Of a DNA stretch of 64,000 nucleotides, positions 1-64,000 are shown piece by piece. Both the position numbers and the translations under genes were made by a program. The stretch's first letter is position 1. Each line of letters opens with the position of its first letter. This DNA comes from a virus. A model generated the notes under the pieces. That model was not told where the DNA came from. It ran no database searches and saw nothing but the letters and a program-made list of their open reading frames with translations. The DNA is taken from positions 17,807 to 81,806 of IMG/VR virus record IMGVR_UViG_3300032883_000188. The stretch is one strand, 5' to 3'.

Positions 1-2
1 TG

Positions 3-125
3 GAAAGAAAGTGGACATATACCATGACACCCGCCGTTCTTCGCCAGCAATGGTATGATAATTTGACTGATTCCCTGTGGCACGAAAGGTTGTTGATTTG
101 GGTTGACCCCAAGACAAAGAAGTAA
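3..125 (+). CDS. 3' end of a hypothetical protein (truncated by window edge)
   Basis: Open frame from window start to TAA at 123-125, overlapping the AAGGAGG RBS of the next gene. Confidence 0.45.
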   Translation, partial: ERKWTYTMTPAVLRQQWYDNLTDSLWHERLLIWVDPKTKK

Positions 126-133
126 GGAGGCAC

Positions 134-331
134 ATGCCGCTATACGAATATCAATGTAATAAGTGTGACAAAGAATTTATCATGTCGGCTGATAAGCCAC
201 CTAAGACAAACCCAACCTGTCCGAACTGTGGCAGTGAGAATACAATGAGATTGTGGAATGCTCCGACAGTAATATTTAGAGGAAACGGTTTTTACACAAC
301 CGACAATAAGGAAAAGAAAGATGATACCTAA
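134..331 (+). CDS. FmdB-family zinc-ribbon regulatory protein
   Basis: MPLYEYQCxxC...CPxCG...FRGxGFYxTD signature; AAGGAGG RBS. Confidence 0.9.
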   Translation: MPLYEYQCNKCDKEFIMSADKPPKTNPTCPNCGSENTMRLWNAPTVIFRGNGFYTTDNKEKKDDT

Positions 332-872
332 TACTGTGATTGCCTGTGATGTAGACGGGGTAATAGCCGATGTACTTACCAATTGGCTGGCTCGCTATAA
401 CCGAGACTATAACGATAATTTGAAACACGATGATATCACCGCATGGGATACATCTATTTTTGTGAAAGCCGAATGTGGTAAAAAGATATTTGCTTATCTT
501 GACGACCCTAGCCTTTATGATGATGTTTTGCCTTACCCCGGGGCGCTGGATGCCGTTAAGGAATTAAAGAAACTCGGAAGGGTTGTTTATGCTACATCAT
601 CCCCCGCTAAATCTTATGGCAGAAAATTCTTCTGGTTAAAAGAGCATGGCTTTTTAAGTGACCAGTTGGATTACTTCGAAACACGAGATAAAAGTTTGGT
701 AAGGGCAGATTTCCTGATAGATGATTATTACAAGAATTTGGATACCTTTGTAGGCAAGAAAATTTTGCTTGCGCAACCATGGAACTACAGTCTTGAAAAA
801 GACCCCGACTATGTCTATGGTACTTCTTGGAAAAAGATAATAGGATATATAAAAAATGACCTCGGACTATGA
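321..872 (+). CDS. 5'(3')-deoxyribonucleotidase (NT5C/HAD family)
   Basis: DVDGVIAD HAD motif I, K..WL, DKSLVRADFLIDD motif, PWN. Confidence 0.9.
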   Translation: MIPNTVIACDVDGVIADVLTNWLARYNRDYNDNLKHDDITAWDTSIFVKAECGKKIFAYLDDPSLYDDVLPYPGALDAVKELKKLGRVVYATSSPAKSYGRKFFWLKEHGFLSDQLDYFETRDKSLVRADFLIDDYYKNLDTFVGKKILLAQPWNYSLEKDPDYVYGTSWKKIIGYIKNDLGL

Positions 873-1797
873 CCACATTCATTTGATACCTAAAGAAAGA
901 AGTCAACTAGCCCACAGGGGAGATGTGGATTTAAGAAGTTCTCTTTATGGACTTTACCCAATCATCTCTTCCCCAATGAGGGGCATAAGTGGGGCTAGGC
1001 TGGTTATTGAAATGGGGAAAAATAATTGCTTGGGAATCTTGCATCGTTTTGGCAGTTTCAATGAGAGATTTGATTCTATTGTTAAAGTAATCGAGGCAAA
1101 AGTTCCCTTCGGACTTGCCATTGGTTTTGGAAAAGATAAGAACGAATTTATAAATTCAGAAATGAAACTAGCTAAGATGGCTGTTGATGCCGGAGCAATT
1201 ATGCTTTGCGTGGATGTTGCTAATGGATATCTGCCACAGCACAAAGAACGCGGAGAATTATTAAGAACACTATTTCCAAGTATACACCTTATGAGCGGAA
1301 ACGTTGTAACCCAAGAAGGGGCATACTATTTATTAAATTCTGGTTTTGATTATGTTCGTGTTGGAATTGGGCATGGTGCTAACTGTACCACCAGAAAAGC
1401 AACCGGAATAGGCAGAAATCAACTGGCGGCGCTCAAAGATTGCTCTGCTGTTGACGCACATTTGGTCATAGATGGGGGCATTGATGAAGCAGGTAAAGCG
1501 GTAAAGGCTTTTGCATTCGGGGCTGAGTTTGTAATGGTTGGAAGACTGCTTGCTGAAAGTCTTGAAGCCGAACATGAAGGCATACTGTACGGCATGGCTT
1601 CTGTTCATAATATGATAGTAAACGGCATGGAAATTAAATCTGTTGAGGGCAAGGAAACAAAGGTTGAAAAAATAAAACCCCTCAAGGACATATTAACAGA
1701 ATTTTTGTGGAACATAAGAAGTGCGTGCACATATTTAAACGCAAAACATTATACCCAAATAGGGGTTAAAGCACATGTTGTGGAGGTGAACGAGTGA
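856..1797 (+). CDS. GMP reductase / IMP dehydrogenase family protein
   Basis: VDVANG, SGNVVT, VRVGIGHGANCTTR (catalytic Cys loop), IDGGI, VMVG, GMAS, VEG motifs; no CBS domains. Confidence 0.85.
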   Translation: MTSDYDHIHLIPKERSQLAHRGDVDLRSSLYGLYPIISSPMRGISGARLVIEMGKNNCLGILHRFGSFNERFDSIVKVIEAKVPFGLAIGFGKDKNEFINSEMKLAKMAVDAGAIMLCVDVANGYLPQHKERGELLRTLFPSIHLMSGNVVTQEGAYYLLNSGFDYVRVGIGHGANCTTRKATGIGRNQLAALKDCSAVDAHLVIDGGIDEAGKAVKAFAFGAEFVMVGRLLAESLEAEHEGILYGMASVHNMIVNGMEIKSVEGKETKVEKIKPLKDILTEFLWNIRSACTYLNAKHYTQIGVKAHVVEVNE

Positions 1798-1934
1798 TTA
1801 TTGTAGGATTACTTATTCTATTTGCTCTGATTATACTTGGGGTTATTTGGTATGTTGCAAGAGAAGGTTTAAAAATAATAAACGCAATAGATAGATTTGA
1901 AGCAGAATTGAATGACGAGCCGAAACTAGACTGA
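1794..1934 (+). CDS. small single-pass membrane protein (46 aa; not in ORF track)
   Basis: GGAGGTG RBS, GTG start overlapping the upstream TGA, N-terminal hydrophobic helix IIVGLLILFALIILGVIWYV, TGA at 1932-1934. Confidence 0.6.
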   Translation: MIIVGLLILFALIILGVIWYVAREGLKIINAIDRFEAELNDEPKLD

Positions 1935-1938
1935 TGGA

Positions 1939-1956
1939 ATAAAATCCGTCTTTTAT
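1939..1956 (+). repeat. oriented WTAAAM-T-N5-TTTTAT intergenic site (copy 1)
   Basis: ATAAAA TCCGTC TTTTAT; recurs at 4312, 5335, 37752, 43432, 56015. Confidence 0.6.
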
Positions 1957-1969
1957 AAAATGGAGGACG

Positions 1970-3676
1970 ATGGAAAATATTACTTTTGAGAACGTTAGAC
2001 CTTTATCTCAAACCGCAAAACAGATACTAAACAAAAGGTATATGCAAGAAGGCGAAAAGACTTGGGATGAACTTGTTGATAGGGTAATGAATACCATTGT
2101 TCCCAAGGAAAGTGATGACTTTTTACCTACTAAGGAAATGATTAGTCATCGTTATTTTCTTCCTAATTCCCCTTGTCTGGCTAATGCAGGAAAAGAAGGG
2201 GCTGGTTTATGCGCTTGCTATGTGGTTGATTTTAAAGATACTACCGAAGGCATTATCAAGACCAAAGCCGACTTTATTTATGTCGCCCGTAAAGGAGGCG
2301 GCTGTGGCACAAGCTTGAGCAAATTACGTCCAAAAGGCTCTATTGTTGCACATAGTTCGCATGGCTATGCGGGAGGGCCGGTGGGTTTCGCTGATACGAT
2401 TTCACACGACATGAAAGTATTTACGCAGGGAGGTTTGCGTGGCATGGCAATTATGTTTACCATGTCTGTTTATCATCCTGATGTGATTGATTTTATACAA
2501 GCCAAACAAAACGAAGAGGACAGGAAAATAGAGAATGCCAACATGTCCGTGGTGGTTGACAATCGCTTCATGGAATTGGTTAAGGCGGATGCTAAATACT
2601 GGACTGAATTTAATGGAGTAAAGTACAAGGAATATAACGCTCGAGACATTTTTAACTTGATTATAGAAGGCGCATGGAGAAATGGAGAGCCGGGATTATT
2701 GTTTCAAGACGCCATCGATAACTCCCCCTACATGCACACCGGACAGAAAATACAGGCTACGAACCCGTGCTCTGAACAGCCCTTGCCCCCAAACGGGGTT
2801 TGTAATCTAGGTTCGCTAGACCTTTCAAAATTTGTTGGCAAAGATAAAATAATGGATTTTTCCAAACTGGAATATGCCACCCGCTTGGGTACACGCTTCC
2901 TTGATAGAGTAGTGGACAAGTCTGTTTATCCGACACCTGAAATCAGCGAATGGGCGCAGGAAAATCGTGCCATTGGTATGGGTATCATGGGTTTTGCGGA
3001 TTATTGTTTGATGAGGCAGATTGCCTATGGCTCAGAACAGTCCATATTAGAACTGGACTATATTTTGTTTAATATATACGCATGGACAAGAGATGAATCC
3101 GAGAAATTAGGCAAGACTCTCGGAGTACCCAAGGAATGCAGAAAATTACCCGCTCCCCGCAGGAATATCACGATTACAACTGTTGCCCCAACTGGTACGG
3201 TAAGCCTTATAGCGGGATGCTCGAGTGGAATTGAACCCATCTTTTCAGAGATTACTATACGCAATGATAAAACTGGTACGTATGTTTTCGAAGATAAGCT
3301 GGCAGATAAACCCTATTTTCGTTGTGCGGTTTCAGCCAACGGCGCGCAGGAAGTTACTTGGGAAGAGCATGTAAGTGTGCTGGCAACCGCACAGAAGAAT
3401 GTTGACTCCGGCGTAAGCAAGACCATTAACTTCCCAACCATGACCCACAGGGACACGATTTCAAAAGCTGTCTTTATGGCGTGGGAGAAAGGCTGTAAAG
3501 GTATTGCGGTTTACCGTAATGGCAGTCGCAAGATTGAAGTTCTTACACCTAAGAACATCAAGCAGGACAAGTGCCCGAACTGCGAAACCCCGCTGGTGAT
3601 GATTGCCAATGTAAGAAGTTGTCCTTCCTGTGGTTGGAAGGTTAAGATTGAGACCGAAGTTAAAGTAGAGGCATAA
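1970..3676 (+). CDS. nrdJ: class II (adenosylcobalamin-dependent) ribonucleotide reductase
   Basis: FLPNSP..NAG, ACYV, GGGCG, NGEPG, TNPCSEQ (thiyl Cys), CNLGS, APTGT, SKTIN; C-terminal CxxC..CxxC; no small subunit gene nearby. Confidence 0.9.
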   Translation: MENITFENVRPLSQTAKQILNKRYMQEGEKTWDELVDRVMNTIVPKESDDFLPTKEMISHRYFLPNSPCLANAGKEGAGLCACYVVDFKDTTEGIIKTKADFIYVARKGGGCGTSLSKLRPKGSIVAHSSHGYAGGPVGFADTISHDMKVFTQGGLRGMAIMFTMSVYHPDVIDFIQAKQNEEDRKIENANMSVVVDNRFMELVKADAKYWTEFNGVKYKEYNARDIFNLIIEGAWRNGEPGLLFQDAIDNSPYMHTGQKIQATNPCSEQPLPPNGVCNLGSLDLSKFVGKDKIMDFSKLEYATRLGTRFLDRVVDKSVYPTPEISEWAQENRAIGMGIMGFADYCLMRQIAYGSEQSILELDYILFNIYAWTRDESEKLGKTLGVPKECRKLPAPRRNITITTVAPTGTVSLIAGCSSGIEPIFSEITIRNDKTGTYVFEDKLADKPYFRCAVSANGAQEVTWEEHVSVLATAQKNVDSGVSKTINFPTMTHRDTISKAVFMAWEKGCKGIAVYRNGSRKIEVLTPKNIKQDKCPNCETPLVMIANVRSCPSCGWKVKIETEVKVEA

Positions 3677-4035
3677 TGGATATATATGAATATATGAAGG
3701 AAGTGGAAAGAACCTGCCCCCGATTAAAAGGGGAGTTCTATGATGAACTCCATATGGCAATTGGTGCGGCTACAGAAGCAGGAGAACTTTTGGATGCATA
3801 TAAAAAAGACTTTGCTTATGGTAAACCGATTGATAAAATAAACGTTGCAGAAGAGATAGGCGACCAATTATGGTATCTTGTGAATCTAATGCGCATGTTG
3901 GATTTAGACCCTGCCGATGTGTTTGAAATAAACCTAAATAAACTTCGTGCAAGATATCCAGAAAAATTTACAGAATATAATGCATTAAACAGAGATTTAA
4001 AAAAAGAAAGAGAGATATTGGAAAATGGCGGATAG
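3676..4035 (+). CDS. MazG-like nucleotide pyrophosphohydrolase
   Basis: EAGELLD..KK...EEIGDQLWY...NLNKLRARYP motif. Confidence 0.9.
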   Translation: MDIYEYMKEVERTCPRLKGEFYDELHMAIGAATEAGELLDAYKKDFAYGKPIDKINVAEEIGDQLWYLVNLMRMLDLDPADVFEINLNKLRARYPEKFTEYNALNRDLKKEREILENGG

Positions 4036-4315
4036 TATTGGCGTTGGTTTTGGTCTAGCCTTGGCTATGCTCAAAGAGGGAAGGCGAGTATATCGCATGG
4101 GTTGGAATGGCAAAGGCATGTGGCTGGTGATTGCTTACCAGACAGCAAATGAATTCAAAAAAGAAAAACCTATTAAATTCAATAAACAATATGAAGATAT
4201 GGATGTGCTATATCTTGAAAACTTTATTGCTATGAAAACAGTGGATGGTAAACTTGTGCCATGGTTGGCTTCTCAAACCGATATACTCGCAGAAGATTGG
4301 TGTATGATAGATTAA
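4025..4315 (+). CDS. DUF2829 family phage protein
   Basis: FGxAL..LKEG.RV.R.GWNGKGMW...PWLASQTDILAEDW signature. Confidence 0.9.
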   Translation: MADSIGVGFGLALAMLKEGRRVYRMGWNGKGMWLVIAYQTANEFKKEKPIKFNKQYEDMDVLYLENFIAMKTVDGKLVPWLASQTDILAEDWCMID

Positions 4316-4329
4316 AATGAGCTTTTTAT
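4312..4329 (+). repeat. oriented WTAAAM-T-N5-TTTTAT site (copy 2)
   Basis: TTAAAA TGAGCT TTTTAT overlapping the DUF2829 stop codon. Confidence 0.6.
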
Positions 4330-4344
4330 AACCTTCAAAACAGT

Positions 4345-4384
4345 AAAAAATACGGTATGCTGTGTTTCAAGCATACCGTATTTT
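4345..4384. terminator. bidirectional intrinsic terminator at convergence of + and - arms
   Basis: AAAAAA-TACGGTATGC-loop-GCATACCGTA-TTTT inverted repeat with U-tracts on both strands. Confidence 0.85.
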
Positions 4385-4570
4385 CTATTTTATATATGCG
4401 GAGAAAGCAATATTATCAAGGCGAGATTGCAATTCTTTTAACTCCCCTTTTATTTTTTCAAGTTCATTTTTTTTGGCACATTGAGAACTGGTATTTAATA
4501 TATAACCAAAAGAACACACGCCCGATAAAAACCCTAGAAAAGAAAGAATTAGTAATCCAACATCGTTCAT
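4385..4570 (-). CDS. small membrane protein
   Basis: N-terminal hydrophobic helix plus short coiled coil; AAGG RBS. Confidence 0.55.
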   Translation of the reverse strand: MNDVGLLILSFLGFLSGVCSFGYILNTSSQCAKKNELEKIKGELKELQSRLDNIAFSAYIK

Positions 4571-4581
4571 GAATACCTTCC

Positions 4582-4929
4582 TTACAGGTTTAACTTTTTC
4601 TCCTTTGCTTTTTTCTCTGGATGTGCAATAGCGTCTGGATGAACCGGGTCACCAAATGCGCTCATTTCGGGTACATCGATGTTGTGGTCAACCAAAATTT
4701 TTCGAAGCATAAGAACGCAACTATAGAGATTGTCATACTTCGTGCGCCAGTTTTCATTGGCGGAAGTAAGCTGTTCTACACGCTCCTGTAGGCGTGAAAC
4801 TTCGTCTCTAAGTAAGGAAATTTCATCCCTGTGTGCCGCTCGTTTATCGACAGCACGGGAACTGATGAAGGCAAGGATACCAGTTATAATACCGCCGATG
4901 GCGAGAAGCAGGGTTGCATCTATTTGCAT
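4582..4929 (-). CDS. N-terminally anchored coiled-coil membrane protein (possible lysis accessory)
   Basis: TM helix then heptad coiled coil; GGGAGG RBS. Confidence 0.6.
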   Translation of the reverse strand: MQIDATLLLAIGGIITGILAFISSRAVDKRAAHRDEISLLRDEVSRLQERVEQLTSANENWRTKYDNLYSCVLMLRKILVDHNIDVPEMSAFGDPVHPDAIAHPEKKAKEKKLNL

Positions 4930-5318
4930 ATTGACCTCCCTTTTCTTCTCATATCAGCCAGTATCTCCATGTAGCCAAGCCACGCGCAAATACCGAACAC
5001 AAACATGTTAATAACGCCTGTACTTCTAAAATCCCCGAAGGCATATAATACCATCATTGTAAAACAGGCGAACATGGATAAACCCGCCATAACCATACGA
5101 GGGGTTAAACTGCCTTTGAAAACAAAGAATAATTGGAATAAACCAATTAGCATAACGGTTAATCCCCATACCCATTCTGGCGCAAGTGAGTTCATAAAGA
5201 CATATGCGCTCGAAGCGTGAAATGTTTCCCACCAAGGGGAAAGTACCCACAGACCCCATAGGGAGAGAAACAGCCCGGGTATAAATTCAAGCTGTTTCTT
5301 TTGTATTGTAAAAGTCAT
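4920..5318 (-). CDS. multi-pass (about 4 TM) membrane protein
   Basis: Four hydrophobic segments; GGAGG RBS. Confidence 0.7.
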   Translation of the reverse strand: MTFTIQKKQLEFIPGLFLSLWGLWVLSPWWETFHASSAYVFMNSLAPEWVWGLTVMLIGLFQLFFVFKGSLTPRMVMAGLSMFACFTMMVLYAFGDFRSTGVINMFVFGICAWLGYMEILADMRRKGRSICK

Positions 5319-5334
5319 TTTGCATTACCTCCTT

Positions 5335-5352
5335 ATAAAAGTCTGAGTTTAA
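5335..5352 (-). repeat. oriented WTAAAM-T-N5-TTTTAT site (copy 3, one mismatch)
   Basis: minus strand TTAAAC TCAGAC TTTTAT overlapping the stop of 5349..6113. Confidence 0.5.
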
Positions 5353-6113
5353 TATGTTACAGTAATTTGTGGCTCTGTGTAAGTCACATTATCCCAAGAT
5401 GCCGCATATCTATAACCCGTTGTGGGTAAGCTTCCACGCGTAATCCATATGCCAACTGTCTTTCCTGCACTACCTCCGCCCCAACTGGCAAGCTTTATTA
5501 TTTCCTGTACCTGCCCGGTAATATCGAAAGTATATAGTGTGCCAGCCACCCAAGACGGTAGAGCATCCACAGATGTAACTGCGGCAGTCGGACTAACCGC
5601 ACTCAATTCGTTATAATTGGTTGGTGCTACGGCGTTTGCTCGGTTATCGCCATATATTTTTATACTGACATCGCTGGAACTGCTTTCCGCCGCATATATT
5701 TTCAAGGTTGCCGATTTAATAGTGCCTCCCTGCGTCAAATCAGAAGCCACAAAAGGCATCCAGTTCTTGTAATTTCCTGTTACCACACCTCCTGTAGTTT
5801 CACTACCAATCCATAAACCCAATCCTAGCGTACTGAAAGAGTCGGCTCTACCCTGCACAATACCACAGTCTGCGGTAGTTGTGCTGTAGGTTTTAGTCGT
5901 TGTGCCTGTAGTTACCGCACTGCTTGTGGCACTAAGAGTTGGTTTATTTGACACCATCGCCGCTGATACTCCTGCCGCCATGGTGGGAGTAGCCACAAGC
6001 GCAACGGGATTTACCACCATTCTGGCGGCAGTGTTTTGCTGAGTGAACTGGTTGGATATAGATATAGTAAGAGCGTTGGTTAAATTCCTTTTGATGGTAA
6101 ATGTATCTGCCAT
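5349..6113 (-). CDS. virion tail-associated protein with C-terminal beta-sandwich (DNRLRE/CBM96-like)
   Basis: T-rich N-terminus; TIKSATLKIY...FDITGQVQ...PQITVTY pattern; position in tail module. Confidence 0.6.
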   Translation of the reverse strand: MADTFTIKRNLTNALTISISNQFTQQNTAARMVVNPVALVATPTMAAGVSAAMVSNKPTLSATSSAVTTGTTTKTYSTTTADCGIVQGRADSFSTLGLGLWIGSETTGGVVTGNYKNWMPFVASDLTQGGTIKSATLKIYAAESSSSDVSIKIYGDNRANAVAPTNYNELSAVSPTAAVTSVDALPSWVAGTLYTFDITGQVQEIIKLASWGGGSAGKTVGIWITRGSLPTTGYRYAASWDNVTYTEPQITVTY

Positions 6114-6122
6114 GGTAAACCT

Positions 6123-6554
6123 TTAGATTGTAATTACAATCGTGGCACTGGCAAACGTAACCTGCGTACCGACCTGTACAACGATGCTTGGATTAAGAAT
6201 TATATACCATAAAATGTTTCCAAGTCTTGTGGTAGCGTTATCTGATATAAAAAGACTCTGCATTGTGCCCCAAGGACTGCTTGAACAAGATGGAAACTGT
6301 ACGTTATGCGCATTGTTTAATGTTTGCGCGGTTGCGTTGCTCCACCATGCTGTCTGGCTGTTGGTAAAAGAAACTCTGGCATAACCGTTGCCCGAAGGTT
6401 CGGCTGTACCAATGGTTGACCCAAGTACAATGGTTGGGTCAAGAATGCTGGTGCACATCCCCCAATACATTGTAGCGGGGTTAGCCGGGTTATAAGTCAC
6501 GATACCAAAGTTGTAGTTTAAAATGTTGTTAAGTGTTACATTGGTTGCTGGCAT
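6123..6554 (-). CDS. minor tail / tail-fibre-associated structural protein
   Basis: EPSGNGYARV..F...QFP....WGT...FISD...GNILWY pattern typical of phage tail proteins. Confidence 0.7.
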   Translation of the reverse strand: MPATNVTLNNILNYNFGIVTYNPANPATMYWGMCTSILDPTIVLGSTIGTAEPSGNGYARVSFTNSQTAWWSNATAQTLNNAHNVQFPSCSSSPWGTMQSLFISDNATTRLGNILWYIILNPSIVVQVGTQVTFASATIVITI

Positions 6555-6575
6555 TTATTTTCTCCTTTCTATATA

Positions 6576-7346
6576 TTATATAGTATAATTTCCACTAAGG
6601 TACATGGTTCTTCCGTCACCCCCGGGATAACCATTGCTATAAGTTACACAGCCCATATTCTCTGATGCAAATGATACGCCCTGTAATAAATATCCTGTAG
6701 AGGTTATTTCCCGACCTTGGATTACAATATTAGTGGTGGGTGCTATTGGTAGTGTTAAGTTAACAACGCCAGCCGCAGTTCCATTGGTTGTAATAGTAAT
6801 CGTAATTCTTACAAAAACGTTTCTTCCAACAAATACATAATGTCCTATTGACGAAACAGTTGTAAATGTTCCGCTGGCGGCGGTTATTGTCGGCGTATAA
6901 TAGAAGAAAGCCGGAAAAGCAACCGGAGTTGCGTCTTTACTGAAATATGTATTTGTTATTGCACCTCCGGCAAAACTATTTCCTATAATATACATGAAGT
7001 TGGCGTCCAGTATATTTGCGACATATCCACATTTATATGATGTTGAATCATCTTTCCATCTAACTTTATCTCCAATACTGTATGCGCTTGTGGTAGTAGC
7101 AACTACTGACCCGGAGTAATATAACCATTGATAAGGAGTAGCAATCCATCCATCATGCGTTCCTTTAAATAGAGGAGACGAATATACTTTATTTGTTAAA
7201 GTTTGTGTATATGAACCGATGGCACTCATGATGGTTGCCCATGTTTTACTCTTATGATTGTGAGTAGTAGATACATTCTCTACTGTGGGCAATATATCTG
7301 TGTCAACAGGAGTGGTAGAACTGACAGTTAATTGGTCTAATCTCAT
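6576..7346 (-). CDS. tail fibre / receptor-binding protein, paralogue 3
   Basis: Shares N-terminal anchor (MRLDQL..DTDI.PTVENVSTTH.HK.KTWATIM) and C-terminal LSG.Y.I with two neighbours. Confidence 0.7.
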   Translation of the reverse strand: MRLDQLTVSSTTPVDTDILPTVENVSTTHNHKSKTWATIMSAIGSYTQTLTNKVYSSPLFKGTHDGWIATPYQWLYYSGSVVATTTSAYSIGDKVRWKDDSTSYKCGYVANILDANFMYIIGNSFAGGAITNTYFSKDATPVAFPAFFYYTPTITAASGTFTTVSSIGHYVFVGRNVFVRITITITTNGTAAGVVNLTLPIAPTTNIVIQGREITSTGYLLQGVSFASENMGCVTYSNGYPGGDGRTMYLSGNYTI

Positions 7347-7361
7347 TTTATCATCTCCTTT

Positions 7362-8141
7362 TTAAATCATATACATCCCGCTCAACCAGCATCTACAGTT
7401 AGTTCCCCCCGGAAAGGTATTGTTATATTTTCCAATATCCATGCTTGCTCCCCCATAAGTACCCCCAAATAGTAATACTCCTCCCGATAATATGTCTTCT
7501 CTTCCAACAATAACTGCCGCATCAGCAGATGCAATCGGCAATGTTGAAATATATAAACCCGATGCTGTGCCAGCATTGGTTATAGTAAAAGTAAAATTAA
7601 CAAAAATAGTCTTTCGATTCAAAAAGCAATATCCGGAAGAAGTATAGGATGTAATACTCCCTGCGGAGGCGGTTATTACAGGCGTCCATGTAAAAACCTG
7701 TGGAAAACCAACTGGCGTTAAATCGTGGCTATAATAGTTGGACGAAAGGGTAACATTTGTTACCGCGTTTCCTAAAACAGTTAAAGTAGTGTCTGCAACA
7801 CCCACTACATACGCATATTTTTGAGAAGCACTTGCAGTCCATGTTATTCTATCTCCAATGGCATATTTTGTTAATCCACCAGAAGGAATAGTTATTGTTG
7901 TTGCAGAAGCATATGCCCATGTTTCATTTGGATTTACCCAACCATCAACTATACCAATAAAAGCAGTTCCACCACCAATTGTTTTGTTTGTCAAGCTTTG
8001 CGTATATGAAGCAATGGCGTTCATGATGGTTGTCCATGTTTTACTCTTGTGAAGGTGAGTGGTAGATACGTTTTCTACTGTAGGAAATATATCTGCACCA
8101 ACCGGAGAAGCGGTACTTGGAGTTAATTCATCAAATCTCAT
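7362..8141 (-). CDS. tail fibre / receptor-binding protein, paralogue 2
   Basis: Same architecture as the 6576 and 8157 ORFs. Confidence 0.7.
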   Translation of the reverse strand: MRFDELTPSTASPVGADIFPTVENVSTTHLHKSKTWTTIMNAIASYTQSLTNKTIGGGTAFIGIVDGWVNPNETWAYASATTITIPSGGLTKYAIGDRITWTASASQKYAYVVGVADTTLTVLGNAVTNVTLSSNYYSHDLTPVGFPQVFTWTPVITASAGSITSYTSSGYCFLNRKTIFVNFTFTITNAGTASGLYISTLPIASADAAVIVGREDILSGGVLLFGGTYGGASMDIGKYNNTFPGGTNCRCWLSGMYMI

Positions 8142-8156
8142 TTTATCTTCTCCTTT

Positions 8157-8939
8157 TTATATCACGTAATAACCAGACATTAGAATGGTTCTACCAGTTG
8201 CCCCTGAATATGTAGTATCATAATTATAAATGTATAAATTTGTACCAGTTATATAGCCTTCCTGCTGGTTGCCTGTTGATGTTACTTCTCTTCCAGTGAT
8301 AATACAAATATAAGGGCATGATATTGGCAGAGTTGCAAGTATATAAGTTGCGGCTGTTCCATTGGTTGTGATGGTAACAGTAACAACCACGTGTATCAGG
8401 CGTGCATTCATTTGATAAGTGCCTGTTGCCGAAACGGATGTAAACGTTCCGCTTCCAGCAGTTATTGTCGGTGTATATGAAAAATATGCCGGAAAATTCT
8501 TAGGACTTACTTTTTTACTATAAAAATTATTTGTGATAGTATAGTTTGTTACTGCATTTCCCAAAACTGTCAAAAGAGTACTTGTAACTCCTACTACATA
8601 AGCATAAAGTACAACACTATTAGCAGTCCACATTATTCTATCTCCAATAGAATATTTCAGCGTAGCGTTTGATGGTACAGTGATTGTTGTGGATGATGCA
8701 TAAGTCCAAGTTTCATTCGCACTAATCCATAAGTCTGTTAGACCACTATAACTAACAGGAGAGGCAATTGTTTTATTTGTATATGTTCCGCCCCATGCTC
8801 CAACCGCGCTCATTATGGTTGCCCATGTCTTTCTTTTATGGTCATGAGTAGTGGCTACATTTTCAACTGTTGGAAAAATATCCGTATCAGCGGGAGTTGT
8901 GGCACTTGAGGGTAATTGGTCTAATCTTAAATTTGCCAT
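8157..8939 (-). CDS. tail fibre / receptor-binding protein, paralogue 1
   Basis: Same architecture; ETWTYASSTTITV...YSIGDRI motif. Confidence 0.7.
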   Translation of the reverse strand: MANLRLDQLPSSATTPADTDIFPTVENVATTHDHKRKTWATIMSAVGAWGGTYTNKTIASPVSYSGLTDLWISANETWTYASSTTITVPSNATLKYSIGDRIMWTANSVVLYAYVVGVTSTLLTVLGNAVTNYTITNNFYSKKVSPKNFPAYFSYTPTITAGSGTFTSVSATGTYQMNARLIHVVVTVTITTNGTAATYILATLPISCPYICIITGREVTSTGNQQEGYITGTNLYIYNYDTTYSGATGRTILMSGYYVI

Positions 8940-8951
8940 CCGTCACGCTCC

Positions 8952-9311
8952 TTAACTATGAATAGCAGGGGATATGAATACAAGTCCTTGCCCGGGTCTG
9001 AATACTTTTCCAGAAACATCTTGTATGGAAAGTTGCTGTATATATTTACCACTAAAACTGGTGGTATCTGTATCAAGAATTGTTATCGTAAACACACCGT
9101 TGGTTGGGTCTGTAAGTGTACCTGTCTTTTGCAGACTAATGATACTCGTTTGCCCCCACGGGCAGAGATACCATGTTACGGTTGCTCCGGTTAAATTTAC
9201 CTTGTCTATACCGTTTTCTGCATAGCAGGTAAAGGTGAGGGTTTTATCTGTCCCGGCTATAAAAGGTAAGTCTGCTATATTATTAACAGAATCATATACT
9301 GTAATTGGCAT
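8952..9311 (-). CDS. BppU N-terminal-like baseplate/fibre adaptor
   Basis: G.DKTL.F......VNLTGATV......DPTNG.FTI.....DT....GKY pattern. Confidence 0.65.
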   Translation of the reverse strand: MPITVYDSVNNIADLPFIAGTDKTLTFTCYAENGIDKVNLTGATVTWYLCPWGQTSIISLQKTGTLTDPTNGVFTITILDTDTTSFSGKYIQQLSIQDVSGKVFRPGQGLVFISPAIHS

Positions 9312-9680
9312 TTAGCCCTCCTTATTTTCTGGTTCGAACATCCATTCAACCAGCAATAAATCGAATGCAGAAATACCAGAAAGCTTTTCTGGATTTATGG
9401 GTAGAATGTTTATTTCAACTTCTTGCTCTAACACTATATTGAATTCTTTAAAATAAGCGTCTTTCTTATCGTCCAACACTTCTATATCCCCGTTTTCTTT
9501 TGGTGTACCATATCTTTTTACAAGTTCCAATCTTGCTTTTTCTATATCTTCCAATTCTGCTCCTATAATTTTTATGTTTTTATAGAGCCTGTAAGATGTT
9601 ACACCATCGTTGAACGTCATCAGTCCTAACTTTTCAATGATGTTTTTAGAATCCAATAGATTAAATAATTTGACTTTCAT
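9312..9680 (-). CDS. conserved phage protein (DUF1617-like)
   Basis: Y.L.KN.K.I..EL..IE..R..LV..YG...F.KEF..L.E.EVEI pattern. Confidence 0.55.
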   Translation of the reverse strand: MKVKLFNLLDSKNIIEKLGLMTFNDGVTSYRLYKNIKIIGAELEDIEKARLELVKRYGTPKENGDIEVLDDKKDAYFKEFNIVLEQEVEINILPINPEKLSGISAFDLLLVEWMFEPENKEG

Positions 9681-9681
9681 C

Positions 9682-9996
9682 TTATTTTCCTTTTTCTAGA
9701 ATTTCTATTCTTTCAAGTAATTGCTGAACTGCTACTGTGAGCATGGAAACCATTGCGCCCAAGTCCCTTCCTTCTATTGTTTCTTGTCCTGTTATTACAT
9801 TTTCTGGCGGAAGGATTTCACCGTGTTGGTCTTTCAATGGTTTTCCATGTTTATCTAATGGTTGAACAAGTTCTTTTATATCTTTTTTTATATTTCTTTT
9901 TGCAAATGTTGGAACGGTTGACATGTCCAAATGACCATCAACAGTTCCTTTTATTTGTTTTATTTCGCTTAAAGCATCTCCAAAATAATATCCCAT
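9682..9996 (-). CDS. free-standing tail-spike folding chaperone (peptidase S74/intramolecular chaperone-like)
   Basis: C-terminal GRDLGAMVSMLTVAVQQLLERIEILE helix typical of tail-spike chaperones; in frame with the upstream tail spike. Confidence 0.6.
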   Translation of the reverse strand: MGYYFGDALSEIKQIKGTVDGHLDMSTVPTFAKRNIKKDIKELVQPLDKHGKPLKDQHGEILPPENVITGQETIEGRDLGAMVSMLTVAVQQLLERIEILEKGK

Positions 9997-10008
9997 TTTA
10001 CTCTCCTT

Positions 10009-13000
10009 TTATGGTCTATCTGTAAACGATAAGGCAGAACAATTATTATCAATCCAACAGTTTCCACCATAATCAAAAAAGAACCTCCCATCGGGGTATG
10101 GGCCGCCGTTGAATGGGGCTAGATATATTCTAGTATGGGTATCATCATCTTGCCTTACTGCATAAACTCCACCCGCTAACTGAGGATTCGTCATACCAGT
10201 ATCTTGGAAGGAAAACAGAATACCAGCGCCAAAACCATTAGCCATATCCCCTGTTGTATTCACATTAAAAAGCGAAACTCCGCTCCAACCTGATGTAGTT
10301 CCTGTCTTCATTCTTGTAAATCGAGCGGCATAATTATATGTGGTAGTGCTGGTATCTCCTGCAACATCCAAAGGATATATTGGAAGAGATGTGCCAATAC
10401 CAATTCCATTAGAATTCAATCTTACTATTGAGTCTGTTGCTGTTCCGGCAATAAGTGTACCATCGGTATCAACATAAAGTTGTGTGGTTGTACCACCGCG
10501 GAAATTAAGCCGTTTTGTGGAAATATCCCATAACATGTTGGCATATCCGGTTGTATTGCTTCCAAACAAGATGTCTCCCGCACCCATAGCTTCTCCGTTA
10601 TAAGTTTGGGCTGTATGAAATATTGTAAATGCGGTTGAGTTCGCAGATGTAACATCATCTCCAAAAATAGTAATATCTTTTGTTAAATGAGCGTGTACTG
10701 ACAAAGAAGACCAAGGAAAACCATCATGAGTAAAGATATCAAAAGTTGGGGCTGAAACAGATGACATGGAGATGCCTCCCCCGCCAACTGTCCCATAACT
10801 AACTACTGCTTGTCCTTTTTTCCAAGCAGGATTTGCATCTGCACCATAGGCAGATGCCATGTCTCTTCTGACGCTGTAGGTAGGGGCTGAACCAGTATAA
10901 AGAACGGATAACCATTCATCATCAATACCGTCTTTCATTCTAAGAATATCGTTTTGAGAAAAGGTCGTATCCCCGGAAATAGTAATGCTTCCAAGAATTT
11001 CTGTATTTAAGCTTGTTCCGTTTTCCTCTGTTAGAGTATTGGAACTTTCATCGGTAAAAACAACAGATGCGCCACCATCAGATGCGGTCATATCAGCGGA
11101 TAAAACGTCTGAGTTAAGCACGAGTAATGACCCGCCAACGGCTGAAACAATATCCTTTTCAAAGACAGTACTTTTTAATTTTCCTCTAATGACTACGTTG
11201 GAAAACTCTGCATCACCCGTATCAGAATTAATATTAAAACCAGTATAACCTGTTAGGAAGTTGCTGGAACGGATGCGTTTACTAGCACCATCGATAAGAA
11301 TGTAAGTTCCCGCGGTGTCTCCAACCTTGATTACTGGAACAGAACTGTCCATGCTGATTCCGACATTTGCGGCAAGGCTGTAAATTCTGGTTGCATCAAT
11401 CGTCCAGCCGCCAATATGTCCTGTCAAGGCGGTAATATCTCCGCTCAGGGTGGCGCTGGTAGCTGTGATGTTACCGAGAGAATCAAGAGTAAAGTTTACA
11501 GCACGCACCAAAAGTTTTGTACCGTCCCATTGCAAATAGTTTTTTTCGTTTGAGTAAAGGGATATTTTTGGCGCATTTGAATAACCTAACCAAGCCCCAA
11601 CATTATTGCCGTACTCGGATGGAGGATTTACACCAAAAGAGATATATCCTTTGCTGTTTATCTGAGCATTGGGCAGGGAAATACTGCCGATGTTTACCGT
11701 CCAACCCGCAATCGAACCCGCATTAAAGGCGCTTGCGCCCGTATTACTGCCAAGTTGTCCGGCTGTACCCAATATATCCGAATAGATGAAGGAAGAATTG
11801 TCCAAGCGCAAACTGTTCCCAAAGGTCATGGCAAAAGATGATGGGTCATCGTATGTAATGGAGAGTTCCAAAAGAGCCGCTTCTATGGTAGCCTGTGTAT
11901 CGTCTTTCTTTATATTAATTACTTTTCCCAAGTCCAATGCGCTTGTGAACGCCGCGTAATCGGTAAGTGATACAAAATTTGCAAAATCTCCGGTAAATTC
12001 GTATCTCGGTTGGGATGTTTTTGCAAGAACTGTAACGGCTTGGTTATATAATATTTGTGATTGTGACTGTATTTCTGCGGGAGTCATAATATCCGTGGTG
12101 ATAATGTTGTTGTTTGTATATGTATTGTCATAAATATATGATGTCAATTCCAGATGTTGAGCGTCCGTCATGTTGCTTGGATAAGAAATTATATCCAAAT
12201 AGGCGTATAATTTTGTAAGTATATCTTCCAGAGAAGCGGTGATGGTAGTGGTAGGAATAATGCTCATGAATGCGGCATATAGACTTCCCACTTCGCTTAT
12301 TAAATCGTTAATATAATTTGTCAGTGTAGTAATGTCTGCGGCTACAGGAGGATAGGAAGAGAATCCTGCGGCTATAAAATTAAAAAGCGTGTTTATATCT
12401 ATACGAATTACTTCCAGAAGATTGGTAATCGTTGGGGTTAAAGCTGTTAAAGTAGCAGGGTTGAAGTTTGGAAAAGTGGATGTAGAATTATAAATATTTG
12501 TCCAACTGGTAATAATATTTCCAATGGTCAACTGCATGTTTGCCACATCTTCTTCAAAGTTATGATAAGAAACCCTGCTGGTAAAGAACAGACTGTGAAC
12601 TATCCTTCTTAATATTATTTGTACAGTATCAGAAAGCCCCTGCATGTTTTCTATATCTATTTGTTTGGTGGCAAGCAGAATTTTCTGTGCCGCAATCTGT
12701 GCATCAATTTCGGTGGTATCCAACTGCTGTTGTGTTCTAGCCTCTTTAATATCCAACATGCTTTTTAATTGATTGTTCAAATCAGTAAAATCTGATTTCA
12801 TAGCAACCAATTGAATGTTGTAATTCTCCAAAAGAGTCAACTTTGCTGTATAATTCGCCTGATTTGCCGCTACTTTAGCTTCCCATGTTGTGAGAACATT
12901 GATAAGCGCTTGACTCATCCATTGCGATGTTTTAAAATAACTAAAATTGTATATTACGTTATTTCCAGTAGGATTGACATAATGAATATCAAGACCAGCG

Positions 13001-13683
13001 CCCCCATAGCAGTAGAGTGCTGTGCAAATTTCGGATGTGATTTCCTTAAACTGAGTACTTTTTACAAGATTGTCAAAGGAAAGCAATATGTTCGTATTTG
13101 CGCCGGAGAGTACGTTTGTCTTGGCTGATACGGTTCTAGCAATCGTATCGAATACAAATATGCACCCGTAGGCTTTTTCCATATCGTTGACCAAGAAGTT
13201 ATAAGCCGTATTGTTATTGGATGAGAAAGTTCTATAAAGAGGAAGCAGAGATGCATCAATCGTACCGATTGTCCAAGCGGGTTTAAGGTCTAACACGGTT
13301 TGCAGTAATGTTTCAAACTGGTATGTACCTATAAAACCCGTAAGTCTTGGAGAAAGAAGTTCTGCTTCCAAGGAAAGGCAGGTCACGTTTTTAACGGGCA
13401 CACTTCCAGAATTATCCTCGGGGCAACTATCAATTATGTAATAACCAACCCCCTCTACAAAGACAATCATCTTGCCCTTAATAAACACATAAGCCGGGTC
13501 AATGGTTGCACCTGCGTCAGCGGATTGTGGATATACAAAGGTAAGTTCTGAGATTGCGTTATAACGTAATGTATTTTTTATTGTATATGCCAAACCCAAG
13601 GAATAAAGCTTGTCTAGGTGAGGAGTGCATAGTGTTAGGGCAGGAACTTCTGCTTGGCTGTAGTAGTTAAATAATTGATTCAC
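10009..13683 (-). CDS. large tail spike / baseplate hub (Tal-like) host-specificity protein
   Basis: Follows Dit; N-terminal prophage tail endopeptidase-like region, coiled coil, G.IGGW.I repeats, GIGT..P..PLDV beta-helix motif. Confidence 0.8.
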   Translation of the reverse strand: MNQLFNYYSQAEVPALTLCTPHLDKLYSLGLAYTIKNTLRYNAISELTFVYPQSADAGATIDPAYVFIKGKMIVFVEGVGYYIIDSCPEDNSGSVPVKNVTCLSLEAELLSPRLTGFIGTYQFETLLQTVLDLKPAWTIGTIDASLLPLYRTFSSNNNTAYNFLVNDMEKAYGCIFVFDTIARTVSAKTNVLSGANTNILLSFDNLVKSTQFKEITSEICTALYCYGGAGLDIHYVNPTGNNVIYNFSYFKTSQWMSQALINVLTTWEAKVAANQANYTAKLTLLENYNIQLVAMKSDFTDLNNQLKSMLDIKEARTQQQLDTTEIDAQIAAQKILLATKQIDIENMQGLSDTVQIILRRIVHSLFFTSRVSYHNFEEDVANMQLTIGNIITSWTNIYNSTSTFPNFNPATLTALTPTITNLLEVIRIDINTLFNFIAAGFSSYPPVAADITTLTNYINDLISEVGSLYAAFMSIIPTTTITASLEDILTKLYAYLDIISYPSNMTDAQHLELTSYIYDNTYTNNNIITTDIMTPAEIQSQSQILYNQAVTVLAKTSQPRYEFTGDFANFVSLTDYAAFTSALDLGKVINIKKDDTQATIEAALLELSITYDDPSSFAMTFGNSLRLDNSSFIYSDILGTAGQLGSNTGASAFNAGSIAGWTVNIGSISLPNAQINSKGYISFGVNPPSEYGNNVGAWLGYSNAPKISLYSNEKNYLQWDGTKLLVRAVNFTLDSLGNITATSATLSGDITALTGHIGGWTIDATRIYSLAANVGISMDSSVPVIKVGDTAGTYILIDGASKRIRSSNFLTGYTGFNINSDTGDAEFSNVVIRGKLKSTVFEKDIVSAVGGSLLVLNSDVLSADMTASDGGASVVFTDESSNTLTEENGTSLNTEILGSITISGDTTFSQNDILRMKDGIDDEWLSVLYTGSAPTYSVRRDMASAYGADANPAWKKGQAVVSYGTVGGGGISMSSVSAPTFDIFTHDGFPWSSLSVHAHLTKDITIFGDDVTSANSTAFTIFHTAQTYNGEAMGAGDILFGSNTTGYANMLWDISTKRLNFRGGTTTQLYVDTDGTLIAGTATDSIVRLNSNGIGIGTSLPIYPLDVAGDTSTTTYNYAARFTRMKTGTTSGWSGVSLFNVNTTGDMANGFGAGILFSFQDTGMTNPQLAGGVYAVRQDDDTHTRIYLAPFNGGPYPDGRFFFDYGGNCWIDNNCSALSFTDRP

Positions 13684-13695
13684 CTTTCCTCCTTT

Positions 13696-14499
13696 TTAGC
13701 CGCCTACTTTAACGGCAATAGGGGTTGTAATCTCAATCTTATATACATTTCCACTAATACTAAGAGTGTTAACTCCCGGCAATAATCTCAGCCAATGCTG
13801 ATTCAATAAATTATAAAGCGGGTATGTAACCAATGTTGAAGATATAATCTGATGGTCGCAGTCCAAGGTTACAACCTCATTTGGAAGAACATTTAGAGTA
13901 AACACTCTACTGTTGTCCGTGATATTGGTAATGGTAACACTACCACCAAATGTGTTGGCTGTAATCTTTAATGGGGTCGGATAAGTGTAGAAGCCATTTG
14001 CGCTTTCGTTTAAAAATGATACAGTATCCGAAATACTATATGAATTAGGATTATAAGTATAACTATAATATTTTGGAACTTTCCAGCCCCACGGTGCATC
14101 ACAAGTAACCGTAGTGGTAAAACCACGTATGATGTTTCCTTGACGCACCACTTGCGGGGCTGTTAGAAAGCAGTTAAAATAAACATCCTGCATGTCCGGT
14201 TGACAAATTCTTAATTTTTTATAAGCTTGTTGTGCAAACAACCATGTCGAAATGGTCGAATACTGCATGGCATCAATTTCTTTTGCATCCGAATACATGG
14301 AAAGAGGGAACTGTAACACCGGGGTTTGCTCCGCGCCCCAAAACAAAGGCACGGGTCTGCGGAATAATTTAAGAGTAAGTAGAGATAAATCGTTGCTTGC
14401 GGATGTTGTAGCATCTCCTGACCCGCTGAATTCCCCAAGATATAAGCTGTAAAATTCTGACGGTTTATCGTCAAAGATGAACGTTTTTGCATAAAACAT
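13696..14499 (-). CDS. distal tail protein (Dit)
   Basis: TWLF...YKKL.I......YFNC...TCDAPWG...WLRLLPGVNTL pattern; downstream of tape measure. Confidence 0.8.
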   Translation of the reverse strand: MFYAKTFIFDDKPSEFYSLYLGEFSGSGDATTSASNDLSLLTLKLFRRPVPLFWGAEQTPVLQFPLSMYSDAKEIDAMQYSTISTWLFAQQAYKKLRICQPDMQDVYFNCFLTAPQVVRQGNIIRGFTTTVTCDAPWGWKVPKYYSYTYNPNSYSISDTVSFLNESANGFYTYPTPLKITANTFGGSVTITNITDNSRVFTLNVLPNEVVTLDCDHQIISSTLVTYPLYNLLNQHWLRLLPGVNTLSISGNVYKIEITTPIAVKVGG

Positions 14500-14502
14500 A
14501 TT

Positions 14503-15195
14503 CTATCCTCCTTTTATATAATCGTTTGGAAAATTTAATTTTGCTTCTTTTCCATATAGAAAAAAGGCGGCAGAATCATATGCTTTAGCCGCATCACTTT
14601 CGGAATAATATGCACCAAGTCTAAAAACCATCTTTTCGTATGTTATTTGAACTTCAAACTTTTTTCTGTATTTTCTTTTACATACACCTAAATAACTGCT
14701 GGTTTTTATTTTTTTCTTACCGCGTTGTTTTCCAAGCATTGCTTCTGATATTTTTCTATTTTCTTCGACTGTGTGGATTCTTTTTTTACTATAAATAGAA
14801 ATTGTTTTTCTAACTTCATCCGAACGAATTTTTCCTTTATTTGACAAAGATGCTTTCATTCTAGACTCTTCGCTAGGAATACGCCCCAATGTTCCCTCTC
14901 CACCGTCTGTTAAATTATAACCAAAGTCTCTATTTTTTGTTTTATATTTTTTTATAAAATGTATTTCTTTTATTGCTAAAGAATCTTTTTCACATTTTTC
15001 TAAAATATAAAAGTTAAAATTTTTTATTCCATATTTGTTATAAGAATATTGCAGATATGGATTTGGGTGTCTGTTTTCATGCAAGTCTCTTTTATGCCCG
15101 GTAAATCTATAAGAAATATCAATTGATTTTCCTATATATTTTTTATTATTAATTATATTTTCAATACAATAAATTCCGGCTATTTTTTCTTGCAT
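14503..15195 (-). CDS. free-standing GIY-YIG homing endonuclease with NUMOD3 repeats and AP2 domain
   Basis: GIYCIEN..NNKKYIG; GYNLTDGGEG; S.E.R.K.S repeats; SSYLGV...LG.Y.SE.DAAKAYD.AA..LYG.EAKLNF; AT-rich. Confidence 0.92.
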   Translation of the reverse strand: MQEKIAGIYCIENIINNKKYIGKSIDISYRFTGHKRDLHENRHPNPYLQYSYNKYGIKNFNFYILEKCEKDSLAIKEIHFIKKYKTKNRDFGYNLTDGGEGTLGRIPSEESRMKASLSNKGKIRSDEVRKTISIYSKKRIHTVEENRKISEAMLGKQRGKKKIKTSSYLGVCKRKYRKKFEVQITYEKMVFRLGAYYSESDAAKAYDSAAFFLYGKEAKLNFPNDYIKGG

Positions 15196-15213
15196 TTTTA
15201 TTCACCGCCTTTC

Positions 15214-18200
15214 TTAGTTAACGTACTGGTTGGTCGCTCTGGTTACGCCTCTTTTGCGAAACGTATCATTCATTTTTTCCATCAACTTGTCTGCAATACG
15301 CTCAATATCGGGTATAACATTCTTGTCCAGATTACCCATTACCGTGATTGGCATGGAAACACTTGCGTTACCCATGCTCCCACTCTTGTTCAAGTTATTT
15401 AGTGCGGATAGACCAATGGAATCTACGATGTTTTTCCTTAGAACGAATTCTCCGGGCATCAACATAGTATTAACAGAATCTTGATTAGGAATACCACCTG
15501 TAATTAAACCGCCCTCGGCTACTGGCGTAGCTATTGGTCTCATCGGTGTTGCTTTTTTACGTCTACTTACAGTTATAGTACCGTCAGACCAAGCAGTATC
15601 ACTTATTTCATATGTCTTATCGGTGGGGTCTGTTCTCCATGCTGATATGCTCATTGGTGTTCTTTGAGTCTTTTGAGTAGTACCACCACCAACACTTCCC
15701 CCTACACCCCCTTTGTTACCCATTTTATCTAGAATTTCTTTTAAGGCTTCTCTAAGCTTTTCTATGAATTTGTCAATCAAGTCTATTTGAGCATTTATCA
15801 TGTCTTCATAGATTCTATATTCTTTATCCAAGGCTTCAACTTGAAGGTTGTAGCTTCTGTCGGCTTGGGTTTTTTCCAAGTCCGCCTGTGCTTTATCCAA
15901 ATTTTCCTGTAATTGCAAGCGCTTTGCCTGTGCTTCTTCGCTGTTGTCGAGTGAAATGGCAAGTAATTCAGCTTGTATCTTGGAAACACTTTTCTGTTTA
16001 TCACGCAGGGTATCTTGATAATCAGATTCGTCTTTCATAGCCTTTAAGATGGCTTTACGAGCATCGATGATTTTCTTAAAGCCTTCCAGTTTATCTTTTA
16101 AGGCTTTCTTTTCGTTTTCGGCATCTTTTATTTTCAGGTCATATTCGTCTTGAATCTTTTTTCTAGCCGCATCTGCACCGCCTCCGCCCCCACCCCCACT
16201 AGCAGAAGCTTTCCCAAGAGAATTCAATTGAGCTACAAGTGCTTGTATTTGCAACACTTGCGCGTGAGTCATTCTTGAGCCTACGGCTTCAATTTCCGCA
16301 AACACATACAAACCATTGGCGGCTACTTTAAGAGCACCAACAAGATTATAAAGAGCAAGTTGATGATTTATTAATTCTATCAGATGGGTCTTTGCGGATT
16401 GTGTATCAAAAATAAAAGCATCTCCAACCATGGTTATATATTGTGCCAGTTGAGGATATTTACTAATAAGGTTATTAACAGTATCCGCGGTTATTGAATT
16501 GTTCTTTGCTTGCTCTATTGCCGCATTATTTATAGCATCGAATTCAGAGTTAAGTTCATCAAATGTTGGAATTGCCGAAGCAACACTATTGTTTAAATTA
16601 ATAACAGCATTGGCGGCGCGCATTTGAGCATCTGTCAAATCATTAGCACCAAATATCATATTCATTAATGTTTCTGAATATGATGATGCAGATTCATTTC
16701 CTATTTCCCATTTACCGTTTACATTGTCTATTCTTACGCCCAATACTTCCCAATCTTCTATTTCTTTTGAAGTAATAGTTCCCTTGCTAATTTTATCCTG
16801 TAAATCCCTAAAGTCTTTCCAAGCCGCTTGCAGTTTTGCCATACCAACAGCAAAACCAGATGGGTCAAGCGTTGGCTTTATTACTGGTTGAGCGCCAAAT
16901 TCTGCTTCTCTTGCCTTAGCATACAAATTGTAAAGATTTTCAGTATTTGTTTTTGTTGCCTCATCCCACATGCTCTTATAGAAATCTGAAAATTCCTTTT
17001 TCAAATCAGGGTCTACAAGTTTAGCCATAAAAGCTTTTTGGGCTTCCATACCCATATTGCTAAAATCAACTTTTGCCTTTGCAATAGCTTCTCTGTACTC
17101 TGCTTCTTCCATTGGGGTAAGTTTATTTTTTGAAACCCAACCTGTTCCACCGCTCTTCCCCCCGGGTTTGTTAAGAGTATATTTTGCTTCATTAAGAGCC
17201 TGTGCTTCCAAATTATAGGCTTCTTTATTTTGTAAATCTAGAAGCGCTTTCTTCGCATCTATTTCCTCTAAAATTGCTTGCGTTTGGGCTTTTATACTAT
17301 CGGTACTGGTGATTATGAAGTTTCCATAAGTGTCATAATAACCTATCAACCCCGGCAAGATTGATTTTAATTGATTTTGAACATCAGTTAGTCTTTGTGT
17401 TTCGTCCGCTGTTTTCTTTGTATTTGCGCTTAAAGTTTTAAACTCTTCTGAAAGATTATAAATACTTTTTTTGTTTGCATAAAGGTCGTCAAGCACTGTT
17501 TTAGTATCTTTTATTTCGCCCTGTATATCAACTAATTCTTCTTTTGCACTTTTTGTATTTATTATAAATAATGCAAGAGCACCAATCGCTAAGGAAAGAA
17601 CTAGTCCTATTCCTCCTGCGCTTGTAAGAAAAGCGAGTACTGATGCTGTAACCGTATCTATTGCCCCGGCTGTTATCCATAAAGCCGCATCTAAAACTGA
17701 AAGTCCTGCGGCATCAGCCAGTGCCGCCGTAACCATACCCACAAAACTAATAATAAGTTTTCCAACCTGTTCTCTATAAAGTATTGTAATAGCAACCCCT
17801 AATGCTATTATAACAGCCTTTAATCCACCAATCTTTGTTATCCAGTTAACGATAGATGCCAAAGTATTATTAAGGGTTATAATTAAACCATTAAAATCTT
17901 TTCCGCTTTGTACAAGTCCCTGAAAGGATGCCTTTAATCTGTTTTGTGAGGCTTCAACATTTCTCAAATAAATGGAATATCTATCCATTGCCAAACCAGC
18001 GGAATTAGCTTCTATTCCCTGTAACTTTAAAGCCATGTTCATGTTCTGCATGAGAACATTAAACATGTTACGCTGACGTACACCCGCGATTGCTTTACCA
18101 ATATTCGCCTGTTCTACTTCGTTAAGAGTATTCCATTTACCAGCAAGTTCTTCAAGCACTGCACTAAAATCTCTAAAAGAGACATCGCTATCACGTAATT

Positions 18201-19518
18201 TTATGTTTACTCTTGATAAAGCAATTTCAACATTGTTTATACCTGTTGCACCATCTAGACCGCCTTGCCTAATATCCTGCATACGGGTTAAAATGGTCTT
18301 CATTGCCTGACCGACCATTTCAGCATTCTGTCTGGTTACAGAAGATACAGTACCAATATAAGAAACAAGTTTATCAAAAGATACGCCTACTTCGGATGCG
18401 GCGGCGGCAGAATATCTCAACGCCGTTGCCAATTCACCAGCACTGGTGGCGCTTTGGTTGTCTACTGCTACCAGTTTGTCAACCACAACGGCGGCTTCAT
18501 CTACACTCATTGCATAAGAGTTAATTGTTGAAGTTAAATAGTTGGTTGCGTCTGCTGAACTTAATGCGCCAAGTTTAGAAAGCATTAGAGATGCTTGTAA
18601 TAGTTTTTGGGTTTCTGCAATAGTTCTACCCTGTCTTAACCACTCTACACTTCCCTGCGCAACTTCAAGAGTCGTAACACCCATTTGCTGTGCTAATACA
18701 TTAAAAGATTGTGCCAAAGAATAAATTTGTTCCGGGGTTTGTGCTCCTGCTACTTGCAATACTTGAATCTTTACCATTTCTTTGTTAAGTTCAATGGTAT
18801 ATTGTATAGCATCATTTAATAATTTTTGTGCTTCTCTTACTACACCTAAAGAAAGACTATAAGAGATAGTCTGCATAAAAGCGCGCTGAATGTTAGCCGC
18901 CCAACTTTGCATGGCGGTAGCCGCTCTTTTAGTAACAGATGTAGTGGCTTCAAACTCTCCGTTTAATTTCTGAATACTAGGTATAAGTTTTTGCGCCGCG
19001 GCTGTTTGTCCGGTTTCTGCAAGTTGTTTGTAAAGATTTATCTCATTCATCAAAGCAGTGGCGCTTCCCTGAATGGCTTTCTTTTCGGTCTCTCCCATGC
19101 TTTGTGCACGGTTAGCCCAATCTGCCGCTTTCTTACCCATGGCGTCAAACTGCGTTATGTTCTTGGTGATGCCAGTTAAAGTATTGTCAATATTCTTGCT
19201 GAATGTACCAACTTCGCCAGTTGCACCTTTAAAACTACCACTCAAACCAACTATTTCTACTTTTAATTGTCCGGTAGCTGTTTCCATTAGTTGTAGTTTT
19301 GTGGTTACACCTGTTAATACTCCGCCCTCCGCCTTGACAGAAGTATTAAAAGCATCAAGTGCTTTTTGAGCGGCGCTTGTATCAACACCAGAAAGTGCCT
19401 TTACACCACCAAGATTGAGGGGATTATTCTTTAAATCACCGGAGAAAACCTTAAGGCTCTCTGTCAGTGATTTGGTATCAGCTTTAAAACCTACATTAAA
19501 GGTAAACGCATTTGCCAT
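15214..19518 (-). CDS. tail tape measure protein (TP901-type core)
   Basis: 1434 aa, helical A/L/Q-rich, VVDKLVAVDN..ATSA.ELA.AL core, TM segments, C-terminal GGLI...DSV..ML.PGEFVL. Confidence 0.92.
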   Translation of the reverse strand: MANAFTFNVGFKADTKSLTESLKVFSGDLKNNPLNLGGVKALSGVDTSAAQKALDAFNTSVKAEGGVLTGVTTKLQLMETATGQLKVEIVGLSGSFKGATGEVGTFSKNIDNTLTGITKNITQFDAMGKKAADWANRAQSMGETEKKAIQGSATALMNEINLYKQLAETGQTAAAQKLIPSIQKLNGEFEATTSVTKRAATAMQSWAANIQRAFMQTISYSLSLGVVREAQKLLNDAIQYTIELNKEMVKIQVLQVAGAQTPEQIYSLAQSFNVLAQQMGVTTLEVAQGSVEWLRQGRTIAETQKLLQASLMLSKLGALSSADATNYLTSTINSYAMSVDEAAVVVDKLVAVDNQSATSAGELATALRYSAAAASEVGVSFDKLVSYIGTVSSVTRQNAEMVGQAMKTILTRMQDIRQGGLDGATGINNVEIALSRVNIKLRDSDVSFRDFSAVLEELAGKWNTLNEVEQANIGKAIAGVRQRNMFNVLMQNMNMALKLQGIEANSAGLAMDRYSIYLRNVEASQNRLKASFQGLVQSGKDFNGLIITLNNTLASIVNWITKIGGLKAVIIALGVAITILYREQVGKLIISFVGMVTAALADAAGLSVLDAALWITAGAIDTVTASVLAFLTSAGGIGLVLSLAIGALALFIINTKSAKEELVDIQGEIKDTKTVLDDLYANKKSIYNLSEEFKTLSANTKKTADETQRLTDVQNQLKSILPGLIGYYDTYGNFIITSTDSIKAQTQAILEEIDAKKALLDLQNKEAYNLEAQALNEAKYTLNKPGGKSGGTGWVSKNKLTPMEEAEYREAIAKAKVDFSNMGMEAQKAFMAKLVDPDLKKEFSDFYKSMWDEATKTNTENLYNLYAKAREAEFGAQPVIKPTLDPSGFAVGMAKLQAAWKDFRDLQDKISKGTITSKEIEDWEVLGVRIDNVNGKWEIGNESASSYSETLMNMIFGANDLTDAQMRAANAVINLNNSVASAIPTFDELNSEFDAINNAAIEQAKNNSITADTVNNLISKYPQLAQYITMVGDAFIFDTQSAKTHLIELINHQLALYNLVGALKVAANGLYVFAEIEAVGSRMTHAQVLQIQALVAQLNSLGKASASGGGGGGGADAARKKIQDEYDLKIKDAENEKKALKDKLEGFKKIIDARKAILKAMKDESDYQDTLRDKQKSVSKIQAELLAISLDNSEEAQAKRLQLQENLDKAQADLEKTQADRSYNLQVEALDKEYRIYEDMINAQIDLIDKFIEKLREALKEILDKMGNKGGVGGSVGGGTTQKTQRTPMSISAWRTDPTDKTYEISDTAWSDGTITVSRRKKATPMRPIATPVAEGGLITGGIPNQDSVNTMLMPGEFVLRKNIVDSIGLSALNNLNKSGSMGNASVSMPITVMGNLDKNVIPDIERIADKLMEKMNDTFRKRGVTRATNQYVN

Positions 19519-19537
19519 ATAACCTCCTCAACTCAAA

Positions 19538-20536
19538 CTATATTTTCAAATTTTCTAATTCCTTGTATGTCCTGTCCTTCGCGGAAGAATCATCATAAAC
19601 CGAAACCATGCTTAAATCTGACCACCCGAATATTTCCTTAATAAGAACGTGGGGTATATTCTGCTTGGAAAGCAGAGTGGTCAGATAATGTCTTAGCGCA
19701 TGAGTATAAAATGGGACTTTTAAGCGCTTTTCAAACGCTCTTACCCACCCGCGCACGGTTGCGCCAGTAGCCGGAGTGCCATTCAGTTTAACAAAAAGAA
19801 AGTTATGATTTAACTTCTTGGCTTTTAAAAGTTTGGCACGCTCGAGTAACCACGCCTTGTAATAAGGCAGGAATTTTTCAGCCAGTATATACTTGTAAAG
19901 AAGTTTACCCGCTTTACCCCTGCCCTTGGTCTTTAACTGGCGGGTTGTTTCCAAGAACAACGTACCAAAAGCAGTCCTGTTTTCGTCTATCATGTCTGTT
20001 TCGAAGATTAGTAATTCTGAAAACCTAGCCCCACTACAAATCGCCAGTGCCAGCCAACAAGCCTGTTGCTTGTTGTGCTTTGACAGATATTTAAGAAGAC
20101 TTTCAATTTGCTCGGCTGTCAGAATGGTTTTCTCTCTGCGCATCTCTTTTGGAGTAGATTCGACTACACGCAGAATAACATTGCGGAAAGTTGGGTATTC
20201 TTCATCGTAAAATTTTTCAATAAATGTTGACAGAGATGATAACACACTGCGCATATTATTTAACTTGGAAGAACCAACCCGTAATTCATCAACGGCAAAA
20301 CTAAAGAAGTCTGCAAATTCCAACTTCTTGATATCTACAAAGAACTTGTTCTCGTTGTGTAACAAGTTCCACGTAAAGAACATTTTTAGATTGGATTCGT
20401 AGACCACAATGGTTTTGTCGCTTGTGCGGGTGGATTTCTCTTTTAGAAATCTTTGCATCAAGTCGATATTCTTTGGGTTTATCTGTTTAGTCAATTCGTC
20501 CGAAGTTATCTTGTTACGAAAAGTTATTCTTGGCAT
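19538..20536 (-). CDS. tyrosine recombinase (YomM-like position in tail module)
   Basis: GARFSE (R), KTKG (K), HALRH, FGW, VSVY (catalytic Tyr) all present. Confidence 0.9.
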   Translation of the reverse strand: MPRITFRNKITSDELTKQINPKNIDLMQRFLKEKSTRTSDKTIVVYESNLKMFFTWNLLHNENKFFVDIKKLEFADFFSFAVDELRVGSSKLNNMRSVLSSLSTFIEKFYDEEYPTFRNVILRVVESTPKEMRREKTILTAEQIESLLKYLSKHNKQQACWLALAICSGARFSELLIFETDMIDENRTAFGTLFLETTRQLKTKGRGKAGKLLYKYILAEKFLPYYKAWLLERAKLLKAKKLNHNFLFVKLNGTPATGATVRGWVRAFEKRLKVPFYTHALRHYLTTLLSKQNIPHVLIKEIFGWSDLSMVSVYDDSSAKDRTYKELENLKI

Positions 20537-20999
20537 TATGATAACCCCCTGTAAATTTAAAATAAGTTATACCAACCGCAAAGGCGTCTGATTCATCAAA
20601 ACTATTAAATTTAATATCAGGATTTTCTTTTAGAATGACATTTCTTAGTTCTTCCTTACTCATATTACCCTTTCCACCAACAACTTTTTTAACCGTAGTA
20701 GCCGGATAATATATTTGTTCATAATTACAAAAAATATAATTTGCAATGCCGTGTACTCTGAATATTGCCTGAGTGCTTTTATTATATAGGGTAAAACCCT
20801 GCTCGATAACAATTACCTCAGGCGTGTATTTTTTAATTAATCTAATAAATTCTTTACCAATCATTCTAAGTTTCAGCTTGGATTCATCCTCGCTTTTCGT
20901 GTCTATGGTTATCGCTTCTACGAATTTACCATCATTGGTAAAAATACAAACACCTGTGGAATTAAGGGATAAGTCAAGTGCGTAAACGTATGTTTCCAT
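20514..20999 (-). CDS. RuvC-like Holliday junction resolvase
   Basis: ALDLSLNSTG, IVIEQ, VKK.VGG.GN.SKE, DESDAFAV; start refined to METY after GGGAG. Confidence 0.85.
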   Translation of the reverse strand: METYVYALDLSLNSTGVCIFTNDGKFVEAITIDTKSEDESKLKLRMIGKEFIRLIKKYTPEVIVIEQGFTLYNKSTQAIFRVHGIANYIFCNYEQIYYPATTVKKVVGGKGNMSKEELRNVILKENPDIKFNSFDESDAFAVGITYFKFTGGYHNAKNNFS

Positions 21000-21017
21000 G
21001 TGTGCTCCCATAAAAGG

Positions 21018-21046
21018 AAGGGTGAGGCGTTTTGCCCCACCCTTCC
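21018..21046 (-). terminator. GC-rich stem-loop, probable terminator
   Basis: GGAAGGGTG...CACCCTTCC inverted repeat followed by TTTT on the minus strand. Confidence 0.6.
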
Positions 21047-21053
21047 AAATTAT

Positions 21054-21263
21054 TTATTTTTTCAATGCGTCTTTAAGACCGGAAACAACAGCTTTTGCCG
21101 CCTCTTCAACGGTTAAAGAACCGATTACCACAAGCAGGATAGCATCGATGGCTACCCAAATATCCTGCGGTACTTTGAAGTAATTAAGCACAAGCGTCTG
21201 TAGCAGAGCTACAACTGCCAGCCAAAAAGTTCTATTCTTAAGTAATGCTAAAATTCCACTCAT
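21054..21263 (-). CDS. small two-TM holin-like protein
   Basis: LKNRTFWLAVVALL...second TM, basic C-terminus. Confidence 0.65.
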   Translation of the reverse strand: MSGILALLKNRTFWLAVVALLQTLVLNYFKVPQDIWVAIDAILLVVIGSLTVEEAAKAVVSGLKDALKK

Positions 21264-21279
21264 TTTTTATTTCTCCTTT

Positions 21280-22209
21280 TTATGATATTACATCAAAACC
21301 GAATTCTGTTTTTCCTGAAATAAAAGCTAACTTCATTTCCTTCATTAATTTCCAAAAGTTAGCTCTTTCCCCGGCATTTGTTTTTATGTCGTTTAACAAA
21401 TCGAGATGATATAGATATAGTTTTGCAAATTTATATATATCGTTTATTTTTACTATACTTATTTTTACAGTAAAGGCTTTTTTTAATTCTTTTTTGTTCC
21501 ATTCTCCGCTATCAGACCAGACAACATTGTCATACATTTTTCCGTAAATCATATCATATAATTTTTGTAAAATTAAAACCATATGTAAAGTAATCTCTTT
21601 AAACCCCATATGTATAACACCATTACCCATAACAGGTTCTATTTTAAAAAACAAAAAGTTTTGCATTTTTATTACCATTTTATATAAAGAAATAAGTTTT
21701 TTAATTGCGGCTTTGTCTCCTATTGTTTCGGTTTCTGAAAAATTATATACCGTAACACCACCAACAGAAAGAATATCTTTTTTACCAGAGTGAACTTTAA
21801 TTTCTGTTGATATTGCTAATAAGTCAGCCATCGGGTTTGTGCTTTTTTCCAAGCCAAACAATTTTGCTTCTATAAATTCCCCATACCAACCGCCCATTGC
21901 TCTTGCGTCATGTATGTTTTTAAATTGAGATGTTTCTACATCTATGTAAGATTTTTCAATCATTTCATTCAAAAGGTCAACCGACATAGCCGCCGCAATA
22001 TTTTCTTTTACATAATTTATTATAATTTCTTTTTTATCAAGATACATTTTTTGAAATTCATTTCCGGGGGTAAACTTTTTTCCGTCTGCATCTTGAAGTA
22101 ATGTTGCCGCCTGTTCTTTTATCTTTTTATCAAGCCATTGCTCCAACTCGGGGAGGGTCATGGTTTGTCCGGTCTCTTCGTTGGTTACTGTTATATCGTT
22201 ATAGGGCAT
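21280..22209 (-). CDS. MutH/Sau3AI/MvaI-like PD-(D/E)XK endonuclease domain protein
   Basis: GGWYGEFIEAKLFG...PMADLLAISTEIK matches the MutH-type GW.G..E...G......D-x6-E-x-K active site; AT-rich. Confidence 0.55.
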   Translation of the reverse strand: MPYNDITVTNEETGQTMTLPELEQWLDKKIKEQAATLLQDADGKKFTPGNEFQKMYLDKKEIIINYVKENIAAAMSVDLLNEMIEKSYIDVETSQFKNIHDARAMGGWYGEFIEAKLFGLEKSTNPMADLLAISTEIKVHSGKKDILSVGGVTVYNFSETETIGDKAAIKKLISLYKMVIKMQNFLFFKIEPVMGNGVIHMGFKEITLHMVLILQKLYDMIYGKMYDNVVWSDSGEWNKKELKKAFTVKISIVKINDIYKFAKLYLYHLDLLNDIKTNAGERANFWKLMKEMKLAFISGKTEFGFDVIS

Positions 22210-22226
22210 AATCCCTCCTTACAAGG

Positions 22227-22433
22227 TTAAATCTCTTCTTCTTTTCTGCGTCTCCTCTTTTGTTCCACTTCCCGCTCATACTCACAGTTCTTGTTCGAAC
22301 AGGAGATATGCTCCTTGGGAGTGGTAACCCGTATTCCATCGATTAATGTTACGATGTCCAGCACCCTTACTTGTAGTACTTTCCCGCATTCAGGACAGCG
22401 CTCTTTCAGGGTGTGTTTCAACCTGCCAATCAT
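22227..22433 (-). CDS. small zinc-ribbon protein
   Basis: CPECG...CSNKNC. Confidence 0.7.
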   Translation of the reverse strand: MIGRLKHTLKERCPECGKVLQVRVLDIVTLIDGIRVTTPKEHISCSNKNCEYEREVEQKRRRRKEEEI

Positions 22434-22435
22434 GG

Positions 22436-22984
22436 TTACGCTGTACCCTTAATGGCATCCTGCAAAATAGAAGAATTCTCGATTTTTTCGGCAAGTTCCT
22501 TGGTGTTCTTTTGAAGCGTTTCAATTTGCTCCGGGCTGACATTGGCAACCTTGTCCAGCAAGTCCTGCAATTTCTCAATGAAATTGGTAAGAACTGCGCC
22601 AGCAGTCTTTTGTGCCTTGACCTCATCAATAACATATCTCAGTTTTTGCATGAAAGCGCCATAATTTACAATGCGAGAAGTTATTGCGTCTACAAAATCA
22701 GGGTCAGCATAGAGTTCTTTATCGAGACTTTCCACTTCCAAATTTGTATTGGCTTGAAAGATATAGTTCAAAAGTTCGAACTGCGCCTCAAAGTATGCAT
22801 ACTTAGAACCGGAAACAACCCCATCCACGGTTTCGAAGTAGGTTGTCAAGTAATGATTTACCAGAAACGCCTGTTCTGCCATGGTCAAGAAGGGGTCTAT
22901 TTCAATCTCAACACCCTTATAAACCGCCCTTATCTTTTCCATGGGCTTGTATTCGAATTTAACCTTATCCATTTGAATCTCCAT
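22436..22984 (-). CDS. hypothetical protein (tail module)
   Basis: Long ORF in operon orientation; start may be 22972. Confidence 0.7.
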   Translation of the reverse strand: MEIQMDKVKFEYKPMEKIRAVYKGVEIEIDPFLTMAEQAFLVNHYLTTYFETVDGVVSGSKYAYFEAQFELLNYIFQANTNLEVESLDKELYADPDFVDAITSRIVNYGAFMQKLRYVIDEVKAQKTAGAVLTNFIEKLQDLLDKVANVSPEQIETLQKNTKELAEKIENSSILQDAIKGTA

Positions 22985-22999
22985 ATTGGGAATTAAAAA

Positions 23000-23032
23000 A
23001 GTACACCGCTGTCTTTAGACAACGGTGTACTT
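23000..23032 (-). terminator. intrinsic terminator
   Basis: AGTACACCG...CGGTGTACT stem followed by a T-run on the minus strand. Confidence 0.7.
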
Positions 23033-23037
23033 ATTGT

Positions 23038-23274
23038 TTATAAAGGGATAATATCCCCTATTTTTGCTTTCTTGTTTTCTTCGGTAATGCCAACTCTGTA
23101 GCCATTACCATTGCTGTCCACCAGATACAGGTGTCCCTTTGCAATACTGTAAACTTTCGCCTCTAGTTTTTTGGAGGCGGGTTTACTCCTGACGGGTTCT
23201 TGTACGGGTTTGTCCTCTTCTTTGAGAACATCCTCGTCCTCGAAAATATTCATTTCGTCTTTCTTTTTAGCCAC
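23038..23274 (-). CDS. hypothetical protein
   Basis: GGAGG RBS, GTG start. Confidence 0.65.
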   Translation of the reverse strand: MAKKKDEMNIFEDEDVLKEEDKPVQEPVRSKPASKKLEAKVYSIAKGHLYLVDSNGNGYRVGITEENKKAKIGDIIPL

Positions 23275-23293
23275 TTTTTACCTCCAAACAAGA

Positions 23294-23311
23294 GGGCGGG
23301 TTACCCCGCCC
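23294..23311 (-). repeat. GGGCGGG-GTAA-CCCGCCC hairpin (identical copy at 27626-27643)
   Basis: 7-bp GC stem with GNRA tetraloop directly after the tail tube stop. Confidence 0.7.
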
Positions 23312-23323
23312 AATTTTAGATTG

Positions 23324-24439
23324 TTATGGTACTACTGTTACAGTAACGAATGTGTCAATTCCGGTATTGCCGTGGATTTTTGCACTGAATTGTGCTGTAC
23401 CCGTTTGTAATGCCGCAGTGATGACACCCGTGGTTGCATTGATGGTTGTGCCTGTAGCAGTTGGAGAACCAACCAAGGCAAAGTCAATTTCACCACCATA
23501 AGGGGCTTTGAAAGCCGCACCTGATGTTGGAACTGCATAAACGTTCAGGGTAGAGTTAGTGCTCTTTGGCATACTGAAATCACCGCCAATTACGCTCAAA
23601 CCGATAACATTATCGTACCAGTTGGCGGCTGAGATGACTTCAATAATCTTGGCGTAGTAAGGCTCGTTCGCGCAAGCGTCCGTGCCGGGCGCGCCGTTAT
23701 AAGCCAATGCACTTGCGGTCAAAGGTGTGTTGGACACGCCATCAGACTTCATTGAGATAGTGAAAGCACCAGACAGGGTTACGGTTGGAGCAATAATCTG
23801 CACAACACCAATCTTGTTGGTGGTAACATCAGCAGAGTTCAACTGAGTTTCCATGACAAGTTTGATAACTTTTGGAATCATGTTGGCACTGACGGTTACG
23901 TAGCTTGCCGCAGACTTCAAAGCGTAATAGCGAACACAAACCTTATCTCCTGTTGTTACAGGGTCTTTACCACCACTAAGAACGTTAGGGGAAGTATCGG
24001 AAGTAAACGCCTTGGCTGTGAAAGTACCGGGATAAGTATAACCCGCGGCGGTAACAGCCCAACCCAAAATGGCAACTTTGCCATACTGTACAAGCGGAGT
24101 GTCGGTGACGTTGTTCAGAACAAACGGAGACGCGCCGCCACCGCTGGCAACTGTAACACTTTCTTCCTCATAAATATTAATACCTGTACCAACATCTGAA
24201 CCAATTGTTGCGCCCAACATCTGCAAGTTCCATTGGGTATCTGTCAGATTGAACTTCATTTCGCCAGTGTGGTAATAGACATATTGCAACTGATTACCAC
24301 GCCCACCACGTACAGGCGTAGAACCGAGAGTAACATCAATGGAGCTATCCAGCAATGTTTTCGCGGTGAATACAATAGCATCGTTATTGTCATAACCATA
24401 GACATTAGCGACACTTGTCAAGAATTTTCTTATAGCCAT
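23324..24439 (-). CDS. major tail tube protein with C-terminal Ig-like domain
   Basis: KTLLDSSI......VRGG.GN.L...YYH pattern; position; AGGAGG RBS. Confidence 0.8.
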   Translation of the reverse strand: MAIRKFLTSVANVYGYDNNDAIVFTAKTLLDSSIDVTLGSTPVRGGRGNQLQYVYYHTGEMKFNLTDTQWNLQMLGATIGSDVGTGINIYEEESVTVASGGGASPFVLNNVTDTPLVQYGKVAILGWAVTAAGYTYPGTFTAKAFTSDTSPNVLSGGKDPVTTGDKVCVRYYALKSAASYVTVSANMIPKVIKLVMETQLNSADVTTNKIGVVQIIAPTVTLSGAFTISMKSDGVSNTPLTASALAYNGAPGTDACANEPYYAKIIEVISAANWYDNVIGLSVIGGDFSMPKSTNSTLNVYAVPTSGAAFKAPYGGEIDFALVGSPTATGTTINATTGVITAALQTGTAQFSAKIHGNTGIDTFVTVTVVP

Positions 24440-24454
24440 AAGATTTCAAACCTC

Positions 24455-25255
24455 CTAATTTTGTGGTAGAGCACTCTTTTTAGCGCTCTCTAAAGAAAGG
24501 ATATTTTCAATTGTAGTTAACTCTACGGAAACATCCTTGTATTTATTATCTTCTAGTCCAGACAGCCAGTGTTTTATAAATGACTTGTCCTTGAATTCAA
24601 CCATGCCAGACATGGAAGCAGATAGAAAGATTTTGTAATGAATATAAGTATCCAGCCTTCTGAGACATTTTGTAAATTTCTTCACGCTCATGGAGTAAAC
24701 ATACTCGAGCGTCCAACCTGTGACGATAGAAAGTGAGACGATGTAATCCTCAAGGGAAGCCTGTGTTTCACCGGATATTTTTCTTTTATATTCCTTGGCA
24801 TCATCCAGTGAATCTCTTACCTCTTTGGATACATTTTCATCCGGTATTTCTATGTCATTCTGCAAACAGATTATCTTTTTTAACTCATCATAATCTTTGC
24901 TGTTATATTTCCTGTTTCCAATCGTGAAATACGGTTTTCCTTTTTCATCATAATTGAATCTGGTTATGCTCTTTTCAGGTTCTTTGAATTCATCGGCATT
25001 GTCTTTTAAACAAAGCCCCAAGAGCCTGTCGAACAAAACCAATGGTGCATTCACCTCCGCTTGTTGGGTAAGATAGAACAGGTATTCCAGTTCGGTCATT
25101 GTCAGTATTTTTGCATCTGGAATGCTGTTTTTATCCAGCAAAAAGCATTGCTCATAAGTCATCAGGTTCATATAGTCTTTTAGATATACCGGATATAAGG
25201 TTAAGTCCTTATAAGTAATTGGCAAATCAAAGGTAATGCTGTTTGTAATGTCCAT
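24455..25255 (-). CDS. conserved structural-module protein (possible tail assembly chaperone)
   Basis: Position; II..QN.I, ASMSGMVEFK...KHW pattern. Confidence 0.55.
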   Translation of the reverse strand: MDITNSITFDLPITYKDLTLYPVYLKDYMNLMTYEQCFLLDKNSIPDAKILTMTELEYLFYLTQQAEVNAPLVLFDRLLGLCLKDNADEFKEPEKSITRFNYDEKGKPYFTIGNRKYNSKDYDELKKIICLQNDIEIPDENVSKEVRDSLDDAKEYKRKISGETQASLEDYIVSLSIVTGWTLEYVYSMSVKKFTKCLRRLDTYIHYKIFLSASMSGMVEFKDKSFIKHWLSGLEDNKYKDVSVELTTIENILSLESAKKSALPQN

Positions 25256-25264
25256 TTTTGTCCC

Positions 25265-25834
25265 TTATGCTGAATAGGTTGAGAAGAATATCTGTTTGCC
25301 TCCAAAGGGTATCTGCCCTGTTGAAATTGCTCTGGAACTCTGGTCAGCCATTTTGTCAAAACTTAAAAGTCCCAAACCCCCGATATCCACACCATTAAAA
25401 AGAGCAAGTAACTCTTCGGTAATCGTATCGACCCGGGTCTGGTAATTTGTCAGGTGGTTTATTTTATAGTGCGCATATACTTCCATGCTAACCTCTATAT
25501 AACCAAGAGTTCTGTTCATGCCAATTGCCCCGTAAGGGCATATCCTTACCATGGCAACTTCTTTTGTTAAAACGTCCGGCTGTTTTACATCCATGAAGAC
25601 ATTAAATTCGGATGTATCTTTTTGTCCAGCATATATCAACGCCCCTTTTTCTACCTGTGTTAAATCTGGTTTACTCCAAGCATCCGGGGTCGTATGTTTT
25701 AACAACTTCCAAATCAATTCATTGTTATCCATCATGTATTTTACACAATTGTAGGATAGTTTTGAAAATTGTCTGAACTTATTATAGGCGTCCTCCCCAA
25801 TGTCGGGGATTGGAATTAGATTAGGCAATGTCAT
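25265..25834 (-). CDS. head-tail joining / tail terminator-like protein
   Basis: Position; RVD.I.E.L...FNG..I.GLG.L.F. Confidence 0.6.
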   Translation of the reverse strand: MTLPNLIPIPDIGEDAYNKFRQFSKLSYNCVKYMMDNNELIWKLLKHTTPDAWSKPDLTQVEKGALIYAGQKDTSEFNVFMDVKQPDVLTKEVAMVRICPYGAIGMNRTLGYIEVSMEVYAHYKINHLTNYQTRVDTITEELLALFNGVDIGGLGLLSFDKMADQSSRAISTGQIPFGGKQIFFSTYSA

Positions 25835-27134
25835 TCAACCACGCTCCTCTCAGATAAATGTCAAACGCTTTTATGTTTGCTCCGCTTGTGCAGGTTATGG
25901 TTAGATAGGAATCAACACATCTCAAAACATTTACGATTGAGAAATGATTACCATCGGTCTCCAAGAACCTGTAACTGGTTGCAGGTACACTGCGCGCATT
26001 TATCGAATAAGTAAAGGTATCTGTTTGTATAGCATTGTCCTCATATAAATAGACAGTGAACGCCTGTGTAACGCCTTCCAAGACATAGTTAATGTTTGGA
26101 TTAAGCACCACATCGTTGTTTATTGCTGGTGTAGCTTTAACTGTTACCGAACAAGTATCGCTTGTCGTGTTGTCTACAATGTTTACAGTAATAGTACAAT
26201 TACCGTTCTTAATAAACGTGACCAAGCCTGTAGCACTTACTGTGGCAATGGTAGTATTACTACTTGTCCATGCAAGTGGTCTTGTAATTGTATCGCCGTT
26301 ATAAGTAACCACTGCGGACAATTGAAATGTATCTGCCACTGCGCCTTCAAGAGCATCCCTGCTGATGGTCAGCGTATAAAGATTCTTATAAACATCCGCA
26401 ATACCATTAACAATATCGTCCAGCGAATCGTTGACAAAGTTTGCCGCTAAATCCAGCGACAAAACGTTGGCACTGCTATTATCAAGGGTTTCCTGATTTT
26501 TAAAATCATTCAAACCTGTTGCCACAACCTTGTAGCAAGTCCAATGCTCACGATTACCGAATAGGAAACGCTGGTTTTCGTTTATAAGATTGGTTCTTTC
26601 GTTAAACTGTGTAAAAATCTTGACGAAGCCCCCGGGTGTCATGAACGGAGAACCGCCTGTGGCATAATCCCTTGGCTCTTTGACCATATATTCGATTGAG
26701 CATGGCTCTATATAATAAGCACCTGTTTTTTCATCAAGCCACCTGAGAGTATTATTGCATCTACGAATAGTTGCTGTACCAGCAAGGTTCTTTATCACTT
26801 CCGTGTTGATGGTAAGCCAGTAGTTGTTATCGAACTTGTAATATTTTCCAAGTTCTATTTCGTGGTCTATATCTCTGAACAGCAAAGACTTCCAGTCATC
26901 CCCCAACTTTAAACCTGTTTCAGCATTAATAAGTGTGGTAATGCGAACATCCATTGGTTGATAAACTTGAGAACCAATAGCTGTTTCTTCCTCTATGTTC
27001 CACCAATCGGAAGAATTGTAAAACTGTTGATTCAAAGTTTCTTGAAACAGGTCAACATATTGCTTCTTCGGGTCTGTGCCTCCCGCTGGTTGAGCGGCTT
27101 GGGAAGCAGGTATGTATTTATAGTTATAGCTCAT
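25821..27134 (-). CDS. head closure / neck protein with Ig-like (Big_2) domain
   Basis: IRRCNN.LRW pattern; WTSSN.TIATVS.TGLVT...G.CTITV Big_2 motif. Confidence 0.7.
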   Translation of the reverse strand: MSYNYKYIPASQAAQPAGGTDPKKQYVDLFQETLNQQFYNSSDWWNIEEETAIGSQVYQPMDVRITTLINAETGLKLGDDWKSLLFRDIDHEIELGKYYKFDNNYWLTINTEVIKNLAGTATIRRCNNTLRWLDEKTGAYYIEPCSIEYMVKEPRDYATGGSPFMTPGGFVKIFTQFNERTNLINENQRFLFGNREHWTCYKVVATGLNDFKNQETLDNSSANVLSLDLAANFVNDSLDDIVNGIADVYKNLYTLTISRDALEGAVADTFQLSAVVTYNGDTITRPLAWTSSNTTIATVSATGLVTFIKNGNCTITVNIVDNTTSDTCSVTVKATPAINNDVVLNPNINYVLEGVTQAFTVYLYEDNAIQTDTFTYSINARSVPATSYRFLETDGNHFSIVNVLRCVDSYLTITCTSGANIKAFDIYLRGAWLNDIA

Positions 27135-27136
27135 GG

Positions 27137-27592
27137 TTAGCCCCCAAATTCTTGATTACGCCATTCGTCCCAAGTGACTCTTTTATAGCCATAATCCTGT
27201 AACAGTTGAGAGCACTGTTCTTTGATAACATTCAAATATGAAGCTTTTTCCCTTAGGTTCATTGACTCGGAAGCAACCTTAAAGTCCCTATCCGTGACAT
27301 GCAGGTTCATTTGAGTTATATCATTTACATTCTTTTGTAACCAATACTTCATCATCAGGGTAGCTAGTATGATTTTATTCTCTCTGGTCAAAATAACGGT
27401 AAACAAGCCCGTCTCTTCGTCATAATCTAAAGCTTGGTCGCATATGCTGAACTCAGCAATTGAGTATTCCAGCCATGCTTGAAGATAATTTTCGAAATCT
27501 GGTTCTGAGGTATTGAAGAGGTCAATTAACCTGTAGTCATTAACGAGTTGCATGAAGAGGTCATAGACCTCGCTTACATAAGTATTTGCCAT
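27137..27592 (-). CDS. head-tail adaptor protein
   Basis: EVYDLF...V.DYRL...ILA.LM...WL...DRDFK..S pattern; position after capsid. Confidence 0.65.
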   Translation of the reverse strand: MANTYVSEVYDLFMQLVNDYRLIDLFNTSEPDFENYLQAWLEYSIAEFSICDQALDYDEETGLFTVILTRENKIILATLMMKYWLQKNVNDITQMNLHVTDRDFKVASESMNLREKASYLNVIKEQCSQLLQDYGYKRVTWDEWRNQEFGG

Positions 27593-27625
27593 CAGACCCT
27601 CCTTTCTTCAATTATCAAATATGTA

Positions 27626-27643
27626 GGGCGGGTTACCCCGCCC
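27626..27643 (-). repeat. GGGCGGG-GTAA-CCCGCCC hairpin, second copy
   Basis: Identical to 23294-23311. Confidence 0.7.
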
Positions 27644-27655
27644 ATTTTATTTGGT

Positions 27656-28294
27656 TTATTCTCTTGTTGGTTCTTGTATTGGGGCTGATTCAGGAGATAT
27701 TAAAAATCTACCGTCCTCTACCTTTTCCATTATCTTAACGCCGGAAGCACGACTGAGTTTGTCGATAATATTCAAATCAATACTGTTTGGGTATTGAATA
27801 AGTTTGCTTACGACCAAATCAATGATGACGCTCTTTTGCTTATCGTTAGCGGAAGTATAGAGTGCTACAGTCTCAGAAGACCCTTCAAGAATTTGTTCGA
27901 TTTTTTCCTTGGTGAGAAGTTTATTGTACGCCTCGTCAAGTCCATGGATACGAACGACCTTCGGGTTAAGGATGATAAAATAACCGTTTTTTAGGAATTC
28001 AGCATTAACTTCAATGATATCTACCAAATCCGAATATATTATTCTTTTAACTTGATAAAGATTATCGAACCTGTAAACTTTACCCTGCCCTCTTTCACGA
28101 GTGCATAAGTTAAGACGCCAGCCCAATAAGCTCATTACCTTGATATATTCAGTTTGACCGACAACAAGGTTATCTTCTTTGTCAAGACTTTCCTTGCTTT
28201 CATATACTGCCAATCTGTCTTCCAGTTCTTTCACGTAAGCGTTGTGGTCATTGCCAGCCGCTACTTTTTTAGTACCATTAGTACTTCTAGCCAT
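27656..28294 (-). CDS. conserved head-module protein
   Basis: Immediately downstream of the major capsid gene; AAGGAG RBS. Confidence 0.65.
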   Translation of the reverse strand: MARSTNGTKKVAAGNDHNAYVKELEDRLAVYESKESLDKEDNLVVGQTEYIKVMSLLGWRLNLCTRERGQGKVYRFDNLYQVKRIIYSDLVDIIEVNAEFLKNGYFIILNPKVVRIHGLDEAYNKLLTKEKIEQILEGSSETVALYTSANDKQKSVIIDLVVSKLIQYPNSIDLNIIDKLSRASGVKIMEKVEDGRFLISPESAPIQEPTRE

Positions 28295-28317
28295 TTTAAA
28301 CTCCTTGGTTTATGAAA

Positions 28318-28339
28318 GGGCTGGCATTTCGCCAGCCCC
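28318..28339 (-). terminator. stem-loop after major capsid gene
   Basis: GGGCTGGC-GAAAT-GCCAGCCC-TTT. Confidence 0.65.
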
Positions 28340-28352
28340 ATTCATTATAAAA

Positions 28353-29492
28353 TTAAGCAATATTAATTCTTGCACCAACAGCGTTGGTTGCAATAGCAGA
28401 ACCCCAAGACTTAGTTAAAGTAGAGGTCTGTAGTAAGTTTGCATTTGCATATACATCCGTGGTGTAAGCAAGGGTGCTTCCTTCCAATACTGCCTTTACA
28501 AGTTTCTGTGAAGAAGGAGAGATGATGTAAATATCAGTATCAGAAAGCTTCAGTGCAAATGGGTTAGTCCAATCGGCAATCTGTGGGATAACCATAAGGT
28601 CAACACCAGCAAGAGTGCGGATATAGCCAATCTTCAGGTATTCGCTTTCAACATCATAACGATAGTTAGCATCGTTAGGGAATACGGTAGAAAGGGCATT
28701 CAGTGTGCCAATAGCAATAGCCTTAGCGCCACCATTCCATGCGGTAACTTTCTGTGAAAGATTGACGAAATCGGACTGTGTATAACCAGTTACCTGTAAA
28801 CCAGTTACAGCGGTAGAGCTAAGAGCCGCCATAGCGGTTGTGAAGGTGCTGTATACATCGTATGTAAAGGCAAGTTCCATAGAGCGAACAACCTTGGCTA
28901 CGAATTCGGCAAGGGATTCCTTACCAGCAAGAACACGGTAGAGTGAAACACCAACGGTGATTTCACGTGGCTCAGGATTGATGACAACCTGCCCCTTGAA
29001 CTGCTTGCGCATTTCGGTAGAGCGCTTGCCACGACCAGCCTTGCTTACTACGAACAAATCACGAGGCTCAACATCGAATGCGGCAGAATCGCCCCATCCG
29101 ATTGCACGTACATCACTGTACATGCCGATGCTCTCGATGATACTTTCAGGCAAAATCATGTCCACCATTGCAGAAACGATGGCGAAGGTAGCCCACTTCA
29201 ACATAGGGTGTGAAGCCCATGTTTCCAGAGGGAACTCGGCAAAGTTTGTAACATTGGCGATACGCATAACTTCGCGCTTGAAAGCGGCGTTCATAGCCTC
29301 TTCCTTCTCAGCGAATGAGATGGAGACAACCTCGCCCTTATCGTTTACGGTTGTGGTCTGGAATTCAAGGTTCTTCGCCTTCTCGTTGATAGTGCGATAC
29401 TGATTCCAGTAATCACGGAACTGCTTGTAAACTCCAAGATGCTCTTCACCACCTGCGAACAATACTACGTTTGCGGGAATTTTATAAGACAT
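28353..29492 (-). CDS. major capsid protein
   Basis: About 379 aa, strongly biased codons, position after protease and decoration genes; start refined to MSYKIP after AGGAGG. Confidence 0.85.
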   Translation of the reverse strand: MSYKIPANVVLFAGGEEHLGVYKQFRDYWNQYRTINEKAKNLEFQTTTVNDKGEVVSISFAEKEEAMNAAFKREVMRIANVTNFAEFPLETWASHPMLKWATFAIVSAMVDMILPESIIESIGMYSDVRAIGWGDSAAFDVEPRDLFVVSKAGRGKRSTEMRKQFKGQVVINPEPREITVGVSLYRVLAGKESLAEFVAKVVRSMELAFTYDVYSTFTTAMAALSSTAVTGLQVTGYTQSDFVNLSQKVTAWNGGAKAIAIGTLNALSTVFPNDANYRYDVESEYLKIGYIRTLAGVDLMVIPQIADWTNPFALKLSDTDIYIISPSSQKLVKAVLEGSTLAYTTDVYANANLLQTSTLTKSWGSAIATNAVGARINIA

Positions 29493-29520
29493 TGTATTTT
29501 TCCTCCTATATGAATTTTGA

Positions 29521-30075
29521 TTAAAGACCCACAACTTCCATCGTGTAAGCGAGTAGGCGTTGTTCGTCTATAGCACCAGTAGCAATACTGATGTAATCGG
29601 TTGATAAATATTTGACAGAAAGTACAGAGGCGGTTTGAGAAGCACCCCATACGAATTTCCACTGTCCGTTCGTTGCATTTCCGTGGGTATTTCCAGCCCC
29701 ACCCTTTGCACCCGTGAAGCAATCTGAACTCATTAACAAAATGTCATGAAGTTGTGGCAGAAATGCTGTAAATACATAGCGGGATGAACCGCTTGTTGCA
29801 GGTACAAGGAAGTTACGAACATCAGGGTCTAACCCACGATAGTTACCTGTCCTGACAAGTTCAGGCTCGTAAGCCATCCAAAGGTCAGTCAAATGTGAGC
29901 CAGCCGCGGCTGGTTGTGTGGCAACCCATACTTCGCTTTCATCTGCAACAGCAGACTTGGTAAGCAGAGCCATGATATTGCCATTTTCTACTGCCGTTGC
30001 ACAATATGCGGAACGTACCCAAGCATCTACGTTACTTGCGGCAATAAGTTTTGGGATAATAACACCATAAGCCAT
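29521..30075 (-). CDS. capsid decoration/cement protein, paralogue B
   Basis: LTDLWMAYEPELV...YRGLDPDVRNF shared with neighbour; position. Confidence 0.7.
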   Translation of the reverse strand: MAYGVIIPKLIAASNVDAWVRSAYCATAVENGNIMALLTKSAVADESEVWVATQPAAAGSHLTDLWMAYEPELVRTGNYRGLDPDVRNFLVPATSGSSRYVFTAFLPQLHDILLMSSDCFTGAKGGAGNTHGNATNGQWKFVWGASQTASVLSVKYLSTDYISIATGAIDEQRLLAYTMEVVGL

Positions 30076-30107
30076 TAAATTTTCCTCCTTAGATTATTGA
30101 GTCGCCG

Positions 30108-30647
30108 TTATACGTGAACGACTTCGAATTGATAGGCTACTATGCGCTGAGTATCGATACCACCAGTACCCAAGCTAAAGTAGGTTTTCTTTAAATACTG
30201 CGCCGCAAAAATGCTTGAGCCAGCGCTCGCCGCCCATTCCATTTTTACACCACTTGCATCAGTACAGTTAACAAAAGCGCTTTCCGCTCCTGTGCCTGTT
30301 GCCAAACCATCACCAGTAATGGTGAATATGTCGTGAGCACGTGGTTGATAGATTGACATAATTCTAGTTGCTTTAACATAGAAGTTACGTACGTCAGGGT
30401 CAAGACCGCGATAGTTGCTAGTCCAGACAAGTTCAGGGTCATAGACCATCCAAACATCTGTCAGTCCAGCGCCTACAGACGGAGCAATTGCTGTCCAGAC
30501 TTCTTTCTGTCCAGCGGCTACACCATAGGTGCTCAAAAGAACAATGTTGCCATTGTCCAAGTCCACCGCAGATACAGCAGAACGATTCAATGAATCAATA
30601 TTCGTTGCGGCAATCTGGTTGGGAACTAAAATTGCATGAGTTGCCAT
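30108..30647 (-). CDS. capsid decoration/cement protein, paralogue A
   Basis: LTDVWMVYDPELV...YRGLDPDVRNF. Confidence 0.7.
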   Translation of the reverse strand: MATHAILVPNQIAATNIDSLNRSAVSAVDLDNGNIVLLSTYGVAAGQKEVWTAIAPSVGAGLTDVWMVYDPELVWTSNYRGLDPDVRNFYVKATRIMSIYQPRAHDIFTITGDGLATGTGAESAFVNCTDASGVKMEWAASAGSSIFAAQYLKKTYFSLGTGGIDTQRIVAYQFEVVHV

Positions 30648-30665
30648 TGTTTATTTTCCTCCTTG

Positions 30666-32492
30666 TTAGTCTTTCTTAGTACCCGCCCAAATATCATTCT
30701 GAGGTGCAGGAATCTTTGTAGTAAATGGTAAACCCATTCTTACAATTTTTTCTTCGCCCTTAGCGGGTTGCTTTACGGCGAAATCGTACACTTTAGCCTT
30801 GCACTCGTTTTTCCAAGCGTCAATCTCAGCATAGGAGAATTTTTCAGCACTTGCGCGCATTTCAGCCATGGTCTCATCAGGAATAACGACTTTTTCAGCC
30901 ATTTCCTTTAAGCACATTTCGACTTCTTCTTTCTTTTGATTGGCTTCGGCATCTGCCTTGTACTTCCTGAGTTGCGCCATTTCCTCTTCTTGCTTTGCGA
31001 ACTTGGCGCTCAACTTGCACATCTTGGCATACATTGCGGACATGATGCTGGCAGGATTGCAGTATTCTTTAGCCATTTCTTCCTTGGCTTCGGCATACTT
31101 GGCAACCATTTCCGCGTTATCATCCGTCTCTGCTTCCAAATAGGCAAGCATAGCCGCAACATCCAGATAAGCATCCAAAGACATGCGCTTCATGGATGGC
31201 TTATCTTTCATTTCATCACCATCCGGTTCAGCTTCCATCTTCTCTTCCTTATCTTCTTTCTTTTCTTCCTCAGGAGATTCGGTTTTTTCTTCCTCGGGGT
31301 CTTCTCCCTTCTCTTCGGGAGCGGCGGCTTCCAGTTTCTCTTCTTCCGCCATTTCTTCCTTTGGTTTTACTTCTTCCGCCATCTCTTCTTTTTCCTTATC
31401 GGACATACTTTCCTCCTTGTTTTTCTTTACCCACTTGCCATCTACAACTTTGTGAGTTTTCTTAAAGCTAGAAATGGCAACAGCCCATCCGTTTACCTTG
31501 TCGGTTGTGCCAACGGCATCGGCTTGTTTTGCTATTTCATTGGCTTGCCCTAAAGTAATCGGAGGGGTAATACCCTTTAAAGCAGGGTTAATTTCACTTA
31601 CATTTTTATAGGGCATTGTAAGTAATCCTCCTTCGCCAAAGTAGCTTTGGCTAGAATCAATTTTTTCAATGGCATCAAAAATATCCTTGCTCCACAACGC
31701 GCCTTCCTTGCCGCCAAAAAAGTTGACACGAGTATCAACTGGCTTGCTAAAGAATTTAACCATCTGGCGCACAATTGTAGGAGTTACTTTTTCATTTGTT
31801 GCCAGATATTCAGCCATTGCCAAAGAAACAGATGTTGCTTTTATGCTATTACTGTGATGTAATTCCAAAGCCATCTGCACGTTTTTCTTCACATCCTCGG
31901 GAATAGCAAAGTCAATGCCTTCATATTTTGCAAATTCCTTATTATAGGCATCTTTGTATTCCTTAGAGAATTGAAGAACGGTAGCCTTTGCCATGGGAAT
32001 GGCGGGAGTTACGAACGTACCCAATACCGTCACTGCTTCGAACCTGTAGTCTTTCAACTCGATAAGGTTACCCTGCATTTGGGCGGAATCCAGTACATTC
32101 ATTTCAACACTGACGGGTTTTTCCCCGTCCCTCTTGAAGAAATCCAAGAGTTTACCGCTGTATCTTTTCCAAACATAGGACAAGACACTCAGCATGGTTC
32201 TACCATCGTCCATCTTTCTGCTCTTTATCTCTGTATCCTGAGGAATAAACCCGCATGGGGCTTCCTCAGGGTCATGTGTGCCTATATCATCCAATATCGG
32301 GTCATACTTCCAAACAACCGGGCAATTTTTAATTGTATCGGCTGTTTTCAGTAATGTCTCTTCGGAAACATAAGTATCATGTTTGTTCTTTCCAGAGGCA
32401 AAGAAATCCAAGGAAAGAAGGGCAAAGCTAGAGTCCGGGTTTTCATTTACGAGTTCTGCATTGCTAATTGTAAAACTAAGTTTTTGGGTCAA
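30666..32492 (-). CDS. prohead protease-scaffold fusion with internal ChaB-like segment
   Basis: N-terminal protease (HD, VWKRY, SVEM, VLG...PAI); MPY...W.VA...FKKTH....GKWVKK; acidic coiled-coil C-terminus; TTG start. Confidence 0.75.
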   Translation of the reverse strand: MTQKLSFTISNAELVNENPDSSFALLSLDFFASGKNKHDTYVSEETLLKTADTIKNCPVVWKYDPILDDIGTHDPEEAPCGFIPQDTEIKSRKMDDGRTMLSVLSYVWKRYSGKLLDFFKRDGEKPVSVEMNVLDSAQMQGNLIELKDYRFEAVTVLGTFVTPAIPMAKATVLQFSKEYKDAYNKEFAKYEGIDFAIPEDVKKNVQMALELHHSNSIKATSVSLAMAEYLATNEKVTPTIVRQMVKFFSKPVDTRVNFFGGKEGALWSKDIFDAIEKIDSSQSYFGEGGLLTMPYKNVSEINPALKGITPPITLGQANEIAKQADAVGTTDKVNGWAVAISSFKKTHKVVDGKWVKKNKEESMSDKEKEEMAEEVKPKEEMAEEEKLEAAAPEEKGEDPEEEKTESPEEEKKEDKEEKMEAEPDGDEMKDKPSMKRMSLDAYLDVAAMLAYLEAETDDNAEMVAKYAEAKEEMAKEYCNPASIMSAMYAKMCKLSAKFAKQEEEMAQLRKYKADAEANQKKEEVEMCLKEMAEKVVIPDETMAEMRASAEKFSYAEIDAWKNECKAKVYDFAVKQPAKGEEKIVRMGLPFTTKIPAPQNDIWAGTKKD

Positions 32493-32509
32493 TAGAATTA
32501 CCTCCTTTC

Positions 32510-32707
32510 CTACAATATTTTTTCAGAAACAGAAATCCAAATAGGTACTTCTTCCAGTGCCTTTTCTAGCGCAGTTGTTTTAGCGAAGTACCATATGTTT
32601 CCCTCCCGGGCAAGCAGGGGAAGATTCTTATTATATATCAGAAATCTGGCAAGATGTTTTTTGCAAGCATATTTTTTAGGGATGGTCTCGGGGTTTGTTA
32701 TATACAT
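32510..32707 (-). CDS. small hypothetical protein
   Basis: ORF in operon with RBS. Confidence 0.6.
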   Translation of the reverse strand: MYITNPETIPKKYACKKHLARFLIYNKNLPLLAREGNIWYFAKTTALEKALEEVPIWISVSEKIL

Positions 32708-32715
32708 ATTCTACC

Positions 32716-33201
32716 CTACTTTTGTCCGTCCCAAACCATGACCTTGAACCAATCTGTACCACAGATTTGAGCATGGTCGTTCCAATCCATTGCCTCTTCG
32801 TATTCAGCCTGTTGCAATAAAAGCATCTGGCGCATACGTTCTTCAACAACCGGATTGCCATCGTCTATCGCTTGCCTTTTAATTTCATCAAGGGAGGTCG
32901 TAGTGATTATCTCCCTTTCCAAATATGCGCTGGCGATATCGGTTACAAAACCGATGCGCAGGATAACTTCATCAACCCTGTGTAACATCACAGGTGCATT
33001 TAAATCCGTCAACAAATTATAAATAATCAGAGAGTGCCCGGTCTCTTCCTCGTGTTGCTGTTCAAAATGCTTGGCGAGATTATTGAAGCCCCTGTTTTTA
33101 AGGTCAGCGGCAATAAACAAATAGATATTCGCATTATATTTTTCTGCCGCTAATTGCTGACAGAGTGATGCGCATAGACCATCATTAATTAATTTTATCA
33201 T
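32716..33201 (-). CDS. ferritin-family protein
   Basis: Q...E.Y.A..YL, F..Q..EE..H, E..IT, Q..EYEEA ferroxidase-centre pattern. Confidence 0.85.
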   Translation of the reverse strand: MIKLINDGLCASLCQQLAAEKYNANIYLFIAADLKNRGFNNLAKHFEQQHEEETGHSLIIYNLLTDLNAPVMLHRVDEVILRIGFVTDIASAYLEREIITTTSLDEIKRQAIDDGNPVVEERMRQMLLLQQAEYEEAMDWNDHAQICGTDWFKVMVWDGQK

Positions 33202-34883
33202 CTAGGCTTACCTCCTCTACTTACATTAGCACCTGTTGCCCTTGTTTGTGCGCCTTCTTCCCCCAATTTGGACGCTGGCTTTTTAGGTCTGCCAGCAGAA
33301 CCGGCAGGTTCTTTTAGAGCTACAGGCGGCTTAACTCCCGCACCGCCCGGAGCGGGTGGTTTAGGCTGTGCTTTGATTACTGCAATCTGGTTGGCAACCA
33401 TAGGAGGCGTAAGTTTCTTCATAAAGTCCTGTGCGGCGGCTTCTTCCATATGCCTTCTAAAATCAGCAGGTTTCATACCCAATGCGGCGGAAATTTTCTG
33501 CGGCATTATAATACCCTTTTCGAACAGAGCCATTGCTTTTTCAAATCTTGAATCCCTGTCCAAGAAGAAGTCCGTACCTTCAAACGCTAGTCTGAATTTG
33601 AATGTCTTTGTCAGTTTGCCAATAAAGTAGTTCATAAAATCTTCGAACTGTGGATACAGCCCTTCCATCATCTGTTCATCAACGTTCAGGCTCAACTGCG
33701 TTTCGATTGCATTTGGCTTGACATTGCTGGTAAAGATAAGGTTGGTGTTAACACCGCTTAAAGCATAAACAGTCCTAGAAAAACTGTCATACATGTTTAC
33801 TTCTGTATCAAAACTTATACCTTTCATATTGGTAAGAGGCGCAGATGCAACCTTGATTGCTTCGGAGATGGCGCTTTTCACCAGCGACATGAACTTGCCT
33901 AGCAAGTCAGGGCTGATGGCAATGCTGTCCTTTACAGTAGCCTTGGCAGTTTTGTCAAGCATGGGTACTTCACCCATAATCAACTTGCTTGCCGCCGCCA
34001 TATTCATGTTCTTTTGCAGATTACGCATAAGCGGTTGCAAAATTAAATCATTGAACAAAGGACTGAAATAAGGCAGTCTTGTAGCCAGTTCAGGTGTCAG
34101 CTTAAAGCAAACACCAAGCGTGGTTGGTACATCCACCCAATAAATCCAAGTAGACCTGCTTCTTGCTTCGGGTGGCAGGGATGGATTATAAGTTCTGGTT
34201 GGGTCTCCATCACCCCATAATTCTTTGTATTTCTTTGTAAAGAATGGGGGGTACATATCAAGAGAAACGCCCGGTTGCAAGAACCAATACATATTAAAGC
34301 TGAACAGGAAACCGCCTTCCCACCTGCCTGTTATTTTACAGTATTCGGAAGGAAGTTCTTGTAGCACATACTGGTTACCAGTATCCATAAAACACGCAAA
34401 GAATGCGTCATTTCTTAACATCTCTTTTACAGCTAAACGGAGTTCTTTTTTATATTCGAACTTTTCCAGAAAACTCTCTACAGCTTTAAGGTCTTTCTTG
34501 TATTTTGGAGTATCATAATCATCTGGTTCTGCGTTGGCTGTATAAGTCACATCGAAAGCCAGCATGTCTGCCAGATAAGAAATCAACTTCTTATAAATCA
34601 TGGAACTGAGTTCAAAATTCTGTGAGAATTCTTGCAGTTCCTTTTCACTTGATTTTGGACTTGTCAGAGCCTTGTCCAACATGGCTTGTGTTGCCGCCAT
34701 CGGATTAAGCGTAATATCCTGCATACGTGCAGAAACCAAATCAGGTGTCAAGATAGTTGCGCCGTAAATGCCGCCGCTGTAACTTCTTGCATATTCGATA
34801 ATACTCCAAACTTGCTCTTCGCTAAGGAGGGGCTTGTCTTCAACGGGAGCAACTTTTGTTTTATTGTTAGTTCCTTTTGCCAT
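33198..34883 (-). CDS. portal protein
   Basis: Follows terminase; LQELP..YCKIT...F.FN..WF; C-terminal AGRP.K. Confidence 0.8.
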   Translation of the reverse strand: MAKGTNNKTKVAPVEDKPLLSEEQVWSIIEYARSYSGGIYGATILTPDLVSARMQDITLNPMAATQAMLDKALTSPKSSEKELQEFSQNFELSSMIYKKLISYLADMLAFDVTYTANAEPDDYDTPKYKKDLKAVESFLEKFEYKKELRLAVKEMLRNDAFFACFMDTGNQYVLQELPSEYCKITGRWEGGFLFSFNMYWFLQPGVSLDMYPPFFTKKYKELWGDGDPTRTYNPSLPPEARSRSTWIYWVDVPTTLGVCFKLTPELATRLPYFSPLFNDLILQPLMRNLQKNMNMAAASKLIMGEVPMLDKTAKATVKDSIAISPDLLGKFMSLVKSAISEAIKVASAPLTNMKGISFDTEVNMYDSFSRTVYALSGVNTNLIFTSNVKPNAIETQLSLNVDEQMMEGLYPQFEDFMNYFIGKLTKTFKFRLAFEGTDFFLDRDSRFEKAMALFEKGIIMPQKISAALGMKPADFRRHMEEAAAQDFMKKLTPPMVANQIAVIKAQPKPPAPGGAGVKPPVALKEPAGSAGRPKKPASKLGEEGAQTRATGANVSRGGKPR

Positions 34884-34897
34884 TTATCCTCCTTTGC

Positions 34898-36727
34898 TTA
34901 GTATACTCTCGCAAATTCGAGAAATTCTTTTTCACTGTCACCATCGTATTTTTCCTTTAGAAGTTCAATATCCATTAATGAAACATAGTAATTCAGATAG
35001 CTACAAGAAGTATATCTATCTTTTCTTGCGCCTTCTGGTTCTATTAATTTTATTAAACCGTTGACCATTGTCATTTCAAGAGATATGGATTCGTTTATTA
35101 ACAGGCTTGTTTGTAAATTTGCCTGTAGTAAATAAGCACGCATAGCCATGTCTTCGTCTTGGTCTAGAATATCCTTGTTACCGGACTTTATTAAAAATTC
35201 TTCCTCGGAGTTATCGTCAACCAAGAAGCTGACCAACTTCTTCTTGAGCCTTTCCTTGAACTTTACTGCAATAAGCGAGTTTAAACCCGCATTTGCATAG
35301 ATTGGAAAGATACAACCGAGAGCATCCTGTCCAAGTGTTCTGCTAATCAATTCTTCGTAAACTTTATCATCCACGTTTTCAGAATTCATTACGGTATAAG
35401 CAGGATATTCAACCCCGCGCACTTCATCTTTGGTAACAGAAGAAAGCGCATCAAAGACGCTGATACCTGCGTTAGCAATATCCAGTACAAGAACATCCCC
35501 TTGAAACTCCTGATATATCTGTTTTACCCTTAGTGCCTGAGAGTTTGTATTTTTACCATTATGGGATTCCAAATAAACTATTTCTGTAATCCAACCTTTT
35601 TTACTCGGTAGAAGTCTTGCACAAGTAATAATCGTATTATCGTTCGTAGCACCCGCACGCATAGCCACATCCACGGATACAAGACGCATCTCATCGGATA
35701 ATTTAATAATGTCATACGGGTTTTTTCTGGTCTCTATATAAGTTTCATCCTTTATGGGACGCCATGCCCTTTTAATGTTGCGATTAAAAAGACCAAGCTT
35801 GTAAAAAGATGTTGTAGATGAGCCATATGGGATATTCCCATATTCCATCAAGAATGTGATAGGGTCTAAGTTTTCCTTTTCGCTTATCATCTGCTTCTTG
35901 GTTTTAATGCCGTGACGCAGTAAGATAAAGTAATCAAGGAAGATAGCCTTTACATCCGGGTCACCGTTTGCAATCTTTCTCAAGAATCTCTTTGTTTCAG
36001 CCCACCACTCGTATGACTTGTAGTGCGCGCTGGTGATGATTATTTCCTGTGGCTCTTCTTTAAGTTCTTCAATTTCAGCATATTCTGGTTTTTTCAAATA
36101 GGCTGGCTGTCTGGCGACCAAGAAAGGGCGGATAATAGAATCAATGATAATATTTGGAATCAAACGTCTTTCTTCCAAAACAGTAACATGGCTACGGTGT
36201 CCACGACCACCCTCTGCGGATACCACCACGTTTATCTTTGAACCGTTGTGAAACGTCATTTCCCACTTGTTCTGGTTGGTGACGATATTTGTTGTTTCTC
36301 TCTGGATGTTCGGATGCTCATCATGGAGCATCTGGCATTTTTCAGAGATAATCAAACCTGCCTGTGCCTTTGTAGAGGACGCAAGTGCGACAATCGTGCC
36401 CGGGTACAAAATGCATCTGGCAATTGAATAAACTCCAATCAGCCAAGATTTTGCACTGGCACGGGAAGCAATTCCTATAAACTCGGTAGAGCGCGCAATC
36501 ATGTTAATCCAAAAACGCTGATATGGATAAAGAGTAACCCCCATATAATGTTCCACGAAATAACTTGGGTTCTTGCGATAAAAGGTTATCCAAGATTTGA
36601 GTCTTTCTTTTTTCTCTTTAGCTATTTCCACCTCGGTCAGCATTTGATTGACTTTTTGGTTTGCTCTTGTAAAAGGCTTCATTCCTTTCAAATAAGGAAA
36701 CGGCTTTATTTGCGTTTTTTTGGACAT
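34898..36727 (-). CDS. terminase large subunit
   Basis: LYPYQ, ASRASAKS (Walker A variant), RGHRS.VTVLEE (Walker B), VSVDVA, VLD..NAG, KDRYTS nuclease motifs. Confidence 0.9.
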   Translation of the reverse strand: MSKKTQIKPFPYLKGMKPFTRANQKVNQMLTEVEIAKEKKERLKSWITFYRKNPSYFVEHYMGVTLYPYQRFWINMIARSTEFIGIASRASAKSWLIGVYSIARCILYPGTIVALASSTKAQAGLIISEKCQMLHDEHPNIQRETTNIVTNQNKWEMTFHNGSKINVVVSAEGGRGHRSHVTVLEERRLIPNIIIDSIIRPFLVARQPAYLKKPEYAEIEELKEEPQEIIITSAHYKSYEWWAETKRFLRKIANGDPDVKAIFLDYFILLRHGIKTKKQMISEKENLDPITFLMEYGNIPYGSSTTSFYKLGLFNRNIKRAWRPIKDETYIETRKNPYDIIKLSDEMRLVSVDVAMRAGATNDNTIITCARLLPSKKGWITEIVYLESHNGKNTNSQALRVKQIYQEFQGDVLVLDIANAGISVFDALSSVTKDEVRGVEYPAYTVMNSENVDDKVYEELISRTLGQDALGCIFPIYANAGLNSLIAVKFKERLKKKLVSFLVDDNSEEEFLIKSGNKDILDQDEDMAMRAYLLQANLQTSLLINESISLEMTMVNGLIKLIEPEGARKDRYTSCSYLNYYVSLMDIELLKEKYDGDSEKEFLEFARVY

Positions 36728-36737
36728 GCTTGCTCCT

Positions 36738-37736
36738 CTAGTCTAGTTCACCATCCTTAATTAAATCATTGTCCATCCTTGTAGCGGTTTCAACCAATTC
36801 ATCATCAACCTCTTCTGAATCATCGATATTGAAGTCCTTGCTACCTGTTATGGCATTTTTTAATGGACGAACTATGAACTTTTGAAAATACTCTTCCGTA
36901 TTGCCGACATCCCTGTATATATCCCCGCGCGGGTCTGTTTTCAACCATTGTGCAGGTTCACTGCGTTCGATATCTGCTATCCATAAACCAAAAGCATCTC
37001 CGCCCTGCGCTCCCCCCGTTGCTTTTGTGTTAGGGGAAACAGCCAGAGTTTTCATCAATGTCTGTAGTTCTTTTATAAGGTCGCTCGTATCGTGGTCGGC
37101 TTTTCTTTCATCTTCTATTTTAAGAAGAGTATAACATACCTGTTTTAATAAAACTATTTCAGCATATGTTTCTGCTTTATGGGTTTGCTTGAAATTAGCA
37201 TATTGCATTTCCAAGAATGGTATTTTTTCTCTGCTTATACTATCACCCCAAAACTCAAGTACGTCTTGAGGAATAGGTGTTTCCTTGGTATTAATTGCTT
37301 TGTCGGTAAAAATAGTACCCACATCCTCATAGGTATTATCTTCCATGGCACTCTTGTCCATGCTTTTATTGGTAGCAATAAGCTTCTGCCTGTAAATTCC
37401 GAAAATCGAAGTTACATTCTTGCCTCCCTGTATAAGCGTATTGATATGCGCTTTGGTGGCATCCATGGCTTCATTCGAAAACTTTACATTCAAAGACATG
37501 CACATCTTGTGCACGGTCTTTTCCATGCTTTGATTTTGTGCAAAGAGTTCATCATATATCTTTTGTATGCATTCTTTACATACACTAAATAAACCGTTGG
37601 CGTCTATAAAACCTTTATCGTTACATTCGTGAAAGTCTTTTGCCGGAAGGCTTTTCATACACTTGCGACAATAACTTAAGGTTACCGTCTGTCCCGTCTT
37701 GGTAGTGACCGCCTCGGGTGGTTTGATAATTGGCAT
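36738..37736 (-). CDS. Zn-finger protein, putative terminase small subunit
   Basis: CRKC...CKEC, FWG, FGLWI..IE..EPA; upstream of TerL; start refined to MPIIK after GGAGG. Confidence 0.6.
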   Translation of the reverse strand: MPIIKPPEAVTTKTGQTVTLSYCRKCMKSLPAKDFHECNDKGFIDANGLFSVCKECIQKIYDELFAQNQSMEKTVHKMCMSLNVKFSNEAMDATKAHINTLIQGGKNVTSIFGIYRQKLIATNKSMDKSAMEDNTYEDVGTIFTDKAINTKETPIPQDVLEFWGDSISREKIPFLEMQYANFKQTHKAETYAEIVLLKQVCYTLLKIEDERKADHDTSDLIKELQTLMKTLAVSPNTKATGGAQGGDAFGLWIADIERSEPAQWLKTDPRGDIYRDVGNTEEYFQKFIVRPLKNAITGSKDFNIDDSEEVDDELVETATRMDNDLIKDGELD

Positions 37737-37751
37737 TTTTTCCTCCACGAA

Positions 37752-37769
37752 ATAAAATTCGTATTTTAA
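37752..37769 (-). repeat. oriented WTAAAM-T-N5-TTTTAT site (copy 4)
   Basis: minus strand TTAAAA TACGAA TTTTAT. Confidence 0.6.
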
Positions 37770-37812
37770 ATGCTTAGGGGAGAATTGAACTCCCCCAAAC
37801 ACCAGTTAAGCA

Positions 37813-38529
37813 TTAAATTTTTCTAAACATTCCCAAGAATGCGGCAAAACAACCGTTTGGTTTAGGAGGTTGTGGAACGCCATTAACCTTTTCCACAGCC
37901 GCCAGTGCTTCACCGCCATATCTGAATAAAACTGAAAATTCTGAAATCGGTATGTAGGCTCTGCCCATTATACCCCATTCATTGCCCCAAGAGTTCTGAA
38001 TACCGAATAAGGCGTCATCTTTGACCTCGTTAATAAGGTAAGCGTGCCCTCCGGCAACATCCCCTGTTGGGTGAATTACGTTTTCGGAATCCGGGGTGAA
38101 CATATCATTTGTCCAATCCGTACCAATAATCAGTGGGCCTTTGTTCACCAGCCAGTATTTAATTTCATTGACAGAGGAGGCAAATGCATAAGCATCAATC
38201 ATGCCTTCCTGCCTGAGTACAGTTGCCGCAGAACGAACGGTTGAACCATTTTCCTGCTCGGGTTCGCCATCCACAATCTTGCATTTGTAATAGAAACTGT
38301 GTCCGTTCGCATTTGTAAAAGCATCCTGTACAGGAAAGCAAATGCCCCAATCTGCCATGGAAAATCCAACACAGTGTCCGGTGTCACCTTGGTTCAATGT
38401 AGGGAGCGCAAACTCCCAACGTGTATCAGGTGCAACAAAAGCATTCGCGCCTTTTCTCGGCATGAATGCTGAAAGGGAATAATCCCTTGCATCGAACTTG
38501 GAGCGATTTCTACCTAAAGGATATATCAT
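37813..38529 (-). CDS. papain-like (C1A) cysteine protease
   Basis: NQGDTGHCVGFS, GGHA, QNSWG..WG..G. Confidence 0.88.
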   Translation of the reverse strand: MIYPLGRNRSKFDARDYSLSAFMPRKGANAFVAPDTRWEFALPTLNQGDTGHCVGFSMADWGICFPVQDAFTNANGHSFYYKCKIVDGEPEQENGSTVRSAATVLRQEGMIDAYAFASSVNEIKYWLVNKGPLIIGTDWTNDMFTPDSENVIHPTGDVAGGHAYLINEVKDDALFGIQNSWGNEWGIMGRAYIPISEFSVLFRYGGEALAAVEKVNGVPQPPKPNGCFAAFLGMFRKI

Positions 38530-38546
38530 AAACTGCCTCCTGCTTT

Positions 38547-38568
38547 GGGGGAGGAATTAACCTCCCCC
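38547..38568 (-). terminator. stem-loop
   Basis: GGGGAGG...CCTCCCC inverted repeat. Confidence 0.5.
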
Positions 38569-38579
38569 TTATATATTGT

Positions 38580-39236
38580 TTAGATAACCACAAAGTACAA
38601 ATCAACGAATTTTACGCCGTTGAGAGTACCAGCAGGTGTATAAAGGCTGGTAGGAAGAGTACCGCTAGTTGCAACTGTACCTGCATCTACTGCGCCATCG
38701 AAGTTCTTAACAAGTACCTGTCCTGTATTATAAACAAGAACAGGTAGACCAATCTGGTCATGCACACCAATGGATACGGTGTCTGTACCGCCATGTGTTT
38801 CAGGTGGTACATGAATGTTAGTAACAGTCTTGAAGGCTTTTACACCATCAATCTCACTAGCACCGCTTAAAGCGATTGTGTCTGTAATAGCCGCACCATT
38901 AAAATCAGTACCACTAATTACAACGTTACCAGAGCATCCACCCGCATTAGCCTTAGCGCTAACAATACGGGGTACATCCGGGTTAGTGATACCTGTGGTA
39001 ATGTCCTGTCCACCACCAGCGGCAGTCAGCGGAATAGCGGCATGTACATAAACAGCAGTACCCAAAACAGGTGCAGTTCTATATTTAACTACAGATGCAG
39101 GTGCTATGCTTCCCGCGGCGGGGCTGGCAACACCGCCATATTCCAAACTATCAATACGAGTACCTAAAGTACCCTTTTGTGCGGCTTTATTCATATTGTT
39201 TAACTGTGTCTTTTGCTTAGTTGTTAATCTTGCCAT
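38580..39236 (-). CDS. probable virion structural protein
   Basis: G/T/A-rich; NPDVPR...ISGTD..G..ITDTI...G.KAFKTVT; start refined to MARLTT after AGGAGA. Confidence 0.6.
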   Translation of the reverse strand: MARLTTKQKTQLNNMNKAAQKGTLGTRIDSLEYGGVASPAAGSIAPASVVKYRTAPVLGTAVYVHAAIPLTAAGGGQDITTGITNPDVPRIVSAKANAGGCSGNVVISGTDFNGAAITDTIALSGASEIDGVKAFKTVTNIHVPPETHGGTDTVSIGVHDQIGLPVLVYNTGQVLVKNFDGAVDAGTVATSGTLPTSLYTPAGTLNGVKFVDLYFVVI

Positions 39237-39335
39237 TATAAATCTCCTTTTATTAGCCATGTATTTTACGGGGCACGCCCCCGTGATAACGACATAGCGC
39301 AAGGCGGCTACAGCTTGCACTCAAATCCGATAGCA

Positions 39336-39362
39336 AAAACCCCTGAATTAATCAGGGGTTTT
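39336..39362 (-). terminator. intrinsic terminator ending the DUF2828/tRNA transcript
   Basis: AAAACCCCTGA-TTAAT-TCAGGGGTTTTT. Confidence 0.75.
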
Positions 39363-39364
39363 AG

Positions 39365-39437
39365 AGCCTCCAGATGGGCATTGAACCATCATCCTCCGCT
39401 TACAGGGCGGTAGCATCTCCGTTTATGCTTTGAAGGC
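39365..39437 (-). tRNA. tRNA-Thr(TGT)-like, atypical (C33, 8-nt T loop; possibly pseudo)
   Basis: GCCTTCA/TGGAGGC acceptor, CCGC-CCTGTAA-GCGG anticodon arm, GATGG-TTCAATGC-CCATC T arm. Confidence 0.55.
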
Positions 39438-39448
39438 AGATGCAAGGA

Positions 39449-39631
39449 TTAATCACAATCCTTGCAATTTATTTCTGTAACATGTCTGCTTACGACAAAG
39501 ACAATGTTTTTCCAATGTGCCTTTGTTCTGGCAGGTAGCTCTTCCCATTTTGCCACATCATCGTTGTTTATTCCAACATGGGCTTCATAGGCTTTTTGAG
39601 CCAATTTGTTTATTTCATCTTCTTCTAACAT
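39449..39631 (-). CDS. small hypothetical protein
   Basis: AGGAGG RBS; AQKAYEA...WEELP...K..W pattern. Confidence 0.65.
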   Translation of the reverse strand: MLEEDEINKLAQKAYEAHVGINNDDVAKWEELPARTKAHWKNIVFVVSRHVTEINCKDCD

Positions 39632-39776
39632 TTTCCTCCTTTTGGTAGAGTAAACGGGCGGGGAGGGGTTCTGCGCCAATTAGTCTATCTAAAAACTGCC
39701 ACCCCGAATAAACGGAATAAACAACTAATAAATAGGATTCCCACTTTGTAAGCTGGCGAGGCTTGCCCGACTACGC

Positions 39777-41336
39777 TTATATCGTAACAGCGCTGTACTC
39801 TTCGGAGTTCAATACTTCTAGCATTGCGTCATAGGCAGTTACACCTACGGCGTTTAAAATGCCCTTAAATACACTTGGAGACTGTCCGCTTGCAAGCTGG
39901 ATACCGTGCTCATCCTTGGTGGCGTGAAACACGTTGCCGTTGCGGGAGTCAACATTCCAATAAACCATGTCTGGTAGTTCGTAACCAGCATGTGCGAATC
40001 TGGTCTTTAGCTCGGTAGTGAAGTCAACCTTGCGGCTGGTGCTACGACTATTACGGCTCATGAAACTATAACCGTTTTGAACACTATCGATTTCCATATC
40101 GGAGATAACCACAATCTTTGCTGGCATGTCTTCCTGAGAAACCTTGTTCTTTACAGCAACATCCAGAAGCAGTTCGAAAACAGCTTCCAAGTTGGTGTTG
40201 GAGTCGTCATGGTCAACGCAAGCAACCTTGTCCTTAAGAGTTGCACCCTTAAGCGTAATGAAATGAGGTGTGCTTGAGAAGGTCATGAACTGGTTGTGGA
40301 ACTGCCCCTTATTGTGCTCGGCAAAGTAAATACCAAGACCAATGGAGGTGCAAACAGGACGACCCTGCATAGAACCGGAAGTGTCCGCAACAATCAAGAC
40401 ATTCTCCCCGTTTTCCACATAATTAGGAAGAGCATTCCACTGTGCTTCAAGAGTCTCATCCCAAGAGGCAAGACCGTATACATCATGACGACCACTATAA
40501 TAACCGCGTCTTCCATCCGTATAGTAACCTGCGCTCAAACCAGCCTTTTCCAAGATATCGTAAGGGTAAAGAGTTGCAGAGTGAATAACTGCATCACCCT
40601 TCTTGACAGCCTCAAGATACTTGACAAAACGCTCACCATCGTGCTTTGAGAACGCCTTACGGCTGTTCGTCATAGCCTTACTGCAAACCTTCTCGAAATC
40701 AATTTCATTCCAGTTGTTTGCAGACATTTTCTTTTCAACAACCGCATTACCCAACGCACCACGAATGTTGGAAAGGATTCTGCGGTAATCGCGCTCGGAG
40801 AAACCCAACTTGTTGGCGGTATAACGTCCCAAAGCGCGGGTCTTCAAAGAAGATGAGTTAACGGACTTGAGCCACTTTGCAAGCAAAGAAGGACTCTTGC
40901 CCTTGGTACGGATTGTCTTAATATCCTCTACCAATTGGGTGCTAATAAAGCCCCACATCTCATTTTCTATTGGAGTATCAATGAACATATACAGGTCGTC
41001 CCAACGTCCAAAGACAGGAACAAGGTGCATGTTCTTTTTCATGATTTCTGGTACGTTAATAGCCAACCAGCGCCACATGAAACGGCTGACAGTACGCTCA
41101 CCCAAGCCACCGCGAATGTTACGTGCATAGAAACTTAACTTGGTAGCAAGCAAGCGGTCTTCCGCAAAAGCGGATGCGAACATGTCGATTACATCGCCCG
41201 GGCGGGTGCGCAATGCACCAACCGTGCCATATAAATCGAGTAAAGAACTTCCAGTGCTGGAACGAGCAATCTGTCCGTTCTCCGTGAAAGTCCAGTTGAA
41301 TTCCTCACCCAATAGAGTTGCGAAATTCTTGTTCAT
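39777..41336 (-). CDS. DUF2828-family protein: Ro60/TROVE-like helical domain plus vWA (MIDAS) domain
   Basis: TENG..A..STG..LLDL, FYARNIRGG.GER, G.WDDL, LAKW, LYPYDI, QW.ALP, ADTSGSM (DxSxS), TNL..VF, ISDMEID, YWNV, SG.S. Confidence 0.85.
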   Translation of the reverse strand: MNKNFATLLGEEFNWTFTENGQIARSSTGSSLLDLYGTVGALRTRPGDVIDMFASAFAEDRLLATKLSFYARNIRGGLGERTVSRFMWRWLAINVPEIMKKNMHLVPVFGRWDDLYMFIDTPIENEMWGFISTQLVEDIKTIRTKGKSPSLLAKWLKSVNSSSLKTRALGRYTANKLGFSERDYRRILSNIRGALGNAVVEKKMSANNWNEIDFEKVCSKAMTNSRKAFSKHDGERFVKYLEAVKKGDAVIHSATLYPYDILEKAGLSAGYYTDGRRGYYSGRHDVYGLASWDETLEAQWNALPNYVENGENVLIVADTSGSMQGRPVCTSIGLGIYFAEHNKGQFHNQFMTFSSTPHFITLKGATLKDKVACVDHDDSNTNLEAVFELLLDVAVKNKVSQEDMPAKIVVISDMEIDSVQNGYSFMSRNSRSTSRKVDFTTELKTRFAHAGYELPDMVYWNVDSRNGNVFHATKDEHGIQLASGQSPSVFKGILNAVGVTAYDAMLEVLNSEEYSAVTI

Positions 41337-41363
41337 TGTGAATCTCCCTTAGAATTTTAGTCT

Positions 41364-41394
41364 AGGCACATTTCGGAAAACGCTGTTAGTGCCT
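41364..41394 (-). ncRNA. ACAGC-array unit 1 (minimal)
   Basis: AGGCAC-UAACAGC-GUUUUCCGAAAU-GUGCCU. Confidence 0.6.
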
Positions 41395-41409
41395 GAATTC
41401 TTATTTGGC

Positions 41410-41468
41410 TAGACACCCTTTTCTCCAATTATCATTTGGGTTTTCATTTGGGTTGCTGTAGGCGTCTA
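41410..41468 (-). ncRNA. ACAGC-array unit 2
   Basis: UAGACGCC/GGUGUCUA stem (G.U), UACAGCAACCCAAA, internal CCAA-AUGAUAA-UUGG hairpin. Confidence 0.7.
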
Positions 41469-41484
41469 ATTTTATAATTGCATC

Positions 41485-41574
41485 AAGACAGTTTGTTTTT
41501 ATTAAAAATCGCATTGCAATTTTTCTCGGAATCGAACCAAGTTTATCCAGTTGTTGTGTCGCTGTAACTGTCTT
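41485..41574 (-). ncRNA. ACAGC-array unit 3 (tRNA-like T arm)
   Basis: AAGACAGUU/AACUGUCUU stem, ACAGCGACACAA, CUUGG-UUCGAUU-CCGAG T arm then a 9-bp hairpin. Confidence 0.7.
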
Positions 41575-41592
41575 TCTTATATAATCTTATGC

Positions 41593-41651
41593 AAGACCCG
41601 TAAACATTTCACATTAACAGTGTGGGTTTTTTGAGTTGCAGTGAGGGTCTT
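41593..41651 (-). ncRNA. ACAGC-array unit 4
   Basis: AAGACCC/GGGUCUU stem, CACUGCAACUCAAA, CACA-CUGUUAA-UGUG hairpin. Confidence 0.7.
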
Positions 41652-41669
41652 AAATTTATTATTTTATGC

Positions 41670-41728
41670 AAGGCACTATTAACATTTTCATCCATTGAAA
41701 GGTTTGTTTGGGTTGCTGTGAGTGCCTT
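41670..41728 (-). ncRNA. ACAGC-array unit 5
   Basis: AAGGCACU/AGUGCCUU stem, CACAGCAACCCAAA, UUUCA-AUGGA-UGAAA hairpin. Confidence 0.7.
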
Positions 41729-41776
41729 CTTACTTGCTGACCATTATCAGCCTTTCTTTCACTCTTTTCTATTTTC

Positions 41777-41844
41777 ACGGCTCATTTTGAAGTGACATTC
41801 AATTTTTTGGGGTCATTTTGTATTTGGGTTGCTGTATAAGCCGT
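41777..41844 (-). ncRNA. ACAGC-array unit 6
   Basis: ACGGCUUAU/AUGAGCCGU stem (U.G), ACAGCAACCCAAA. Confidence 0.7.
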
Positions 41845-41857
41845 AATTTATATATTC

Positions 41858-41886
41858 ATTATACCATATTTTTCATATTTTGTCAA
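41858..41886 (-). promoter_or_regulatory. consensus sigma70/sigmaA promoter inside the array
   Basis: TTGACA-17 nt-TATAAT with extended TG; predicted start just 5' of unit 6. Confidence 0.85.
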
Positions 41887-41968
41887 GACTCGGTTTTTAG
41901 CCTTTTTTCTCCGTCATGCTTGGGACGCAATATCCATAACTGTAAGTATGAATGCTGTACAAAGTCTT
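41885..41968 (-). ncRNA. ACAGC-array unit 7
   Basis: AAGACUU/GAGUCUU stem (U.G), UACAGCAUUCA, internal CGUC/GACG hairpin. Confidence 0.6.
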
Positions 41969-41985
41969 TAGAATATGAATTCGTG

Positions 41986-42015
41986 CCGGGACGCATATAT
42001 TGCGCTTTATCCCGG
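41986..42015 (-). ncRNA. ACAGC-array unit 8 (degenerate minimal)
   Basis: CCGGGA-UAAAGC-GCAAUAUAUGCG-UCCCGG. Confidence 0.4.
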
Positions 42016-42054
42016 TGACATCCCATGGATTAGACCCCTACTTTTTTTATATCC

Positions 42055-42141
42055 AAGGCTCGTTTTTTTCGGGGCTAACCCTCGGGATGGCTGTGCCATC
42101 AGACGGTTTTTCAACCAAGTTTGGGTTGCTGTATGAGCCTT
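42055..42141 (-). ncRNA. ACAGC-array unit 9
   Basis: AAGGCUC/GAGCCUU stem, AUACAGCAACCCAAA, three internal hairpins (GGUU-GAAA-AACC; GAUGGC-ACA-GCCAUC; GGG-UUAG-CCC). Confidence 0.7.
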
Positions 42142-42145
42142 ATAG

Positions 42146-42217
42146 CTGGCGGGAAAGGATTCGAACCTCTAACCTTGACGTTCAGAGCGTCCTGCGCTAC
42201 CGTTGCGCTACTCGCCA
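42146..42217 (-). tRNA. tRNA-Gln(CTG)
   Basis: Cloverleaf; GACG-CTCTGAA-CGTC; GGTTCGAATCC; CCA not encoded. Confidence 0.85.
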
Positions 42218-42221
42218 ATGT

Positions 42222-42800
42222 TTAAGCACATTTTAATGTGCCATATGCCTTTTGCCTATATGCTATAATATTATCATCCCTTATAACATAAGAAAAATCG
42301 CTTTTTGAAAGTCTTTGCATTTCCCTATTTATTTCAGAAGGATTGCAATTGCGCCATTCAAAAGTAATACTATCTATTGCGTCTACATCGAACTGCTTCA
42401 ATATCTCGCAATCATGACCTTCGGCATCTATTTTCAAATAATCAATCTTTTCAACTTTATGTTTTTCAAGAAGGTCTGCAACTGTTATCATTGGTAGTAC
42501 TATTTCACTCAAAATGTTTCTTGCATTATCAGTATGGTATTTATGTAAAGAGCCTACACCTCTCATCCAATCTCCCAAATTCATCCTCTTTATGGTTTCT
42601 TGGGTGACATAGTAAAAAGGAAAATTTCCTCTTTCAGTTCCGATAATTGAATTTTCGTAGGATACACCTTCTACACGCTCAATCAGATTAAAATACTCGG
42701 GCACTGGTTCTACAACCAAGCCATTCCAGCCCTCATCACGAGCCAGATAAACAAGATTTGAAAAGTAGTTTGCACCAATTTCTACAAAGAATTTTTTCAT
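42222..42800 (-). CDS. FkbM-family SAM-dependent methyltransferase
   Basis: FVEIGAN, GLVVEP, IDYLKIDAEGHD. Confidence 0.88.
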   Translation of the reverse strand: MKKFFVEIGANYFSNLVYLARDEGWNGLVVEPVPEYFNLIERVEGVSYENSIIGTERGNFPFYYVTQETIKRMNLGDWMRGVGSLHKYHTDNARNILSEIVLPMITVADLLEKHKVEKIDYLKIDAEGHDCEILKQFDVDAIDSITFEWRNCNPSEINREMQRLSKSDFSYVIRDDNIIAYRQKAYGTLKCA

Positions 42801-42819
42801 TGACTCCTCTTAAATAAGG

Positions 42820-42890
42820 CAGGTAGTGAGAGATTCGAACTCCCGTCAGAAGTTTTGGAGACAACTATCCTTCCACTAGACGAACCACCT
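42820..42890 (-). tRNA. tRNA-Trp(CCA)
   Basis: AGGTGGT/ACTACCT acceptor, CTCCAAA loop, GTTCGAATC; weak anticodon stem. Confidence 0.75.
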
Positions 42891-42951
42891 GTGCATCAGA
42901 CGCCATTACTGGCGTCTAAAGAACTTTTTGTACACATGGTACATAAGGCTG

Positions 42952-43024
42952 TGGAGCAGGTGGGTTTCGAACCCGCGACCTCTTCAATGCCATTGAAGCG
43001 CTCTCCCAATTGAGCTACAACCCC
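42952..43024 (-). tRNA. tRNA-Ala(GGC)
   Basis: CTTCA-ATGGCAT-TGAAG; G3.U70. Confidence 0.88.
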
Positions 43025-43028
43025 ATAG

Positions 43029-43101
43029 TGGACTAGACGAGACTCGAACTCGTAATCTTCTCGTTGCGGACGAGACGCGTTCCCGCTTGCGCTACAAGCC
43101 C
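43029..43101 (-). tRNA. tRNA-Ala(CGC), C33 variant
   Basis: TCTCG-TCCGCAA-CGAGA; G3.U70; A73. Confidence 0.75.
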
Positions 43102-43119
43102 ATACTAATTGTGTTACAG

Positions 43120-43193
43120 TGGACACGGCGAGACTCGAACTCGCAATTCCTTCTTGCAAAGGAGGCGTTTTCCCGATTGGCTACTACGCGCCC
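43120..43193 (-). tRNA. tRNA-Ala(TGC)
   Basis: TTTGCAA loop; G3.U70; GTTCGAGTC. Confidence 0.8.
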
Positions 43194-43278
43194 ATTTTGG
43201 GGGATATTATTCCCCCTTTTTTAACTTTTAATTGAGGAGCAGGAGAGTCGTATACCTGCCAATTTAAGCATGAATAAT

Positions 43279-43307
43279 ATTATACCACATAAACTTGCAT
43301 TTGTCAA
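43279..43307 (-). promoter_or_regulatory. consensus sigma70-type promoter for the tRNA cluster
   Basis: TTGACA-17-TATAAT with TGTGG extension. Confidence 0.85.
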
Positions 43308-43398
43308 GGGCTATTATCCATAGGCTTGCGAGTATTTATTGACGGACTTTAACCGTCTCAAAACCCATACGGGTTTTCTCATCCTCAATCTATATATC

Positions 43399-43427
43399 AT
43401 TATACCACACTTTTGTTATTTTGTCAA
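43399..43427 (-). promoter_or_regulatory. second tandem consensus promoter
   Basis: TTGACA-17-TATAAT with TGTGG extension. Confidence 0.85.
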
Positions 43428-43431
43428 GGGT

Positions 43432-43449
43432 ATAAAATCTTTATTTTAA
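43432..43449 (-). repeat. oriented WTAAAM-T-N5-TTTTAT site (copy 5)
   Basis: minus strand TTAAAA TAAAGA TTTTAT overlapping the stop of 43446..43976. Confidence 0.6.
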
Positions 43450-43976
43450 TAGTGATTGGTCAATAACAATCTACCAATTACGGTCTGTTCCCCACTGGCT
43501 TGATATGTTACATAAACGTGCCATAGCCTTACCGTATAATCCGTATGGCTTCCTGACCATGGATTTACTGGCATAGCGGCATATGAATTGGTATCGTCTT
43601 TAAATGAATTTTGACCAGTTGTAGTGCCATAGTAAGCCAACGTTGTGGAGGTTGTGCTGGCTTCTGCGCCGAACCAGTACGTAGTATTGTTTGCCAAAGC
43701 ATATGGGGTATTGAAGGTTACCGTAAACCAATTAAGTGATATTACTCCAAATGTAGCTTGTCCATTAGCCAAAAGATTGTTTGGAAGATTGCTGGAATCA
43801 GAATATAAAGCAACTTTCATATCTCCGGTAGTAGTTGCATTTAGATACCAACTCATGCTTACAGCATTTTGTCCACTCACAGTACCGTCTGTTGTAAATT
43901 GGGCATATTTTGCCGTACCGCCTGTATCAATATAGGAACTTGCACCACCTGTGTCCTGATTACCAAACCAGCCCAT
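43446..43976 (-). CDS. beta-sandwich (carbohydrate-binding-like) protein
   Basis: KVALYSD...P..LLA...WFTVTF.TP..L..NTTYW pattern. Confidence 0.55.
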   Translation of the reverse strand: MGWFGNQDTGGASSYIDTGGTAKYAQFTTDGTVSGQNAVSMSWYLNATTTGDMKVALYSDSSNLPNNLLANGQATFGVISLNWFTVTFNTPYALANNTTYWFGAEASTTSTTLAYYGTTTGQNSFKDDTNSYAAMPVNPWSGSHTDYTVRLWHVYVTYQASGEQTVIGRLLLTNHY

Positions 43977-43985
43977 ATTCCCTCC

Positions 43986-45092
43986 TTATATCTTTTTGAA
44001 CCATATAGTTCCAAAAACACCATCCGGTTTTCCAAATTTGTCTGTCACCGCTCTTACAACCTCGGGGAAATTATTTGGGTCATAATCATGCCCACATATT
44101 AATTTTTTTGCTTTAGGATACCAGTTATTGATGTCTGATAATGTTTCTAGATATGTATGCCCCGCATCAATAAAAACCATGTCCACTGATTTAGTAGTAA
44201 ATCTCTGTGATGCTTCATTGGTAGTCATTTTTAAAACATTTATATTTTTAAATTCTTTTGTATTTTTCAAGAACTCGGAATAAATATCCTCGCTTTCGGA
44301 AAGTTCTTTTGTTCTATCTCCAATACTTCCAAGCCAGTGGTCTACACACCACACCGTTCCTTTGCAACCGCTGGCTAAAGCGTGTGTACTTCTACCTTTC
44401 CAAGAACCTAGTTCTACTATACTGTCCATTTGTTTTGCTTGATTATATAAAAACTCCATTTCACTTGGAAACATCCAGCCTTCGATTTCCGGTACAACAT
44501 ACTCTGAAACAGCGTAATTATCCACTCCTAATTTTATTTTACCAACATGATGTACGTTCTGGCTTAAATCATGGTCAATCCATATTTTATAACCATATTT
44601 TCTGGCTAACTCACAAAAATAAATGTCTTCTCCCAAATAATAAGTACCCATCCAAGGCATGTTGAAACGAGGAAGGGGCAGTTTTTTAAGCACATCCGTC
44701 TTTATTAAAACAAGCCCCATCCCAATCGAATCAACTTCTTGTATACCTGTTTTACCTACTGAACTCACTCCTTGATGGTTTATCATGGCTGTCCATTTCT
44801 CTTGCTCAACTCTTTGTATATAATTTGCACCAATAATATCTTTATCGCGAGAACGTAACCTTTCAATCGAATCTTTTGGAAACATCATATCGGAATCAAT
44901 AAAAGATAAATGGGTTGCACCTATTTTGGAAACCGCATCCGCCGCGCCTTCTCTTAGTGTTTGTATATAAGAGCCAACAACGGCGGCGAAAGAATATTCT
45001 GGATTTGTACGAAGCAATTCGACCAAATCACAATGAGTATTTACGTCTATCACATCTCTGGTGAGCGTGCATACGTATATCATTTTTATCAC
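43986..45092 (-). CDS. GT-A glycosyltransferase-like + class I SAM methyltransferase fusion
   Basis: FIDSDM, GMGLVLIK, GEDIYFC; GWM..E, VELGSWKGRST, VFIDAGHTY, GHDY. Confidence 0.85.
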   Translation of the reverse strand: MIKMIYVCTLTRDVIDVNTHCDLVELLRTNPEYSFAAVVGSYIQTLREGAADAVSKIGATHLSFIDSDMMFPKDSIERLRSRDKDIIGANYIQRVEQEKWTAMINHQGVSSVGKTGIQEVDSIGMGLVLIKTDVLKKLPLPRFNMPWMGTYYLGEDIYFCELARKYGYKIWIDHDLSQNVHHVGKIKLGVDNYAVSEYVVPEIEGWMFPSEMEFLYNQAKQMDSIVELGSWKGRSTHALASGCKGTVWCVDHWLGSIGDRTKELSESEDIYSEFLKNTKEFKNINVLKMTTNEASQRFTTKSVDMVFIDAGHTYLETLSDINNWYPKAKKLICGHDYDPNNFPEVVRAVTDKFGKPDGVFGTIWFKKI

Positions 45093-45109
45093 AATCTCCT
45101 GATAATTTT

Positions 45110-48100
45110 TTAACCAAAGTTACCACCAAAAGCGGCTGTATCTGCACCGAGTTCTGATATACGGAAAAAACTATCAGCCTGTACAAGAACTGTTGTACCC
45201 GGTGCGGCACTAAATTGAAATTGTGGAATAATTGTTCCACCTGTGTTTATTCTCATAATTCCAGAAGCCCTAAGCCACCATGCTGTAGTACCCGTTGCAA
45301 CTATAACTGTTGCGGCGGCTGTTTGTACATGGGTACTGCTTTGGGCTGTACCCGTGGTATCCTCGGCAACAAATTGCCCTAAGCCCATATATCTTATTCT
45401 TGTATAGGTTGCCGTACCACCAAAAGCCAAAGCCTTTGTGCATGTGGTTGTACCATTGGTTACAGAAATAAATAAATCAAACCAATAGGTTTTATTTGCG
45501 GAGGCTGTAAATGCATCATGCGCGGCAGGAAAACACGGTTGTACTGCACCCGAACCACCCGTGTTGTAGCCTGTATAGTCGCCTGTATTAGAACACCAAT
45601 AAACAGTTGCGCCTGTAGCGCCTACGACACCTGTTGCTCCTGTTATACCTTGTATACCTGCGCCCGTTTGACCTTGGATACCAGTTTGACCCTGTATACC
45701 CGTTTGTCCTGTAGCACCTTGAGTACCACCACCTGTTGTACCTTGTATACCTGTAACACCTGTTAAGCCCTGTAAACCTGTACCTCCCTGAGAAACCCAT
45801 ATATCCCATTTTGTAGGAGATGAAGAAGGAGGGTTGCCTTGGTTAGCACCTGTTTTGGAAATATAGGCAGAGCCAGTATAAGATACAGCATCGGCAGTAG
45901 TATAAGTAGTACCTGTAACCCAAGCGCCATACCAAGAACCTTGTACGCTTTGTCCTGTAACACCTGTTAAACCTTGCAAACCTGTAACACCAGTTATACC
46001 CTGCGTACCCCCACCAGTTTGTCCTTGGATACCTGTTTGCCCCTGTATACCCGTTACACCTGTTAAACCTTGCGTACCTGCGCCTGTCTGACCTTGTATA
46101 CCAGTTTGACCTTGTATGCCTGTAACACCTGTTAAGCCCTGTGTACCTGCACCAGTTTGTCCCTGAATACCTGTTTGCCCTTGTATACCCGTAACACCTG
46201 TTAAACCTTGTATACCTGCGCCTGTCTGTCCTTGGATACCAGTTACACCTGTTACTCCTTGTATACCTGCGCCTGTTTGCCCTTGGATACCTGTCTGTCC
46301 TTGTATACCAGTTACACCTGTTACTCCTTGTATACCTGCGCCTGTTTGTCCTTGTATACCCGTTTGTCCAGTAGCGCCCGGTACATTAGAGATACCTGTA
46401 ATACCTTGTAAACCTGTTTGTCCCTGTATACCTGTTTGTCCCTGTATACCTGTTTGCCCTTGTATACCCGTTTGCCCTGTAGCGCCCGGTACATTAGAAA
46501 CTCCGGTTTGTCCTTGTAAACCCGTGACACCAGTTAAACCTTGTACACCTGTTTGCCCCTGTATACCTGTTTGACCAGTAGCGCCCGGTACGTTCGAAAC
46601 TCCGGTTTGCCCTTGAAGTCCTGTTACGCCTGTTAATCCCTGTGCGCCTGTCTGTCCTTGAATACCTGTTTGTCCGGTAGCACCCGGTACATTAGAAACA
46701 CCCGTAGCTCCTGTTGTACCTTGTATACCCGCGCCTGTTGTACCTTGTATACCTGTAGCACCTTGTATACCCGTTCGTCCAGTTACACCCGTGATGCCCT
46801 GTGTACCAACACCTGTAATACCTTGAAGTCCTGTTACACCCTGAATACCAGTTTGTCCGGTTGCACCGGGAACGTTGGAAACACCCGTCTGTCCTTGAAG
46901 CCCGGTTACACCTGTTAAACCTTGAATGCCCGTAACACCCTGTATACCTGTTTGTCCGGTAGCACCCGGCACGTTAGATATACCTGTAATACCCTGCAAA
47001 CCTGTCTGTCCTTGTATACCAGTTTGCCCTTGTATACCCGTTTGCCCTGTAGCACCGGGTACATTAGATACACCCGTAACACCCGTTATACCCTGTATAC
47101 CCGTAACTCCGGTTAAACCCTGTGTGCCTACTCCGGTTTGTCCTTGAATACCAGTGTTTCCCTGTCCAACCCACAAATCCCAATGGGATGCATCGGTAGG
47201 AAGATTGCCTTGGTTTGCATTTGTGTTTGATATATAAGAAGAACTATTGTAAGATACAGAATCGGCAATAGAGTAGCTAACACCTGTAACCCATGCACCA
47301 TACCATGTACCAGCAACGCTGAGACCTGTTACACCTGTTAACCCTTGAATGCCTGTTGTACCCTGCACGCCAGTAGCACCAATTGCGCCCTGCATTGCCA
47401 TAACAAGAAGGTCGGTTCTATTAACAGCAACCGTACCGCTTCCTGAAACCCTGTACATTCTGCCTTTAACCGTGTATGTACCTGCGGCTAAAGGTGTATC
47501 AGTTCTATGTACAATAGTTACGGTAAGCAAACTTGTACTGGTTACATGAACCACTTCAACATCGTGGTCAGTACCATTAAAATTTATTGCTATACCAATA
47601 TCAGAAACACCACCCGAATCCAAATATATCTGGCAGGTCATAAATGTGGCAATATTCGAAGTTGAACCAGTAGTAATATTGGTGGTTGCGTTAGTAATGT
47701 CTTTGATAGTGCCAACATTATCTGTTGTTATGGTTGTTGTTTCAACATAAGAGGATGGCAATTCACCTGCAACTGCCGCCGCTCCCATTATACCTGTTAC
47801 ACCTTGTATTCCTGTTACACCTGTTACACCCTGTACACCCGCTCCGGTTTGTCCTTGTATACCTGTCTGTCCTGTAGCGCCGGGTACATTTGAAATACCT
47901 GTGATACCTTGAAGACCTGTAATACCTTGTAAACCCGTAACACCTTGTATACCTGTCTGTCCTGTAGCGCCGGGTACGTTAGATACGCCTGTCTGTCCTT
48001 GTACACCCGTCTGCCCTTGTATACCAGTTTGTCCCTGTATACCTGTTGCACCCGTAACACCTGTAAAACCTGCTCCGGGTACGCCTGTCTGCCCCTGTAT

Positions 48101-49036
48101 ACCTGTTACACCAGTTACACCCTGTATACCTGCTCCGGTTGTACCCTGAATACCAGTTTGTCCAGTAGCACCGGGTACGTTAGAAACGCCCGTAATGCCT
48201 TGAAGACCAGTAATACCTTGTATACCCGTTTGCCCCTGTATACCTGTTTGTCCAGTAGCACCCTGTACGTTGGAGACGCCTGTTGCACCCTGTATACCTG
48301 TTACACCAGTTAAACCTTGTACACCCGTAGCACCCTGTATACCCGTTCTTCCGGTTACACCAGTAATGCCCTGCAAACCAGTGATACCCTGTATACCAGT
48401 TTGTCCTTGGATACCTGTCTGTCCCGTTGCACCCGGCACATTTGAAACTCCGGTTTGCCCCTGAAGACCTGTAGAGCCTGTTGTACCAAGACCCGTAATA
48501 CCTTGTATACCTGTAGCACCTTGAATGCCCGTAACACCCTGTATACCCGTCTGTCCGGTAGCACCTGCTACGTTAGAAACACCTGTTGCACCCTGTATAC
48601 CCGTTACACCCGTTAAACCTTGTATACCTGTTGCACCTTGAATACCCGTTCTTCCGGTTACGCCTGTTAAACCTTGCAAACCAGTAATACCCTGCAAACC
48701 TGTTTGCCCTTGAACACCAGTTTGTCCAGTAGCACCCGGTACATTAGAAACGCCTGTAATTCCTTGTAAGCCAGTAGTACCCTGCATACCCGTAGTGCCC
48801 TGAACACCTGTAGCGCCATCGCTACCCACATATCCAGCCGAACCAGTAACTCCCTGCATACCCGTAACACCGGGTATGTTGGAGATACCTGTTACCCCCT
48901 GTTGCCCTTTATCCCCTTTAGTACCAATTTGTGAAATTTCTACAACTGTTTCTTCATCTGTTTCGATGATATTGAGGGTTACGTCCTGTTCGTTTTCTGT
49001 TATTTCTATTTTAATTTCATCGGGGTCTTGAGTCAT
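45110..49036 (-). CDS. long collagen-like (G-x-T/G-x-Q) fibre protein with CBM5/12-like modules
   Basis: Hundreds of Gly-X-Y triplets; two GAWVTG..Y...D.VSY..S.YIS modules; globular C-terminus. Confidence 0.88.
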
Positions 49037-49054
49037 TTCGTAGCCCTCCTAACT

Positions 49055-49423
49055 CTATGTGTAGGTAATATCTTGTAATATAGTCCAACGTCCTCCAACA
49101 TAGGTTTTTATCACACCGTTAGAAAGAGTGATTTCAATATCATAATAATACGTTGCCGCAGGAATATTGACAACCTGTGCATCAAATTTAAATACACCTG
49201 TAGCCGGATTAACGGCTATGGTAATACCCGCTCCATCCGAAAAACTTTCAGCAACTACCCCGAGCGGGGTGAGTCTTAAGTCCATTTTTATATGTGCGGC
49301 TGTCAAATCCAGCGGAACAGCGTTCACCGTAACAGTAAACTGCACACCATTGAAGGTATCCCCTTTGACATGTTGTGGGAAATCATAACGTGCCGTATTG
49401 GTTTCAGTCATCTTCACCTCCAA
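49055..49423 (-). CDS. BppU N-terminal-like adaptor
   Basis: GDTF...F.......DLT.A.I.M.LR...G.F...YYYDIEIT. Confidence 0.7.
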   Translation of the reverse strand: MEVKMTETNTARYDFPQHVKGDTFNGVQFTVTVNAVPLDLTAAHIKMDLRLTPLGVVAESFSDGAGITIAVNPATGVFKFDAQVVNIPAATYYYDIEITLSNGVIKTYVGGRWTILQDITYT

Positions 49424-49425
49424 TG

Positions 49426-50070
49426 TTAAAGATTAAGCATATTAGTTGAAACGGTAAGAATATCATTATCCGTTAAATTTACTGTATAAATAGCCACTGC
49501 TTGTATATATCCTATAAATCTATTAGTGCCACTACCACCATATGAGCCAATATAATAATTGGCACTCTCACTAAAAGATGATGGTACACTACCAGTTTGT
49601 AATGGAGAACCGTTATAATATGCTGTTGGAGTACCAGTAATAGCTAGTACGCCCGAAAGATAATCGTGTGTATCTCCAAAACTACTACCATTAATATATC
49701 CCCAAACACGAGTAAAACCCGTACCAATAACACGTAGAGAAACTTTTCCAGTACTTGTCCCTGTCAGATATTCAAAACTGGCTGTTGGACTATAATTACT
49801 ATAACGTATCAAAAAAGATAAATTTTGAGTTATAGTATATGACGTACTATGTAAATCATTAGAACCACTCATTGTCCAACCATTTGTTGCATCCCAAGTA
49901 GGAGCAATATCTGGTATAGCATCCAGAACTCCGGGTGTTACCCGATTCTTGTAACTATCAGCCAAGGATGATGCCCCTTTTGGGGTATATACGATAATCG
50001 GTGATTTTCCACCCGTATTCCACCACTTAAATTTAACATTCAGTTTATTGGTAATATTCAGAGAACCCAT
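49426..50070 (-). CDS. LamG/concanavalin A-like domain protein
   Basis: PTWD..NGW; YYNG; IG...F.GYIQAVAIY...LT. Confidence 0.7.
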   Translation of the reverse strand: MGSLNITNKLNVKFKWWNTGGKSPIIVYTPKGASSLADSYKNRVTPGVLDAIPDIAPTWDATNGWTMSGSNDLHSTSYTITQNLSFLIRYSNYSPTASFEYLTGTSTGKVSLRVIGTGFTRVWGYINGSSFGDTHDYLSGVLAITGTPTAYYNGSPLQTGSVPSSFSESANYYIGSYGGSGTNRFIGYIQAVAIYTVNLTDNDILTVSTNMLNL

Positions 50071-50096
50071 TTTTCAGAATCCTCCTTTGCTAAAAC

Positions 50097-50119
50097 AAAA
50101 AGCCCCCGAAGGGGCTTTG
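50097..50119 (-). terminator. intrinsic terminator
   Basis: AAAGCCCC-TTCG-GGGGCTTTT-GTTTT on minus strand. Confidence 0.8.
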
Positions 50120-50135
50120 TTAAATTTAGAATTGC

Positions 50136-52919
50136 TTAAAGATTATAGATTATATTCTCCCATTGCTCTGCGACTTGCGCCCACGTTGGCTGTTGTTCAA
50201 AATAAGCCATACACTCTTTGGAATATGTTTCTATCATTTTAGGATTATTCATTAATTCCAGAGTATCTTTGATAAACTCCTGCTTGTATTCATCGCTGAA
50301 TGGGTCATACCCCGCAAAGACATTAGATGTTTTGCAAAGAGTAGTTGAAAGTGCACCAATGTTTGTAGTTATCATCGGTACACCCGCCGCCTGTGTTTCC
50401 AGCGCGGTAAGGCAGAAGGTCTCCCAAAAGTTGTTTGGGTAAAGGCATAAGGTAGACGAAAGCATTTCTTTTGCCAAATCTGCCTTCTTCAAGCGCCCGG
50501 TAATCGAAACATTCCCCGCCGCTTTTACCCAATTATCCATGCGTTTCTTATCGTCTTCAATCTTCTTTAGCCAAGAAGGGTCGCTAGACCATGTACGCAG
50601 ACCTTCCCAACCGTAGGTAACGGTCAGGCGGATGCCTTTTACTTCCCTGCTTATTTCATCCCACATGTCAGCAAGAATGTAAAGCCCCCTGTCGGGGTTA
50701 CTCGAATAAATCATCTTGAGCGGGTCACGCTCAACTGCATATTGAAAAAGCTCTCTGCGTATCGCAAGCGGTACGACATGAATCTTCTTTGCCAGCAAGC
50801 CCTGCCCCAAGCGTTCGGCAGTGTACTGTCTATGCCACGGAGACGAGCAAAAGACCGCATCCACAATTTGCCATGTATCAGGATGATTAGGGTCAGCAAA
50901 ATGCGAATCCTGCATCCAGATTATCTTCTTGGCATCCTTAAACATGTAGAACGGGTCGAACCAGCGGGAAGTGATTATAACATCCGGTTTCCAATCCGCA
51001 TACTCGTTAATTTTTTCGAATGGTATAAAGTTAACACCATTATAAGAATGCTCTTTTTCACACTTGCAGAAAACAAAACAAGTATGTCCACGTTTTGCCA
51101 TTTCTTCTGGAAGTTCGAGATAGGTTGTCTCCACTCCGCCTACACCTTGCTTATCTATCATACCCCCATATACATTCTCAGGCGTAAGACCGAGCGTAAA
51201 GAAAATCGTGCGAAATACCTGTCCATTCAACCAGCCTAAATTGTTAGAAAGACGCTGGTCTACTGTTGGAGACATGTTTACCAATCTTTGTGCAACTTCC
51301 TGTCCCTTGCGATATTGTTTTGTCTTGTCATAAGACAGCACAAGATAGTCCAAAGGGATTTCCAAGTGTGCCAGCGGATTCAGGAACAGAATAACATCCT
51401 GTGGTACTGGCATGGTCGAAGCAATCTTAAAATACTTTATGCCTTCATCAAATTCTTGCAGGTCAAAATAAATCTGTCCGCGCAAGACCTGTATCTCCGC
51501 ACGGCGCGGGTCAATACTTTCCCCCAACGTACATGCGTCCAAGGCTTTATCATATTCTCCCTGTGCTTTCCAGCACAATGCTGTATCGATTGCCGCTTGC
51601 CAGCGCTCATCCTTGAAATTCGTATTCCTATCCAGATAACGCTTTAAATAAGTAACGGCTGTCAAATAATTACCCATTTCACGGTGAGTTCTGCCCAAAT
51701 AGAACAAAGCCCGAGGGTCATTTGGATGTTTTTCCAAATGTGCAACCATCAAAGCGATATAATCACGGGATTTTGCCGTATAACTCTCGGGTGTGCGGTG
51801 AGAATGGTCGTGTCTGACATTAATACGCTTGTCAATGATACCGCCATCAACATTTACCAGCACTTCATGGACGCCCGGCCCATCAAATCTGTATATCTGC
51901 TTGTTTACCCACATGCGTGCACGCAAATATACCTGCGCTGTGACCGTATCACTACCTTCAACGATGTTTGCATAAACACATTCTGTTCTGCTCTTGGCGT
52001 GTTCTTTTAAGAATTCCAAACCGCTCACAAAATATTCATCTGCATCCATGAAAAGTACATAGTCTGTCTTTACCAAATCTAACGCATGGTTCTTGGTATC
52101 CACATAGTTGGTGAACGGATATTCGTATAGAGTACCGTATTTTTTTATGATATCCTGCGTGCCATCCGTAGAACCTGTATCCACAATCACAAACTCGTCA
52201 ACAATCGCCTTCACGCTCTCAATGGAGCGTTCCAGTATCTTGGCTTCGTTCTTGACAATCATCACCAGCGAAATTGTAGGCATATGGTGTTCACGTTCAG
52301 CCATTTCATCATAGGTGCAAGTGCCATAGTCAAGACTGACTATGCGCTTGTTCTTTAAAAGGTTAAGCCATGTATCAGACTCACTTGTGGTCATTTCTGT
52401 TGAGTTCTTTCTTACAATGATACCCACACCCGGGAAACCGGAATCATCATCCTCAAGTTGGAGTATATCTCCAATCGGAGTAAATATTTCCTTGAAATCC
52501 TGTTGGGTGAATCTCCAATAATCAGAAGGATACTCGTGCCTACCGAAACCCGGGGAGCGGGTCGTAAGTGCCAGTATGCCACCCGGTTTGAGTGCCATAA
52601 TCATATTGTAGACTGACACATACCAGTTGTGTGCATGTTCGAGCATTTCTGTGGAGAGCACAACATCAAAAGAGTTCTTGCCAAAAGCTTCTATAATTTG
52701 CTCTGCGGGTATTACATAATCAACATCATAACCAGCACGTATATCAATGCCGATATATTCCCCTGCAAAACGCTGTACATCAACACGCACACTGCCAGCT
52801 TCGTTCTCCTGTACATTGAGACTGCCAACTTCCAGCACACGTGCTTTTTCTAGCCAGTATTTTAAACTGGCGCGGGTTAAAGCCTTACCCCAACCATTCA
52901 TAATTTCTCCTAGCCCCAA
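50136..52919 (-). CDS. multidomain methyltransferase + GT2 + TPR + GT4 glycosyltransferase
   Basis: VLEVGS..., MIVKNE...VDTGSTDGT...MDADE, TPR (DPRALFYLG), GGVET, YSSNPDRGL, ETFC..ALE. Confidence 0.88.
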   Translation of the reverse strand: MGLGEIMNGWGKALTRASLKYWLEKARVLEVGSLNVQENEAGSVRVDVQRFAGEYIGIDIRAGYDVDYVIPAEQIIEAFGKNSFDVVLSTEMLEHAHNWYVSVYNMIMALKPGGILALTTRSPGFGRHEYPSDYWRFTQQDFKEIFTPIGDILQLEDDDSGFPGVGIIVRKNSTEMTTSESDTWLNLLKNKRIVSLDYGTCTYDEMAEREHHMPTISLVMIVKNEAKILERSIESVKAIVDEFVIVDTGSTDGTQDIIKKYGTLYEYPFTNYVDTKNHALDLVKTDYVLFMDADEYFVSGLEFLKEHAKSRTECVYANIVEGSDTVTAQVYLRARMWVNKQIYRFDGPGVHEVLVNVDGGIIDKRINVRHDHSHRTPESYTAKSRDYIALMVAHLEKHPNDPRALFYLGRTHREMGNYLTAVTYLKRYLDRNTNFKDERWQAAIDTALCWKAQGEYDKALDACTLGESIDPRRAEIQVLRGQIYFDLQEFDEGIKYFKIASTMPVPQDVILFLNPLAHLEIPLDYLVLSYDKTKQYRKGQEVAQRLVNMSPTVDQRLSNNLGWLNGQVFRTIFFTLGLTPENVYGGMIDKQGVGGVETTYLELPEEMAKRGHTCFVFCKCEKEHSYNGVNFIPFEKINEYADWKPDVIITSRWFDPFYMFKDAKKIIWMQDSHFADPNHPDTWQIVDAVFCSSPWHRQYTAERLGQGLLAKKIHVVPLAIRRELFQYAVERDPLKMIYSSNPDRGLYILADMWDEISREVKGIRLTVTYGWEGLRTWSSDPSWLKKIEDDKKRMDNWVKAAGNVSITGRLKKADLAKEMLSSTLCLYPNNFWETFCLTALETQAAGVPMITTNIGALSTTLCKTSNVFAGYDPFSDEYKQEFIKDTLELMNNPKMIETYSKECMAYFEQQPTWAQVAEQWENIIYNL

Positions 52920-54193
52920 TCAATAACATTATGGTCATATTGGCAAATGTCAAAATAGAATTTGCCCCATTTTTTCATTAAGTACTTGTTGGTTATTTCA
53001 ACCACATCTGGTTTCATCCAGACTTCCTTTTTGAAATGGTAGACATAATCGGGTGATATACCGATGTTGTAACCCGCCGCGCGTATGGATACGCTGTAAC
53101 TTGTATCAATGGATGTATTTGCATCCGGCAGATTCATGTCAGGCAAAACTTGTCCAACCTTATGACTGTCCACCATGATAAAATAGCCTGTAGCCCACCT
53201 TGCTTCTCGTGCAACCAGCTTGCTGGCATCATAAGGCTTTGTCAATGATTCCGTATCAAACGTGGAATATACACTGACCGCGCCATACTTACCAGAGATA
53301 AGCGTTCTTAGGGCGTTGTTGATTATGTCTGGATTTAGAAATTGTATATCGTCATCCAGAAACACCCAATAGCGCTTGCCTGTTGCAAGAAAATCCTCGC
53401 GCAAAAGCGACATACCCGCGTTGATGCCCCCACGATGAAAACGTGTGATGAACTTTACATTGGGTACATGTTTATGCGCTGATTCCCATAATTTTGTTAT
53501 TTGAGTTGATTTATTCGTGAACGTGCCAATTACCACGTCTTGCTCAAGCAATTTCGGTGCACTTTTAATATTTGGTTTTTCTGCATACACGAAAAGGCTT
53601 GGCGTGCCGTTGCCATCATAATTGAAGGCGTCCAGCATACGAAAACCTATATCTTCCAATATGCGCACGAAGTATCCCAAAGAGAAGCCAGCCATATGTA
53701 TCTGCCCGGGTGAAAAGCCCGTACCATCTGCATGGGCTTGCCAACCGTAAATAGTCCAGATGTAATTTCCCCATCTTTGGCTTTCAGACGCTTCCAGAAA
53801 AGCCTGTGCGCATAGTTCAACATCCGGTATACCAACTTCCAGTGTACCCCCGGGTGCAAGAGTATCATACCACAGACGCAGGGTTGGCAACACATCCCGC
53901 TGTGGGATATGCTCTAATGCGTGATGGCTGACGATTTCAATAGCGCTGTTTGGTGGAAAGCTTATGTAACGCATATCCTCTTTAACATCCGCCTCGTCCG
54001 TATAAGGGTCAACGTTTACATAACCACTCAAATGTATATGTCCGCTTCCCAAATGTAGGCGCAAACCATCCTTCTTTTTACTCCATGCTTCTGTCTGCCA
54101 AGCAACGACTTTTTCACGATTTTTTGCCAGTTCATTCCAATCAATTGGTTGCACTTTGTTTCTCCACGTTAAGAGTATTGGCTTTCCTGCCAT
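52910..54193 (-). CDS. methyltransferase + GT2 fusion
   Basis: LHLGSG..GYVNVD, HALEH, LAPGG; FLDDD. Confidence 0.85.
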   Translation of the reverse strand: MAGKPILLTWRNKVQPIDWNELAKNREKVVAWQTEAWSKKKDGLRLHLGSGHIHLSGYVNVDPYTDEADVKEDMRYISFPPNSAIEIVSHHALEHIPQRDVLPTLRLWYDTLAPGGTLEVGIPDVELCAQAFLEASESQRWGNYIWTIYGWQAHADGTGFSPGQIHMAGFSLGYFVRILEDIGFRMLDAFNYDGNGTPSLFVYAEKPNIKSAPKLLEQDVVIGTFTNKSTQITKLWESAHKHVPNVKFITRFHRGGINAGMSLLREDFLATGKRYWVFLDDDIQFLNPDIINNALRTLISGKYGAVSVYSTFDTESLTKPYDASKLVAREARWATGYFIMVDSHKVGQVLPDMNLPDANTSIDTSYSVSIRAAGYNIGISPDYVYHFKKEVWMKPDVVEITNKYLMKKWGKFYFDICQYDHNVIDWG

Positions 54194-54366
54194 ACTTCAA
54201 AATCAAGATTCAGAAGGGCTTCCCTCTTTGTCCTTCCGAATCCACAAATTCGTATATCGTCACCATTCTTGTCATAGTGACGAATTACCATCCAATCATC
54301 TTCCATCAGCCGGATTGTTTTAAGCAGGCTGACAGGACGTAATGTAAAGGGAGGTCTGTTTTTCAT
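54169..54366 (-). CDS. small hypothetical protein
   Basis: GGGAGG RBS downstream of a strong promoter. Confidence 0.55.
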   Translation of the reverse strand: MKNRPPFTLRPVSLLKTIRLMEDDWMVIRHYDKNGDDIRICGFGRTKREALLNLDFEVWQESQYS

Positions 54367-54384
54367 ACATACCTCCCTTATTTA

Positions 54385-54413
54385 ATTATACCACAATTCT
54401 ATACTTTTGTCAA
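54385..54413 (-). promoter_or_regulatory. consensus sigma70-type promoter for the glycosyltransferase operon
   Basis: TTGACA-17-TATAAT with TGTGG extension. Confidence 0.85.
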
Positions 54414-54415
54414 GT

Positions 54416-55393
54416 CTAGAATTCAAAACCCAATATGTCGATGGAGCAGGTTGCCGGAGCACCTTGAGGCGTGGAGCACTTGATACCGAATACGTTGGTT
54501 GAAGCACCTACTCTTGCGCCATCTGCGGGTAAGACAAGAACCGCCAGATTGTTGGCTGTCAATGCCATAAAGTCACGAGAGTACTGCCAATCATCAGCAT
54601 TGGCGTTAAAACCAAGTGCCGCTTGTACAGTAGTCAAAGAAACACTTGCATTACGTATGATTACATGAGTTACCATACCGGATTTACCAGTTGTAACCGT
54701 ATAAAGATTGCTCTTCGTACCCACGTTCAAATCAACGTTATCAATAGTTGCCAGCAAGGTAAGCTTACCAGCTATGCCCGTAGCACCTGTGATACCTAGC
54801 CCTGTGATACCTTGTATACCTGTAGCACCTTGCACACCTGTTACACCAGTAGCAGAAATCGCACCTGTTGTACCCTGTACACCTGTTGCTCCCTGTATAC
54901 CCGTAGCGCCTTGTATGCCTGTTCTACCTGTAACCCCTACTAATCCGGTTACACCTTGTATACCTGTTACGCCTGTTACACCCGTAAAACCTAAACCTGT
55001 TACACCTGTTGTACCAAGTCCAGTAATACCCTGTATACCCGTAGCGCCTTGGACACCCGTAGTGCCTGTTACGCCTTGTACACCTGTTGCACCCGTAGTA
55101 CCTGTAGCCGCACCCACGCCCGTAGTACCCTGTATACCCGTTGCGCCTTGGATACCCGTTCTACCCGTAACGCCTTGTATACCTGTTACGCCTGTCATAC
55201 CCGTCAAACCTTGGATGCCAGCACCCGTAACACCTTGTATACCAGTTTGTCCTGTAGCACCTGCCACGTTGGATACACCAGTAGCGCCCTGTATACCAGC
55301 GCCAGTAGTGCCTTGGATGCCCGTTCTACCTGTTGTACCAATAAGACCAGTGACTCCTTGAGAGCCACCACCACCACCAATTACAATAGCCAT
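54416..55393 (-). CDS. short collagen-like protein
   Basis: G-x-T/G-x-Q triplets, globular C-terminus. Confidence 0.85.
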
Positions 55394-55408
55394 TATGCGC
55401 CTCCTATC

Positions 55409-55957
55409 TTATTTCATGTACAAGAACTTAACACCCTCATTGGCTACAACGGCATCCACATAAAACTGGTGGAGGTCAATCTTGTAGCCTATAGGCGCAT
55501 CAACAACTATTTGTGAACCACTTGTAGGCTGTAAAATAAGTTGTTGGGATGTATCTTTATCAACCAAGTTATTACCGACAAACACGTTATCAGTGTTACC
55601 TGCTTTTGGAAAGATGGTGAGAGAAATTGCATAAGTAGCCACTGCCATTAATGGCTCACCTGTACCCGGCACTGCCACCGCCTGTGTGCTGTAAAATGGC
55701 GACACAAGAACAGCGCTTGCAACGGGTTGAGTGATACCCACATCACCAACTACAATATCGCCTGTAATATTGGCGACTATTGGTAATGCATAATCTGCTA
55801 GGGTTAAATCTTTTTTAATGATTTTCCATTCAGCGGTATCTGTTAAAAATATTGTAGCACCCGGGATGGATGCCAGTGGGATGTTGTTTGCCACTACATC
55901 GCTAGAGAGCGCCGTGTAGTTTGGCACATTCATCTTACCTACATAAACTAAAGCCAT
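55409..55957 (-). CDS. hypothetical (probable virion-associated) protein
   Basis: GGAGG RBS; KAGNT.NVFVG...GEGV-type C-terminal pattern. Confidence 0.6.
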   Translation of the reverse strand: MALVYVGKMNVPNYTALSSDVVANNIPLASIPGATIFLTDTAEWKIIKKDLTLADYALPIVANITGDIVVGDVGITQPVASAVLVSPFYSTQAVAVPGTGEPLMAVATYAISLTIFPKAGNTDNVFVGNNLVDKDTSQQLILQPTSGSQIVVDAPIGYKIDLHQFYVDAVVANEGVKFLYMK

Positions 55958-55993
55958 AATGAGTCCTCCTTGCCCTTATCGGGAAAAACAAAA

Positions 55994-56013
55994 AGCCTCC
56001 CGCAAGGAAGGCT
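55994..56013 (-). terminator. intrinsic terminator after lysis cassette
   Basis: AGCCTTCC-TTGC-GGGAGGCT followed by a T-run on minus strand. Confidence 0.7.
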
Positions 56014-56014
56014 C

Positions 56015-56032
56015 ATAAAAAGATAATTTTAT
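56015..56032 (-). repeat. oriented WTAAAM-T-N5-TTTTAT site (copy 6)
   Basis: minus strand ATAAAA TTATCT TTTTAT. Confidence 0.6.
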
Positions 56033-56034
56033 TA

Positions 56035-56445
56035 CTAACCCACAACAACCGGAGGCGCACCCGGGTCGGGCGGCGTATCCTGTCTTGTTGGGGGCAGAAC
56101 CGGAGGTAGGGGAACATTAGGTACTTTAACCTGTTCCCATACCTGAGATTCAATCATAATTGATAATAGGTCTTCGTCAAACTTCAATTTTTTAGAAGTC
56201 AGCAGTTGCCTAGTAAGCGCCGTGCAGTATTTCTTTTTACTTGCACCATCAGCGCTGGATAACTGCTGTTGGGTCGCCTGTACTGCGGTAGCAACGGTCA
56301 GCTTAACCTGCTCCCATGTATCGCCTCTTATCTTCAACTGCGCCAGCTTTATCTGCTGTGCGAGGAATGCCCCGCCAGCCACAGCCGCAGGAGCAAGAAG
56401 CGCCTGTCCAATCTGTGTAAGCAGAGCTAAAAGTGCATTATCCAT
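56035..56445 (-). CDS. holin (LL-H-like)
   Basis: N-terminal TM; AVQATQQ...G..KK...IESQV; adjacent to endolysin. Confidence 0.7.
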   Translation of the reverse strand: MDNALLALLTQIGQALLAPAAVAGGAFLAQQIKLAQLKIRGDTWEQVKLTVATAVQATQQQLSSADGASKKKYCTALTRQLLTSKKLKFDEDLLSIMIESQVWEQVKVPNVPLPPVLPPTRQDTPPDPGAPPVVVG

Positions 56446-56446
56446 G

Positions 56447-57481
56447 TTATACTACTTTCTGCAAATATGGGAAGAATACCCATTTCTGCATGGTTGCATC
56501 AATGCGTGCATAATTCGTATTTGCGTTCACTTCGTAAACGACCACTTCGGTATTGATTGGTAGAAGCCCAATTATCGGGGCTGAACCGTTCGAAGCACTG
56601 CGTATATTCAAATTATACAAAGCCACATACCTGTTAGCAGGAGGAGGTGGCGGAGGCGGAGTAATGCCGCCCAAAGAAGCCAGCCATGTCCCATCGAAAA
56701 CATCTACATCTGCGGCAGAAAGTGCATGAAGAATATTCGAATAAATATAAGGAAGTTTGCACTTATCTCCGGTGCATTGGTGTCCACGCATTTGCGTGTA
56801 CGAAGTGCCAACTGGAATTGTAGGTGTATAGTTAGGAAACCATTGTGTCTTCCATGTATACCAAGACATAGCCGTGGAAACCCTTGGCTGTGACTGCCAG
56901 CCGTAGTAAGGTATCCACATATTTGCCTTTTCATTACCCATCCAAACTCCCATGCTTGTACCAGCTTGCCCAACAGGTATGGTAGCATGTTCGTCAACGA
57001 AACTTTTGTTTGTATAAACACCAACTTTATCACTTCCTAACAGGTTTTTCAAAGCCATGTAGGTTTGGTAGAAATGTGAAGATAGCATTGCGGCGCTTGG
57101 GCGTGTAACGGAACTGTAAGGCAACGTACCATTGCGTGCCGCATAGTATTCGCTCCACTTAAGCCACCACTGTTCTGCATCAATCCAGACAAAAGAAATC
57201 GGATAATTATAAGCTTTAAGCTGTGCACTTACCCAATTAGCCTGTGTCTGTGGGTTAGAGGTAATCTCATCCCAATAGTAACACTGCAAAACAGCGCCCG
57301 CTGGAACAAATTTGGCAATATTTGAGCAGTGCTTGGTGAACTTTGCATCGAGAATAGAATTTTGTCCAAGTTTAACAACAAATACCTTGACCCCCACATC
57401 GAGCAGGGCTTGTACGTCAATATCGTATTGGAAGCCGGAAATATCAATTCCAACCACCGGATTAGATGTGAAAACTGCCAT
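56447..57481 (-). CDS. endolysin, GH25 muramidase + Pro linker + SH3b
   Basis: GIDISGFQ, WIDAE, GVYT, DVDVFDG; PPPPPPP; LNIRS. Confidence 0.88.
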   Translation of the reverse strand: MAVFTSNPVVGIDISGFQYDIDVQALLDVGVKVFVVKLGQNSILDAKFTKHCSNIAKFVPAGAVLQCYYWDEITSNPQTQANWVSAQLKAYNYPISFVWIDAEQWWLKWSEYYAARNGTLPYSSVTRPSAAMLSSHFYQTYMALKNLLGSDKVGVYTNKSFVDEHATIPVGQAGTSMGVWMGNEKANMWIPYYGWQSQPRVSTAMSWYTWKTQWFPNYTPTIPVGTSYTQMRGHQCTGDKCKLPYIYSNILHALSAADVDVFDGTWLASLGGITPPPPPPPANRYVALYNLNIRSASNGSAPIIGLLPINTEVVVYEVNANTNYARIDATMQKWVFFPYLQKVV

Positions 57482-57574
57482 TTAGCCTCCTTCTTGTTTA
57501 TAACAAAGGATAAGTTATAATATTTCGCATATCCTTATCATATATTATAAAACAAGTTCTATTTCGCCCCTTCG

Positions 57575-60211
57575 CTAATGGTGAACGCAGGTGGTGTTTA
57601 TATAGGGAATTGCGGGATGTAAGGCAGTCCAAGAGTGTAAATCAGACCACCAGCCAGCATACCATGTGTAATAAGCGAAGCCATCCAGCGCATTTGTGTT
57701 CAAAAACTCACAACCATAGGTTTGAAGTTGGGATAAAGTAAACTGCACGGTATAAGGAGCACTGGTTGTAAAGGTTTGGATAAGATAAACCAGTTCAACC
57801 TGCCCGTTCAAACCAGCCGCAGTTAATCTTGCCCTGTCGCTGTTAATTTGTGCAAGGGCTGAATCAGTACCAACATCACAACTTCCTTCTGCACCACCCG
57901 CACAATGCTTCCATATCACAGCTACATCCATAATTCTGGAAATCTGGCTTGCCGGGAACATGCTTTCGTAATATAGACCGTTGATGTAATTCCAAACTTT
58001 GATGTCCCGTCCTTTGGATAAAGCATATGCTTTTAATTGTGTCTTTAAACCTGCCATTTCATCAAATGTCATATTTGTGCAAGTCCAGAACGATTCATGC
58101 CCGTTCAGGATGCCGATGAAATTGCTGTATTGAGTAGCAACATCCAAGAATGGTTTTACTTTGGTGATATCCCCTGTGGCACTTACTGGATAAGGCGCTT
58201 CCCAATCACAGTTGGGACGCGGATTATTCCAATCTGAAACCCAAGCTACAATATTAATATTATATGCCGCCGCACTTGTGAATACATTTCGCCATATCGT
58301 AGCACTGCCGTTCACGTCAAAATCTACCATGGCAGTATTTATGCCCCAACCAGCCAGTGTAGCAAAATCAGCATTGTTTATCACTCTGTCCACCATGTAA
58401 TATTTTGTGGTTCTAACCCCGGCGACAGGAGTATTTGTAATCGTTGGGGTAGATGGGGTAAAAGTAAAGGTTGGGAGAACTGTACCTGCAACAGTTGGAG
58501 TTCTGGTTGCTGTTGCAGTTGCGGTACGAGTTGGGGTACGAGTTGCGGTTGGAGATGATACTGGCGCAGGAGTGCTGGTAGATGCCGGAGCACCCTTTGT
58601 AAAGGTCTGTGACCAGACGCTTACGCCGTTCCTGTAGAAGTTAACTGTGAAGGATGAGCCATTGACTGAAAAAGTACCAAAGGCTATACCCGTATGATTA
58701 TCATAATAGTCTACTCTGGCAGGATAAAGATAACTTGTGTAGTTATTAGTTAACGAGGCTGGTGAAGTAAAGAATTCCTCATAAGGGTGAGTTAGACTTG
58801 CAACTCTGGTATTATCCATGTGTATCCAAGCCTCGAGATGCTCGTGCCCGTGAATGGTGGCAGAGATAATCGGGTGTTTGTTTACAAGATTAATAAAAGT
58901 GGTTGAAGTACAACTTGCGTCTGTTTTTGCCGAGCAGTTTGAATGAACGCTTTCGATTGGGTATTCCCCACCGTGAAAGTATATAAATGCATGGGTCAGA
59001 CCAATGCTTTCAGCATAAGTCAGGCGTGCATCCATAAAACTGTATTCGGTGGCATCTATCTGACCCGTATCCCCCGGAGAATCTACGGTGATAAACATGG
59101 AATTTCCGTACTGGAAACTGTAGGTCATGTAGTAATTAGCAGAATTGATTGGCGTGTAATTAGTTATACCAGCAGGGTCAACCCTGATATTCGGGCTGGT
59201 TGAGAAGAAGTTCTCCCAAGTAACAGCATCCCCGGAGTTCTCGTTGTCATGATTGCCTCTGGTAAAGTAGGTCTTATTGAATATGCCGCCGTTCTTGATG
59301 GCGTTTGTCTTTGAAATCAGTTCAGCGGAAGTCATACTGGCGTCCATAAGGTCGCCGTTAAAAAGAACAAAGGCAGGATTTAAACCGTTTATGTAGGTTG
59401 ATGCAGTTTGTAATTGAGTAGAACCTAGTTGTGAATCACTCATGGATGCGAATGTAAATCCGCCTCCCGGTACGGTTGGTACTAGCGTAAACGTGCTTGT
59501 AGGAACGCTAGGTGTAAATGTAGCGGTTGATGTTCTGGTAGCGCTTGCTGTAGCAGTAGAACTAGCTGTGAAAGTCAGAGTAGGAGTTTTACTGGCTGTA
59601 ACTGTAAAGGTTGGTGTCCTGCTAGGGGTGAAGGTAAACGTGAACGTAGGTACAACAGGAGTAGCCGTACTTGTTGAAGTGTTTGTTACCGTTGTTGCTG
59701 TACTTGTAAACGTGCTTGTAGGTACAGTTGGCGTACTCGTGCGCGTACTCGTAGGTACAGTTGATGTACTTGTAGGAACTGTTGCTGTACTCGTGCGTGT
59801 ATTTGTAGGTACAGTTGCCGTAAAAGTAGGTGTAAACGTTTTACTTGCCGTACTTGTAGGCGTGAACGTATTGGTTGGAGTTAAACTTGAAGTAGCAGTA
59901 AAAGTAGCCGTACTTGTTCTGGTGACCGTTGCCGTACTCGTTTTGCTTGAAGTAGGAGTACTGGTAAATGTATCTGTTGGAGGTACGGGAGTTTCTGTTT
60001 CTGTGTCTGTCGGAGGAATAAGCGTTTCCGTCTCCGTGCTTGTTGGAGGGATAAGCGTTTCTGTAAATGTCGGAGTATATGTATTGCTACTGGTTACAGT
60101 GGCAACCCTTGTCTTTGTAATTGTTGCTGTTGGTGTTGGCGTGCTAGTTATGGGAACACAACCAATAAAAATAAACGAGATTAATATTACGAGCGCAAAA
60201 AATTTCCTCAT
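57575..60211 (-). CDS. lipoprotein: Thr-rich stalk + metallophosphoesterase + glycoside-hydrolase-like domain
   Basis: Signal peptide with FIGC lipobox; long T/P/S repeats; SDSQ, GDL, GNHD, GHEH; second T-rich linker; C-terminal catalytic-like domain. Confidence 0.78.
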   Translation of the reverse strand: MRKFFALVILISFIFIGCVPITSTPTPTATITKTRVATVTSSNTYTPTFTETLIPPTSTETETLIPPTDTETETPVPPTDTFTSTPTSSKTSTATVTRTSTATFTATSSLTPTNTFTPTSTASKTFTPTFTATVPTNTRTSTATVPTSTSTVPTSTRTSTPTVPTSTFTSTATTVTNTSTSTATPVVPTFTFTFTPSRTPTFTVTASKTPTLTFTASSTATASATRTSTATFTPSVPTSTFTLVPTVPGGGFTFASMSDSQLGSTQLQTASTYINGLNPAFVLFNGDLMDASMTSAELISKTNAIKNGGIFNKTYFTRGNHDNENSGDAVTWENFFSTSPNIRVDPAGITNYTPINSANYYMTYSFQYGNSMFITVDSPGDTGQIDATEYSFMDARLTYAESIGLTHAFIYFHGGEYPIESVHSNCSAKTDASCTSTTFINLVNKHPIISATIHGHEHLEAWIHMDNTRVASLTHPYEEFFTSPASLTNNYTSYLYPARVDYYDNHTGIAFGTFSVNGSSFTVNFYRNGVSVWSQTFTKGAPASTSTPAPVSSPTATRTPTRTATATATRTPTVAGTVLPTFTFTPSTPTITNTPVAGVRTTKYYMVDRVINNADFATLAGWGINTAMVDFDVNGSATIWRNVFTSAAAYNINIVAWVSDWNNPRPNCDWEAPYPVSATGDITKVKPFLDVATQYSNFIGILNGHESFWTCTNMTFDEMAGLKTQLKAYALSKGRDIKVWNYINGLYYESMFPASQISRIMDVAVIWKHCAGGAEGSCDVGTDSALAQINSDRARLTAAGLNGQVELVYLIQTFTTSAPYTVQFTLSQLQTYGCEFLNTNALDGFAYYTWYAGWWSDLHSWTALHPAIPYINTTCVHH

Positions 60212-61008
60212 GTCACCGTCCTTTCTTTGTTATCTATTTTCCATCTGGCTTTGCGCTCTTTTTCAAGGAGCGCCGCACAGGTTTTACAATATTTTTGTTT
60301 ATTGTTGTTTTTGACTATCTCTCTGCCGCAATTGTCACAATAACCAAATGCGGTATTTTTACCAAAGAATAAGTTATAATATTCCAGCACGTCATCAAGA
60401 TTTAGCATATCAATACCATCGGAGGACTTGTCCACGTACTCGAGACGAATAAGTTCCTTCTCAGCGTTATAGAACGTAAAGAATTCGCTGTACTTATGAA
60501 ATATCTTGGCTAAATCTATCTCACTGATGTTCTTTACTTTGGAAAGCCTGATTATATCCAATAAGTTGTTATAATGGACGTAATAATTATTTGAAACCTT
60601 CAATTCTGCCTTGGTGTGACGGGCATTCCTGTGTTTCAATGCTTTTGCCAGTATAAGGGTTGCAAAGAGCAGTTTTCTGTCCCTGTCATTCGAAACGAGC
60701 TTTAACTGGCTTATTTCCTTTTTGGAAACAGAAATACATTCTATCTTGCGCAAATCATAATTCATTGCAGAGCGCACCCATTTTTTGATGGCTTCCGCCT
60801 CCACAACCGGGTTGAAGTTCTTGTCCTGTTCTGTAGAAAAACGAATGAGTTCCCTTTCGAGGCGTACTGCGCCATAACTAAATTGTTGCTTTAAATATTT
60901 GGCTACCGTGTACATCTGGCTGTAATCTATGCCATTTGTAAACCCGTTGGTTAGAATGGACAAGGCATCCCGCTCTTCGTTAAAGGAAAAGGCTTTTTTA
61001 TTTCTCAT
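60208..61008 (-). CDS. conserved protein with C-terminal Zn finger, coupled to the RNAP gene
   Basis: CDNCG...QKYCKTC; overlaps the RNAP stop. Confidence 0.7.
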   Translation of the reverse strand: MRNKKAFSFNEERDALSILTNGFTNGIDYSQMYTVAKYLKQQFSYGAVRLERELIRFSTEQDKNFNPVVEAEAIKKWVRSAMNYDLRKIECISVSKKEISQLKLVSNDRDRKLLFATLILAKALKHRNARHTKAELKVSNNYYVHYNNLLDIIRLSKVKNISEIDLAKIFHKYSEFFTFYNAEKELIRLEYVDKSSDGIDMLNLDDVLEYYNLFFGKNTAFGYCDNCGREIVKNNNKQKYCKTCAALLEKERKARWKIDNKERTVT

Positions 61009-63742
61009 ACAAGTCCTCCAAGGCGAACTCTTTTATGGTGTATCTATTCCAGAGATATTCAACTTCGCCATCGTCCGACTGCACAGGGAACTTGATGATA
61101 CCGGAGGAGTTCTTGGTAATGTTCTGCAACATGCCCTGTGGAAACATGCGCCATGGGAATTCCACCATGGAGACTTCCCCGCCGTAGGTCGCCTCGACTG
61201 CATAGTTGGCAAGTTCAGCATCGTTGGAACTGATGTTCGCCACGCACTCCTTGCGGAGATAGGCGATAAAAGCGTCCAGACTTTCGTAGGTATTCTTCAA
61301 GTCAGTTCGCAGACCACGCTTGTAGGCTTTGTATTCTCCAAGATAGGTTTTCATCTGTGTAAAAAGATAGGCATTCAATTCCATGCTTTCGTCTTTCAGT
61401 GCCCTGTAATCGAAATCCTGTGAAGACTTGCTTGAATATTTTCCAATCAAGCCAAGGTTTGCACGCATATAGCGGCTGATACGATTGACGGTTGAATTAT
61501 TGTCCACAAAGAAAGAGTGACGCAAATATTCATCAACCATCTTTTGTTCTTCTTCTGTGTGGGTTTCGGTTTTAAAAATATCATCAAAGGACTTGCTGAA
61601 TACAAGCTGGCTGTAGATGTTGTACTTTTTAAGTTCCTTGTTGTACCTGCTCATGTAGTGTGGGTAGAGAAAGCGAAAGAAGGATGGTCTGACTTCGCAT
61701 AGTATTTTATTATTGAACTCCCATTTGGCTTTTTCGTCCGGAGTCATATCTTCTGTGATTTTCTTCCATTTTGTCCAGTGCTCACGAAAAGGCGGGACTT
61801 TTAAACCTTTAACCCCATCGATGATTTCGCCCTGTATGACTCTGCCTATCTTCAAGCGTTTCAGGATAGTTTCGCGCTCAGGACTGCCCCATGGAAATTC
61901 TTCCAGCAGACAGTAGTATGAACTGGATATGTTGGTAGCAAAACCAACTTTGCTATTATAACCGTTCAACTGTCCTTCGACCTGCTTTTTGTCATCCCGG
62001 GAGTCAACTATTTCCTTTTCGGCTTTCTGGCTCTCGTAGATGATTGGTAACCCGTTCATTTTGCCTTTCAGCATGGTCAAGTTGTTCATGGTGCATACGA
62101 GGTCGCCATCAAAGTCACTGCCCCCATGGATGGCACAGTCTATACCTATTCCGTTGGCTGGAAAGATTATACCACTGTGTATATGCGCAAACCACTTTTT
62201 CAAGACAGGCTTATCCTGCAAATTAAGAATGTTGAATTCAGAGTGATGCACAATTGGACTGCGGATAGCCCCCACTGTTCCAATGCCACGCTTTAACCAG
62301 TATTCGGAGTAATATTCCCCGTCTTTTAATAACGATTCATGCTCTATGTGAAACATATGACAGGCTTGATAAAAAGGGTCGCCTATCATGAACTGGTAGT
62401 TGGAGTTTATCAACAGACTACCCATGTAGGATTCTTTTTTCTTTTTCTTGATGGTCTTAATAAACTTTTCCTGTATGTACTTGTCTCTTGACAAGGCGGG
62501 GTTGAGCAGGATGGCTTTAACCGTGGTGTCCATCTTGTCGAAGTCCTTTGGTTCGAAATTGGCTTCGCCTGTCGCATAGATAACCATATCATCGGCGCTC
62601 TCGCCGCTGATATTCCTAGCCCATGATACTGTTGGTTCGCATAGATTTGCGATATCAACATTGTTTAACTTCAACACTTGTAAAAACTGATAGCTTGTGC
62701 GGGAATGACTGTGTTCTATTTTCGGGTTGACTTTTGTTACGGAAAAGCCAAGTCCGTTCTGTTTACATTTGGCAACGTATTCTTCGGTACTGCCATAAGC
62801 AGACATGAGTTTAAACATCGACTCGGATATAATCAGGTCAACGGTATGAACATCACGCTCAATACCATAGGAGTCTGTGAACCAGTTGGTCTTGCTTATC
62901 TCACTGGCAAAGGCTTCCAAGTCGAATACGGTAATCAAACCTTTTAGGAAAGGCGCACGAATGATGGCACAACTGAAAACGTAGTCCAGTTCCAGTTCTT
63001 CGCTCCACCGTGCCGCCAGCCTTGGACTTATCAAGCCCTGTCCATCCCAAGCGTTTGCTTTGATGGTGTAATCTTTTTCAACTACATCATCGTCTTCGCC
63101 AATACCTTTATAAGTAACAAAATCAACTTTACGTATCGTCTCGATTTCTTTGTCGGGTATGACCGCAAAGTTTGGAAAAGAGACAGGTAAGGTTGATGAA
63201 GCATACAAGGAAAAATACGCACCAAATTTTGCCGCTACCATTGGTACGTTCTCGTTCCTGCCATTTTCAAGAATATCCATTAAAGGATGCTTGATATTAT
63301 TATTGATGAACATGGCAGTGTTCTTGCGTATCATGCCAGAAGATGCCATGAATGGGACAAACCTGATATCGTTTACATAAAAGCCACCGCGTTTTAGGAT
63401 TGCAAGATAATGGGATTTATTTTTAAACTCGATATTTACGAGGTCTTCCACGAATAAGATTTTTTCGATTCTTTCAGTATTATTTTTAAGTTTTTCTCGG
63501 TTTTCATCGGTGTTTTCAAGCTTTCTGAACTTTTTCTGCAATTTCAGTAGAATATCCAGTTCCTTTTGACTGAAATTGATGTTTTTCATCCTAAATAGCG
63601 TTCTTAGGAGTTCAGAATTGTTAATTGTGATAACTTCACTGTTTTTTCGAGCATTGTCGAGGGTAATTTTGATATTATAGTCACTTTTTTTAAGTCGCTC
63701 GGATGAGAATTTCAACGTGTAAAATTGTTGCAACTTCTTCAA
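60998..63742 (-). CDS. YonO-like single-subunit two-barrel DNA-dependent RNA polymerase
   Basis: ASSGMIRK, KFGAYFSL, DGQGLISP, IRAPFLKG, SMFK, RSP, GGSDFDGD (DxDGD catalytic loop), IDG.K; TTG start after GGAGG. Confidence 0.88.
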   Translation of the reverse strand: MKKLQQFYTLKFSSERLKKSDYNIKITLDNARKNSEVITINNSELLRTLFRMKNINFSQKELDILLKLQKKFRKLENTDENREKLKNNTERIEKILFVEDLVNIEFKNKSHYLAILKRGGFYVNDIRFVPFMASSGMIRKNTAMFINNNIKHPLMDILENGRNENVPMVAAKFGAYFSLYASSTLPVSFPNFAVIPDKEIETIRKVDFVTYKGIGEDDDVVEKDYTIKANAWDGQGLISPRLAARWSEELELDYVFSCAIIRAPFLKGLITVFDLEAFASEISKTNWFTDSYGIERDVHTVDLIISESMFKLMSAYGSTEEYVAKCKQNGLGFSVTKVNPKIEHSHSRTSYQFLQVLKLNNVDIANLCEPTVSWARNISGESADDMVIYATGEANFEPKDFDKMDTTVKAILLNPALSRDKYIQEKFIKTIKKKKKESYMGSLLINSNYQFMIGDPFYQACHMFHIEHESLLKDGEYYSEYWLKRGIGTVGAIRSPIVHHSEFNILNLQDKPVLKKWFAHIHSGIIFPANGIGIDCAIHGGSDFDGDLVCTMNNLTMLKGKMNGLPIIYESQKAEKEIVDSRDDKKQVEGQLNGYNSKVGFATNISSSYYCLLEEFPWGSPERETILKRLKIGRVIQGEIIDGVKGLKVPPFREHWTKWKKITEDMTPDEKAKWEFNNKILCEVRPSFFRFLYPHYMSRYNKELKKYNIYSQLVFSKSFDDIFKTETHTEEEQKMVDEYLRHSFFVDNNSTVNRISRYMRANLGLIGKYSSKSSQDFDYRALKDESMELNAYLFTQMKTYLGEYKAYKRGLRTDLKNTYESLDAFIAYLRKECVANISSNDAELANYAVEATYGGEVSMVEFPWRMFPQGMLQNITKNSSGIIKFPVQSDDGEVEYLWNRYTIKEFALEDLYEK

Positions 63743-63764
63743 AAATTTGCCTCCATTATCGCAG

Positions 63765-63923
63765 TCATGTTTGAAATGCTATCAAGGGGTTTATACCAAC
63801 AATCGGATATCCTTTCTGAGCCTCTCCTCCTCTCCTCGCCTTGTGGTTAGCCTTGGCTTCTTTAAGGTCGAGGAACAGGTCATTACGTTTGGTATCGAAA
63901 CGGTACAGTAAGCCAATATTCAT
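63765..63923 (-). CDS. small hypothetical protein (52 aa; not in ORF track)
   Basis: AAGGAG RBS, ATG at 63923, TGA at 63765-63767, directly after a promoter. Confidence 0.45.
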   Translation of the reverse strand: MNIGLLYRFDTKRNDLFLDLKEAKANHKARRGGEAQKGYPIVGINPLIAFQT

Positions 63924-63952
63924 AAGAGACTCCTTATTGGAATGATGCTATA

Positions 63953-63981
63953 ATTATACCACAGAAAGTGAAATCTGTCAA
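63953..63981 (-). promoter_or_regulatory. consensus sigma70-type promoter driving the RNAP operon
   Basis: TTGACA-17-TATAAT with TGTGG extension. Confidence 0.85.
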
Positions 63982-64000
63982 GGGCGTAGACCTTCGTGGC

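What the first reader, a model, noticed from the sequence alone, without database searches (positions are those of the whole stretch)
39777..42141. Array of nine motif-sharing structured RNAs upstream of a Ro60/TROVE-like (DUF2828) vWA gene: candidate phage RNP system
Seen: the ORF-free region 41364-42141 contains nine units on the minus strand. Each has a 6-9 bp closing stem whose sequence differs between units but whose pairing is preserved (AGGCAC/GUGCCU, UAGACGCC/GGUGUCUA, AAGACAGUU/AACUGUCUU, AAGACCC/GGGUCUU, AAGGCACU/AGUGCCUU, ACGGCUUAU/AUGAGCCGU, AAGACUU/GAGUCUU, CCGGGA/UCCCGG, AAGGCUC/GAGCCUU). The 5' strand is followed by a conserved unpaired ACAGC (full ACAGCAACCCAAA in four units; ACUGC and AAAGC variants in two), then a variable insert. 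Three stems contain G.U pairs that would be A.C mismatches on the + strand, so the structure is RNA-level and strand-specific. Units are separated by AT-rich spacers, and most stems are followed by a G like a tRNA discriminator (unit 2 ends GCCA). The last unit ends 27 nt before the DUF2828 start codon. Established: Ro60/Rsr is a helical TROVE ring plus a vWA/MIDAS domain, and bacterial Y RNAs are encoded next to rsr. Inference: DUF2828 is a Ro-like RNA-binding ring loaded with a family of small RNAs sharing a stem+ACAGC handle and carrying variable cargo (decoys, adaptors or guides). An alternative is one CsrB-like multi-site sponge or leader. The handle differs from the classical Y-RNA bulged-C helix.
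Basis: partly seen in the sequence, partly recalled or inferred. Interest (0 to 1): 0.92.

Follow-up and report, generated by a model that had tools for sequence, protein, structure and literature searches.

The report
Phage Ro60-like protein with tRNA-mimic RNAs
Next to a phage gene for a ring-shaped, Ro60-like RNA-binding protein lies a row of small RNA genes that share one conserved docking stem but carry different pieces of tRNA, and the same undescribed pairing recurs in many phages, where it may bait or repair the host's attacks on tRNA.

Summary
Six of the nine units (2, 3, 4, 5, 6, 9) belong to one RNA family. Each has a covarying 7-8 bp closing stem, two bases, a near-invariant ACAGCAA, a variable insert, then an invariant G. 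Unit 7 fits by pattern only; units 1 and 8 are unsupported.

The family is conserved and linked to DUF2828. Covariance models found it on the gene's strand in 79 of 84 viral loci and 47 of 80 genome/MAG loci. At least one hit at E<0.01 lay near the gene in 7 of 8 cultured-phage loci tested first (Staphylococcus, Bacillus, Mycobacterium LeBron, Listeria, Enterococcus, Campylobacter, E. coli SUSP1). Eighty control loci gave two hits, and the better one lies in a phage that also encodes DUF2828.

The protein model matches Ro60 over its full length (Z 17.4), although no sequence homology is detectable. Inserts are tRNA pieces: anticodon-loop-like hairpins (Lys and Asn loops commonest), T arms, permuted YrlA-like bodies and whole tRNAs.

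Rfam holds no such family, and my literature searches found no description. The scan's earlier notes cover only canonical Ro60 arrays.

Best reading: a Ro60-type RNP with a new Y-RNA-like class. Binding, expression and function are untested.

The parts
39777..41336 (-). DUF2828 + DUF7788 (vWA/MIDAS) protein, 519 aa; Ro60-type fold
   Evidence: Pfam PF11443 E 4.5e-35 and PF25043 E 8.4e-36. PHROG 850 'RNA-binding protein' E 1.7e-118. AF2 pLDDT 85.8. Ro60 1yvr Z 17.4, rmsd 3.9, 399 aa. MIDAS D318/S320/S322 invariant in 40 sequences.
41364..41394 (-). Unit 1: 31-nt hairpin (6-bp stem, ACAGCG), 27 nt before the start codon; doubtful member, possibly a minimal handle in the 5' UTR
   Evidence: R1 13.5 bits, E 2.8. 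Not reported by R2 at E<=5. Followed by A, not G. A similar minimal handle abuts the start codon in L130 2448-2492 (E 0.049).
41410..41468 (-). Unit 2: handle RNA. The insert holds a 4-bp hairpin with the anticodon-loop-like 7-nt loop AUGAUAA (41439-41425). G then CCA follow the stem.
   Evidence: R1 47.1 bits E 1.3e-7 (training row). R2 46.8 bits. Hairpin.
41485..41574 (-). Unit 3: handle RNA (ACAGCGA). The insert holds a T-arm-like hairpin with a 5-bp stem and loop UUCGAUU (41541-41525), plus a second 7-bp hairpin.
   Evidence: Not a training row of R1: 22 bits E 0.039. R2 35.5 bits E 2.7e-5. Hairpins.
41593..41651 (-). Unit 4: handle RNA (ACUGCAA variant). The insert hairpin has loop CUGUUAA (41624-41610), identical to a tRNA-Asn(GUU)-type anticodon loop.
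   Evidence: R1 51.9 bits (training row). R2 46.1 bits. Hairpin.
41670..41728 (-). Unit 5: handle RNA. The insert hairpin has a 4-bp stem and loop AAUGGAU (41700-41686), D-arm-like by eye.
   Evidence: R1 58.4 bits (training row). R2 48.9 bits. Hairpin. The D-arm likeness is my reading, not a test.
41777..41844 (-). Unit 6: handle RNA with a 9-bp stem containing one G.U; first unit after the internal promoter
   Evidence: R1 37.9 bits E 1.3e-5 (training row). R2 39.7 bits.
41858..41886 (-). Perfect sigma-70-type promoter (TTGACA, 17 nt, TATAAT, with TG). Its -35 box overlaps the 3' end of unit 7.
   Evidence: 12 of 12 matches. A like promoter stands before the array of the syntenic relative L126.
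41885..41968 (-). Unit 7: probable diverged member (7-bp stem with one G.U, 3-nt gap, ACAGCAU, 3' G)
   Evidence: Found by my pattern rule only. Not reported by R1 at E<=10 or R2 at E<=5.
41986..42015 (-). Unit 8: 30-nt hairpin with AAAGC; not supported as a family member
   Evidence: No CM hit. Followed by C, not G.
42055..42141 (-). Unit 9: handle RNA with a 66-nt structured insert, starting 3 nt after tRNA-Gln
   Evidence: Not a training row: R1 32.1 bits E 2.5e-4. R2 34.2 bits E 5e-5.
42145..42217 (-). tRNA-Gln(CUG), directly upstream of the array on the same strand
   Evidence: ARAGORN. Rfam tRNA 57.4 bits.
42818..43101 (-). tRNA-Trp, tRNA-Ala(GGC) and tRNA-Ala(CGC): the start of the same-strand tRNA/sRNA block
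   Evidence: ARAGORN. Rfam tRNA 45.7-53.8 bits.
43279..43307 (-). Second perfect sigma-70-type promoter, upstream of the tRNA block
   Evidence: 12 of 12 matches with TG.

Best explanation
The DUF2828 protein is a distant structural relative of Ro60: a helical TROVE-type ring plus a vWA/MIDAS domain. At least six of the units beside it, probably seven, are its partner RNAs. They form a new class of Y-RNA-like small RNAs.

Each RNA has a constant 'handle': a 7-8 bp helix with a fixed G-C third pair and C-G seventh pair, two bases, single-stranded ACAGCAA, and a G after the 3' strand. I infer that this handle docks on the protein. Each RNA also has a variable module that copies part of a tRNA: an anticodon stem-loop, a T arm, a permuted T-acceptor-D body as in YrlA, or a whole tRNA.

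The RNAs are made from the same-strand tRNA/sRNA/mRNA transcripts driven by two strong promoters, and are presumably cut out like tRNAs. The resulting particles would display tRNA look-alikes. I think they most likely act in the conflict over tRNA during infection, either as baits for host anticodon nucleases and other tRNA-targeting enzymes, or as adaptors that bring damaged tRNAs or processing enzymes to the ring.

Shown here: the RNA family, its covariation, its genomic linkage to DUF2828, the Ro60-like fold and the tRNA-like modules. Inferred: binding, processing and biological role.
For: RNA family. The stem is 94.7% paired on 12 units, with 7 of 8 pairs changed on both sides. It is 94.5% paired on 56 hits and 95.6% on 82 hits from untrained genome/MAG loci. 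Slid controls pair 29-49%. The motif is A .91, C 1.0, A .98, G 1.0, C .99, A .92, A .98, and the 3' G is .99, over 132 distinct units. Pair 1 is G.U in 48 of 80 rows, so the structure is RNA-level and strand-specific.

Linkage. R1 gave 190 hits at E<=1 in 84 DUF2828 loci (521 kb), all on the gene's strand, in 79 of 84 loci by my count. In 80 control loci (363 kb) it gave 2 hits. In five whole phage records (75-290 kb) the strong hits cluster at the gene in three; the other two also have hits 3-80 kb away. R2 gave 82 hits at E<=0.01 in 47 of 80 genome/MAG loci, all on the plus strand. Seven of 8 cultured-phage loci are positive. The better control hit (L067) is a real unit in a phage that encodes DUF2828 11.4 kb away on the same strand. 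Units sit next to the gene even where no tRNA gene is near (L001, LeBron).

Protein. The 11 best Foldseek matches are all Ro60 chains (E 3e-7 to 6e-5). VIA gives Z 17.4 to X. laevis Ro60 and 14.3 to Thermus phage phiLo Ro60, against about 10 for vWA-only matches.

Modules. Of 87 short-unit clusters, 33 hold a hairpin with an anticodon-like 7-nt loop, against 3.3 +/- 1.7 in 300 dinucleotide shuffles (max 9). One of the 33 is a T-loop form. CUUUUAA occurs 7 times and CUGUUAA 6 times. T-loop motifs occur in 22 of 111 clusters against 0.5 expected. Rfam YrlA matches permuted units below threshold (L004 41.7 bits, L003 33.8 bits; gathering score 69). Four tRNA-like genes in L158 have the anticodon arm replaced by a hairpin plus ACAGCAA.

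Context. RNA ligase, a PNK-like kinase or RtcB lies near the gene in 3 loci. PARIS AriB cleaves tRNA-Lys(UUU), Thr(UGU) and Asn(GUU) (abstract of PMC12409363).
Against: No experiment or read data shows that the RNAs are made, processed or bound.

The protein has no sequence-level match to TROVE. Pfam gave no TROVE hit at E<=0.01. hhalign against the Bxz1 Ro protein gave 6.7% probability, covering the MIDAS stretch only.

The handle shares no detectable likeness with canonical Y-RNA handles, so docking on the Ro-type surface is an analogy.

Linkage is not absolute. Five of 84 viral loci and 33 of 80 genome/MAG loci had no hit at the thresholds used. The Vibrio phage locus had none. E. coli phage dune had only weak hits (E 0.06-0.75). 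Some units lie 3-80 kb from the gene.

Many of the 84 viral loci are close relatives, so independent lineages are far fewer than loci.

Neighbouring protein genes are not conserved, and RNA-repair genes are near in only 3 of about 20 loci looked at.

The decoy idea rests on loop identity alone. About 60% of short units have no anticodon-like hairpin.
Confidence: 0.65

Rival explanations
1. The units are small RNAs of the phage tRNA block that work with some other partner, such as a host tRNA-processing or modification enzyme or another phage protein. DUF2828 sits nearby only because both belong to a tRNA-related module.
For: The loci are embedded in tRNA arrays in most phages looked at. The modules are tRNA pieces. 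Some units lie 3-80 kb from the gene. No binding data exist.
Against: DUF2828 is the only gene consistently beside the units. Units flank the gene where no tRNA gene is near (L001, LeBron). A 7-nt motif kept at 91-100% across phages of Bacillota, Actinomycetota, Campylobacterota and Pseudomonadota hosts suggests a partner that travels with the phage. That partner has the fold of a known small-RNA-binding ring.
Confidence: 0.17
2. The array is a cis-acting part of the DUF2828 transcript. It would be a multi-site leader or trailer (CsrB-like sponge or autoregulatory operator) that controls the gene's own expression, rather than a set of separate trans-acting RNAs.
For: All units are on the gene's strand with no terminator between array and gene in the window. 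Minimal handles abut the ribosome-binding site in the window (unit 1) and in L130.
Against: In relatives the arrays lie downstream of the gene (L001-L004, LeBron, Staphylococcus phage), upstream of it, or kilobases away. Units are interleaved with tRNA genes and have their own promoter. Their inserts carry independent tRNA-like folds. A leader explains none of this, although autoregulation through one proximal handle could coexist with the main reading.
Confidence: 0.08
3. The units are decayed tRNA genes or processing spacers of the tRNA operon, with no function of their own.
For: tRNA-derived pieces are common in the inserts. The window units sit directly after tRNA-Gln.
Against: The handle is not a tRNA feature, yet it is the most conserved part. 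The stems covary, which means selection on pairing. The family persists across proteins only 30-57% identical. No window unit scores as tRNA.
Confidence: 0.04
4. The repeats act as DNA, for example as recombination or attachment sites, replication or packaging signals, or protein-binding palindromes.
For: The region is a tandem repeat-like array in an intergenic stretch near the terminase module.
Against: G.U pairs are frequent (48 of 80 at pair 1) and would be A.C mismatches on the other strand. Sequence varies while pairing is kept. All 190 and all 82 hits are on the gene's strand.
Confidence: 0.01

Closest known systems
Bacterial and phage Ro60 (Rsr) with YrlA-type Y RNAs (Rfam RF02553; Chen et al. 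2014, PMC4201824: abstract, passages and Table S2 read)
   Same: A ring-plus-vWA protein of the Ro60 fold. Several small RNA genes lie next to it on the same strand. The RNAs are closed by a 5'/3' stem and carry tRNA-like modules, in some relatives in the same permuted T-acceptor-D order (sub-threshold YrlA hits). RNA ligase genes are sometimes nearby.
   Different: There is no detectable sequence homology to TROVE. The handle is stem + ACAGCAA + 3' G, and neither model finds the other's RNAs. Many units are only 55-65 nt long and display a lone anticodon-like hairpin, which I did not see described for Y RNAs in the passages I read. Chen's phage list covers Bacillus phage G, CcrColossus and cluster C mycobacteriophages with 552-aa Ro. 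It has no DUF2828 phage.
Thermus phage phiLo phiRo60 with Yrl1 and Yrl2 (PMC12135203: abstract and passages read; PDB 9KOP, 9L5Y)
   Same: A phage-encoded Ro60-fold protein with phage-encoded partner RNAs upstream of the gene. It is a structural match to the model here (Z 14.3-14.7, 17-18% identity).
   Different: phiRo60 is a canonical TROVE protein. Its RNAs were picked by a stem-bulge-stem shape with a CGAA motif, not ACAGCAA. It has two RNAs rather than arrays of up to seven or more, and the passages read report no tRNA-piece modules.
Phage tRNA genes as counter-defence against anticodon nucleases (PARIS AriB and T5 tRNAs: abstract of PMC12409363, listing of PMC11464382)
   Same: The units sit in phage tRNA clusters. 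Their commonest anticodon-like loops (Lys UUU, Asn GUU) are those of tRNAs that AriB cleaves.
   Different: The units cannot decode. They lack acceptor, D or T parts and carry a protein-docking handle, so they could at most bait or titrate, not replace cleaved tRNAs. This link is an inference.
Phage T4 'species 1' and 'species 2' stable RNAs of the tRNA cluster (recalled; also named in earlier scan note e1-4035489)
   Same: They are small stable RNAs of unknown function encoded within a phage tRNA gene cluster.
   Different: I did not examine their sequences, so no link to the ACAGCAA handle or to DUF2828 is known to me.

Membership tests
DUF2828 / DUF7788 protein family (Pfam PF11443 + PF25043) | Match to both Pfam models above their gathering scores | tested here: met
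   121.7 bits (cut-off 29) and 123.7 bits (cut-off 27.1). At least 7937 relatives at E<=1e-5.
Ro60 / TROVE protein family | Fold: helical-repeat ring followed by a vWA domain, aligned over the full length | tested here: met
   The AF2 model (pLDDT 85.8, pTM 0.86) matches 1yvr at Z 17.4, rmsd 3.9 A, 399 residues (model 12-499 on chain 12-536). The ten best VIA rows are all Ro60.
Ro60 / TROVE protein family | Sequence signature (Pfam TROVE, or profile match to a canonical Ro60) | tested here: not met
   No TROVE hit at E<=0.01. The PDB profile search found only a weak vWA match (E 0.024). hhalign against Bxz1 Ro gave 6.7% probability, MIDAS stretch only.
Ro60 / TROVE protein family | MIDAS motif (DxSxS) in the vWA domain | tested here: met
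   D318, S320 and S322 are invariant in 40 aligned sequences. This stretch is the only part aligned with Bxz1 Ro.
Ro60 / TROVE protein family | Binds Y RNAs or misfolded RNA | not testable with these tools
   Needs RIP, EMSA or a solved complex.
Y RNA / YrlA (Rfam RF02553) | Score at or above the Rfam gathering score (69 bits) | tested here: not met
   No YrlA match on the window units at E<=10. The only YrlA hit (24.6 bits) lies over the two tRNA-Ala genes. The best scores in relatives are 41.7 and 33.8 bits.
Y RNA / YrlA (Rfam RF02553) | Encoded near a Ro60-type gene and on its strand | tested here: met
   Window array 27-805 nt upstream of the gene. All hits on the gene's strand, and all hits with E<=1.
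Y RNA / YrlA (Rfam RF02553) | The 5' and 3' ends pair in a stem that holds the protein-binding site | tested here: inconclusive
   A covarying terminal stem is present. Its sequence and the ACAGCAA element differ from the canonical handle, the RNA ends are unmapped and binding is untested.
Y RNA / YrlA (Rfam RF02553) | tRNA-like domain (T arm, closed acceptor stem, D arm) | tested here: inconclusive
   Present in relatives (L003 2884-3001, L004 4484-4597, L002 4556-4751). In the window only unit 3 has a T-arm-like hairpin, and units 2 and 4 have anticodon-like hairpins.
tRNA | Cloverleaf recognised by ARAGORN or the Rfam tRNA model | tested here: not met
   No tRNA call inside 41364-42141. Some units of relatives do enclose whole tRNAs (L004 4713-4784, L002 4633-4704).

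The most novel reading that the evidence does not exclude
DUF2828 particles are an RNA-based anti-defence device. The phage loads a Ro60-like ring with a set of handle-tagged anticodon stem-loops and tRNA bodies. These act as baits that absorb or block the host's tRNA-cleaving immune nucleases (PARIS AriB, PrrC and the like), or flag the cut tRNAs for repair. Each phage's array would then record which host tRNAs are under attack.
Probability: 0.25. Interest if true: 0.92.

Novelty: new variant of a known kind. Interest (0 to 1): 0.82.

Why it matters
DUF2828 is a large protein family with no assigned function. This search found at least 7937 relatives. tblastn found it in 693 cultured-phage records, including Felix O1-like coliphages, Listeria and Staphylococcus phages, Campylobacter phages and cluster L mycobacteriophages.

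The work here supplies three things:
- a fold (Ro60);
- a candidate ligand (a conserved, easily mutated RNA handle);
- a theme (display of tRNA pieces inside tRNA gene clusters).

The family's function therefore becomes directly testable in laboratory phage-host pairs. It would extend the Ro60/Y-RNA principle to a second, sequence-unrelated protein lineage that is commoner in phages than canonical Ro60. It also adds an unannotated RNA class, which genome annotators currently cover with spurious micro-ORFs. If the bait idea holds, it would be a new kind of phage counter-measure in the current arms race over tRNA.

Tried and rejected
- **Exact-motif scan of IMG/VR** with the 14-mer TACAGCAACCCAAA. 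It gave 117 single matches with no arrays, essentially chance. The fetched loci served as controls. One of them (L067) proved to be a real unit.
- **A loose stem+motif detector of my own**. It has too many false positives at long spans: 29 hits on the wrong strand of DUF2828 loci and about 77 per strand in the motif-selected controls. I used it only for unit 7 and for a first look at the inserts.
- **The 13-mer with up to 3 mismatches over the whole window** is not enriched (33 matches against 26.2 expected). Only the exact and near-exact copies in the array stand out.
- **Rfam on the array.** Nothing appeared but a chance porB match (17.8 bits, E 9.6).
- **PDB sequence searches.** The single protein found nothing. 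The profile found only a weak vWA hit.
- **NCBIfam and PADLOC** gave no family for the protein or its neighbours that bears on the finding.
- **Sequencing runs.** No RNA holder is listed. One DNA-type metagenome run holds a quarter of the sampled words. I did not lay reads.
- **Conserved protein neighbours.** None is shared across loci.
- **A second helix flanking ACAGCAA.** I saw one in single units (for example L001 4721-4785) but did not establish it across the family. MFE folds are inconsistent, and the motif's mean pairing probability is 0.30 against 0.42 for the inserts.
- **Literature.** 'DUF2828' returned 5 unrelated papers. The searches found no description of these RNAs. Subscription journals and bioRxiv supplements were not searchable.
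- **Earlier scan notes.** By sequence, nothing. By words, only canonical Ro60 arrays.

Full report
**What is in the window**

On the minus strand, a block starts at a perfect sigma-70-type promoter (43307-43279). It runs through tRNA-Ala, tRNA-Ala, tRNA-Trp, an FkbM-type methyltransferase ORF and tRNA-Gln (42145-42217). Three bases after tRNA-Gln the array of the finding begins, and it ends 27 nt before the ATG of a 519-aa ORF (39777-41336). A second perfect promoter (41886-41858) lies between units 7 and 6. The ORF matches Pfam DUF2828 and DUF7788 and PHROG 850, labelled 'RNA-binding protein'. The window is part of an 81.8-kb virus record. It carries terminase, portal, tape-measure and collagen-like tail-fibre genes.

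**Check of the nine units**

Loose pattern matching is uninformative, because my own detector finds many chance stems. I therefore built covariance models.

R1 was built from 4 window units and 8 units of relatives. In the 64-kb window it finds the four training units. It also finds unit 9 (E 2.5e-4) and unit 3 (E 0.039), and unit 1 only marginally (E 2.8). It misses units 7 and 8 and gives two weak strays. R2, built from 56 hits, finds the same six units and nothing else at E<=5.

So six units are members. Unit 7 is a plausible diverged one by pattern only. Units 1 and 8 are unsupported hairpins.

**The family outside the window**

The four closest IMG/VR relatives of the protein (37-41% identity) each have an ORF-free gap of 400-580 nt, here directly downstream of the gene. 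Each gap holds 3-4 units of the same design.

On three alignments the closing stem is 94.5-95.6% paired. Seven of 8 pairs change on both sides, and slid controls pair at 29-49%. The third alignment (82 hits) comes from genome/MAG loci that played no part in training.

Over 132 distinct units the consensus is: N-N-G-R-Y-N-C, two bases, ACAGCAA (each letter 91-100%), an insert, an A-rich run, G-N-R-Y-C-N-N, then G (99%). The third pair is G-C in 52 of 52 and 80 of 80 rows. Pair 1 is G.U in 48 of 80 rows, which fits RNA and not DNA.

**Linkage to DUF2828**

- R1 gave 190 hits (E<=1) in 84 DUF2828 loci, all on the gene's strand. Nearly all lie within about 1.2 kb upstream or 2.4 kb downstream. By my count 79 of 84 loci have a hit; L134, L135, L143, L153 and L155 have none. 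With R2, L153 gains two hits and L134 only a weak one.
- Eighty control phage loci, selected to contain the 14-mer, gave two hits. The better one is a genuine unit with a CUGUAAA hairpin. Its phage encodes DUF2828 11.4 kb away on the same strand.
- In five whole phage records the strong hits cluster at the gene in three. In the other two, hits also lie 3-80 kb away.
- R2 gave 82 hits (E<=0.01) in 47 of 80 genome/MAG loci, all on the gene's strand.
- Among cultured phages, tblastn finds the protein in 693 records. Of the eight loci tested first, seven have a unit near the gene at E<0.01 with R1 or R2: Staphylococcus S-CoN_Ph4, Bacillus vB_BcoS-136, Mycobacterium LeBron, Listeria LMSP-25, Enterococcus EFGrNG, Campylobacter PC14 and E. 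coli SUSP1. A Vibrio phage has none.
- Klebsiella KP2025 has one hit at E 0.007. E. coli phage dune has only weak hits.
- Many of the IMG/VR loci are near relatives of one another, so the number of independent lineages is much smaller than the number of loci.

**The protein**

Sequence methods do not connect it to Ro60. The AlphaFold2 model (pLDDT 85.8, pTM 0.86) does. The 11 best Foldseek matches in the PDB are Ro60 chains. VIA-align gives Z 17.4 (rmsd 3.9 A, 399 residues, model 12-499) to X. laevis Ro60 and 14.3-14.7 to the Ro60 of Thermus phage phiLo, against about 10 for vWA-only matches. The MIDAS residues are invariant. A shared fold does not prove a shared function.

**The inserts**

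They are largely tRNA pieces.

- Of 87 clusters of short units, 33 hold a hairpin with a 7-nt loop of anticodon-loop form, against 3.3 +/- 1.7 in dinucleotide shuffles (max 9 of 300). One of the 33 is a T-loop form. The commonest loops are CUUUUAA (7) and CUGUUAA (6). These read as Lys(UUU) and Asn(GUU) anticodon loops; that assignment is my reading of the loop letters, not a tool result.
- T-loop motifs occur in 22 of 111 clusters against 0.5 expected.
- In the window, unit 4 has CUGUUAA, unit 2 AUGAUAA, unit 3 a T-arm-like hairpin and unit 5 a D-arm-like one.
- Some units of relatives enclose a permuted T-acceptor-D body that the Rfam YrlA model recognises below threshold (41.7 and 33.8 bits). 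Others enclose whole tRNAs.
- In L158, four tRNA-like genes keep the acceptor, D and T arms but have the anticodon arm replaced by a hairpin followed by ACAGCAA. This is the same handle in the opposite permutation.

The handle thus behaves as a portable tag attached to tRNA parts.

**Comparison with what is known**

Ro60 with Y RNAs, including tRNA-like YrlA and arrays of several Y RNAs, is established in bacteria and some phages (PMC4201824: abstract, passages and Table S2 read; PMC12135203: abstract and passages read). Earlier notes of this scan call such arrays ordinary.

Here the protein lineage differs, and so does the handle. Chen's phage list holds only canonical Ro proteins. My model does not find the Bxz1 YrlA, and Rfam YrlA does not find the window units. 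Rfam 15 has no matching family. My literature searches found no description. That library lacks most subscription journals, so an existing description cannot be excluded.

**Mechanism**

I judge it about two in three that the units are the RNA partners of the DUF2828 ring. I put about one in four on the specific idea that the particles bait or counter tRNA-targeting host defences. That idea rests on three points:
- the tRNA-cluster setting;
- the Lys- and Asn-type loops, which match tRNAs that PARIS AriB cleaves (abstract of PMC12409363);
- RNA ligase, PNK-like or RtcB genes near three loci.

No expression data could be found.

Noticed in passing
window 43279-43307 and 41858-41886 (minus strand): Two perfect 12/12 sigma-70-type promoters with an extended -10 TG. 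One stands before the tRNA block and one inside the array. The -35 box of the second overlaps the 3' end of unit 7.
   Followed up: partly
window 43126-43188 (minus strand): A sub-threshold tRNA match (22.6 bits, gathering score 29) just downstream of the first promoter. It may be a decayed tRNA or another tRNA-like RNA.
   Followed up: no
window 42222-42800 (minus strand): An FkbM-family methyltransferase ORF is wedged between tRNA-Trp and tRNA-Gln, inside the tRNA/sRNA transcription unit.
   Followed up: no
L158 1172-1290, 1443-1564, 1620-1737, 1743-1869: Four tandem tRNA-like genes (42-47 bits on the tRNA model) have their anticodon arm replaced by a 54-62-nt insert holding a hairpin plus (A/U)CAGCAA. 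They cannot decode and look like handle-tagged tRNA bodies.
   Followed up: partly
L002 4556-4751: A handle unit whose permuted tRNA-like body carries a complete tRNA (59.8 bits, 4633-4704) nested in the loop of its closed acceptor stem.
   Followed up: no
L128 870-1261 and 1597-1988: A block of four units appears twice, 727 nt apart, with identical scores. This is a recent tandem duplication of part of the array.
   Followed up: no
L215 4510-4599 and 4729-4857; L211 5326-5496: In the GenBank records of Staphylococcus phage S-CoN_Ph4 and E. coli phage SUSP1, short 'hypothetical protein' CDS are annotated over or overlapping handle units. They are probably mis-annotations of RNA genes.
   Followed up: no
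L213 6341-7552; L004 5347-6027; L169 1233-2141: RNA-repair-type genes lie within 1-1.5 kb of the DUF2828 gene in three loci: RtcB 'tRNA-splicing ligase', an RNA ligase (PF09414) and a PNK-like AAA_33 kinase. This echoes the bacterial rsr-rtcB linkage.
   Followed up: partly
window array, L126 1915-2465, L127 395-531: The window and its two closest IMG/VR relatives (57% identity) share a longer handle, ACAGCAACCCAA, where other clades mostly have ACAGCAAU. This may reflect co-variation of the handle with the protein clade.
   Followed up: no
window 45110-49036 (minus strand): A 1308-aa tail-fibre-like protein with long collagen triple-helix repeats (Pfam Collagen E 2e-93). A second collagen-like ORF lies at 54416-55393.
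   Followed up: no

What the first reader, a model, noticed from the sequence alone, without database searches (positions are those of the whole stretch)
41425..41700. Array cargos mimic tRNA arms (T arm on a closed stem; Asn and Ile anticodon loops)
Seen: unit 3 carries CUUGG-UUCGAUU-CCGAG (41525-41541), a canonical 5-bp/7-nt TpsiC arm. It is directly abutted by a 9-bp hairpin (AAAAAUUGC-AAU-GCGAUUUUU) and preceded by a D-loop-like AACUGGAUAA. Unit 4 carries CACA-CUGUUAA-UGUG (41610-41624), the standard tRNA-Asn(GUU) loop. Unit 2 carries CCAA-AUGAUAA-UUGG (41425-41439), an Ile(GAU)-like loop with U33/A37. The unit 5 hairpin (UUCAAUGG-AUGAA) resembles the anticodon arm of the nearby tRNA-Ala(GGC). 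Established: bacterial YrlA RNAs are tRNA mimics in which a T arm stacks on a loop-closed acceptor stem, and several anti-phage systems (PrrC, RloC, PARIS AriB, retron PtuAB) act by cleaving tRNAs. Inference: the units may be Ro-presented tRNA decoys or substrates that titrate tRNA-targeting nucleases or modifying enzymes.
Basis: partly seen in the sequence, partly recalled or inferred. Interest (0 to 1): 0.78.

Follow-up and report, generated by a model that had tools for sequence, protein, structure and literature searches.

The report
Phage Ro-like RNAs displaying tRNA parts
A phage carries a row of small RNA genes that share one conserved "handle", sit in front of a gene for a Ro60-shaped RNA-binding protein, and in two units (possibly three) display imitation tRNA parts; this looks like an undescribed, widespread cousin of the Ro60/Y-RNA particle, probably used in the phage-host struggle over tRNA.

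Summary
On the minus strand, 41360-42142 holds six clear units and one weak unit. Each unit is a 7-bp closing stem, 3 nt, CAGCAAY, a variable cargo and the 3' arm. They lie upstream of a DUF2828/vWA gene whose predicted fold matches Ro60.

A covariance model built only from relatives finds exactly these units in the 64-kb window. It gives 351 hits beside DUF2828 genes elsewhere, all on the gene strand.

Cargos of 157 distinct related units are enriched over dinucleotide shuffles:
- T loops: 25 against 0.2 expected.
- Anticodon-type loops: 30 against 3.7 expected.
- 7-nt loops specifically.

Loop positions follow C32-U33-NNN-A37-A38. The window's CUGUUAA (Asn-like) loop recurs in 8 units with 6 covarying stems. 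Its T arm with an abutting closed stem recurs as a reduced YrlA-like form.

Two claims are not supported. The Ile-like loop is a singleton. The likeness to tRNA-Ala(GGC) is at chance level.

tRNA mimicry is supported. A decoy function against tRNA nucleases is untested. I found no Rfam family and no paper describing this. The handle differs from the published Ro60-binding motif GNCGAA.

This scan has noted the same system on other DNA in well over 100 genomes.

The parts
42145..42217 (-). tRNA-Gln(CUG), ending 3 nt before the first unit
   Evidence: ARAGORN; Rfam tRNA 57.4 bits
42052..42142 (-). Unit 1. Handle AAGGCUC / AUA-CAGCAAC / GAGCCUUG with a 63-nt cargo holding a 6-bp hairpin. The cargo starts with the same AAACUUGGUU as the T-arm unit and has the same CUUGG...CCGAG flanks, but an insert takes the place of the T loop.
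   Evidence: Model R1 E=2e-4; fold; repeat D7
41890..42051 (-). Structured spacer. It may hold a degenerate unit (AAGACU..CAGCAUU..AGUCUU) whose 3' arm overlaps the -35 box. The model does not detect it.
   Evidence: Read from sequence; no R1 hit at E<=10
41858..41886 (-). Consensus sigma-70 promoter TTGACA-17-TATAAT with an extended TG, about 10 nt before unit 2
   Evidence: 12 of 12 matches. Similar promoters precede 19 of 74 related arrays against 2 of 74 random windows.
41774..41846 (-). Unit 2. Handle ACGGCUUA / UA-CAGCAAC / UGAGCCGU. The cargo is A-rich with a weak hairpin and no tRNA-like feature.
   Evidence: R1 E=2.3e-4; fold
41667..41729 (-). Handle AAGGCACU / CA-CAGCAAC / AGUGCCUU. 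The cargo hairpin is UUUCA-AUGGA-UGAAA, D-loop-like.
   Evidence: R1 E=5e-8, the best hit. Similar hairpin in LeBron. Likeness to tRNA-Ala is at chance level.
41590..41652 (-). Unit 4. Handle with the variant core CUGCAAC. The cargo hairpin CACA-CUGUUAA-UGUG (41610-41624) carries the tRNA-Asn(GUU)-type anticodon loop.
   Evidence: R1 E=1.9e-5. The same loop occurs in 8 distinct related units with 6 covarying stems.
41482..41575 (-). Handle AAGACAGU / UA-CAGCGAC / ACUGUCUU. The cargo holds a D-loop-like CUGGAUAA (41543-41552), a T arm (41525-41541) and an abutting 9-bp closed acceptor-like stem (41504-41524). There is no D arm.
   Evidence: R1 E=2.2e-4; fold. The same layout occurs in L211, L130, L003 and L004.
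41407..41469 (-). Handle AGACGCC / UA-CAGCAAC / GGUGUCUAG. The cargo hairpin is CCAA-AUGAUAA-UUGG (41425-41439).
   Evidence: R1 E=1.7e-5. The loop is a singleton among 192 cargos.
41360..41396 (-). Unit 7, minimal and weak: AGGCAC / UAA-CAGCG.. / GUGCCUAG, just before the ribosome-binding site
   Evidence: R1 E=0.087; fold
39777..41336 (-). Gene for a 519-aa DUF2828 + DUF7788 (vWA) protein with a predicted Ro60-like fold
   Evidence: Pfam. phrog_850 'RNA-binding protein', E 1.7e-118. AlphaFold model with pLDDT 75.6. The top 11 Foldseek PDB hits are all Ro60/TROVE over the full length. The MIDAS motif DxSxS is invariant.
39365..39437 (-). tRNA-like gene (anticodon UGU, C33) downstream of the protein gene; the system sits inside the phage's tRNA island
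   Evidence: Rfam tRNA 39.1 bits; not called by ARAGORN

Best explanation
The stretch is an operon of small non-coding RNAs of one family. Each RNA has a constant handle: a 7-bp helix closing the molecule, a 3-nt bulge and single-stranded CAGCAAY on the 5' side, and GYCU(U/A)G at the 3' end. Each also has an exchangeable display domain.

In this phage the displays include a reduced YrlA-like tRNA elbow (T arm stacked on a loop-closed acceptor-like stem), an anticodon arm with the tRNA-Asn loop CUGUUAA, and less specific hairpins.

A consensus promoter transcribes units 2-7 together with the downstream gene. The first unit follows tRNA-Gln.

Inferred: the handle docks the RNAs on the co-encoded Ro60-like ring protein, as the conserved stem of Y RNAs docks on Ro60. 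The particle then presents tRNA parts to proteins that recognise tRNA. These could be host tRNA-cleaving defence nucleases (decoy or inhibitor), or tRNA processing, modification or repair enzymes (tether).

Shown: the RNA family, its structure, its strict linkage to the gene, and the tRNA-like nature of the cargos.
Inferred: binding to the protein.
Speculative: the target and the direction of the effect.
For: - A covariance model built from 30 units of other loci finds six window units at E 5e-8 to 2e-4, a seventh at 0.087, and nothing else in 64 kb.
- The same model gives 213 + 103 + 35 hits at E<=0.01 in 245 loci holding DUF2828 homologues, in 148 of the loci. All hits are on the gene strand and none on the opposite strand.
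- The handle helix is 98% paired, with compensatory changes at 6 of 7 pairs (the units were selected for pairing).
- The protein model's best PDB matches are Ro60 proteins over the full length.
- Arrays lie upstream or downstream of the gene. They have their own consensus promoters, and downstream arrays end in terminator-like hairpins.
- Cargos: T loops 25 against 0.19; anticodon-type loops 30 against 3.7; only 7-nt loops are over-represented (54 against 17.6 +/- 4.2); loop composition is C32 0.61, U33 0.57, A37 0.73, A38 0.68 against a background of C 0.14 and A 0.42. Enrichment replicated in genome contigs and against coding DNA.
- Relatives carry full YrlA-type domains (Rfam YrlA 41.7 bits on the tRNA-like part only) and tRNA-shaped RNAs with the handle in the anticodon position (tRNA hits of 113-127 nt).
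Against: - There are no RNA data: no listed sequencing run holds the stretch as RNA, so expression, processing and RNA ends are unknown.
- Protein-RNA binding rests on adjacency alone.
- The handle does not contain the published Ro60-binding motif GNCGAAN0-1G. The protein shows no sequence-level match to solved Ro60 structures, and the model is of moderate confidence (pLDDT 75.6, TM 0.36-0.54).
- Several window cargos (units 1, 2, 6, 7) have no convincing tRNA-like feature.
- The stems of the anticodon-type hairpins are A/U-rich and variable, unlike real anticodon stems, so only loop and geometry are imitated.
- Neighbouring genes give no consistent functional partner: RtcB 2, RNA ligase 2 and CCA-adding-type enzyme 1 of 148.
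Confidence: 0.6

Rival explanations
1. Decoy or sponge. The displayed anticodon arms and T-arm minihelices titrate or inhibit host anticodon nucleases, so that host and phage tRNAs survive. The Ro-like ring stabilises or concentrates the decoys.
For: - The most frequent displayed anticodons are GUU (9 loci), UUU (6), UGA (5), GCU, GUC and an Asp-like AUC.
- tRNA-Lys(UUU) and tRNA-Asn(GUU) are targets of the PARIS nuclease AriB, and phage T5 escapes through its own tRNA variants (PMC12409363).
- From my own knowledge: PrrC targets tRNA-Lys; colicin E5 targets the GUN tRNAs.
- Only 2 of 46 displayed anticodons are also tRNA genes in the same locus, so the displays are not mere copies of neighbouring tRNA genes.
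- Arrays have strong promoters.
Against: - Nothing links any locus to a particular defence system.
- Catalytic nucleases are hard to titrate with substrates.
- AriB cuts in the anticodon stem and reads stem sequence, whereas the mimics' stems vary freely.
- Ser(UGA) and several other displayed anticodons are not known nuclease targets.
- Earlier checks within this scan gave bold readings of this system low odds (note e1-272486).
Confidence: 0.2
2. Tether or adaptor, as for classical Y RNAs. The display recruits a tRNA-recognising enzyme (RNase P/Z, CCA-adding enzyme, modification enzyme, RtcB-type ligase or an exonuclease) to the Ro-like ring, for surveillance or repair of damaged or misfolded tRNAs during infection.
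For: - In Deinococcus, Y RNA tethers Ro60 to PNPase.
- YrlA is recognised by tRNA enzymes.
- The Salmonella rsr-yrlBA-rtcBA operon responds to damaged tRNAs (PMC4201824; PMC7790460, listed).
- RtcB, RNA ligase and a CCA-adding-type nucleotidyltransferase occur sporadically next to DUF2828 (L004).
- The system sits inside tRNA islands.
Against: Repair genes are rare neighbours (5 of 148). Bare anticodon hairpins are poor mimics for enzymes that read the tRNA elbow or acceptor end.
Confidence: 0.2
3. Cis-acting leader. The hairpins are a structured 5' UTR that controls translation or stability of the DUF2828 mRNA, not separate RNAs.
For: In the window, units 2-7 lie between the promoter (41858-41886) and the ribosome-binding site of the gene.
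Against: In many relatives the array lies downstream of the gene, with its own promoter and terminator (L001-L004 and LeBron). In others, units are scattered among tRNA genes. Unit number and cargo vary freely while the handle is constant.
Confidence: 0.05
4. No function for the likenesses. The cargo hairpins are decayed fragments of tRNA genes, or chance AT-rich hairpins, carried by a repeated element.
For: - On the window alone, the single anticodon-type loop is not significant.
- The system lies in a tRNA island, where tRNA debris could accumulate.
Against: - Loops are conserved while stems covary: 6 stems for CUGUUAA and 5 for CUUGAAA.
- Only the 7-nt loop size is enriched.
- Enrichment holds against shuffles, against coding DNA and in an independent set.
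- All 351 model hits are on the gene strand.
Confidence: 0.05

Closest known systems
Bacterial and phage Ro60 (Rsr) with YrlA-type Y RNAs (Rfam RF02553; Chen et al. 2014, PMC4201824)
   Same: - A ring-protein gene sits next to small RNA genes.
- The RNA is closed by a 5'/3' stem carrying a conserved single-stranded motif on the 5' side.
- The distal domain imitates tRNA (T arm, loop-closed acceptor stem, D arm).
- Relatives of the window's array include units whose tRNA-like part aligns to the YrlA model.
   Different: - The protein belongs to DUF2828/DUF7788, not Pfam TROVE, and its profile has no sequence match to solved Ro60 structures.
- The handle motif is CAGCAAY 3 nt after a 7-bp helix, not GNCGAAN0-1G.
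- No window unit reaches any Rfam score, and the best relative scores 41.7 bits against a cut-off of 69.
- There are arrays of 3-8 units rather than 1-2.
- Many cargos are bare anticodon-type hairpins or reduced elbows, which are not described for YrlA.
- Phage ET08, the published phage YrlA example, has no DUF2828 homologue.
Thermus phage phiLo Ro60 with Yrl1/Yrl2 (PMC12135203; PDB 9KOP, 9L5Y)
   Same: A phage-encoded Ro60-fold protein with two Y-like RNAs encoded just upstream. It is the best structural match of the window's protein model.
   Different: The phiLo RNAs were identified by a CGAA motif in a stem-bulge-stem and are not reported as tRNA mimics. The proposed partner is host PNPase. 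Sequence identity to the window's protein is 12-14% in the structural alignment.
Phage-encoded tRNAs that bypass tRNA-cleaving defences (T5 tRNA-Lys/Thr/Asn against PARIS AriB; PMC12409363)
   Same: Phage RNA genes in tRNA islands whose anticodon arms correspond to tRNAs attacked by defence nucleases. Asn(GUU) and Lys(UUU) are among the commonest displays.
   Different: Those are complete, functional tRNAs that replace cleaved ones. Here only an anticodon arm or a T-arm/acceptor stack is present, grafted on a protein-binding handle, so it cannot be aminoacylated or decode.

Membership tests
YrlA / Y RNA (Rfam RF02553) | Reaches the Rfam gathering score (69 bits) | tested here: not met
   No YrlA hit in the array even at E<=10. 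The only window hit (24.6 bits) lies on two tRNA-Ala genes. The best relative, L002, scores 41.7 bits.
YrlA / Y RNA (Rfam RF02553) | Ro60-binding motif GNCGAAN0-1G (vertebrate GGUCCGA) near the 5' end | tested here: not met
   The units carry (U/A)UA-CAGCAAY in that place. The motif definition is from PMC4201824.
YrlA / Y RNA (Rfam RF02553) | tRNA-like domain with T arm, loop-closed acceptor stem and D arm | tested here: inconclusive
   The window unit at 41482-41575 has the T arm and the closed stem but no D arm. Full domains occur in relatives L002, L003, L130 and LeBron.
YrlA / Y RNA (Rfam RF02553) | Encoded next to a Ro60 orthologue and bound by it | tested here: inconclusive
   Adjacency is met. 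The protein is Ro60-like by predicted fold only. Binding cannot be tested with these tools.
Ro60 / TROVE protein | HEAT-repeat ring followed by a vWA domain with a MIDAS motif | tested here: met
   In the AlphaFold model, residues 30-265 are helical repeats and 310-519 form an alpha/beta domain. Foldseek ranks 1-11 are all Ro60, over about 540 aligned columns. D318-x-S320-x-S322 is invariant. Caveat: this is a prediction of moderate confidence.
Ro60 / TROVE protein | Sequence membership in Pfam TROVE, or similarity to solved Ro60 structures | tested here: not met
   Pfam gives DUF2828 + DUF7788 and a sub-threshold VWA_2 hit. A profile of 18 homologues finds no PDB chain at E<=10.
Handle RNA family beside DUF2828 genes (defined here by model R1) | A 7-bp closing helix, a 3-nt spacer, CAGCAAY, and a 3' arm ending in GYCU(U/A)G, on the strand of a DUF2828 gene | tested here: met
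   Six window units at E 5e-8 to 2e-4, using a model that excludes the window.
tRNA (RF00005) | Complete cloverleaf reaching 29 bits | tested here: not met
   No array unit of the window is hit. In relatives, handle-bearing tRNA-shaped RNAs do score 38-51 bits.

The most novel reading that the evidence does not exclude
Phages use a Ro60-like ring as a carrier for a programmable set of anticodon-arm and tRNA-elbow mimics. Each unit's displayed anticodon (Asn here; Lys, Ser and Asp elsewhere) specifies which host tRNA-targeting defence nuclease or tRNA enzyme is captured or blocked. The array would then be a modular RNA-based anti-defence system.
Probability: 0.2. Interest if true: 0.9.

Novelty: new variant of a known kind. 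Interest (0 to 1): 0.72.

Why it matters
What Ro60/Y-RNA particles do in bacteria and phages is still largely open, and the role of the tRNA-like domain of YrlA is unknown.

Here a second, much more widespread branch appears. Homologues of the protein occur in 709 cultured phage records, including Listeria, Staphylococcus, Salmonella/Escherichia Felix O1-type, Bacillus and Mycobacterium phages. Its RNA partners separate a constant handle from exchangeable tRNA parts, including bare anticodon arms of specific identity.

That modularity makes the question directly testable in laboratory phages. It also ties Ro-type particles to the current picture of tRNA as a battleground between phages and bacterial immunity.

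Tried and rejected
The nearest arrays studied are from relatives at 57-58% identity.
- A 14-mer scan of viral contigs with the extended motif returned only single, apparently chance matches and was not used.
- No RNA holder was listed for the stretch and the two DNA holders held only small shares. Read laying was therefore not run. This says nothing about expression.
- A profile search of DUF2828 against PDB sequences found nothing.
- Neighbour-gene tally: no dominant partner family.
- A pseudoknot between the CUGU of the loop and the ACAG of the handle was rejected. The window unit with CUGUUAA has ACUG in the handle, so the pairing is not kept.
- The idea that every spacer holds a promoter (TTGCAT-like words after the 3' arms) was rejected. 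Spacers of 15-20 nt leave no room for a -10 box, and the same CUUG/CUAG ends the last unit and units of downstream arrays.
- An attC-type or other DNA-level repeat was rejected on strand specificity and G-U-tolerant covariation.
- Likeness of unit 3 to tRNA-Ala(GGC) is at chance level.
- The Ile(GAU) reading of AUGAUAA has no support in relatives.

Full report
**What is in the sequence**

The window is part of an 81.8-kb IMG/VR phage record, about 57% complete. Almost all genes lie on the minus strand.

Between tRNA-Gln (42217-42145) and a 519-aa gene (41336-39777) there is an ORF-free stretch. Read on the minus strand, it is a row of stem-closed units. Each unit has these parts:
- a 5' arm of about 7 nt;
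- three unpaired bases;
- CAGCAAY, extended to ACAGCAACCCAAA in four units;
- a variable A-rich cargo;
- the complementary 3' arm, ending in CUUG or CUAG.

The arms differ between units but always pair.

A perfect TTGACA-17-TATAAT promoter lies between unit 1 and unit 2.

**The units belong to an RNA family tied to the neighbouring gene**

The gene product matches Pfam DUF2828 + DUF7788 (vWA-like) and PHROG 850 'RNA-binding protein'.

I fetched 245 loci that encode homologues at 37-58% identity, from metagenomes, IMG/VR and bacterial genomes, plus mycobacteriophage LeBron. The same motif occurs there in several same-strand copies, directly upstream or directly downstream of the gene.

The handle is in fixed register: (A)AGRCNY, WUA, CAGCAAY ... 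RNGYCU(U/A)G.

A covariance model built from 30 units of other loci shows the 7-bp helix 98% paired, with compensatory changes at 6 of 7 pairs (the units had been selected for pairing). That model gives:
- In the 64-kb window: exactly six units at E 5e-8 to 2e-4, a seventh at 0.087, and nothing else.
- In the other loci: 351 hits at E<=0.01 in 148 of 245 loci, all on the gene strand and none opposite.

Near-consensus promoters precede 19 of 74 arrays, against 2 of 74 random windows. Arrays downstream of the gene end in terminator-like hairpins. These therefore look like RNA genes, not leaders.

**The protein**

An AlphaFold model (pLDDT 75.6) has Ro60/TROVE proteins as its 11 best PDB matches, over the full length. 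These include Thermus phage phiLo Ro60, Deinococcus Rsr, and Xenopus and human Ro60. A MIDAS-type DxSxS motif is invariant.

By sequence alone there is no match to solved Ro60 structures. The relation is one of predicted fold.

**Are the cargos tRNA-like beyond chance?**

A script extracted 228 clustered units on the gene strand against 4 on the opposite strand, giving 157 distinct units.

| Measure | Cargos | Control |
|---|---|---|
| T loops (UUCRANY on a stem of 4 or more pairs) | 25 | 0.19 +/- 0.44 in dinucleotide shuffles |
| YU-NNN-RA loops | 30 | 3.7 +/- 1.9, maximum 11 of 500 shuffles |
| 7-nt loops in short cargos (stem 5 or more) | 54 | 17.6 +/- 4.2; no comparable excess at other loop sizes (at most 28 vs ~19-20 for 5-6 nt) |
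| CU-NNN-AA share of 7-nt loops | 12.9% | 0.9% in coding DNA of the same loci |
| T-loop share of 7-nt loops | 14% | 0.2% in coding DNA of the same loci |

Non-T 7-nt loops have C32 0.61, U33 0.57, A37 0.73 and A38 0.68, against a background of C 0.14 and A 0.42. That is the anticodon-loop signature.

An independent set from bacterial genomes replicates the result: anticodon-type loops 8 against 0.97, and T loops 8 against 0.06.

Recurrent loops:
- CUGUUAA (Asn): 8 units, 6 different stems, 5 sequence clusters.
- CUUUUAA (Lys).
- CUUGAAA (Ser).
- CUGCUAA (Ser).
- CUGUCAC, and an A34 variant CUAUCAC (Asp-like).

Only 2 of 46 displayed anticodons are also tRNA genes in the same locus.

**The window's units one by one**

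- **Unit at 41590-41652.** It carries CUGUUAA on a 4-bp stem. Relatives as distant as 45% protein identity carry the same loop on different 5-bp stems, so this likeness is well supported.
- **Unit at 41482-41575.** It has a canonical T arm followed, without a gap, by a 9-bp closed stem. The same layout occurs in L211, L130, L003 and L004, and in 11 of 21 T-arm clusters. Five clusters add a D arm and so form a full YrlA-type permuted tRNA. The preceding CUGGAUAA resembles a D loop, but this motif class is only modestly enriched (28 of 192 against 15.2 +/- 3.3).
- **AUGAUAA loop (41425-41439).** It is a singleton with A32 on a 4-bp stem, and is unsupported.
- **Hairpin of 41667-41729.** It shares 8 nt with the anticodon arm of tRNA-Ala(GGC), but shuffles give such a match half the time. 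The hairpin resembles a UUUCA-AUGGUAA-UGAAA hairpin in a LeBron unit and is better read as D-loop-like.
- **Units 1, 2 and 7.** They show no convincing tRNA feature. Unit 1 looks like a paralogue of the T-arm unit with its T loop replaced by an insert.

**Relation to what is known**

Rfam 15 has no family for the handle. YrlA (RF02553) aligns only to the tRNA-like part of full-domain relatives, at 41.7 bits against a cut-off of 69.

The published Ro60-binding motif of YrlA is GNCGAAN0-1G (PMC4201824). The handle here has CAGCAAY.

Phage ET08, the published phage example of YrlA, has no homologue of this protein. LeBron has a 33%-identical 'RNA-binding protein' followed by three handle units.

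Paper searches for DUF2828, for Ro60/Y RNA in phages, and for anticodon decoys found no description of this RNA family. The library is limited to open-access papers and preprints.

This is therefore a new variant of the Ro60/Y-RNA kind. Notes from this scan show the same system was flagged earlier on other DNA in at least 140 genomes, with the same reading. I tested the claims independently here.

**Mechanism**

- **Shown:** family membership, structure, linkage to the gene, and tRNA-like displays.
- **Inferred:** the handle docks on the Ro-like ring.
- **Speculative:** the particle presents tRNA parts to tRNA-recognising proteins.

Two sub-models are about equally likely:
1. Decoy or inhibitor for tRNA-cleaving defence nucleases. 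Asn(GUU) and Lys(UUU) are AriB targets (PMC12409363).
2. A Y-RNA-style tether that brings tRNA enzymes or an exonuclease to the ring, for tRNA surveillance or repair. RtcB, RNA ligase and a CCA-adding-type enzyme are occasional neighbours.

The A/U-rich, freely varying stems mean that only loop identity and hairpin geometry are imitated. No RNA-level data could be obtained.

Noticed in passing
L004:4556-4760: A YrlA-type handle unit whose acceptor-stem loop holds a complete tRNA(CAU) scoring 59.8 bits. A real tRNA is nested inside a tRNA mimic, so processing by RNase P/Z would split the mimic.
   Followed up: partly
L146:2692-2811; L178:2717-2842 and 4502-4614; L133:2455-2569 and 2711-2825; L171:2639-2756; L191:1796-1914, 1948-2064, 2243-2369: tRNA-shaped RNAs with normal acceptor ends, in which a loop-closed handle (hairpin + CAGCRAY) replaces the anticodon loop. 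They pass the Rfam tRNA threshold as 113-127-nt 'tRNAs' and could be mis-annotated as intron-containing tRNA genes.
   Followed up: partly
window 41890-42051 (-): Structured spacer between unit 1 and the promoter. It holds a G+C-rich nested hairpin (CCGGGA...UCCCGG) and a possible degenerate unit with CAGCAUU, whose 3' arm GAGUCUUG overlaps the -35 TTGACA.
   Followed up: no
window 42052-42142 vs 41482-41575 (-): Unit 1 and the T-arm unit share AAACUUGGUU and the CUUGG...CCGAG flanks. In unit 1 an insert of about 29 nt with its own hairpin takes the place of the T loop. This suggests duplication followed by remodelling of the display.
   Followed up: no
L130:1321-1377, L210:397-455, L158: A recurrent loop CUAUCAC on covarying stems. 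It is the tRNA-Asp loop CUGUCAC with A instead of G at the wobble position. The true CUGUCAC also occurs in bacterial-genome loci.
   Followed up: no
window 39365-39437 (-): A tRNA-like gene (anticodon UGU) with C at position 33. Rfam finds it at 39.1 bits; ARAGORN does not. It lies just downstream of the DUF2828 gene.
   Followed up: no
window 42222-42800 (-): An FkbM-type methyltransferase gene sits between tRNA-Gln and tRNA-Trp inside the tRNA island. Its substrate is unknown.
   Followed up: no
L370 (Mycobacterium phage LeBron, NC_014461.1 40160-40520): The 360-nt unannotated gap after gp53 holds three handle units: a D-loop-like hairpin unit, a full YrlA-type unit and a third unit. A terminator follows. 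This is a cultured, tractable example.
   Followed up: partly
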